Positions 1 through 32,000 of a stretch of 32,000 nucleotides of DNA are shown piece after piece (within the stretch, counting starts at the first letter, position 1; every line of letters starts with the position of its first letter). The DNA lies in assembly GCA_038833255.1 (NCBI GenBank), contig JAWBIX010000001.1, positions 1 through 32,000 of the forward strand, given 5' to 3'. A program made the position numbers and the translations under genes. Origin of the DNA: Nanopusillaceae archaeon (GTDB lineage: Archaea; Nanobdellota; Nanobdellia; Nanobdellales; Nanobdellaceae). The notes below the pieces were generated by a model. It made no database searches, was not told the origin of the DNA, and was given only the letters and a program-made list of their open reading frames with translations.

Positions 1-646
1 AAATATCTACTAATTTTACTCTCTTTCCTAAAACTGTCCTTTCTTCACCATATCTAACTCTTACTTCTTCTACTGGAATCCTTCTTAATTCTAAATGATT
101 ACCACTATAGTAAGTTAAGTAAAAGTCTTTTCCAAATACATTTATCTTTGTATTATTTAATTTACTTATAGAATCGTTAAATGTTATTTCTAATCTAAAT
201 CCTACATTTTGTAGTTGTAATCTTCCAGATTCATTCAATCCAAATACATTAAAGTTTCCTTGTGAAAATAACTTTACATTATAACTATATACTGTATCAT
301 TTACTGTTACTGTTCCGTTCCAAACATCTTTTGAATAACCTGATGCTGAATCTTCTACAACAATTGGTCTCTCTAAAACAACTTTTACAGCAGATAAATC
401 AATTTTTGGTAATTCAATAACTTCTTTTTCAGATCTTATACTTAAGTACTGTAATGCTGCTAATACATCTGCTGCACCAATTACATCTGAGGCCTTTGCA
501 TCTTTACCAACTACTACTGTCCATGCATGTGGTTCTGATTTTATTGCATCTCTAACTGTTCCTAAGGTTGGAGTGGTTTGAGCTAATACAACTGTACCTA
601 AAGCTATAAGGCTACCAACACCTGCTAAAGTTTTTCGATTCATCAT
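1..646 (-). CDS. S-layer-like secreted surface protein, N-terminal part (partial; runs off the left edge of the window)
   Basis: My own translation of the minus strand from ATGATG at 646/643 is open to position 1: MMNRKTLAGVGSLIALGTVVLAQTTPTLGTVRDAIKSEPHAWTVVVGKDAKASDVIGAADVLAAL... It has a signal-peptide-like N-terminus followed by a VVVGxxAxASDVIGAxDxxAAL motif typical of archaeal (Methanococcales-type) S-layer N-terminal domains. It is absent from the ORF track because it is truncated. Confidence 0.6.
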   Translation of the reverse strand, partial: MMNRKTLAGVGSLIALGTVVLAQTTPTLGTVRDAIKSEPHAWTVVVGKDAKASDVIGAADVLAALQYLSIRSEKEVIELPKIDLSAVKVVLERPIVVEDSASGYSKDVWNGTVTVNDTVYSYNVKLFSQGNFNVFGLNESGRLQLQNVGFRLEITFNDSISKLNNTKINVFGKDFYLTYYSGNHLELRRIPVEEVRVRYGEERTVLGKRVKLVDI

Positions 647-750
647 AATATATTTATAGCCCTCTTTTATCTTAAAACTTCTAGCCATGAATATATAAAG
701 ATATCCTTATTTTTAAATCTATCCCCGTTTGATAATCATTTGTAACTACT

Positions 751-2637
751 TTATGGTAATAAATTATTTTTTCTCAATATTTCAATAATAATATTATATA
801 ACTTTCCAGAATCAAACCTTCCTTTAACTACTTTAGATACCTCACTCATCATAATATTTAATGCCTTATCTCTCTTCTTCAATATATTTTCAATATTTTT
901 ATTAAAGATCTCCTCAACAATTTTCAAAACCTCTTCATAAGATAAAGAAAATAAATTCTTTTCTTTAACAATTTCAAAAATATTTTTCTTTGTTTTACAA
1001 TATTCAATTAAAATTTCGTTTATAGAATCTTTAGATATTTTATTCTCATTTAAAAGTTCAAATATTTGATAAAATATTTCATCTGGAATTTCATCAACAT
1101 TATATCCTTCCCTCCTCAAATATCTCAAATTATTAACTAATATATTTGCAATTAATTTTGGTTCTATGTTTTTATATTTTTTAACTAAATCTTCAAACAA
1201 ACTTAATCTAATATCATTTATTATCTCATTTGCCAATTCCTTACTCAATCCATATTCTTTTATAAATCTATCAAACTTTCTATCAATTGGTTCTGGTAAA
1301 TATTTATCACACTCTTTCAAAATTTCTTCATTAATAATTATTGGTTGTATATCTGTTTCTGGATACATTCTAGATGCCCCTGGTCTTGGTCTCATAAATT
1401 TTGTAGTACCATCTAAATTTGCAGCCCTAGTTTCTTCAGGAATTCTATCAAAAGCAATTTTTATTCTCTCTAAAACAATTTTTAATGCATTTTCAGCCCT
1501 TTCTTTTATATCTGCAATTAAAATAAATGCATCTTCTTCACTTAAATTCAAATATTTATATATTTTATTTACTTCTTCTTCACTTATTCCATAATTTGGT
1601 AATTCATCTGAATGGAATAGTCCTTTAACACCATATAATTTGGCATAATCTGATAACTCTGTTCCAAATCTTCTTCCAGGTTGCAATTCTTTCCCTAAAA
1701 TTCCCTTAAATTTTTTTAATCTAATTGCCAAAACCTTTCCATTATTTTTTAAAGCATTTTGAATAATTTTTGATTTAGAATCTTTCATTATTTCTGTTAT
1801 ATCATAAATATTTTCATCCAATTCTTCCTTCCTTAATCTTCTATTCAATTCTTCTTTTACTTCCAATAACCTTAATTGTCTCATAACTTCATATTCAATG
1901 ACTTTTGGAATTAATGATAAATATTGTACACCTTTTATTTCTGTTTTTGCACCATTCTTTATACTTATATTAATATCCTGTCTAATACTTCCTAAAACTC
2001 TTTTTGCCTTACCTGTCAATAAAATTGATTGGCCAATCCTTTTAGCAACTTTCTCGGCTTCATATGGATCTTCTATATCAGGAGATGTTGCAACTTCAAT
2101 TAATGGAACACCTAATCTATCTAAATTATATACAATAACATTTTCCTTTTCTTCAACTTTTCTTGCAGCATCTTCCTCTAAACATAAACTTTGAATACCA
2201 TATTTTTTGCCATCAATTTCAATATAACCATTTATACCAATTAAAGCCGTTCTTTGAAAACCTGAAACATTACTCCCATCAATAACAATTTTCCTCATAA
2301 CATAGATCTCATCCGGAATTCTCATATTAAAGAATTTTGCTAATGCTAATGAAATTAAAAGTGCTTCTTTATTTATTTCTTTTGGTGGTTCTTCATCAGC
2401 TTCAATTAAACATGTATTTTCAGTAAATATATATTCATATTTTCTTCCCTTTTCCCATTCAAATTTTGCAGCAGGATCTATTTCACCTAATTCACTCAAT
2501 GAAGGTCTTAATTCCCTTATAAATCTAATTTTATCCTTTCCAAATTCTGTTGGACAATCACAAAATAATTTTTTATCTGTATTTAATTGAACATGAATTT
2601 CTAATCCAACTTTTAATCCTATTGATTTATAATCCAT
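751..2637 (-). CDS. gatE: Glutamyl-tRNA(Gln) amidotransferase subunit E
   Basis: 628 aa. N-terminus MDYKSIGLKVGLEIHVQLNT..KLFCDCPT is the canonical GatE start. It lies immediately downstream of gatD and overlaps it by 19 nt. Confidence 0.93.
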   Translation of the reverse strand: MDYKSIGLKVGLEIHVQLNTDKKLFCDCPTEFGKDKIRFIRELRPSLSELGEIDPAAKFEWEKGRKYEYIFTENTCLIEADEEPPKEINKEALLISLALAKFFNMRIPDEIYVMRKIVIDGSNVSGFQRTALIGINGYIEIDGKKYGIQSLCLEEDAARKVEEKENVIVYNLDRLGVPLIEVATSPDIEDPYEAEKVAKRIGQSILLTGKAKRVLGSIRQDINISIKNGAKTEIKGVQYLSLIPKVIEYEVMRQLRLLEVKEELNRRLRKEELDENIYDITEIMKDSKSKIIQNALKNNGKVLAIRLKKFKGILGKELQPGRRFGTELSDYAKLYGVKGLFHSDELPNYGISEEEVNKIYKYLNLSEEDAFILIADIKERAENALKIVLERIKIAFDRIPEETRAANLDGTTKFMRPRPGASRMYPETDIQPIIINEEILKECDKYLPEPIDRKFDRFIKEYGLSKELANEIINDIRLSLFEDLVKKYKNIEPKLIANILVNNLRYLRREGYNVDEIPDEIFYQIFELLNENKISKDSINEILIEYCKTKKNIFEIVKEKNLFSLSYEEVLKIVEEIFNKNIENILKKRDKALNIMMSEVSKVVKGRFDSGKLYNIIIEILRKNNLLP

Positions 2638-3932
2638 TTTGGATACATATCTAAACTAAGCCTTTCATTTATTTCACCTTCTAAATTCTTCAAATATAGT
2701 TCTTTTACTTCTTCTTCATTGAAATTTCCTAATAACCATGATAGTTTTACATATGCAACCTCAGGTAACATATCTGAAGAAGGTAAAACACCTGATTTTA
2801 ATAATAACCTTCCAGTACTATAAACATTCATATTAATTCTACCAAACAAACATTGACTTGTCATTGTTACTATAATTCCATTATCAATTAATTCCTTTAT
2901 TTTTGGTATTATTTCTTCTGAAACATGTCCTAAACCGGTCCCTTCAATAACCAATCCCTTATATTTCTTTTCAATAAAATAATCTAAAATATTTATATCA
3001 AATCCTGGATAAAATTTAATTAAACCTACTTTTTCCTCAAATTTATTCATTAAAATTGGATCTTTATCAGATCTATAATTAATTATTTTTCCAATTATTT
3101 CTATTTCAAATTTGTCTGGATATACTTTAGCAATTGGATAATCATTTATTGATTGAAATGCATCCCTTCTACTAGTATGCATTTTCCTTACCTTAACACC
3201 TCTATGAACTAAAGAATAACTATCTGATGTTTCTCCATGCATAACAACAACAGATTCTGCAAAATTTGCTTTCAAAGATACAACTATTGCAGATTTTATA
3301 TTAAAATATGAATCTGTAGATGGTCTGTCAGAACTTCTCTGTGATCCAACAAATATTATCGGAACATTTTTATTTCTTATTGAAAATGCTAATGCTGAAG
3401 ATGTATAAGACATTGTATCTGTTCCATGTAAAACAATTACCCCATTATCTTTTTTCATTTCATTATAAACTTCCTTCGAAATTATTTCCCAATCTTTTTT
3501 TGTCATATTTTCGCTAAATTTATTCATTATTTTTCTTATATCTAATGAAACAATATCTTTTATTTCTGGAATCATTTTTATTAAATCTTCCGCACTTAAT
3601 GAAGGATATACAGCCCCTGTTTTATAATCAACTCTTGAAGCAATTGTTCCACCAGTTGATAAAATACTTACTAATGGTTTATCTTTACTCAAACTTATTT
3701 TTTCCTCAACTTTCAAAATTTCTTTCTTAGAAACCAAATCTATTTTTGTTTTATCATTAACAGAAATTCCTATATTATATCCATTATCTAATTTAATTAC
3801 TAAAATATTTTTTCCTTCATAAATTGAATATCTTGGCATCAAAATTCCATATATTTCTTCTCCATCAGAAATAATTCTAATTCTATCACCAATTTCAATA
3901 CCCTTTTTTTTCAAATCTTCATAAATATTCAT
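2619..3932 (-). CDS. gatD: Glutamyl-tRNA(Gln) amidotransferase subunit D (asparaginase-like)
   Basis: 437 aa. Asparaginase-type motifs (ILSTGGTIAS, VVLHGTDTM) follow an N-terminal GatD-specific domain. Paired with gatE. Confidence 0.92.
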   Translation of the reverse strand: MNIYEDLKKKGIEIGDRIRIISDGEEIYGILMPRYSIYEGKNILVIKLDNGYNIGISVNDKTKIDLVSKKEILKVEEKISLSKDKPLVSILSTGGTIASRVDYKTGAVYPSLSAEDLIKMIPEIKDIVSLDIRKIMNKFSENMTKKDWEIISKEVYNEMKKDNGVIVLHGTDTMSYTSSALAFSIRNKNVPIIFVGSQRSSDRPSTDSYFNIKSAIVVSLKANFAESVVVMHGETSDSYSLVHRGVKVRKMHTSRRDAFQSINDYPIAKVYPDKFEIEIIGKIINYRSDKDPILMNKFEEKVGLIKFYPGFDINILDYFIEKKYKGLVIEGTGLGHVSEEIIPKIKELIDNGIIVTMTSQCLFGRINMNVYSTGRLLLKSGVLPSSDMLPEVAYVKLSWLLGNFNEEEVKELYLKNLEGEINERLSLDMYPKWIINQ

Positions 3933-3935
3933 TAT

Positions 3936-5462
3936 TTATCTTTTTTTAGAAAATTTAATACTCTTTTTCTCAAATTCTATTATTTCTTTTATTAAATCAT
4001 CTTCATCAGAAATATTTTTTCTTAAGATAGATATGGCAGAAATATAACTAATTCCTTTGCCAGCATAAACAAACAAAAATTTTTTGCCATAATTTTTTAA
4101 CAATTCTGCAGTAATATTCAATTTTTCTTCATTTTTAATATCTTCTTCATATTTTGCAACACCAAAATATTTACCTCCACACTTTTTACATGAAAATTCT
4201 TCATAGTCTCTTACTTTTACATTATATCTTGATTTACAATTCATACAAACTAAAATAAATTCTGTATCATACAACCTTTCCCTAACTAATTTTATTATTT
4301 CTCTCCATTTATCAGATATCAAAACATCTGAAACATATTCTTCTAAACCTAAAATTGCTAATGGAGATGGAATTTCATTTAATAATATTTCAACTTCAAT
4401 TTCTCCATTTTTTATCATCCTTATAACTTTTTTAGTATTTTCTATATCTAATTTCTCAACAAAAATTTCATTCAAGGTTTCTTTATAAACTGGTGTATCT
4501 ATTAAATGTTGTAGAATTCTTCTCAAAGTTGATTTAGAATAGTCAGCATCTTTTCTTATAACACCAAATCTCTTCGCAACATGGGAAAATTTCCATAAAA
4601 ATAAATCTGTATTTACAATGGAATATTCTAATATTTTTTCTATATCTTCAGGTAAACTAATTAAAACATCTTTTATTATTTTTCTATTTATATATCCTGC
4701 TTTTAAAATAATTCTATAAGGATCTGTTTTTATTCCAACAACAACTCCATATTTTAAAGAAATTATATGAGAAATTATTCTTGATAATGTATCATTTACT
4801 TTCGTCCCAAATGGAGAATGTATTATAAACCAATCTTTGTATTGTTCTATAATAATTTTTTTAGAAGATGGAATAAAGTATCTTTCCTGTCCCTTCAATT
4901 CATCTAAATTTAATTTTGATTTAAGATCTTGTGCTTCCATTGCTACTTCAAATGGAACAGGTAATAGCTCTCCTTCCCATGATGGAATTGCAGATTCAAA
5001 ATCTCTTTCTAATGAAACATATATTTTGTTTTTTTCTAATTTTTCAATTTTCCATGGTAATCCTCTTAAAATAAAGACTGTTCCAGGATTACCATGTTTT
5101 GCAACAAATTCTTCATGTAAAATTCCAATTTTCATTTTTGTTGCAATATCAATTACATCATATGATTTTTCATCAGGAATCATTGAAAGATTTTCAATAT
5201 AATACATATGACCTTTCCTTGTTTTTATTAATTTCTTATTTTCTTTATCATATTTCAATAATTTAATTTCATTTAGGAATTCAATTACTTGTAAAAATTC
5301 TTCATAAGTTAAATCCTTATAAACATAACATCTTTTTATAGTTTCCCATGCTTTATCTAAATCTATTTCTCCAAAATCAATAGTTAACCCAACAATTTGA
5401 TTTGAAAGAACATCCAAAGCTTTCCAATGAATTTCTGGTTTTTCTAGTTTTTCTATTTTCAT
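3936..5462 (-). CDS. Stand-alone Lhr-type helicase C-terminal module (winged-helix / DEAD-associated region plus C-terminal zinc ribbon); no helicase core
   Basis: 508 aa. Starts with ..HWKALDVLSNQIVGL.. and ..RCYVYKDLTYEEFLQVIEFL.., resembling the PLDVLAQQIV / R.AYPY..L segment that follows the RecA2 domain in Lhr/large helicase-related proteins. Has CMNC..(17)..CKKC near the C-terminus. No Walker A/B or DEAH motifs in this ORF or in the upstream neighbour. Confidence 0.6.
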   Translation of the reverse strand: MKIEKLEKPEIHWKALDVLSNQIVGLTIDFGEIDLDKAWETIKRCYVYKDLTYEEFLQVIEFLNEIKLLKYDKENKKLIKTRKGHMYYIENLSMIPDEKSYDVIDIATKMKIGILHEEFVAKHGNPGTVFILRGLPWKIEKLEKNKIYVSLERDFESAIPSWEGELLPVPFEVAMEAQDLKSKLNLDELKGQERYFIPSSKKIIIEQYKDWFIIHSPFGTKVNDTLSRIISHIISLKYGVVVGIKTDPYRIILKAGYINRKIIKDVLISLPEDIEKILEYSIVNTDLFLWKFSHVAKRFGVIRKDADYSKSTLRRILQHLIDTPVYKETLNEIFVEKLDIENTKKVIRMIKNGEIEVEILLNEIPSPLAILGLEEYVSDVLISDKWREIIKLVRERLYDTEFILVCMNCKSRYNVKVRDYEEFSCKKCGGKYFGVAKYEEDIKNEEKLNITAELLKNYGKKFLFVYAGKGISYISAISILRKNISDEDDLIKEIIEFEKKSIKFSKKR

Positions 5463-5492
5463 TAAAAAAATTATTTAAAAAAATTAAAAAAA

Positions 5493-6173
5493 TTACATAG
5501 AAAGAGCTTTATGAGCTATAATCAAGTTTAAAATTGGAATAAATACAAACAAAGTATATATCAAAGCTAAAATTCCTCCTACAACAGGTATAGCTCTAAG
5601 TATCGCTCCTATAATTTCTAATATTATGGACCATACAATTAAATATACTATAATTTTTATTGAATTTTTAACTACTCTAGTACTTGCTTCAATTTTATCT
5701 ATTTTTCCCAATATTGCTGCATAAGCTTGGTAATACAATATTAGTTCTAAAACTATTAATACTACTAAAAATACTATTGCAATTAAAAAGATATTAAAAA
5801 TAGCACCTAAGATAGTTGAAACTAAAATACCGATAGTTAAAGCACCTCCCGCACCTACCAAATTTGGAATTCCTGCCAAAACAGCGTATAATGCTCCACC
5901 AAACAACAATAAGATTCCTAAATGTATTGCTAACAAACGTATTAACCAAATCTTAAAAGATAATTTATAGTTTGGATTAATATTTCCTATTGCTTTATTA
6001 TAATACCATCCCAACACTCTTGGAAATACATATGCTCCAGCTACAGCACCTATTATTGGAATTATAGATACTAGTATAGCTAATATATGCAACAAAACAA
6101 ATATTATTGCTGCCACAATATCTTTTCTATAGCTTTCAAAAGCCATTTTACCAACTTCTAAAATACCGACCAT
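5493..6173 (-). CDS. Polytopic membrane protein, unknown function
   Basis: 226 aa with about 6 strongly hydrophobic segments rich in G/A/I/L. No recognisable catalytic motif. The true start may be the internal Met (MAFESYRK). Confidence 0.5.
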   Translation of the reverse strand: MVGILEVGKMAFESYRKDIVAAIIFVLLHILAILVSIIPIIGAVAGAYVFPRVLGWYYNKAIGNINPNYKLSFKIWLIRLLAIHLGILLLFGGALYAVLAGIPNLVGAGGALTIGILVSTILGAIFNIFLIAIVFLVVLIVLELILYYQAYAAILGKIDKIEASTRVVKNSIKIIVYLIVWSIILEIIGAILRAIPVVGGILALIYTLFVFIPILNLIIAHKALSM

Positions 6174-6264
6174 TACTCATTCTATAGATTAAAATATATA
6201 AAATTATTTTTCGAATAAATTTAATTTCAAATATAATTTAAATATTTTTGACAAAAAATTAAAT

Positions 6265-7569
6265 ATGGAATTTTTAAAAAATAAACTAAGTTATCTTTTG
6301 ATATTTATATTCACATTCTTAATACAATTATCTGTAATTCTTCTTTCTCCAACAGTTTTATTATGGGATGAAAATGTTTATATAGCAAATGCAAAGTATG
6401 TTTTGGGTATTGGAAAATATTTTGAATATTTTAGATTTCCATTATTATGGTGGATTTTAATTCCTTTAGTTTCTATATTTAAAGAATCCTTTTTAATATA
6501 TAGAATTTTCATATCCCTGATTTTTTCAATTTCTGTTATTTTTTTATATAAATTATTTGAATCTATTGAAAAAAATAACCTAAAGATTTTATTTTTCATT
6601 CTATTAATAATACTAAACGGATTAATATTATTTTGGGGAAATAAAGTGTATCCGGATATTTTATCTGTTTCTTTTCTAATATTTTCTATTTATTTTTATT
6701 ATAAATTTTTAGAAAAAAACTTAGAAAAAGATCTAATTCTTTATTCACTATTTGGAATTCTTTCATTTCTATCAAAATATCCATTTGGAATTTGGTTATT
6801 TACTTCATGGTTATTTTTAGATAAAAACAAAAAAATAAAAGCAACTATTTATTTTATAATTTTTCTAATTCCTTTTTTCCTTTATAATTTAATAAATTAT
6901 AAAAATCCTATTTTTATATTTTTAGAGCAATTTAGAGTTGTATATTTATGGCAAATAAAAGAACCTATAACTAAATTTTTTAAAAATTTATTAATGTATC
7001 TTGGTTTTCTTTCATTTTCAATATTTTTATTACCAAAAAATAAATTTGAAAAATCTATATATCTTTTAAATCTTTTATCATTTATCTATTTTGCATTTTT
7101 TGTTTATATGAAAGATCCAAGATACTTATTACAAATATTAATTCCATCAGTTATTCTTTTTTACATAAAAATAGACAGTTTTAAAACCATTAACTTTTTT
7201 ATGTATCTATTTTTAGGAATATCTTTATTCTACTCTTCATTCAATGGAATTTTTAGAAATATTTTCGAATACATCCTTTGCTATGGAGAAACAAGTTCAA
7301 TTTATCAATCAATTATTTTTTTAAGAAATATGAATCCCAAAACAATTATAAGTAATTCTTTTTGGGTTTGGTATGCAAATTATCTAAATATTGAAGCCTA
7401 TTCTATATATTCTGAAGATATAGAATATCTTATTAAAAAACATTCTCCAGATTTCATTGTATATTCTGAAAATTATGGAATTTTATTAAATTTAAACCTA
7501 GAAAAATTTGAAAAAATATTTGAATACAAAGATTTTTGCGGTATTGATGTTAAAATATATAAAGTTTAG
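6265..7569 (+). CDS. GT-C fold glycosyltransferase (PMT/ArnT-like, lipid-linked sugar donor type), polytopic membrane protein
   Basis: 434 aa with more than 10 predicted TM segments. A WDENVY motif in the first extracytoplasmic loop resembles the DE motif of the GT39/GT83 (PMT/ArnT) families. The C-terminal part is soluble. Confidence 0.5.
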   Translation: MEFLKNKLSYLLIFIFTFLIQLSVILLSPTVLLWDENVYIANAKYVLGIGKYFEYFRFPLLWWILIPLVSIFKESFLIYRIFISLIFSISVIFLYKLFESIEKNNLKILFFILLIILNGLILFWGNKVYPDILSVSFLIFSIYFYYKFLEKNLEKDLILYSLFGILSFLSKYPFGIWLFTSWLFLDKNKKIKATIYFIIFLIPFFLYNLINYKNPIFIFLEQFRVVYLWQIKEPITKFFKNLLMYLGFLSFSIFLLPKNKFEKSIYLLNLLSFIYFAFFVYMKDPRYLLQILIPSVILFYIKIDSFKTINFFMYLFLGISLFYSSFNGIFRNIFEYILCYGETSSIYQSIIFLRNMNPKTIISNSFWVWYANYLNIEAYSIYSEDIEYLIKKHSPDFIVYSENYGILLNLNLEKFEKIFEYKDFCGIDVKIYKV

Positions 7570-8201
7570 AGATCTTTTTCTATTTCCTCATAATCTGTCA
7601 ATCCTCTAAAAACTTTGGTTTTATTTTTAGTAATTAAAATTATTGATGGAACTATATCTATAGAATAAATCTCCTTAAAATAAATTATAAATGAATTTTT
7701 GTAAGATATGTCAAAAGAATATATTAGAAGGTTATCTCTATATTTTGCTTTCAATAAAGATAACTTATAACCTTGTATATCACACTCTTTACATTCTATA
7801 GAATCGTCATAAAAATATATTATAATGCTTGCATTAAAATTACATCTTTCCATCATTTTTCTTGCCAAAGACATATGCAAATATTGTAAATTAAAATATT
7901 GAGCTTTCAATAATCTAAATTTATTTTCAGAAATAAAAAAAGATTTTGAATTTTGTAATATTGCTATTTTATTTCCGAGTTCATCTAAAGATCTTGTCAA
8001 AAAATTAAATTTTTCAATATCGCAGTAATTTTCATCATTTGTCAAATATTGCATTGATTCTACCATTAACTTAACAGATTCATACTCTTCATAAACTAAA
8101 TCAAAAAGATATTTGTTTAGGTAATATCCTAAAGATATTCCTAACAAAAATGTTAAAAAAGAAAATAATAAAGCTAAAATTAAAATTTTATTTACTTCCA
8201 T
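7566..8201 (-). CDS. Membrane-anchored thioredoxin-fold-like protein with CxxC motif
   Basis: 211 aa. One N-terminal TM helix. The C-terminal region IIIYFYDDSIECKECD...IVPSIILI resembles the beta-strand-CxxC-helix layout of thioredoxin-like proteins. Overlaps the GT2 gene end by 14 nt, suggesting co-transcription. Confidence 0.4.
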   Translation of the reverse strand: MEVNKILILALLFSFLTFLLGISLGYYLNKYLFDLVYEEYESVKLMVESMQYLTNDENYCDIEKFNFLTRSLDELGNKIAILQNSKSFFISENKFRLLKAQYFNLQYLHMSLARKMMERCNFNASIIIYFYDDSIECKECDIQGYKLSLLKAKYRDNLLIYSFDISYKNSFIIYFKEIYSIDIVPSIILITKNKTKVFRGLTDYEEIEKDL

Positions 8202-9480
8202 TTTTTATTTTATTGATTAAGCTATTTTTCCAAACAACCCCACCCCATTTTAATTCTTTACCAAATATTTTATAATAAATTGCAATAATCCAAAAAATAG
8301 AATACATAAAGATATATACAAATGAGTAAATAAATAATGATATTTTACTTCTTTCTTTTTCAATTTTCCAAGATTTCAAAATGAAAAATAAGAATATTAA
8401 AAATAAAACAATATTATAAAATAGTAAAAAGAAACCTCTAGATAAATATTCTACTAAAAGATTTCCAAAAATATTATGATAATTTGAAATTGAATATTCA
8501 AAAATTGGCTTTATGTTAAAATCTATGTGATAATAAAATAAAAATTGTAAATAAAAAGATCTAATAACATCATAAAGAAATAAAAATAAATTTAATATTG
8601 GTAATATTATAAAAAGTATTGCTGAACTAAAAACAAGATTAACTACTATTTTATCAGTTATCTTTTTCCTATAAACTAAAAAATTCTCTATAAAACCTAA
8701 ATACCATCTCAATCTTTGCTTTAATAATGAAACGAAGCCTTTAGGAGCCTTTGTTTTTACAATAACTTCTGGACAGTATCTTATTTTAAATCCAAAAGAT
8801 AAAATTCTCATAGCAATTTCCATATCTTCTGTTAAATTTTTCTCATCAAAACCACCGACAATATCAAAAACTTTTCTTCTAAAAATAGAAAAAGGTCCTG
8901 GTGCTACATAGATACTATTTAGTTTATCAAATATCATTCTAAGAAAGTTATTATAAGAATATTCTACACTTTGTATCATTTCTAAAAACTTTTTTCTTTC
9001 CTTTACTTGAATTGATGGAACAACAACCATTACATTTTCTTCATCAAAATACTCTAACATTTTCTTTAATGCATCCTTCGGAACTATAGAATCTGCATCC
9101 ATTGTTACAATAAATTCTCCACTAGCATGTTTTAATCCATAATTTAGAGCTGAAGCCTTTCCACCATTTTCCTTTCTTAAAACTTTCACATTTTTTCCTT
9201 CGTATTTTCTTGCTATTTCATATGTTTTATCTTTTGAACCATCATCCACAACTATTATTTCTAACTTATCTTTATCATAATCTAAATTTAGTAAAGAATT
9301 TATTGTTTCCTCAATATTTTTTTCTTCATTATATGCAGGAACTATTATTGAAACTTTAGGATATGTGTCTAATTTTTTCTTTTTTATTTCTTTGAAAAAA
9401 TAAATCATAAAGAGGTTAAAATATGTAAAGAGTAATCCCACAAATATTATAAATAACATAAGTATTTCTCTGATATACAT
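8188..9480 (-). CDS. Processive family-2 glycosyltransferase (NodC/IcaA/chitin- or cellulose-synthase-like), membrane-integrated
   Basis: 430 aa. Has an N-terminal TM, then VSIIVPAYNEE, VVDDGSKD, MDADS, TEDMEI and the QRLRW (QxxRW) motif characteristic of processive GT2 synthases, followed by several C-terminal TM helices. Confidence 0.8.
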   Translation of the reverse strand: MYIREILMLFIIFVGLLFTYFNLFMIYFFKEIKKKKLDTYPKVSIIVPAYNEEKNIEETINSLLNLDYDKDKLEIIVVDDGSKDKTYEIARKYEGKNVKVLRKENGGKASALNYGLKHASGEFIVTMDADSIVPKDALKKMLEYFDEENVMVVVPSIQVKERKKFLEMIQSVEYSYNNFLRMIFDKLNSIYVAPGPFSIFRRKVFDIVGGFDEKNLTEDMEIAMRILSFGFKIRYCPEVIVKTKAPKGFVSLLKQRLRWYLGFIENFLVYRKKITDKIVVNLVFSSAILFIILPILNLFLFLYDVIRSFYLQFLFYYHIDFNIKPIFEYSISNYHNIFGNLLVEYLSRGFFLLFYNIVLFLIFLFFILKSWKIEKERSKISLFIYSFVYIFMYSIFWIIAIYYKIFGKELKWGGVVWKNSLINKIKNGSK

Positions 9481-9513
9481 AACAAATTTATTTTTTTACT
9501 TTTTTTAATATTA

Positions 9514-10206
9514 ATGGTAAAAATAACTTGGTTTGGACATTCTTCTTTTTTAATAGAAAGTAAAGATATGAAAATTTTAATAGATCCTTTTTTGAATGGA
9601 AATCCCTTAAGTCCTATAAAGCCAAAAGATTTGAACAATATAGATATAATACTAGTAACACATGGACATGGGGATCATTTAGGAGATACAGTTGAAATTG
9701 CAAAGAAAAACAATTCCCAAGTTGTTGCAATATATGAATTAGCCAATTATTTATCAGAATATGGAATAAAAGCAATTGGAATAAATTATGGAGGTTCTAT
9801 TCAAATAAAAAATGCAAAAATATTGATGGTTCCTGCTTGGCATAGTTCAGGAATTATTGAAAATGAAAAAATAATATATACTGGAAATCCGTGTGGATAT
9901 GTAATTGAAATAGATGGTAAAAAAATATATCATTCTGGAGATACTGGATTATTTAAAGATATGGAGTTAATTCCAAAAATTTCAAACGGAATAGATGTCG
10001 CGTTATTACCTATTGGAGGAAGATATACAATGGATATCGATCAGGCGATAATAGCTTTAGAGATGTTAAAACCAAAGTTTGCTATTCCCATGCATTACAA
10101 CACATTTCCATTAATAAAAGCAAATCCAGAAGAATTTAAAGAAAAAGCTAAAAAAATTGGCGTAGAAGTTATTATCCTTGATCCTGGAAAGAGTTTTGAG
10201 ATATAG
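9514..10206 (+). CDS. UPF0173-family metal-dependent hydrolase (metallo-beta-lactamase fold)
   Basis: 230 aa. KITWFGHSSFLIE...ILVTHGHGDHLGD...HSGDTG...MHYNTF is the typical UPF0173/MBL signature. Confidence 0.8.
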   Translation: MVKITWFGHSSFLIESKDMKILIDPFLNGNPLSPIKPKDLNNIDIILVTHGHGDHLGDTVEIAKKNNSQVVAIYELANYLSEYGIKAIGINYGGSIQIKNAKILMVPAWHSSGIIENEKIIYTGNPCGYVIEIDGKKIYHSGDTGLFKDMELIPKISNGIDVALLPIGGRYTMDIDQAIIALEMLKPKFAIPMHYNTFPLIKANPEEFKEKAKKIGVEVIILDPGKSFEI

Positions 10207-10921
10207 AGTTTTTTATAATATTCATTAAACTTTCCTTTTTATTTAGATTATCTCTAATATTGTTTAATAAAAATTTTTTGATAATATTTTTATAATTTCT
10301 TGATAAAATGTCAATATAGTTCTTTATTTTCTCTTTTTCTATCTCCATTATCTCATAATATGTTCCATTGGAAAACATTCCATAAAAATTAACTAAATAG
10401 TGATTACCTTTATTTTCTATTCTTATATCATAAAATAGATGGCTATTTTTATCTAAGTAATCTATCTTCTCTTTTAAATTCAAACTTTTTAAATTGTTCT
10501 CATTAATTCCATTTAAATATTTAACCCTAACTACATAATTGTCTATATTTTTATTATCTACAATACATAAATCTCCCTTCTTTATTAAAAGGCCATCCAT
10601 AACTAAAAATAATAAAAATAAACCCTGCTTAGACAGTTGGTCTATATTTTTAAGTTTAAAATTTTTCTTAGAAGATTTTATCTCATATGAATCTATATAG
10701 ATAGTATTTTTTTCTTCTTTCATTAACAATAAATCTAATTCTGCCAAATTTCCATTTTTTATTTCAATTATATAATCATTACAAGAAAAGCTTGTTTCTC
10801 CCTTTTTCTCTTCAAAATCTTTTAAAAATATATAAAGCTTTTTTTCGTTTTTAGAGTTTTTTAAAAAACCTAAACGTATTATAGCGTTATTTGCTATATA
10901 TAAAAGGGTCATTTTTGGCAA
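10172..10921 (-). CDS. Hypothetical protein (possible PD-(D/E)xK nuclease-like N-terminal region)
   Basis: 249-aa ORF with coding-like composition and no family recognised. AELDLLL..(17 aa)..SYEIKSS could be a D...ExK nuclease motif, but this is weak. Its 3' end overlaps the convergent hydrolase gene by 35 nt. Confidence 0.4.
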   Translation of the reverse strand: MPKMTLLYIANNAIIRLGFLKNSKNEKKLYIFLKDFEEKKGETSFSCNDYIIEIKNGNLAELDLLLMKEEKNTIYIDSYEIKSSKKNFKLKNIDQLSKQGLFLLFLVMDGLLIKKGDLCIVDNKNIDNYVVRVKYLNGINENNLKSLNLKEKIDYLDKNSHLFYDIRIENKGNHYLVNFYGMFSNGTYYEIMEIEKEKIKNYIDILSRNYKNIIKKFLLNNIRDNLNKKESLMNIIKNSISQNSFQDQG

Positions 10922-10989
10922 AGAAAAAGATTTTCGCCGTTAAATTAAAAAATATCATAAATAATAAATTATTGTTAATTTTAAATAAA

Positions 10990-10997
10990 TATATAAA
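10990..10997 (+). promoter_or_regulatory. Putative TATA box (TATATAAA) for the Lrp-family gene, positioned for a leaderless mRNA
   Basis: TATATAAA lies at -30..-23 relative to the A of the ATG at 11020. No Shine-Dalgarno-like purine run lies between them. Confidence 0.45.
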
Positions 10998-11019
10998 TTT
11001 TTATCTATCTTAGAATTAT

Positions 11020-11454
11020 ATGGTACGAAAATCAAAAATCGATGAAATAGACCTCAAAATACTTAAAATACTTGAAAAAAATTCCAGAATTCATAATACT
11101 CAAATAGCAAAATTTGTTGGAATTACAGAAGCAGCTGTAAGAAAAAGAATAGAAAAATTAAAAAGAATTGGAATTATAAGAAAGTTTACAATAGAATTAG
11201 ATTATAAACTTTTAGATTATAAATTAGTTATAATAGGGATAAATGTCCAAAAAAACAAACTTTTTGATGTTATTAAAAAAATTCCAAAAATAGAAAATTT
11301 AAAATCTATATATATATCAGTAGGTGATCACGATATTTTGTTAGAATTTGTTTATAAAGAACAAGAGGATTTAGAAAAGTTTATAAAAATTATTAAAGAA
11401 ATAGATGGCGTTACGGACGTGTGCCCAGCTATACTTATAGAAAAAGTTTTTTAA
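11020..11454 (+). CDS. Lrp/AsnC-family transcriptional regulator
   Basis: 144 aa. N-terminal wHTH (IDEIDLKILKILEKNSRIHNTQIAKFVGITEAAVRKRIEKL) plus a C-terminal RAM-like domain. Confidence 0.85.
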   Translation: MVRKSKIDEIDLKILKILEKNSRIHNTQIAKFVGITEAAVRKRIEKLKRIGIIRKFTIELDYKLLDYKLVIIGINVQKNKLFDVIKKIPKIENLKSIYISVGDHDILLEFVYKEQEDLEKFIKIIKEIDGVTDVCPAILIEKVF

Positions 11455-11490
11455 GTTCAAAAATAGAAATTTTTAATCTCATAAAATAAC

Positions 11491-11498
11491 TTTATAAA
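11491..11498 (+). promoter_or_regulatory. Putative TATA box (TTTATAAA) for the peroxiredoxin gene, leaderless geometry
   Basis: TTTATAAA lies at -30..-23 relative to the ATG at 11521. Confidence 0.45.
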
Positions 11499-11520
11499 AC
11501 TATTTTCTAACTAATATACC

Positions 11521-12201
<681 letters not shown>

Positions 12202-12301
12202 CAATATCATAATGGCTTGCAAATCTAAGAAAAAAGAAAATAAAAAACAATAAAAATTTTTAGGGCCATAATTTTTTTTACTTTTTTTATAATATTTTTT
12301 T

Positions 12302-12571
12302 ATGAGCTGTACAACTGAATTGTTTAAATATTATTACAAAAGTAGAAAAAAGCTAGACGATATAATTAAAGCGTTCAAAAAAGAAATTATAGCATATAAT
12401 ATTAAAACTGAAAAATATGAAAAGATTTCTTTATCTTTAACACAATATTTATCACTAGAAATAAAAGGTTACTTACATTTAAATGATAGGTCCATGTATT
12501 TAGTTAGATATAACAACAATGAATATTATTTAGTCGATAATATTAACAAAAAGGAAAAATATGTCTCTTAA
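12302..12571 (+). CDS. Hypothetical small protein
   Basis: 89-aa ORF with no recognisable motif. Preceded by T-rich tracts and convergent with the phosphoesterase gene. Coding status uncertain. Confidence 0.3.
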   Translation: MSCTTELFKYYYKSRKKLDDIIKAFKKEIIAYNIKTEKYEKISLSLTQYLSLEIKGYLHLNDRSMYLVRYNNNEYYLVDNINKKEKYVS

Positions 12572-12576
12572 AATTT

Positions 12577-13077
12577 TTAAATTATTTTAAATTTTACTTT
12601 AAGTTCATTTAAATCTAAAACTGCCACAGATTTTACAGTTTTTTTAATTTCTCCAGATCTAACACCTGTTGCTGTTCCCGGACTTATAAAAAATATTCCC
12701 TCTCTCCAAATAAAGACAGGATAATGTACATGTCCAAAAATTACAAAGTTTGGATTTATATTCTTAACCCCTCTTACATATTCTAAAATTTTATTTATAT
12801 CTCCTCTAGGATTAATAACATGCGAATGAAAAACAAAAAATTTATATCCATTTAAATCCAGTATTAATTCTTTTGGTAAAACTAAATAGTCTGTATTTCC
12901 TTTAACTGCTTTTACTTCTGCAATTTTATTTAATTCTTCCAAAGCAATTTCTTCATTAACATCTCCACAATGTATTATTAAATCTACTTTTTCTTTAATA
13001 AAAAAATCTATAAATTCTTTAGGAATTTCTTTAGCTCTTAATCCTATATGTGTATCTCCTATTATTCCTATTTTCAT
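12577..13077 (-). CDS. Metallophosphoesterase, YfcE/MJ0936 family
   Basis: 166 aa. Motifs MKIGIIGDTH, CGD, GNTD, HSH, GHVH. Its ATG overlaps the L10 stop codon (ATGA). Confidence 0.85.
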   Translation of the reverse strand: MKIGIIGDTHIGLRAKEIPKEFIDFFIKEKVDLIIHCGDVNEEIALEELNKIAEVKAVKGNTDYLVLPKELILDLNGYKFFVFHSHVINPRGDINKILEYVRGVKNINPNFVIFGHVHYPVFIWREGIFFISPGTATGVRSGEIKKTVKSVAVLDLNELKVKFKII

Positions 13078-13937
13078 AAATTAGTTTTTTCTTTTAATTT
13101 TCTTCCAACATTAATTGCCAATTTTAAAATTTCTTTAATAGTATATTTTGTAGGTATTTTTGTTTTAATAGATAATTTGTATGCATTTTCATGTGCTTTT
13201 CTAATTAACAACTTTATGTTATCTTTAGTTGGTATAATTATATAAATTGATAAAGATAGTGCCTTTTTAAATGCTAATTTAATATCTTCTAAATATTTTT
13301 CTAATGGAATGGATAATATATCCTCTTCATATAATACTTCACCATCATAGGCTAATATTGGCTTTATTCTAACTGAAATTGGCTTTATTTCTAATTTTTG
13401 CAATAAATCTGCCAAATCTTTAGATACTTTATCTCCCTTTTTTGCAATTATAGTATCTTCTACTATTGTTATCTTTCCCCCTTCTACTTTTGTCTTTATA
13501 TTATATTTTTTAAATATTGAAATGGCTGGACCTGCTGCAATGTTTGTTGGTCCTGCTTTAACAATAACATCTTCTTCAAGCACATCTCCTTCTCTAGCCG
13601 CCCTATAACTTTTATTTTCCTCGAGTATTTTATTTAAAATAAATGGATTTATTTCTTCCTTTGGAATTATTAGCATTATTGTTGCTCTTTTAATATTTTC
13701 TAAAACATTTATTATTTTTTCATATTTTTTATCTTCTTTAGACAATTCTTCCAATGACTTTATTAACAATGATTTTTTAACTACCTTCATTTCAAAGTTC
13801 TTGGCTTTTAAATTTTTTCTTATAGTTTGAAGCGCAGAATTTGGAATATCCATTACGTTTACTAAGAAAAATATTTTAGATTTTTTTATTTTATCTTTTA
13901 ATTCCTTTACATAATTTATTTTCCATTCAGCAACCAT
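13074..13937 (-). CDS. rpl10: 50S ribosomal protein L10 (uL10, acidic P0 homologue)
   Basis: 287 aa. P0-like N-terminal domain (W K...V.EL..K......F.V....I....LQ.IR..L). Sits immediately downstream of L1 as in the conserved L11-L1-L10 cluster. Confidence 0.85.
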   Translation of the reverse strand: MVAEWKINYVKELKDKIKKSKIFFLVNVMDIPNSALQTIRKNLKAKNFEMKVVKKSLLIKSLEELSKEDKKYEKIINVLENIKRATIMLIIPKEEINPFILNKILEENKSYRAAREGDVLEEDVIVKAGPTNIAAGPAISIFKKYNIKTKVEGGKITIVEDTIIAKKGDKVSKDLADLLQKLEIKPISVRIKPILAYDGEVLYEEDILSIPLEKYLEDIKLAFKKALSLSIYIIIPTKDNIKLLIRKAHENAYKLSIKTKIPTKYTIKEILKLAINVGRKLKEKTNL

Positions 13938-13938
13938 T

Positions 13939-14595
13939 TTATAATAATTTAACTGCTTTACTCATTGTCAGCTTTAAATATATGCTTCTTATCATTGATT
14001 TTCCTCCAGGTAACCTTTTATATAACCAATCTAAGAATGCCATAATATTTTCATTAATTTTTTCTATTTCCATATCTTCATTTCCTACAGGTACTCCAAA
14101 GGTTAGATGTTTTTTAATTGAAACTCTAACCATTTTTTGCATCTTATTATATAGGTTTCTTAATTGAACTTCAGAAAAATTATCTGGAAATACCATACCA
14201 AACCTAGGATTTGGCATTTTATCTCTAGATCCCAAATATCTTCCCAAATATTTACCTACGTCTGGCATTACAGACATCTGAGAAACAAAAATGTAATATT
14301 TCCTTGCAATTTTTTTAGCTAATCTTTTATTACTTGAAATTTCTGGTAACTTATCCTTTACTATTACATAATCAAATATATCTCTAGCTATTTTTTCTAA
14401 TTCATTTCCTACTATAGCACATATTAGGTTTTTCTTTCCTTTCCCATGAGGTAACTCAAAATAATCTAATATTCTATTTTCTGTTTTATTTAAATCATAT
14501 TCCTTTTTTAAATTTATGATTAGCTCATATGTTTGCTTAAATTTTCTTTTTTTACTTTTTTCTTCTAATTGTTTAATTAGATTAATTAGAGTCAT
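13939..14595 (-). CDS. rpl1: 50S ribosomal protein L1 (uL1)
   Basis: 218 aa. Similar to L1 (..F.QTYELIINLK..D......R......LPHG.GK...). Conserved operon position. Confidence 0.88.
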   Translation of the reverse strand: MTLINLIKQLEEKSKKRKFKQTYELIINLKKEYDLNKTENRILDYFELPHGKGKKNLICAIVGNELEKIARDIFDYVIVKDKLPEISSNKRLAKKIARKYYIFVSQMSVMPDVGKYLGRYLGSRDKMPNPRFGMVFPDNFSEVQLRNLYNKMQKMVRVSIKKHLTFGVPVGNEDMEIEKINENIMAFLDWLYKRLPGGKSMIRSIYLKLTMSKAVKLL

Positions 14596-14625
14596 TTATA
14601 TGTTTTATCTAAATAATGTTTAAAA

Positions 14626-14787
14626 TTATTTTCTTTTAGATTCTAAAAGATCTAGCAAATTTTTTAACATCTTCTCTTTATCACCCAATATTTTAGAAAT
14701 ATATGTTTTTATCCAAAAATAGATGAATAATGTTGCTAAAGAGAAGCCAATAAATAGTCCTAATATGAATGAAGGAATATGTATCAT
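14626..14787 (-). CDS. 53-codon single-pass membrane micro-protein between L11 and L1
   Basis: Not in the ORF track because it is under 60 aa. My translation is MIHIPSFILGLFIGFSLATLFIYFWIKTYISKILGDKEKMLKNLLDLLESKRK*. Its ATG overlaps the L11 TGA stop (ATGA at 14787-14784). It has one clear TM helix followed by a charged tail, and it fills most of an otherwise unexplained 190-nt gap. Confidence 0.45.
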   Translation of the reverse strand: MIHIPSFILGLFIGFSLATLFIYFWIKTYISKILGDKEKMLKNLLDLLESKRK

Positions 14788-15266
14788 TTTATGATATCAT
14801 CGTATTTTCCTTTATTAATTTCTTCAATAATTTCTTTTGGATTTTTTCCATTAACTGTAACTCCCATAGATACTAAAGAACCTAAAACCATTTTTACTGC
14901 AGATTTTAAATTATTAGTATTCATATCCTGCATTTTCAACTTTGCAATTTCTATTACTTTTTCTAATTTTATATCTCCAACTACTTCTTTTCCAGGATTA
15001 TGTGCCGCTGTCTCTATTTTTAATTCTTTTTTTATTAAAGCTGATACCGGTGGTAATCCAACCTCAATTTCAAATTTTTTTGTTTCTACATCTACTATTA
15101 TTTTAACGGGAACTTGCATTCCTTCAAAAATTTTTGTTTTCTCATTAATTGCTTTTATAACTTCTCCAACATTTAATTTTAATTGACTTAATTTTGGAGC
15201 AATTGTTGGTCCCGGTTTTGCATTACCTCCTTCAACTAATAATTCAATAATTTCTTTTTTACCCAT
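14784..15266 (-). CDS. rpl11: 50S ribosomal protein L11 (uL11)
   Basis: 160 aa. L11 signature region (..V.GG.A.PGP.I.P.L...G.N.......IN..T..F.GM.VPV.I). Confidence 0.9.
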   Translation of the reverse strand: MGKKEIIELLVEGGNAKPGPTIAPKLSQLKLNVGEVIKAINEKTKIFEGMQVPVKIIVDVETKKFEIEVGLPPVSALIKKELKIETAAHNPGKEVVGDIKLEKVIEIAKLKMQDMNTNNLKSAVKMVLGSLVSMGVTVNGKNPKEIIEEINKGKYDDIIK

Positions 15267-15318
15267 TTCTAAATTTTTATAATATACTTTTTAAAATATT
15301 CTTTAAATAAATGATGTT

Positions 15319-15507
15319 ATGATAAATAGGATTAAAAATTTTATTGAAAATATAAAGGAAATTTGGAAAGTTGCACAAAAACCATCTCAAGAAGAACTTA
15401 AAAGAATCTTATATACAACCCTTTTATTATTTGCTATAATAACTTTAATTTCCTTGGCCATATTTATATTAGTTCAATATTTATTATATATATGGCAATT
15501 TATGTAG
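15319..15507 (+). CDS. secE: Protein translocase subunit SecE (Sec61 gamma)
   Basis: 62 aa. A charged N-terminus with a KPSQEE motif, then a single C-terminal TM helix. Lies directly upstream of spt5, the conserved secE-nusG/spt5 arrangement. Confidence 0.8.
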   Translation: MINRIKNFIENIKEIWKVAQKPSQEELKRILYTTLLLFAIITLISLAIFILVQYLLYIWQFM

Positions 15508-15941
15508 TAACTGTAACTTCTGGTAGAGAAGATATTGTTGCAGAAATAATTGCTGAAGAAGCAAAAAGAAAAAATTTAGCAATATATTCAATAATCCATT
15601 TACCTAATATCAAAGGTTTCTTATTTGTAGAAGCTGAAAATCAGTTAGAAGTAGCAAAAGCTATACATGAATTAAGATATGCAAAAAAAGTATTACCAGA
15701 GGAGGTAAAAATAGAAGAAATATTAAGATTTTTCGAAGAAAAAGAAGAAATAATCTTAAATATAGGAGATGTGGTTGAAATTATAGCAGGTCCTCTGAAA
15801 GGAACGAAAGCAAGAGTATTAAAAGTTGATGACAAGAAAAAAGAAGTATTATTAGAATTATTAGATGTTCCTGTTCCTATAAATGTAGATATTCCAATAA
15901 ATAATGTAAGATTGTTATATAAAAAAGAAGAATCTATATAA
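15492..15941 (+). CDS. spt5: Transcription elongation factor Spt5 (archaeal NusG)
   Basis: 149 aa. NGN domain (IYVVTVTSGREDIVAE) plus a KOW motif (GDVVEIIAGPLKGTKARVLKVD). Confidence 0.9.
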   Translation: MAIYVVTVTSGREDIVAEIIAEEAKRKNLAIYSIIHLPNIKGFLFVEAENQLEVAKAIHELRYAKKVLPEEVKIEEILRFFEEKEEIILNIGDVVEIIAGPLKGTKARVLKVDDKKKEVLLELLDVPVPINVDIPINNVRLLYKKEESI

Positions 15942-17007
15942 ACTCTATTCCTAGTTCTCTTTCAATTTCCTTTTTCTTTTCTTCACTAATTTCACTAATT
16001 CTTTTTATATTTCTTATAAAGGTAGGTATGCTTTTTAATCTAGTTACAGTTAAAGATACTCTAACGTAGTTCTTTTTATCCGCCTCAAATGAAATTCCAT
16101 AAATTATTTTTGCTTTTGGATCTAATACAGTTCTAACTGTATCTAATACTTTTCTCACATCCTCTGGCGTTGTATCTTCTGATGCAACAATTCTAATTAA
16201 TGCTGCTCCTGCTCCAGTAATATCTATATCTACTAATGGATTTGTCAAAGCTCTTTGTGCAGCTTCAACAGCTTTATTTTCAGAATTAGATTCTCCAACT
16301 CCAAATAATCCATATCCTGCTCCAGATACAATTGCCTTAAAATCTGCAAAATCTACATTTATATATCCTGATTTTGTTAATAATTCTGTTATTTCTTTTA
16401 AAGCATTTGCTAAAACATTATCTGCTGCTTTAAAGGCTTGTTTTAGTGGTATATTTGGATATAATTCTAATATTTTATCATTAGGAATTATAATTAACAA
16501 ATCTAAATTATTTTCTAGTTTTCCTAAACCATATTCGGCATTATCCCAAATATTTGCACCTTCAACACTAAATGGCCATGTACATACACCAATTACAATT
16601 GCTCCCATTTTCTTTGCAATATCCGCAACAATTGGAGCTGATCCCGTTCCAGTTCCTCCACCTAGACCACAAGTAATAAATACTATATCGGCTCCTTCTA
16701 AAGCTTTCTTTATTTCTTGTTCAGATTCTTTAGCTGCTTCCTCACCCAATTTTGGATCTTTTCCAGCACCTAATCCCTTTGTCAATTGCTTTCCAATTAG
16801 AATTTTTTTATTTGCTTTAACATTTAGTAAATGCTTTACATCAGTATTCAACGCAATTAACTCTACATTTTCTACCCCTAATTCATATAATCTAGATATT
16901 GTATTACTTCCAGCCCCACCACAACCAACAACTTTTACTTTTTTAAAAGTTTGTAACGCCAACTCCTCTAACTCTTTATCAAAAATAACATTTTCCTCAT
17001 TAACCAT
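15934..17007 (-). CDS. ftsZ: Cell division protein FtsZ
   Basis: 357 aa. Tubulin signature GLGGGTGTGSAPIVA, plus VVGCGGAGSNT and NTDVKHL motifs. Confidence 0.95.
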   Translation of the reverse strand: MVNEENVIFDKELEELALQTFKKVKVVGCGGAGSNTISRLYELGVENVELIALNTDVKHLLNVKANKKILIGKQLTKGLGAGKDPKLGEEAAKESEQEIKKALEGADIVFITCGLGGGTGTGSAPIVADIAKKMGAIVIGVCTWPFSVEGANIWDNAEYGLGKLENNLDLLIIIPNDKILELYPNIPLKQAFKAADNVLANALKEITELLTKSGYINVDFADFKAIVSGAGYGLFGVGESNSENKAVEAAQRALTNPLVDIDITGAGAALIRIVASEDTTPEDVRKVLDTVRTVLDPKAKIIYGISFEADKKNYVRVSLTVTRLKSIPTFIRNIKRISEISEEKKKEIERELGIEFI

Positions 17008-17104
17008 TTAATTTTAATGTAAAAAATCTTTTTAATTTTATCTTTTTAGATAAACATCTTAGTTTATCACAAATCTTAAAAATACTTTATTATGATATTT
17101 TTCA

Positions 17105-17683
17105 ATGAAATGGTTAAAAATTAGATATTTTGCTTATACTTTGCCAGATAACCGAATAATTGATTTTTCAAAAAATTATGTAATAATTCCTATAGGAAAA
17201 AATTTGCTTCCAAAGGAAATAGAAGATACTCTAAAAGATGCTGAAGTAGGAAAAAATTATAGTATTTTATTAAAAAGACCTTATGGAGAAAGAAGTGAAA
17301 GTAACATAAAAATATTGCCAAAAACAGAATTTTTAAAAAGAAATATAAATCCTGTACCAGGATTAGTTATTTTAGTTGATGGCGTTAGAGGAATAGTAAG
17401 AAGTGTAAATGGTGGGAGAATCATTGTAGATTTTAATCATCCTTTTGCTGGAAAAGATATACTTTATAGTATAGATGTCTTAGGAGAAGTAAAAGATCTT
17501 CCAGATAAAATAAAAGGAATAATTAATTTTATTTTTAGGATAGATTTTGAGAAAATTGATATTACTATCTCAAATAATAATATTGAAATAAAATTAAAAG
17601 ATGAAAAATTACCTAAAAATTTAACAGAAATACTAAAGAATTATATAGAAGATCTAAAGGATTATAATATAATTTTATCTTAA
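17105..17683 (+). CDS. FKBP-type peptidyl-prolyl cis-trans isomerase (archaeal type with insert-in-flap and C-terminal domain)
   Basis: 192 aa. ..YGERSE..I..LPK.EF...I.P.PG..I.VDG..G.V.SV.GGRIIVDFNHPFAGKDILYSIDV matches the archaeal FKBP/SlyD-like core. Confidence 0.75.
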   Translation: MKWLKIRYFAYTLPDNRIIDFSKNYVIIPIGKNLLPKEIEDTLKDAEVGKNYSILLKRPYGERSESNIKILPKTEFLKRNINPVPGLVILVDGVRGIVRSVNGGRIIVDFNHPFAGKDILYSIDVLGEVKDLPDKIKGIINFIFRIDFEKIDITISNNNIEIKLKDEKLPKNLTEILKNYIEDLKDYNIILS

Positions 17684-17684
17684 T

Positions 17685-17758
17685 GGGCCCGTAGCTCAGC
17701 CTGGTAGAGCGGCGGGCTCTTAACCCGTAGGTCGGGGGTTCAAATCCCCCCGGGCCCG
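17685..17758 (+). tRNA. tRNA-Lys (anticodon CUU), no encoded CCA
   Basis: Manual cloverleaf: GGGCCCG-TA-GCTC-AGCCTGGTA-GAGC-G-GCGGG-CTCTTAA-CCCGT-AGGTC-GGGGG-TTCAAAT-CCCCC-CGGGCCC-G (74 nt). The anticodon CTT is at 17719-17721. Has the T-loop consensus and is followed by CT, not CCA. Confidence 0.93.
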
Positions 17759-17791
17759 CTATTTACTAAAGTTTCCTTTAATAGTTATATT

Positions 17792-18517
17792 ATGATAAAA
17801 GTTGGTACATGTGGTTTTCCTATATCTAGAAAAAAATATTTTATTGAATTTCCAGTTGTAGAGTTAAATAACACTTTTTATAACATACCAGATTCTGAAT
17901 GGCTTAAAAAAATAAGAAAAGAGGCACCAGAAAATTTTGAATTTACATTTAAAGCTTTTCAAGGTATTACTCATGATACAAAATCTCAAACATGGAAAAA
18001 AGCAAATATAGATTATAAAAAACTAGAAGGAAAAGTAGGATTTTTAAGACCAACCAAAGAAGTATTTGAATTTTGGGAAAAAATGATGGAAATAAAGGAG
18101 ATATTAAATTCTAAAATAATTGTAATTCAACTTCCAAAGAGCTTTATTGATAATGAAGAAAATATCAAAAATGCTTTTGAATTCTTTAGCTCAATAAAAA
18201 AAGAAATAAAAATAGCAATAGAATTAAGAGGGTGGAAAAAGGAAAATATAAAAAAAGTTTGTGAAGAATTTAATTTAATACAAATAACAGATATAAATTT
18301 TGAATATCCGGCTCTTATTAAAGAAACAGGATATTATAGATTGCATGGAAAATATAATGAAAAAAGAATAATTTATAATTATAAATATTCTGAAGAGGAA
18401 TTAAAAAAAATTTATGAAAAAATACGAGAACTTTCTCATAAAGAATGTTATGTTATGTTTAATAATAGTTATATGTATAATGATGCAAAAAAATTTTTAG
18501 AAATAATTAATCAATGA
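17792..18517 (+). CDS. DUF72 (UPF0759) family protein
   Basis: 241 aa. IKVGTCGF......YF.EFPVVELNNTFY..P....W.......P.NFEF.FKAFQGITH is the typical DUF72 N-terminal pattern. Confidence 0.7.
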   Translation: MIKVGTCGFPISRKKYFIEFPVVELNNTFYNIPDSEWLKKIRKEAPENFEFTFKAFQGITHDTKSQTWKKANIDYKKLEGKVGFLRPTKEVFEFWEKMMEIKEILNSKIIVIQLPKSFIDNEENIKNAFEFFSSIKKEIKIAIELRGWKKENIKKVCEEFNLIQITDINFEYPALIKETGYYRLHGKYNEKRIIYNYKYSEEELKKIYEKIRELSHKECYVMFNNSYMYNDAKKFLEIINQ

Positions 18518-19278
18518 ATAATTATTTATTAAGAATATCTTATAATGGAGAAAAGTTTCATGGCGTAGTTCCTCAAAAAAATGTAAAAACTGTTTTAAAT
18601 GAGATTATTAATTTTTATAAAATAGATAAATATAGATATTCGATTGTTTCAAGAACAGATAAAGGAGTTAGTGCAAAAGAAAACTATTTAGTTTTGCAAA
18701 CAGAAAAGGAGATAGATTTTACAACATTTTTTCATAATGATATAAAAATTTTAAATGCATTTAAGTTAAAGGAATATATAAATATTAGAAAATTTTCTAC
18801 TGGAAAGAGATATATATATAGATTGCCAAAATCTCTGTTTGAGAAATTTTATAGACCAAAATGGATAATTTTTGAAAATAAAAAAATTGAAATATCTTCT
18901 ATTGAAGACAAATTTGATATAAAAAAATATATTGAAGCTTCAAAGTATTTTATAGGAGAAAAAAGCTTTCATAATTTTGCAAAAGGAAAAGTAAAAAATC
19001 CCATATGTAAAATAATTAAATTTGAAATATATGAAGAAGAAGATTTTTATATTAATATTATAGAAGGAAATAGATTTCTTTATGAAATGATAAGAAGAAT
19101 TATTACTTTTTTAATCTCTGTTGGAAAAAATTTATATCCATTAGATAAAATTAATTTAGTATTTTTAGGAAATTTAGAACCAAAACCTTTTCCCGCAGAT
19201 TCAAAATATTTGCTATTAGAAAAAGTTTATCTTGATTGGAAAAAGCTATATAGATATATTGAAAAAATAATTATATGA
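18514..19278 (+). CDS. truA: tRNA pseudouridine synthase A (TruA/Pus1-like)
   Basis: 254 aa. ISYNGEKFHGV.PQ and SRTDKGVSA (catalytic Asp motif RTDKGV). 4-nt overlaps with both neighbours. Confidence 0.75.
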   Translation: MNNYLLRISYNGEKFHGVVPQKNVKTVLNEIINFYKIDKYRYSIVSRTDKGVSAKENYLVLQTEKEIDFTTFFHNDIKILNAFKLKEYINIRKFSTGKRYIYRLPKSLFEKFYRPKWIIFENKKIEISSIEDKFDIKKYIEASKYFIGEKSFHNFAKGKVKNPICKIIKFEIYEEEDFYINIIEGNRFLYEMIRRIITFLISVGKNLYPLDKINLVFLGNLEPKPFPADSKYLLLEKVYLDWKKLYRYIEKIII

Positions 19279-20162
19279 TGGAATATTTAAAAAAAGCTGG
19301 AAAAATAGCTAAAGATGTTTATGAATATTCGAAGAATTTTTTAAAACCAGAGGTTAGTTTATTAGAAATAGCAGAAGCTTTAGAAAACAAAATAAAGGAC
19401 TTAGGTGGAGAACCCGCCTTTCCAGTTAATATATCAATAAATGAAATTGCAGCACATTATACTCCAATAGAAAATGATAATAAAGTTTTAAAAGATGGAG
19501 ATGTAGTTAAAATAGACTTTGGTGTTCATGTAGAAGGTTACATTGTCGATATTGCCTATACTGTTGAGATAAATGATAATAAATTCAAATATTTGATTTT
19601 AGCCGCAAAAGAAGCACTTAAACGCGTTAAAAGCATTTTAAAAAAGGATATTGAGCTAGGAATTATTGGAAAATGTATTGAAGATGAGATAAAAAAATAC
19701 CAATACAAACCAATATATAATTTGAGTGGTCATAAGATTGAAAGATTTTTATTACATGCTGGGATAAATATTCCAAACTATAATAACAATTCTAAAATCA
19801 AATTAAGTGAAGGAATTTATGCAATAGAGCCTTTCGCAACCAATGGTATAGGATATGTAGAAGATTTTAAAAGTTCCGAAATTTATTCAATAGTAGAATA
19901 CAAACCGGTTAGAGAACCTTCAATAAGAAAATTTTTAGATATAATATATGAAAAATATAAAAATTTACCATTTGCTTATAGATGGTTAAAAAATGATTTT
20001 AAAAATTTTACAAACATAAAATATGCTTTAAATTATTTAATATCAAACGGAATAGTAAAAAATTACCCAATCTTAAGAGAAAGATCTGGAGGAATCGTAT
20101 CTCAATTTGAAACAACTTTTTTAGTTAATAATGGAGTTCACGACCTAATAGATTTTATTTAA
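19275..20162 (+). CDS. map: Methionine aminopeptidase, type 2 (archaeal)
   Basis: 295 aa. AFPVNISINEIAAHYTP, DVVKIDFGVHVEGYIVDIAYT, NLSGH, and E-containing C-terminal metal ligands (FETTFLV). Confidence 0.9.
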   Translation: MMEYLKKAGKIAKDVYEYSKNFLKPEVSLLEIAEALENKIKDLGGEPAFPVNISINEIAAHYTPIENDNKVLKDGDVVKIDFGVHVEGYIVDIAYTVEINDNKFKYLILAAKEALKRVKSILKKDIELGIIGKCIEDEIKKYQYKPIYNLSGHKIERFLLHAGINIPNYNNNSKIKLSEGIYAIEPFATNGIGYVEDFKSSEIYSIVEYKPVREPSIRKFLDIIYEKYKNLPFAYRWLKNDFKNFTNIKYALNYLISNGIVKNYPILRERSGGIVSQFETTFLVNNGVHDLIDFI

Positions 20163-20217
20163 CGTTATTGAAATGTTAAAAGTAAAATATGTTGGAAACT
20201 CCATTAAAACAAAAAGA

Positions 20218-20227
20218 TTTTTATATT
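20218..20227 (+). promoter_or_regulatory. Putative BRE/TATA element (AAAAAG-ATTTTTATATT) of the histone gene
   Basis: TTTTTATATT lies at -29..-20 from the ATG at 20247 and is preceded by a purine-rich AAAAAG. Confidence 0.4.
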
Positions 20228-20246
20228 CAAAATAGAATTATTAATT

Positions 20247-20471
20247 ATGGCGAAGAGAGTAACACCCATACCAATTGCGCCTTTGTATAGAATCTTAAGA
20301 AGGGCAGGAGCTAGCAGAGTATCTGAAGATGCAAAGAGAACTTTTGTGGACTCCATTGTTGAAATTGCAGATAAAATAGCAGCAAGAGCTGTAGAGTTTG
20401 CAAAGCATGCAGGAAGAAAAACAATACAAGAAGAGGACGTAAAAATGGCTTACAAAGAATTGAAGGGATAA
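20247..20471 (+). CDS. Archaeal histone (HMf family histone fold)
   Basis: 74 aa. IPIAPLYRILRRAGASRVSEDA......I.....A..A.EFAKHAGRKTIQEEDVKMA aligns along its length with HMfB-type histones. Has a short basic N-terminal extension, MAKRVTP. Confidence 0.92.
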   Translation: MAKRVTPIPIAPLYRILRRAGASRVSEDAKRTFVDSIVEIADKIAARAVEFAKHAGRKTIQEEDVKMAYKELKG

Positions 20472-20513
20472 ACTTTATTTTTTAATATATTTTATTTTGT
20501 TTTTTTATATTTA

Positions 20514-20975
20514 ATGAAAAATAAAGAAACTTTAGAAATTTATTTAAAAAATAAAGGGATATCTCATGAATTTTTAAAATTTCAAGATGTATCTAAATCT
20601 AAAAATATAGATAATATGATAGATATTAATAAAGTTGTTAAAACTATTGTATTTGTTAATGATAAAAATGAACCAGTAATTGTAGTTCTAAGATCAATTT
20701 ATAGAGTTAATCAGAAAAAGTTAGCTAAAATTTTAAATGTTAAAGATATTAGATTGGCAACACCAGAAGAGGTTATTAAATATACTGGATATAAAGTTGG
20801 AGGGGTAGCACCATTTGACATAAATTTCAAAATATATATAGATAAAGAATTGTTAAATGAAGATATAGTTTACACTGGTGGAGGTGATGAGAGACATTTA
20901 TTGAAAATAAGAGTTGAAGATATAATAAAAAATAATAATTGTGAAATAATTGATATTCCAAAAAAGTCGGCGTAG
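20514..20975 (+). CDS. YbaK/ProX-type aminoacyl-tRNA deacylase (trans-editing domain protein)
   Basis: 153 aa. ..KTIVF......PVIVVLR....VN.KKLAK.........A.PEEV...TGY.VGGVAPF is the YbaK/prolyl-tRNA editing domain pattern. Confidence 0.7.
   Translation: MKNKETLEIYLKNKGISHEFLKFQDVSKSKNIDNMIDINKVVKTIVFVNDKNEPVIVVLRSIYRVNQKKLAKILNVKDIRLATPEEVIKYTGYKVGGVAPFDINFKIYIDKELLNEDIVYTGGGDERHLLKIRVEDIIKNNNCEIIDIPKKSA
20960..20965 (-). terminator. T6 tract (minus strand) directly after the GC-rich RNA island
   Basis: Plus strand AAAAAA at 20960-20965 reads TTTTTT on the minus strand, immediately 3' of ...GCCGAC. Oligo-T is the usual archaeal termination signal. It lies inside the last codons of the plus-strand YbaK-like CDS. 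Confidence 0.4.
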
Positions 20976-21015
20976 CCGTATTCATCATCCTTCAGGGTCA
21001 AGCCAACTTCCCCAT
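20966..21015 (-). ncRNA. C/D-box-like sRNA module (perfect internal CUGA/AUGAUGA K-loop, degenerate terminal boxes)
   Basis: Minus strand: AUGGGGA (21015-21009) - 13 nt - CUGA (20995-20992) - AGG - AUGAUGA (20988-20982) - 11 nt - CCGA (20970-20967) - C - U6. The spacings are 13/11 nt rather than the canonical 12/12, and the terminal boxes are imperfect. GUUGGC (21007-21002) can pair with GCCGAC (20971-20966) only on the minus strand, because the stem needs a G-U pair. Confidence 0.35.
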
Positions 21016-21018
21016 TAT

Positions 21019-21074
21019 TGTACCCTGCCCGGAGGAACTGGTTCATCAATCCCCAGTGCATGGCAGGCAGGGTA
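21019..21074 (-). ncRNA. H/ACA-type pseudouridylation guide sRNA candidate (single hairpin with K-loop and ACA)
   Basis: Minus strand 5'-TACCCTGCC|TGCCATGC|ACTGG|GGATTGATGAA|CCAGT|TCCTCCG|GGCAGGGT|ACA-3'. The lower stem is a perfect 8-9 bp (21066-21074 with 21021-29). The internal loop is 8 nt/7 nt, and the upper stem is a perfect 5 bp (21053-57 with 21037-41). The 11-nt apical loop can form G.A/A.G/G.A sheared pairs (21051.21043, 21050.21044, 21052.21042). ACA is at 21021-21019, 15 nt after the upper stem. Local G+C is far above the surrounding DNA. Confidence 0.55.
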
Positions 21075-21138
21075 TAATAATAAAAATAATCTTAATTTTT
21101 AATATTTTTAATTTTAGAAATTCCAAATATAAATCTAT

Positions 21139-21981
21139 ATGAATAATATTTTAGAGGAATATAAAATATGGTTAGAGTTGCAAGGAAAATCTAAAAATAC
21201 CATAAAAACTTATTCCATTCCTATAAGAAAATTTTTAGAATATCTTTCAAATATTTTTTCAAAGAATGATATAAATGTTGACTTTCTTAAAGAAAATTTA
21301 AATAAAAATTTAATAATAAGATTTCTTGCAGAAATTAAAACAAAGAAAAATTTGGATCCAAATTCTATAAGACTTTATATAAGATCTCTTTCTTCCTTTC
21401 TAAAGTTTTTAGATAGACCAGATATTATAAAAGATTTAAAAGTTCCAAGAGTTGATAAAAAATTACCAAAATATATTACTTTCGATGAATTTAACCATTT
21501 ATTAAGTTTTGTTAAAAAGAAAAGAGATAAATTAATTTTATTGTTATTATTTTATACTGGAGTTAGAGTGTCTGAATTGGTAAATTTAAAAAAAGAAGAT
21601 GTCTTAATAAAGGAGGGATTTATAAGAGTTTATGGAAAAGGTGGTAAAGAAAGAATGATCCCGATTCCTAAATTTTTAATAGAAGAATTGAATAGTTATA
21701 TTCAAAATCTAAAAGATGAAAAACTATTTAATATTTCCACAAGACAAGTTGAAAGAATAGTTAAAAAATATGCTAAATTAGCAAATATAAATAAAAAAGT
21801 AACCCCCCATGTACTTAGACATTCATTAGCTACAATGCTTCTATCTAATGGAGTTGATATAAGATATATTCAAGAAATTTTAGGACATTCTTCACTTTCA
21901 ATAACTCAAATATATACACATGTTATCCCATCTAAATTAAAAGAAATTTATGAAAAGGTTTTTGAAAATATAAAAGTTTAA
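21139..21981 (+). CDS. xerA: Tyrosine recombinase, XerA-like (archaeal Xer/integrase family)
   Basis: 280 aa. N-terminal SAM-like core-binding domain. Catalytic region with R (YTGVRVSEL), HVLRHSLAT, LGHSSLSITQIYTHV (the R..H-x-x-R..H..Y set). Confidence 0.85.
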   Translation: MNNILEEYKIWLELQGKSKNTIKTYSIPIRKFLEYLSNIFSKNDINVDFLKENLNKNLIIRFLAEIKTKKNLDPNSIRLYIRSLSSFLKFLDRPDIIKDLKVPRVDKKLPKYITFDEFNHLLSFVKKKRDKLILLLLFYTGVRVSELVNLKKEDVLIKEGFIRVYGKGGKERMIPIPKFLIEELNSYIQNLKDEKLFNISTRQVERIVKKYAKLANINKKVTPHVLRHSLATMLLSNGVDIRYIQEILGHSSLSITQIYTHVIPSKLKEIYEKVFENIKV

Positions 21982-21996
21982 TGCTAAATATTTTTA

Positions 21997-22254
21997 ATGG
22001 TGAAAAAAGAAAAAAATGAAGTTTCTGAAATAGAAACTATAGAATTAAACATAGCTAGAGAAGCCTTAATTGAAGAAATTGAAGCTATAATATCCTATGA
22101 CGAAAAGCTTCTATATGTAGAAGACGAGGAATTAAGAAATATATTAATTCATAATAGAGACGACGAAAAGGAACATATAGCAATGTTATTAAATTGGTTA
22201 TCTAAAAAGGATCCGGCTTTAGAAAAAGAATTAAAAGAAAGACTTTTTAAATAA
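21997..22254 (+). CDS. EncFtn-like (encapsulated-ferritin family) mini-ferritin/ferroxidase, without C-terminal targeting peptide
   Basis: 85 aa. ..EEIEAIISYDEKL.....DEELRNILIHNRDDEKEHIAMLLNWLSKKDP...KELKERLF matches my recollection of the EncFtn core (E..EA..WY ... L..HNRDEEKEH...LEWLRR.D). It ends right after the core. Confidence 0.6.
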   Translation: MVKKEKNEVSEIETIELNIAREALIEEIEAIISYDEKLLYVEDEELRNILIHNRDDEKEHIAMLLNWLSKKDPALEKELKERLFK

Positions 22255-22262
22255 AAAAAATC

Positions 22263-22334
22263 TGGACCCGCCGGGATTTGAACCCGGGATCTCCGGCTTG
22301 CAAGGCCGGCATCCTACCGCTAGACTACGGGCCC
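22263..22334 (-). tRNA. tRNA-Ala (anticodon UGC), no encoded CCA
   Basis: Reverse complement: GGGCCCG-TA-GTCT-AGCGGTA-GGAT-G-CCGGC-CTTGCAA-GCCGG-AGATC-CCGGG-TTCAAAT-CCCGG-CGGGTCC-A (72 nt). Anticodon TGC. The G3:U70 pair and A73 discriminator (alanine identity elements) are both present. Confidence 0.93.
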
Positions 22335-22368
22335 ATTATAATTTTTAATGAAAAAAATAATTAAAAAA

Positions 22369-25086
22369 TTAAGATACTATACAAACAGACCATCCACAAT
22401 CCATACACATTAAACATCCAGATTGATTTACTAATTTCTCACTATTACAATTTGGACATCTTTTAACATCATCAACTTCTTTTATATCTTTATCTAATTT
22501 TTTATCTAAAATCTTAATTTTTATGCTTTCTCCAGATTTTAGAGAATTGTACCAATTTGGTAATTCGATCTTTAACTCTTTCAAAATTTCAATAGTTTTA
22601 TTTTCAATAATTCCACTCTCAACCATTTTTAAATATTCTTCTATTCTTTTCTTACTTGCTTCTGCACTTGTATAATAAACTTGCTTTGTTTTGCAACCTT
22701 CTCTAAAAACAGTAATTCCTCTGCATTTTAGCTTATAAGCTAACATATAAGCTCCTAATACATCTTCCTTTGTCATCCAATTTGGCATATTTATAGTTTT
22801 TGATATTGTATTTGTAATCCATATTTGTGCTGCTGCTTGAGCTCTAACGTGATCCCACCATGGAATATCTAAAGCTGTTAGAAAAACTCTTTTTAAATCA
22901 ATAGGTATTTCCTCTATTCCCAATAAACTACCTCCATTTTCCGATATCTTTTTTAATATTTCTTCCTTATATAACCCTTTTATTTTTAGTTGTCTCTCCA
23001 ATTCTACATCAATATAATAAAAACTTCCTGCAGTAACTCTTTTTTCATAAACCAAAGCATATTGTGGTTCAATTCCAGATGATACGTCCAATAACATAGA
23101 TATAGATCCTGTTGGAGCTATTGTAGTCACAGTAAGATTCCTAATTCCGTATTTCTGAATTTCTTTAGCTAAGTAATCCCAATCTAATGTCCAAATTTCC
23201 CTTTTATAATATCCATCTACAGGCATTTTTCCATTTTTATATTCAGAGTAAATATAAAGTGGAAATACTCCTCTTTCTTTTGCTCTTTCAACAGATTCCA
23301 GCATAGAATAATATGTTAACCATTCTGAAACTTTCATAATGAATTTAAATCCGTCTTCAGAAGAATAAGGTATTTCTAAAGCATACATAGCATCTGCTAA
23401 ACCCATATATCCTAAGCCTATTCTTCTTGTAGCTTTTGTATTTTCTTCTACTTCCTTTACTGGATAGGTATTTACATCAATTACATTATCTAAAAATCTA
23501 TAAGCCCATTTTATAGTTTCTTTATATTCCTCCCAATCAAAATATGCTTTTCCATCCTTAAATTTAATCATTGCATATAAATTAATAGAACCTAAATTAC
23601 ATGATTCAAAAGGATATAAGGGTTGTTCTCCACATGGATTTGTAGCTCTAATTGGTCCTTTATAATTATAAAGTAAATTATTAGAGTTCATATGATCCAT
23701 AAACAAACATCCCGGATCTCCCGTCTTCCATGCCATATAAGCTATTTCTTCTAAAAGATTTCTTGGATTGACATAACTTACTATAGCTTCGGCCGGTATT
23801 TTATCTATATTAAAATTGCTATCTCCAGGAAATGCACAATTATATTTCCTTAATATTCTCGGATTTAATAAAGGATAATTTTTATTTTTTTCATAATATT
23901 CCCAAAAATCTGGAGTTATTAATACAGAAATATTAAAGTTTTCTAAAACTCCCTCTTTTTCTTTAGAATGAATAAATTTCATTATATCTGGATGCCAAAC
24001 TTCTAAAATACCCATATTTGCCCCTCTTCTCTTCCCTCCTTGTTTTACAACATCTGTGATAACATCTATTATTCTCATAAAAGAAACAGGTCCTGATGCA
24101 ACTCCAGCAGTCGAAGCAACAACATCTCCTTCAGGTCTTAAGAAAGAAAAATTTACTCCTACACCGCCACCAGATTTAAATATTAATGCCGCATTTGTAG
24201 CACATTCCATAATAGATTTCATATCATCATCTATTGGTAAAACAAAACAAGCAGATAATTGTCCTAATCTTGCTCCGGCATTAAAAAGAGTTGGAGAATT
24301 TGGTAAAAATTTTTTTTGAACCATTAAATTATAATAATTTAAATAATTATCATAATACTTATCGAAATCTCCGTTCTCAATTTTATTTAACAATTCCTTC
24401 CATGTAATTTTCATGTGTCCTCTTTCATTCAAATAATCATATAAATATTTCATTCTTTCTAAATGATATTTATTCCATTTTACCAAATATCCATTTTCTG
24501 TTTTTTTCAATCCTATTTTTCCTTCAAATTCTTCTGGATTAAAATCTTCTTTTGGTTTTATAGTTTGTTTCCCTTCTTTATCATATACTTCTGGATCATA
24601 CAATATATCTGGAATTACTATTAATGCTGCAACCCTTTCGAACATTTGTTTTGGTCCTTCTATCAATTTTCCATTTTCGTCTTTTAACAAGTATCTATCA
24701 ACCATCAATCTTATAGCATTAACTGAAAATCTTTTTGCTACTTCTTCTTCATAAAATTTTCCCAAAAGTCTTATTTTTTCTTCTCTAATTTTTTCCTTTT
24801 CTTTTCTATATGTTATATATTTCTTAGCTACTTCATAAAGGTCAAATTTTATTAAAGAATATTCCACAATATCTTGTATTTCTTCTACTGTCGGTATTTT
24901 ATCAATAAATTTTTCATCCAAAATCTTTAAAACAAATTCTGTTATTTTTTTTAATAATTCTTTATTATAGAATCCTGCAGCCAACATTGCCCTTTCTATT
25001 GCATATTCTATTCTATAAGGATCAAAATCTACAACTCTACCATCTCTCTTTATAACCTTTTTTACCCTTATGGGCGGATAAGACAT
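22369..25086 (-). CDS. nrdJ: Class II (adenosylcobalamin-dependent) ribonucleotide reductase with N-terminal ATP-cone and C-terminal zinc ribbon
   Basis: 905 aa. ATP-cone (VIKRDGRVVDFDPYRIEYAIERA). Catalytic core motifs (NSPTLFNAG, ACFV, SGGGVG, NPCGEQPL.P.ESCNLGSINL, TTIAPTGSIS). C-terminal CPNC...CLMCMDCGW. Confidence 0.9.
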   Translation of the reverse strand: MSYPPIRVKKVIKRDGRVVDFDPYRIEYAIERAMLAAGFYNKELLKKITEFVLKILDEKFIDKIPTVEEIQDIVEYSLIKFDLYEVAKKYITYRKEKEKIREEKIRLLGKFYEEEVAKRFSVNAIRLMVDRYLLKDENGKLIEGPKQMFERVAALIVIPDILYDPEVYDKEGKQTIKPKEDFNPEEFEGKIGLKKTENGYLVKWNKYHLERMKYLYDYLNERGHMKITWKELLNKIENGDFDKYYDNYLNYYNLMVQKKFLPNSPTLFNAGARLGQLSACFVLPIDDDMKSIMECATNAALIFKSGGGVGVNFSFLRPEGDVVASTAGVASGPVSFMRIIDVITDVVKQGGKRRGANMGILEVWHPDIMKFIHSKEKEGVLENFNISVLITPDFWEYYEKNKNYPLLNPRILRKYNCAFPGDSNFNIDKIPAEAIVSYVNPRNLLEEIAYMAWKTGDPGCLFMDHMNSNNLLYNYKGPIRATNPCGEQPLYPFESCNLGSINLYAMIKFKDGKAYFDWEEYKETIKWAYRFLDNVIDVNTYPVKEVEENTKATRRIGLGYMGLADAMYALEIPYSSEDGFKFIMKVSEWLTYYSMLESVERAKERGVFPLYIYSEYKNGKMPVDGYYKREIWTLDWDYLAKEIQKYGIRNLTVTTIAPTGSISMLLDVSSGIEPQYALVYEKRVTAGSFYYIDVELERQLKIKGLYKEEILKKISENGGSLLGIEEIPIDLKRVFLTALDIPWWDHVRAQAAAQIWITNTISKTINMPNWMTKEDVLGAYMLAYKLKCRGITVFREGCKTKQVYYTSAEASKKRIEEYLKMVESGIIENKTIEILKELKIELPNWYNSLKSGESIKIKILDKKLDKDIKEVDDVKRCPNCNSEKLVNQSGCLMCMDCGWSVCIVS

Positions 25087-25125
25087 TATATTCTATGTAT
25101 TTTTATGTTTATATTTTTACTTTTG

Positions 25126-25755
25126 CTATAAAAGTTTCTTAAATTCTATTTTTTCTCTGTCTATTTCAATTAAAAAAATGCTTCTAGCAACATTTAAAAC
25201 TAAAGATTTATTTATAATTTCATCTAAACCTCCAGTTTCATGAATATGACCATGGATTACCATTGAAATTTTTGATTTTTTTAAAAAATCATATAAAATT
25301 TCACTTCCAGAGATATTTAAAGATGTTTTTGATCCTTTTGGTGGCAAATGTGAAAAGAGAATTATTTTTTTATCCTTAAACTTTTCAAAAATTTCATATA
25401 AAAAATTTCTTATTTCATTTTCTGAGATTACAAAAAAAGGTATATCTGCTCCTCCAATCCCAGCAATTATTAAATCTTTATATTCAAAAAACTTTTTATG
25501 AAAAATTTTTATATTATATTTCTTTTCTAATATTTCTAATATATCTGGAGTCTCATGATTTCCTGGAACAAAAAATATTTTATTTGAATCAAAATATTTA
25601 GTTAAAACATTTACAATACCTTTTCTTAATTCTCCAAAATCTGCCAAATCTCCTAAAATAAAAAGATAATTTGGATTTTCTTCCTTTATAAATTTTATTA
25701 ACTTTCTAATTAATATTTGATCATTATGAATATCTGAAATTGCTAAAATTTTCAT
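25126..25755 (-). CDS. Metallophosphoesterase (calcineurin-like)
   Basis: 209 aa. ILAISDIHND, LGDLADFG, PGNHE, FSHLPP, HGHIHE motifs. Confidence 0.85.
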   Translation of the reverse strand: MKILAISDIHNDQILIRKLIKFIKEENPNYLFILGDLADFGELRKGIVNVLTKYFDSNKIFFVPGNHETPDILEILEKKYNIKIFHKKFFEYKDLIIAGIGGADIPFFVISENEIRNFLYEIFEKFKDKKIILFSHLPPKGSKTSLNISGSEILYDFLKKSKISMVIHGHIHETGGLDEIINKSLVLNVARSIFLIEIDREKIEFKKLL

Positions 25756-26690
25756 TATTTAAATATTTTGTTTTGTTTTATAAAATTTATAATTTCTTCT
25801 TTAAGAGTTTCTGAGTCTTTATAATATGGAAGATTGTATTTTTTAGATATTTCTTCAAAAATCTTTCTTTCTTTTTCAGAAAATAAATCTGCTTTTGAAA
25901 AATATAAATAAGTTTTTGCTTTAAATAGCTTCAAAATTCTTCTTAAAACGTTTTCTTGTTCTTCAATTTTATAACCACATGTTTCTGTAACATCAATTAC
26001 AAAGACTATTATATTTGCTAGATATTTTAACGCTAATATTGCTCTTTTTTCTATTTCATTCATCTTAGTAATTTCTCTATCTAAAATTCCCGGAACATCC
26101 AAAACTTGAATATCGGAATACGGAGTTTTTATGTATCCTATCATTATATCTTTGGTTGTAAATGGATAATTGCTTATTTCTGGCTCAGAACCAGTTAATT
26201 TTTTTAATAGAGTACTTTTTCCAACATTTGGTAATCCAGTAATAACAACTGTTGGCAAATCTTTTATTCTTGGCATGTTTCTATAAAATTCTTTAATTGC
26301 TTCTACAATATTGAAATATTTTTTGTTTCTTTTTAATAAACTAAATACTCTTCCGTAAAATTCTTTATTTAATTTTTTAATGTCTTCTTTATTTTTATAT
26401 ACTTTTACTTTTAACTTGTAATCTCTATAAAATTCATTAATTTTTTTTCTTATGAAAATTAATCTTCTTTTTGCCTCAAAAACTTTTTCAATAGGAATAT
26501 ATAGATCTAAAAGCTCTAAATAAAATTTATTTGTATTTTTTTTCGGAAATAGATTAATTAACTCTAAAATTTTATAATCTAAATAATCTCTTAAAGAATC
26601 ATACCTCCTTAAAGATTGAATTTTATAATTTTTATCTTTTATTTTTTTGATACGATTTATTGCTCCATTTAAGATATCATCTATAATCAT
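25755..26690 (-). CDS. NOG1-type GTP-binding protein (ribosome-biogenesis GTPase family)
   Basis: 311 aa. P-loop GLPNVGKSTLL, YPFTTKDIMIGY (G2), LDVPGILDR (G3), FSKADL (G4-like). Has an N-terminal helical NOG1-like region. Confidence 0.75.
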   Translation of the reverse strand: MIIDDILNGAINRIKKIKDKNYKIQSLRRYDSLRDYLDYKILELINLFPKKNTNKFYLELLDLYIPIEKVFEAKRRLIFIRKKINEFYRDYKLKVKVYKNKEDIKKLNKEFYGRVFSLLKRNKKYFNIVEAIKEFYRNMPRIKDLPTVVITGLPNVGKSTLLKKLTGSEPEISNYPFTTKDIMIGYIKTPYSDIQVLDVPGILDREITKMNEIEKRAILALKYLANIIVFVIDVTETCGYKIEEQENVLRRILKLFKAKTYLYFSKADLFSEKERKIFEEISKKYNLPYYKDSETLKEEIINFIKQNKIFK

Positions 26691-26706
26691 AAAAAAATAA
26701 AAAAAA

Positions 26707-27162
26707 TTAATCCAAATTTATTTTCTTTCCTCCAGACGGAATTCTTTCTATTTCAATCCTTAATATTCCGTTTTCGTACTTTGCTTTAATTTTATCTGTA
26801 TCTGCATCCGGAGGAAGCGGAATTACTTTTCTAAAACCGGAATAATATCTCTTGCTAATATAAAATCCTTCTTCTTTTCTTTCTTCTTTAGCCTTTTTTC
26901 TGACAGATATTATTAAATGACTATCTCTTACTTCTATATCTATATCCTTTTTATCAACACCCGGCAATCCAATTTCTATTATATATCTATCTTCATCTTC
27001 AATTAAATTATATTCTCCTAAAAATTCTGGATATCCCTCATACCAAAAATCTTTGAATCCTTTTCTAAATATATCAAACATCCTAAATATTTGCATATCT
27101 ATATAATCAAATATATCGTCTATATCCCATCTTCTTCTTTTTCTTCCAACAAACCAAACCAT
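26707..27162 (-). CDS. Small heat-shock protein (Hsp20/alpha-crystallin family)
   Basis: 151 aa. alpha-crystallin domain: IEIGLPGVDKKDIDIEV.DSHLIISV......F.K.IPLP.DAD.DKIKAKYENGILRIEI. Confidence 0.9.
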   Translation of the reverse strand: MVWFVGRKRRRWDIDDIFDYIDMQIFRMFDIFRKGFKDFWYEGYPEFLGEYNLIEDEDRYIIEIGLPGVDKKDIDIEVRDSHLIISVRKKAKEERKEEGFYISKRYYSGFRKVIPLPPDADTDKIKAKYENGILRIEIERIPSGGKKINLD

Positions 27163-27193
27163 ACTTTATAAATAATTTTTACATTTAAAAAGT
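27163..27193. promoter_or_regulatory. 31-nt bidirectional promoter spacer with two inverted TATA elements (Hsp20 / AMMECR1)
   Basis: The spacer is ACTTTATAAA-N11-TTTAAAAAGT, an imperfect inverted repeat (9/10). TTTATAAA at 27165-27172 is -29..-22 from the plus ATG (27194). CTTTTTAAA (minus, 27192-27184) is -30..-22 from the minus ATG (27162). Confidence 0.45.
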
Positions 27194-27790
27194 ATGTATA
27201 GTTTAGAAGATGGAAAAATATTTGTTAAAACTGCTAGAAAAGTAATCGAAAATTATTTAAAAACTGGAAAAACTATATTTCCAGAAGAAATAAAAAAATA
27301 TAGTGAAAAAAGAGGCATATTTACTACTATAAAAAAATATAAAAATAATGAACTGAGAGGATGTATCGGTTTCCCTTATCCTATATATCCTTTATGGAAA
27401 GCTTTAGTTTTATCTGCTATTTCTGCAGCTACAGAAGATCCAAGATTTGAACCTCTAAAATTAGAAGAATTAAAAGAAGTAATAATAGAAATTAACATTT
27501 TAAGTGAACCTGAATTAATTAAAGTAGATAATCCTGAAGATTATGTAAAAAATATAAAAATTGGAAGAGATGGATTAATAGTTAAATATGGAATATTTAG
27601 TGGATTATTATTACCGGAAGTTCCAGTTGAAGAAAAATGGAATGAAATTGAATTTCTTAATTATACTTGTATAAAAGCTGGTTTACCTCCAAATGCTTGG
27701 CTAACTATGCCAGTAAAAATATATAAATTTACTTCACAAATATTTAGGGAAAAATCTCCAGATGGAGAAATAGAAGAAGTAATATTATAG
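27194..27790 (+). CDS. AMMECR1-domain protein
   Basis: 198 aa. LRGCIGFPYP..PL......SAISAATEDPRF.PL...EL is the AMMECR1 signature. Confidence 0.88.
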   Translation: MYSLEDGKIFVKTARKVIENYLKTGKTIFPEEIKKYSEKRGIFTTIKKYKNNELRGCIGFPYPIYPLWKALVLSAISAATEDPRFEPLKLEELKEVIIEINILSEPELIKVDNPEDYVKNIKIGRDGLIVKYGIFSGLLLPEVPVEEKWNEIEFLNYTCIKAGLPPNAWLTMPVKIYKFTSQIFREKSPDGEIEEVIL

Positions 27791-28657
27791 ATAAGATATT
27801 ATAGATGCGTAACCAACTACAAAATCTTCTTCTCCAGTTTTTTCTCCAGAATTATAATATTTCAAAAGCTCTACTTTCCCATTTTTAAGTCTAGTATATT
27901 CTATAAATACAAGTATTGGTGAATATCCACAAACTGTTCCTTTATTTTCATAAATCATTTTTAAAAATCCTTCAGAATCTAAAGAAATAATTTTTTCTAT
28001 ATATTTCATATCTAGCTTTCTAACATTTTCAGAAATATTTTCTTTAAAAATGTAGTAATCATAATATTTGCCATGATGCGTAAAATCTGAAGATACTAAA
28101 ACAAATATTTTTCTATTAAGTTTTTTAGCTATATCATCCAAAATCTTAACAAATTTTCTTATTCTATCTAAATTTTCATCCCTAACAACTATTGGAACTA
28201 TTTTAAAATTTTCCTTAAAAAAATATTGTAAAAAAGGTAATTGAACTTCTATAGAATGCTCATATAAATGGGCTAATTCATCTTCAAAAATATCAAAAGT
28301 ATTTATAAGTTCTTTACCAAATTCTTTATCCGTTTTAACAATTCCTAAAGGAGTTTCCCAATTCATACTAACTAAAAGTGAATATTCATTGCCATAACCA
28401 GTATGATTTGTTCCTATTATAACTATTGTATCAAAATCCCAATTTTCATATAATTCTTTATATAAAAATGCAGCCGCAGGACCAGAATAAATATATCCTG
28501 CATGTGGTACTATTCCTGCAATTAATTTTTTTGTTTTCTTTATCTCTTTAGGAAAAATCTTTGGACCAAAAGGATCTAAAAAACAATTTTCAATTTCTTT
28601 TTCTAAAATATTTTTATTAAAAGAATAAAAACCTTTAGCAATTGCCTTTCGTATCAT
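27785..28657 (-). CDS. MEMO1-family protein (UPF0103; AmmeMemoRadiSam system protein B)
   Basis: 290 aa. AGIVPHAGYIYSGPAAA, IGTNH, EHSIEVQLPFLQ, SSDFTHHG motifs. Its ATG overlaps the S7 stop codon (ATGA). Confidence 0.85.
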   Translation of the reverse strand: MIRKAIAKGFYSFNKNILEKEIENCFLDPFGPKIFPKEIKKTKKLIAGIVPHAGYIYSGPAAAFLYKELYENWDFDTIVIIGTNHTGYGNEYSLLVSMNWETPLGIVKTDKEFGKELINTFDIFEDELAHLYEHSIEVQLPFLQYFFKENFKIVPIVVRDENLDRIRKFVKILDDIAKKLNRKIFVLVSSDFTHHGKYYDYYIFKENISENVRKLDMKYIEKIISLDSEGFLKMIYENKGTVCGYSPILVFIEYTRLKNGKVELLKYYNSGEKTGEEDFVVGYASIISYL

Positions 28658-29256
28658 CTAGAAGAAGATGCCAATCTTTCTAATTCTAATTTTTTACTTA
28701 TTGCAAAAGATTCTACTGAATTCTTATATGCTGCAATTATTTCTTTAGCTAAAGCTTCATACATTTTACCCTTATTTCTTGATCTATGATAGGCTCCCTG
28801 TACAATAAATCTTATTGCTAAATCTACTCTTCTTTTAGGAGAAATATCTACTGCTTTGGGATATCTAGCACCACCCATTTCTATGGTTGTTATTTCTTCT
28901 CTTGGAGCAGCATTTTCTATAGCTTTTACTAAAACTTTTATTGGATTTTGTTTAGTTTCTTTTTCTATAATTTCAAAAGCTTTTAAAACTATTTTTAAGC
29001 ATTTATAATATTTCCCAGAAGCTCTATAAGATGTAAATTTATGCTTCTTTCCCATATGTCCTGGCGTCATTAATCTTCCTATCAATCTTTCTATTATTGG
29101 TATATTAAAAGATCCAAATCTCTTTTTTTGATATCTCCCACATGTTTTTGGAACTATATATGGTTTTACATTTATTGCTTGCTTTAAACTTTCATCTTCA
29201 ACATTTACATCATACTTCCACCTTCCAAAAAACATGATGTCTTTCAAATCTAGCAT
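28654..29256 (-). CDS. rps7: 30S ribosomal protein S7 (uS7)
   Basis: 200 aa. ..IERLIGRLM.PGH.GKK........I..AFEIIE..T.QNPI.VLV.AIENAAPREE......GGARYP.AVD.SP.RRVDLA.R. Confidence 0.9.
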   Translation of the reverse strand: MLDLKDIMFFGRWKYDVNVEDESLKQAINVKPYIVPKTCGRYQKKRFGSFNIPIIERLIGRLMTPGHMGKKHKFTSYRASGKYYKCLKIVLKAFEIIEKETKQNPIKVLVKAIENAAPREEITTIEMGGARYPKAVDISPKRRVDLAIRFIVQGAYHRSRNKGKMYEALAKEIIAAYKNSVESFAISKKLELERLASSSR

Positions 29257-29298
29257 CTACAAAAATTAATTTATAAAAAATTTAAAAATTATTTTAGC

Positions 29299-30066
29299 CT
29301 ATCTTGTAGCCTTAATTACTGTTGGCAATATTGCTAGTATAAATAAAGCTACAAAACCATATGCAAATATGTTCAATATATTTTCTGGTATATATACCCT
29401 GAAAATTGCGCTAATTGCAACTATTACAAATAATGAATATAAGAAATACATCATATATGGTTTTAGATCTTCTGCTTTTCCTATCTTAGAAAATATTAAA
29501 TCACTTACAATAACACCAAAGGACATTACAACAAATCCTAATAATAAATCTTGAAATACTGTATATTGAAGTCCTAAAATTTGTAATGCAAAAGATATGA
29601 CTGTCCATAACAAACCAATTCCTAAAACCATTTTTACTAAAACTGCAATATCTTCTCTATATCTTACTACAAACTTTTCTACATATTCAATGAACCAGAC
29701 AACAAACAAAAGACCAGCAGTTATAAAGGCTAAAGCTATTACTACGTTTACAACATATCCAACACCTTCAACTAGCAACTGCCACAATCCTCCAATTGTT
29801 GGTAACTTGGCTAATCCTAATTGCAAGAATAATAAAAATATTATTGCTCCTATAAACAATCCCATCAAATCTGAGAAATCTAATCCTACTGCTCTTAATT
29901 CTTTTCCTAAACCTGTTTTATCTAATGCTTTTTCTACTGTTCTATCAAAGATTAGATTTACTAACTTTCCAACTATAAACGCTAATATTGCTCCTATTAC
30001 TACTAAAAAAACAAACTGTGCAACCGGTTGCAAAAGAGATATATTAAATACTTCTACTTCTTCCAT
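29299..30066 (-). CDS. Polytopic membrane protein with repeated conserved-TM-helix-like modules (mechanosensitive-channel N-terminal-like); function unknown
   Basis: 255 aa with about 6 TM segments. The repeating pattern is a hydrophobic helix followed by a short charged linker (e.g. VVIGAILAFIVGKLVNLIFDRTVEKALDKTGLG). It sits between rps12 and rps7. Confidence 0.45.
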   Translation of the reverse strand: MEEVEVFNISLLQPVAQFVFLVVIGAILAFIVGKLVNLIFDRTVEKALDKTGLGKELRAVGLDFSDLMGLFIGAIIFLLFLQLGLAKLPTIGGLWQLLVEGVGYVVNVVIALAFITAGLLFVVWFIEYVEKFVVRYREDIAVLVKMVLGIGLLWTVISFALQILGLQYTVFQDLLLGFVVMSFGVIVSDLIFSKIGKAEDLKPYMMYFLYSLFVIVAISAIFRVYIPENILNIFAYGFVALFILAILPTVIKATR

Positions 30067-30141
30067 TTAATATTAATTAAAATAAAATTTTTATTTTCTA
30101 TGCAAATATTTTACTATAAATAAGTAAGTATTTAAAAAAGG

Positions 30142-30570
30142 TTATCTTCTAGCTTTTTCTATCTTACCTAATCTTAACAATTCTAAAGGTTGACCATTAA
30201 CTAAAACTACTTTATATCTTACTCCTGGTATAGAACCTATTGTTCTCCCTTTAGGACCTCCAATACCAACTATCAATACTTCATCGTGTTCATCAATATA
30301 TTTAATAGCTTTATCTCCTGGAGCAAACGCTGTAACAATTTTTCCATTCTTTTTTAATTGAACTTTTACACATTTTATCATTCCTGAATACGGTTGTCTC
30401 TTTTCTATTTGAACCTTTTCTAATACTATTCCAGATGCCATTGGGGCTCCTTCCAACGGATCATATTTTTCTTTTAATCTAAGTTTTCTTCTTTTCCATT
30501 CCTTTTTACTCCACCTAAACTGTTTTCTTTTTATTCTTAGCTTTTTTGCAGCAAACAAACCATTAGCCAT
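30142..30570 (-). CDS. rps12: 30S ribosomal protein S12 (uS12)
   Basis: 142 aa. ..DPLEGAP.A.GIVLEKV..E.RQP.SG..KCV.VQL.KNGK..TAF.PGD......[27 protein letters not shown]. Confidence 0.93.
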
Positions 30571-30830
30571 TATTTTAATATACTTACAACAGAAATTTTA
30601 AATGGCTTTTTTAATATAACTCTTAATTCTTCGTTCGTTAGATCTAACTTTTTAATTTCAATATTAGAAAGTTTAGAATAATATTCTATATCTTCTACTA
30701 TTTCTTTAGGAGTATTACTAGCTATATAAACTTTAGATATTTTGCCCAATTTTAGATATTTTAAAGTTCTCTTAGTACCTAATATTATTTTATCTTTATC
30801 ATAATTTCTCAATTCATCAACTATGTTCAT
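30570..30830 (-). CDS. rpl30e: 50S ribosomal protein L30e (eL30)
   Basis: 86 aa. ..[44 protein letters not shown]......N.EL......KPF..SV..I matches the L30e/L7Ae-fold pattern. Its position between rpoA'' and rps12 is the conserved archaeal one. Confidence 0.75.
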
Positions 30831-30854
30831 TTATTTAAAATATTGAGATTAAAT

Positions 30855-31964
30855 TTATTTTTCTTTCTTTTTATAATATACTTCGAATAATCCCGTACCT
30901 AATGTTATTATTTGGTTTATTAACAAATTATCTATTGCGGATGTAAAAGTATCCTCTGCCCCAAGAATTGCTGCAATTATAAAGTTTTGTATAGGAATTT
31001 CAAAAGCTGCTTTAGATAGCGTACTTGTTTTTTCTGCAGTAATACCATATCTTGTTATTCCTAAAAATTCTCCATACCATGTGAGAACATCTGCTACTAA
31101 AGAAAAATGTCTATAATCCACTCTAAGACCATAAGTTTCAAATATTTTAATCATTTCATCCAAAATTACTCTTCTAGCTGCCTCAATACCTAAAACTTTT
31201 GCTATTTCATGTATATCATTTGTATAAACTCTTCGATAATCTACTTCAGGAATTCTCATAATTTCTAAAAGATTAGATCCAACTGTATATATAACATACT
31301 CGTTTCCTTCTCTTTTTGTTATTGCTTCTTTTATTCCTTTAATTCCAGATATGTGTATTTTCTTTATATTTTCTTTTAGTACATATAATTCTCTTGGTTT
31401 TAATCCAGATGCTGTAATTTCAATTCTATTTTTTTCTTTTTCTACTTTATATTTCTTTAATCTTTTCTTTAAAATATTAAAAACTGTTTGTGAGTCTAAA
31501 TTGTATTCTTCAAGAGCATTTTCATCTAAATTTATAACTATTTTGCTACTTAATATATCGAATTCTAGACTCTTCATAATGTCTTCAACTTTTATTTCAA
31601 CAATTTTTCTAACTACTCTTTTTGCTACTTCTAAATTATCTTTGTATTCGTCTAGAAGATGTATTTTCATATATTTGTTCTTTATTCTCTTTCTAGCATC
31701 CATTATCTCCAATAATCTTGGTAAACCTAGGGCTATTTGAAATTCTCTCATACCTACATAGTGAAATGATCTTAAGATTAGTTGTGTTGTTGGTTCAGAA
31801 ATAGATTGTGCTGCTACCAATCCTACAGGCTCTCCGACATCTACTAATTTTTTTAAATATACTTCTTTTAAATTTTCAAAAAATTTTTCCTTCAATTCTT
31901 TAGGTAAATCTTTACTTACTTCTTCTGCTTCTTCTTTTAGTTTTTTCGGAAGATCTATGTCCAT
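30855..31964 (-). CDS. rpoA2: DNA-directed RNA polymerase subunit A'' (Rpo1C)
   Basis: 369 aa. [24 protein letters not shown] motif and C-terminal ..DYRH..LVAD.MT..G....ITR.G.......L..AAFE. Confidence 0.92.
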
Positions 31965-32000
31965 CTGTATTATTATTTTTATTTTGGCCTTTTAAATTTT

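Follow-up and report, generated by a model that had tools for sequence, protein, structure and literature searches.

Archaeal guide RNAs that combine pseudouridylation and 2'-O-methylation in one molecule have, to our knowledge, been described in Thermococcales only. Eukaryotic composite C/D-H/ACA scaRNAs, such as U85, also carry methylation and pseudouridylation guide domains in one RNA; in these, C/D termini enclose a two-hairpin H/ACA part, Cajal-body signals are present and the targets are snRNAs, and we know of no homology, in sequence or in architecture, between them and the RNA described below. In the Thermococcales RNA Pab21/Pf1+sR9 (Rfam RF00065, snoR9) the two halves, Pab21 H/ACA and sR9 C/D, are present on a single transcript. 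A second Pyrococcus H/ACA sRNA, Pab19, modifies U1017 of the P. abyssi 16S rRNA in vitro, in a UGC context within the A site (PMC2377435). In the Nanoarchaeota, N. equitans has an H/ACA sRNA; according to Seistrup et al. 2017 (PMC5389701), Am1408 and Gm1508 were mapped in its 16S rRNA, and an sRNA with a D' guide for A1408 and a D guide for G1508 was already predicted in Ca. Nanopusillus acidilobi.

The locus analysed here lies in the first 32,000 nt of contig JAWBIX010000001.1 of a Nanopusillaceae archaeon (this whole stretch is referred to as the window). A 50-nt scan of the window, whose mean G+C content is 0.25, revealed three islands of at least 0.64: two of them are the genes of tRNA-Lys and tRNA-Ala, and the third is located next to xerA, a tyrosine recombinase gene. 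The minus strand of this third island folds with a z-score of -3.3 (0 of 200 shuffled sequences were equally stable); the plus strand folds equally well, which is to be expected of any hairpin. We conclude that the island represents a genuine small RNA gene, encoded on the minus strand, and a further member of a known sRNA type. It is probable that it constitutes one composite guide RNA gene, in which an H/ACA hairpin is followed by a double-guide C/D module, and whose guides are all antisense to the decoding-site region of 16S rRNA (Table 1).

Table 1. Predicted features of the composite sRNA locus, in the order of transcription (window coordinates).
Feature	Position	Strand	Remarks
TATA-like box, A+T-rich, tandem AUUAAAAA	21095..21112	-	~21-30 nt upstream of the stem; putative
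Whole predicted sRNA gene	20960..21074	-	115 nt including the 3' U-run; H/ACA hairpin + C/D box guide
Lower stem, 5' strand UACCCUGCC	21066..21074	-	pairs with 21021-21029 (9 perfect bp)
Pocket, 5' strand UGCCAUGC	21058..21065	-	unchanged in 9 of 10 sequences
Upper stem, 5' strand ACUGG	21053..21057	-	pairs with 21037-21041
K-loop GGAUUGAUGAA (G-GA-UUGAU-GA-A)	21042..21052	-	11 nt; predicted L7Ae site
Upper stem, 3' strand CCAGU	21037..21041	-	pairs with 21053-21057
Pocket, 3' strand UCCUCCG	21030..21036	-	UCCUCC unchanged in 9 of 10 sequences
Lower stem, 3' strand GGCAGGGUA	21021..21029	-	pairs with 21066-21074
ACA (ANA) box	21019..21021	-	15 nt past the upper stem
Terminal C box AUGGGGA	21009..21015	-	AUGGAGA, AUGAAGA or AUGAUGU at the aligned position in relatives
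D' guide AGUUGGCUUGACC	20996..21008	-	13 nt; GUUGGCUUGA constant across 10 sequences
D' box CUGA	20992..20995	-	constant across 10 sequences
C' box AUGAUGA	20982..20988	-	AUGAUGA, GUGAUGA or AUGAAGA in relatives
D guide AUACGGCUACG	20971..20981	-	11 nt; 9-bp match to 16S 1505-1513
Terminal D box CCGA	20967..20970	-	CAGA or CUGA in relatives
U6 run	20960..20965	-	likely archaeal transcription stop; within the 3' end of the opposite-strand YbaK-like CDS

Orthologues were recovered by synteny. The RNA is retained beside xerA in every relative examined, which gave 10 distinct sequences from Nanopusillaceae MAGs, Ca. Nanopusillus acidilobi, Ca. Nanobsidianus stetteri and Nanobdella aerobiophila. 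Its conservation reaches lineages whose YbaK proteins are as little as 56% identical, as well as three named genera. At least three genera keep the order and spacing of the parts, including cases in which the gene on the other flank is a different one. Little or no change is seen in the pocket strands and the D' guide, in contrast to the interior of the loop, the spacers and the flanks, which diverge. The D guide is shared without change by N. acidilobi and N. stetteri, and has diverged in two further variants (L013 and L014) and in Nanobdella. The pocket of the latter (UGGCAUGC / UCCUCAC) is changed at two positions, which could reflect either decay or covariation of guide and target.

The alignment of the 10 sequences supports the hairpin. 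All 14 of its pairs are 100% paired, and RNAalifold recovers the same structure. The lower stem shows compensatory double changes in 4 of its 9 pairs (matched by 0 of 500 shuffles and by none of the slid controls), and the upper stem is constant except that two independent lineages have G-U in place of G-C. These G-U pairs work on the minus strand only. The single-hairpin H/ACA fold postulated in the sequence-only reading, with both stems, the pocket and the 11-nt loop at exactly the positions given in Table 1, is borne out by covariation as well; of the two stems in which compensatory changes were to be looked for, the lower one shows them. RNAalifold additionally predicts two pairs (U.G and G-C) closing the pocket, which would compete with the 16S target. 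According to published rules, archaeal H/ACA RNAs have a lower stem of 7-9 bp, an ANA box at a distance of 14-16 nt and 8-11 layers between the pocket and the K-turn (PMC4652768). The lower stem (9 bp) and the distance of the ANA box (15 nt) agree with these values, and the distance from the pocket to the second G.A (8 layers, comprising 5 bp, a G.A and two sheared G.A pairs) is at the lower limit of the range. The ANA box is ACA, AUA or AGA, and in all 10 sequences it is placed 15 nt past the upper stem, as had been noted for the ACA of the window. The loop, for which K-loop geometry had been proposed from its potential sheared G.A pairs, keeps the residues GGA...UGAA in all 10 sequences around an interior that varies in sequence and in length (11-12 nt), and the spacers drift likewise. 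The loop is the predicted L7Ae site.

The second module begins 2-4 nt after the ANA box in every lineage. It contains, at positions 20982-20995, D' and C' boxes separated by a short loop (CUGA-AGG-AUGAUGA), as in archaeal C/D sRNAs; this element had been recognized from the window alone, and in the alignment its D' box is invariant and its C' box nearly so. The lengths of the D' and D guides fit the archaeal C/D spacers of ~12 nt. The terminal boxes had been described as degenerate, and in the window they are: compared with the RUGAUGA and CUGA of a kink-turn-forming C/D pair, AUGGGGA and CCGA are without the second sheared A.G pair. This degeneracy is peculiar to the lineage of the window; orthologues carry AUGAAGA with CAGA or AUGAUGU with CUGA, the last combination being that of the named relatives.

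The run of six U residues reported to follow the D-like box is present, and nanoarchaea are known to use oligo-T termination (Randau 2012). On the opposite strand, the YbaK-like CDS terminates with a TAG stop at position 20975, and its overlap with the sRNA, estimated previously at ~10 nt, is 10 nt when counted to C 20966 (after the D box) and 16 nt with the U-run. The TATA-like box lies in the intergenic region shared with the divergent xerA promoter, and relatives have a ATTAAAAA or TATAAAAA motif at a comparable place, 21-24 nt upstream. Because the entire spacer is A+T-rich, we treat this box only as a putative promoter element of the sRNA. A Pfam scan of 20 ORFs of the window revealed no RNP core protein (Cbf5, Nop10 and Gar1 included).

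Three other identities of the island were considered and rejected: (i) a tRNA, a tRNA half or an integrase attachment site, as ARAGORN and Rfam reveal nothing tRNA-like in it, (ii) a protein-coding sequence, since indels of 1-2 nt in the loop and spacers of relatives break the frames of the overlapping ORFs, as they would any other reading frame, and (iii) a plus-strand RNA, which would have no boxes, ANA or T-run, and in which the G-U pairs would turn into A.C.

Targets of the guides were sought in the retrieved 16S rRNAs; better ones may exist in 23S rRNA or in tRNAs. The 16S sequence used (L137) is derived from the same MAG as one of the RNA variants (L009), and positions are given in E. 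coli numbering, which was checked on the E. coli 16S rRNA. A scan of metagenomes with the predicted decoding-site variant yielded over 120 archaeal 16S genes, for the most part unrelated and 5 of them from Nanopusillus. A scan of genomes with a Nanoarchaeum primer site returned N. equitans alone, and the locus of the TgtA protein P0037 contained no 16S gene.

The targets, which the earlier reading had left as unknown, can now be proposed for all three guides, and both C/D guides, whose complements it had suggested searching for, match 16S rRNA. The D' guide forms an 11-bp Watson-Crick match with positions 1405-1415, reached by only 3 of 5000 shuffles, and its fifth position upstream of the D' box falls on A1408. 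The D guide of the window has its fifth position on G1508 (50 of 5000 shuffles reach the 9-bp match); that of L009 itself matches over 8 bp only (338 of 5000). Both guides of the window thus reach the 9 bp or more of rRNA pairing expected of an archaeal C/D sRNA. The D guide match is modest (p about 0.01-0.07) and weaker than that of the D' guide, L013 and L014 do not retain it, and the D guide has a second 8-bp site near position 544. In the pocket, the 5' strand GCCAUG(C) is complementary to (G)CAUGGC at positions 1053-1059, and the 3' strand CCUCC to GGAGG at 1047-1051, immediately 5' of U1052. The resulting site in helix 34, GGAGG-U-GCAUGGC, is bound by 5+6 bp around U1052, and 4 of 5000 shuffled pockets match as well. 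U1052 and G1053 are unpaired, and one guide nucleotide on each side is left unpaired beside the upper stem, which is a non-canonical detail. The guides are thus predicted to address A1408 (helix 44), G1508 (helix 45) and U1052 (helix 34).

The H/ACA target originally formulated, CGGAGGA-U-N-GCAUGGCA, does not occur in the retrieved 16S rRNAs, and the best site is shifted by one register; CGGAGGA itself is found at ~1139 and ~672, where it is not followed by U or GCAUGG. Two more candidates were discarded. One was antisense pairing of the pocket and lower stem with a 16S rRNA 5' end of the form CCUGCCGGAGG, as the Nanopusillaceae 5' end reads CCUGCGGGGGG. The other was the target of Pab21 (GGAAUUGGCGGGGG at position 891), which the pocket does not fit.

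Based on these matches, the following mode of action may be proposed. In the H/ACA half, the pocket would bracket U1052 for Cbf5, leading to its probable conversion to pseudouridine. Pairing of the D' guide with positions 1405-1415 would place fibrillarin on A1408, and pairing of the D guide with 1505-1513 would place it on G1508. The RNA presumably assembles with L7Ae/Nop5/fibrillarin and with L7Ae/Cbf5/Nop10/Gar1, and its two halves probably act as a single transcript.

Of the competing explanations, the one that survives best, albeit as an unlikely one, is that only the C/D half guides modification, and that the hairpin is a structural or assembly element providing an extra L7Ae K-loop, or an antisense chaperone of helix 34. 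It would accommodate the degenerate terminal boxes of the window lineage, the slightly non-canonical pairing of pocket and target with the two extra closing pairs, and the two altered pocket positions of Nanobdella; moreover, sRNA13 of N. equitans works alone as a C/D sRNA with no upstream hairpin, and Seistrup et al. (PMC5389701) argue that these sRNAs partly serve to hold the rRNA while it folds. A hairpin of this kind may compensate for a weak terminal C/D kink-turn. On the other hand, it is kept in relatives with perfectly canonical C/D boxes, and a structural element has no need for an invariant ANA at exactly 15 nt, or for internal-loop strands frozen alongside co-varying stems. Moreover, the bipartite match, equalled by so few shuffles, flanks a uridine in the correct polarity, at what is probably the site modified in vitro by a bona fide Pyrococcus H/ACA RNP.

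It is very unlikely that the locus consists of two abutting independent genes, H/ACA and C/D, with their own ends or processed apart, so that the fusion has no function. Northern blots of P. abyssi did reveal Pab21 in two forms, with and without the C/D part, and nanoarchaeal C/D sRNAs are often processed from longer precursors; processing after co-transcription is, however, compatible with the composite gene as well. The few nucleotides between the ANA and C boxes leave no space for a second promoter, no T-run separates the halves, and order and spacing are constant despite the change of the other flanking gene. Finally, it is extremely improbable that the island is no RNA gene at all, i.e. 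a chance G+C palindrome, a coding remnant, a tRNA fragment or attachment site, or a plus-strand element, as might be suspected from the adjoining recombinase gene, the short ORFs (50 and 63 aa) on both strands and the stable fold of the plus strand, since nothing tRNA-like is detected, the frames are broken, the G-U pairs, box motifs, ANA and T-run are found on the minus strand only, and an attachment site cannot explain conserved unpaired guides matching 16S rRNA.

The composite guide RNA gene is the explanation that we prefer. Its layout is now seen to be conserved across terrestrial Nanoarchaeota (Nanopusillus, Nanobsidianus and Nanobdella), and the predicted targets of its three guides (U1052, A1408 and G1508) all belong to the A site and decoding centre of the ribosome. 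The hosts have tiny genomes and have lost the near-universal checkpoint enzyme RsmA/Dim1, and are thought to rely on the binding of sRNAs to set when the 3' end of 16S rRNA folds. The RNA described here is a concrete candidate for such a mechanism, and a testable one, as cultures of two of the hosts exist. A more far-reaching possibility, which we consider quite doubtful, is that the RNA acts as a scaffold that recruits Cbf5 and fibrillarin and, by its three antisense segments, holds helices 34, 44 and 45 of the nascent 16S rRNA at the same time, thus forming an RNA-based checkpoint of decoding-centre assembly; this would extend the two-site model of Seistrup et al. As a side reading, the fused layout may be a character derived in common by Nanoarchaeota and Thermococcales, or one transferred between them.

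Comparison with the known systems shows which parts of the RNA have precedents. The sequence-only reading had called the fused arrangement unusual; it is indeed rare, and it has a precedent in Thermococcales Pab21/Pf1+sR9. Both RNAs have (i) the same order of parts (an H/ACA hairpin, ACA, a few nucleotides, then C/D), (ii) the same C/D order (C, D' guide, D', C', D guide, D), (iii) a K-loop of the same pattern (GGGGA-N4-UGAACC in the snoR9 consensus) and (iv) similar lengths of about 115-128 nt. The Rfam search proposed earlier gave this H/ACA+C/D family as the top match, below the threshold: the full-length match in the window scores 33.8 bits, compared with a gathering threshold of 90 bits, and the relatives, aligned end to end, score 27-40 bits (E down to 2.4e-6), all sub-threshold. 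snoR9 is the sole non-tRNA match in 8 of the 9 orthologous loci searched; in the ninth, from Nanobdella (L146), Rfam lists snoPyro_CD, on the C/D half. The snoR9 model is thus too narrow to annotate the nanoarchaeal composite RNA. The two differ in all three guides and in host phylum: Pab21 guides position 891 of 16S rRNA, whereas the hairpin of the window is predicted to target helix 34, and the degenerate terminal boxes of the window lineage are not shared by snoR9.

The methylation half is closest to nanoarchaeal sRNAs. The D'/D targets predicted for N. acidilobi by Seistrup et al. (PMC5389701) are exactly those encoded by the N. acidilobi RNA found here (L145) and by the window RNA. sR13/sRNA13 of N. 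equitans has a near-identical D' guide for positions 1405-1415, which directs methylation of A1408, and shares the AUGAUGU C box of the named relatives; the one change in this guide compensates a difference in 16S rRNA, with G opposite C1414 in N. equitans and U opposite A1414 in Nanopusillaceae. In contrast to the window RNA, the region upstream of sRNA13 is A+T-rich and contains no hairpin; furthermore, its D guide is directed to A1534 instead of G1508, the latter being served in N. equitans by a separate sRNA, sR18.

Precedents thus exist for the fused layout, in Pyrococcus, and for the methylation half, in the sRNA predicted for N. acidilobi; the new element is apparently the helix-34 H/ACA hairpin fused to the A1408/G1508 sRNA. 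The hairpin finds its counterpart in Pyrococcus Pab19/Pfu19. Judging from its position and sequence context, U1017 of P. abyssi probably corresponds to U1052 in E. coli numbering, which would make the predicted target uridine the same. The pairing of Pab19 beside its target is also slightly irregular, and this RNA is active in vitro. Pab19 differs from the nanoarchaeal hairpin in being a stand-alone H/ACA sRNA, with an unusually long 5' guide strand (15 nt), an extra 5' stem-loop and no C/D fusion.

The G+C-rich island picked out by the sequence-only reading is one of only three segments of at least 0.64 G+C revealed by a 50-nt sliding scan of the window (mean G+C content 25%), the others being two tRNA genes. 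All of the elements listed in that reading were found on the minus strand where it had placed them. The 5′ half of the RNA consists of (i) a 9-bp lower stem, (ii) a pocket with strands of 8 nt and 7 nt, (iii) a 5-bp upper stem and (iv) an 11-nt apical loop (GGAUUGAUGAA), with an ACA triplet 15 nt past the upper stem. The C/D half follows in the order AUGGGGA, 13-nt spacer, CUGA-AGG-AUGAUGA, 11-nt spacer, CCGA, C and U6. The predicted overlap of the 3′ end with the YbaK-like CDS was confirmed and amounts to 10-16 nt, the plus-strand CDS stopping at 20975. A protein-coding reading of the island is ruled out by indels in the loop and spacers among relatives. The two tRNAs are approximately 70% G+C, versus 25% in the genome; at the position of tRNA-Ala, the locus of RNA variant L013 carries a tRNA with a different anticodon-loop sequence.

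Features of the sRNA locus, with guide-target pairing (16S rRNA in E. coli numbering)
Feature	Location	Strand	Pairing with 16S rRNA	Target nucleotide	Shuffles as good (on L137)
tRNA-Lys(CUU), G+C island	17685-17759	+			
TruA-type (PseudoU_synth_1) gene	18514-19278	+			
G+C island with the sRNA	20955-21081	-			
D guide, UACGGCUAC	20971-20981	-	9 bp with 1505-1513	G1508 (fifth position)	50/5000
D′ guide, GUUGGCUUGAC	20996-21008	-	11 Watson-Crick bp with 1405-1415	A1408 (fifth position)	3/5000
H/ACA pocket		-	GGAGG-[U1052]-G-CAUGGC, 5+6 bp	U1052	4/5000
3′ pocket strand plus three lower-stem bases, UUCCUCCGGG	21027-21036	-			
sRNA-xerA spacer	21075-21141				
tRNA-Ala(UGC), G+C island	22262-22335	-			
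Ribonucleotide reductase, 905 aa	22369-25086				
RNA divergent from xerA, Ca. Nanopusillus acidilobi	CP010514				
RNA divergent from xerA, Ca. Nanobsidianus stetteri					
RNA divergent from xerA, Nanobdella aerobiophila	AP019769				

The minus-strand folding of the RNA is pronounced (z = -3.3). The plus strand folds comparably, as hairpins do, and folding energy therefore gives no choice of strand. Comparison of relatives is more informative: all 14 proposed hairpin pairs are standard pairs in each of 10 distinct sequences, and the compensatory changes that had been suggested as a check were observed at four lower-stem pairs (G-C to A-U, C-G to U-A and U-A to C-G). None of 500 shuffles reached the observed pairing and covariation values, slid controls lacked any such pair, and RNAalifold returned the same hairpin unguided. 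One-sided changes created G-U pairs at two positions, in the upper stem (two independent lineages) and in the lower stem (one lineage); read on the plus strand, these are A.C mismatches. The K-loop retains G-GA...U-GA-A around an interior variable in sequence and length, and an ANA box (ACA, AUA or AGA) follows the lower stem, always 15 nt from the upper stem. The lower stem, ANA distance and layers to the second G.A of the window hairpin lie within the ranges published for archaeal H/ACA RNAs (7-9 bp, 14-16 nt and 8-11 layers, respectively; PMC4652768). Two weak points are the altered pocket of Nanobdella and two pocket-closing pairs, also predicted by RNAalifold, that would compete with the target.

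The exact YbaK-like protein of the window is present on MAG contigs labelled Nanopusillaceae archaeon. The window also has genes for XerA, ribosomal proteins and an archaeal histone, and its tRNAs are very G+C-rich; this combination is typical of an A+T-rich hyperthermophile, whose structural RNAs are conspicuous by composition. The loci retrieved for YbaK homologs (95% to 56% identity) are syntenic, with the RNA between ybaK and xerA in every one. A look-up of XerA homologs showed the RNA next to xerA, upstream and in divergent orientation, in three named species, in which the neighbor on its other side differs from that of the window; the conserved unit is thus the RNA-xerA pair. Far-side neighbors include ybaK, an AbiEii-like gene, hypothetical proteins and L10. 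In all genomes examined (among them the window, N. acidilobi L145 at 2443-2500, Nanobdella L146 and the fetched locus L148) the two genes diverge about a short A+T-rich spacer, which could be a bidirectional promoter; the motif GATATAAAAATTTTAAAT is common to the three named species. One contig, L003 (GCA_039001175.1; protein P0132), carries a locus near-identical to the window under the name 'Candidatus Aenigmatarchaeota archaeon'; all of its siblings are labelled Nanopusillaceae, and misbinning or mislabelling is the probable cause.

Two further observations concern the neighborhood. The stand-alone TruA-type pseudouridine synthase gene, 1.7 kb upstream of the sRNA, lies in a conserved block (DUF72, truA, methionine aminopeptidase, histone, ybaK). 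The ribonucleotide reductase encoded downstream is larger in the L013 lineage than in the window (approximately 1300 aa; L013 3724-5118) and carries intein and LAGLIDADG domains there, so that close relatives differ in the presence of an intein.

The window carries no rRNA gene. The 16S gene of N. equitans was obtained via a primer site, and those of Nanopusillus from metagenomes, where the neighboring tgtA identified them, with 96% identity between its product and the one encoded by a Ca. Nanopusillus MAG. That of MAG GCA_038894595.1 (L137), the assembly which also contains RNA variant L009, was obtained by tgtA synteny, independently of the target-based search. E. coli numbering was verified on real E. 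coli 16S. The Nanopusillaceae 16S gene is solitary, with no nearby 23S and with tgtA (archaeosine tRNA-guanine transglycosylase) directly after it (L111, a fetched locus, 7975-10721; L137 2453-5248), and this synteny makes 16S genes retrievable from MAGs.

All three guide segments match the 16S decoding region to a statistically unusual extent, and the complementarity is partly co-varying. The pocket-target pairing is slightly non-canonical. Among the 16S genes compared, the pocket-matching GGAGG 5′ of U1052 occurs in the Nanoarchaeota set only; unrelated archaeal 16S genes from a metagenome scan mostly have GGUGC, GGUAG or GGUGG. The D guides of other lineages pair with 16S over up to 8 bp, those of variants L013 and L014 gave no match to 16S, and a second 8-bp D-guide site lies near position 544; the D guide match is modest and varies between lineages. 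UUCCUCCGGG has a 10-nt perfect complement in 16S (CCCGGAGGAA); on L137 its complements lie at 1139-1148 (10 nt) and 672-680 (9 nt), with no target U after either, and are probably due to chance, given the G+C richness.

The internal boxes of the C/D half, CUGA for D′ and AUGAUGA for C′, are canonical. The terminal boxes, described as degenerate in the sequence-only reading, are so only in the clade to which the window belongs (AUGGGGA or AUGGAGA, plus CCGA). Elsewhere they read AUGAAGA and CAGA or, in the three named species, AUGAUGU and CUGA, so the degeneracy, a further weak point of the window RNA, marks a lineage and not the family. RNAalifold also indicates that the D′ guide can pair with the D guide (columns 77-85 with 104-112 of alignment A2) through largely conserved A-U, G-C, U.G, U.G, G-C and two U-A pairs; the two targets may give rise to this by coincidence, or the guides may mask themselves.

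The pairing in 10 sequences, the boxes and the 16S matches uphold the reading of the RNA as a minus-strand guide: it is a conserved gene whose product combines an H/ACA-type hairpin with a C/D-type module. L7Ae would bind the K-loop and the C′/D′ (and C/D) motifs, Nop5-fibrillarin would methylate A1408, and probably G1508, and Cbf5-Nop10-Gar1, docked on the ANA box and lower stem, would isomerize U1052. The ANA box and C box are separated by only 2-4 nt, which bears on whether one molecule seats both enzyme sets.

The tandem layout had been considered unusual; the fused design has a precedent. An Rfam search with permissive thresholds gave as best match RF00065 snoR9 (33.8 bits, E = 2.4e-6, whole model), below its 90-bit threshold. 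At further orthologous loci snoR9 was the sole non-tRNA family in 7 of 8 (27-40 bits), and in the eighth, Nanobdella L146, snoPyro_CD was listed on the C/D half (33.3 bits; threshold 45), all scores being far under the family thresholds. snoR9 is a Thermococcales transcript, with two forms on Northern blots, that carries the H/ACA guide Pab21/Pf1 5′ and the C/D sRNA sR9 3′. The order of parts is the same and the K-loop very similar, but the guides differ.

The 2′-O-methylations Am1408, Am1409 and Gm1508 are mapped sites of N. equitans 16S rRNA (Seistrup et al. 2017, PMC5389701); Neq sR18 was assigned to G1508, and Neq sR13, through a D′ guide complementary to 1405-1415, to A1408. The same paper predicts an N. 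acidilobi sRNA with D′ directed to A1408 and D to G1508. The present analysis arrived at this assignment for the window RNA independently, and the N. acidilobi ortholog L145 encodes it, so the C/D half is known in substance. In Randau's table, Neq sRNA13 reads GAUGAUGU-AGGUGGCUUGACU-CUGA..., preceded by an A+T-rich region, and has the same C box, AUGAUGU, as the named species. Its guide has G opposite C1414, whereas that of Nanopusillaceae has U opposite A1414, a guide-target compensatory change. Unlike the window RNA, its gene lacks a 5′ hairpin, and other target sites were predicted for the single N. equitans H/ACA RNA (Randau). In vitro, 16S U1017 is a substrate of the Pyrococcus H/ACA RNP Pab19; the uridine has a U-G-C context, is described as 'involved in A site formation', and the guide-target pairing around it is irregular (Muller et al. 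2008, PMC2377435). From position and context, we infer that U1017 is the helix-34 uridine numbered U1052; the predicted pseudouridylation site of the window hairpin thus matches that of Pab19.

The finding is real but not categorically new, given the snoR9 architecture, the published prediction for the methylation half and the Pab19 site. The fusion of a helix-34 H/ACA hairpin to an sR13-type sRNA throughout terrestrial Nanoarchaeota appears to be the new element; through it, one RNA would bring three guides to the A site in organisms that lack RsmA/Dim1 (PMC5389701).
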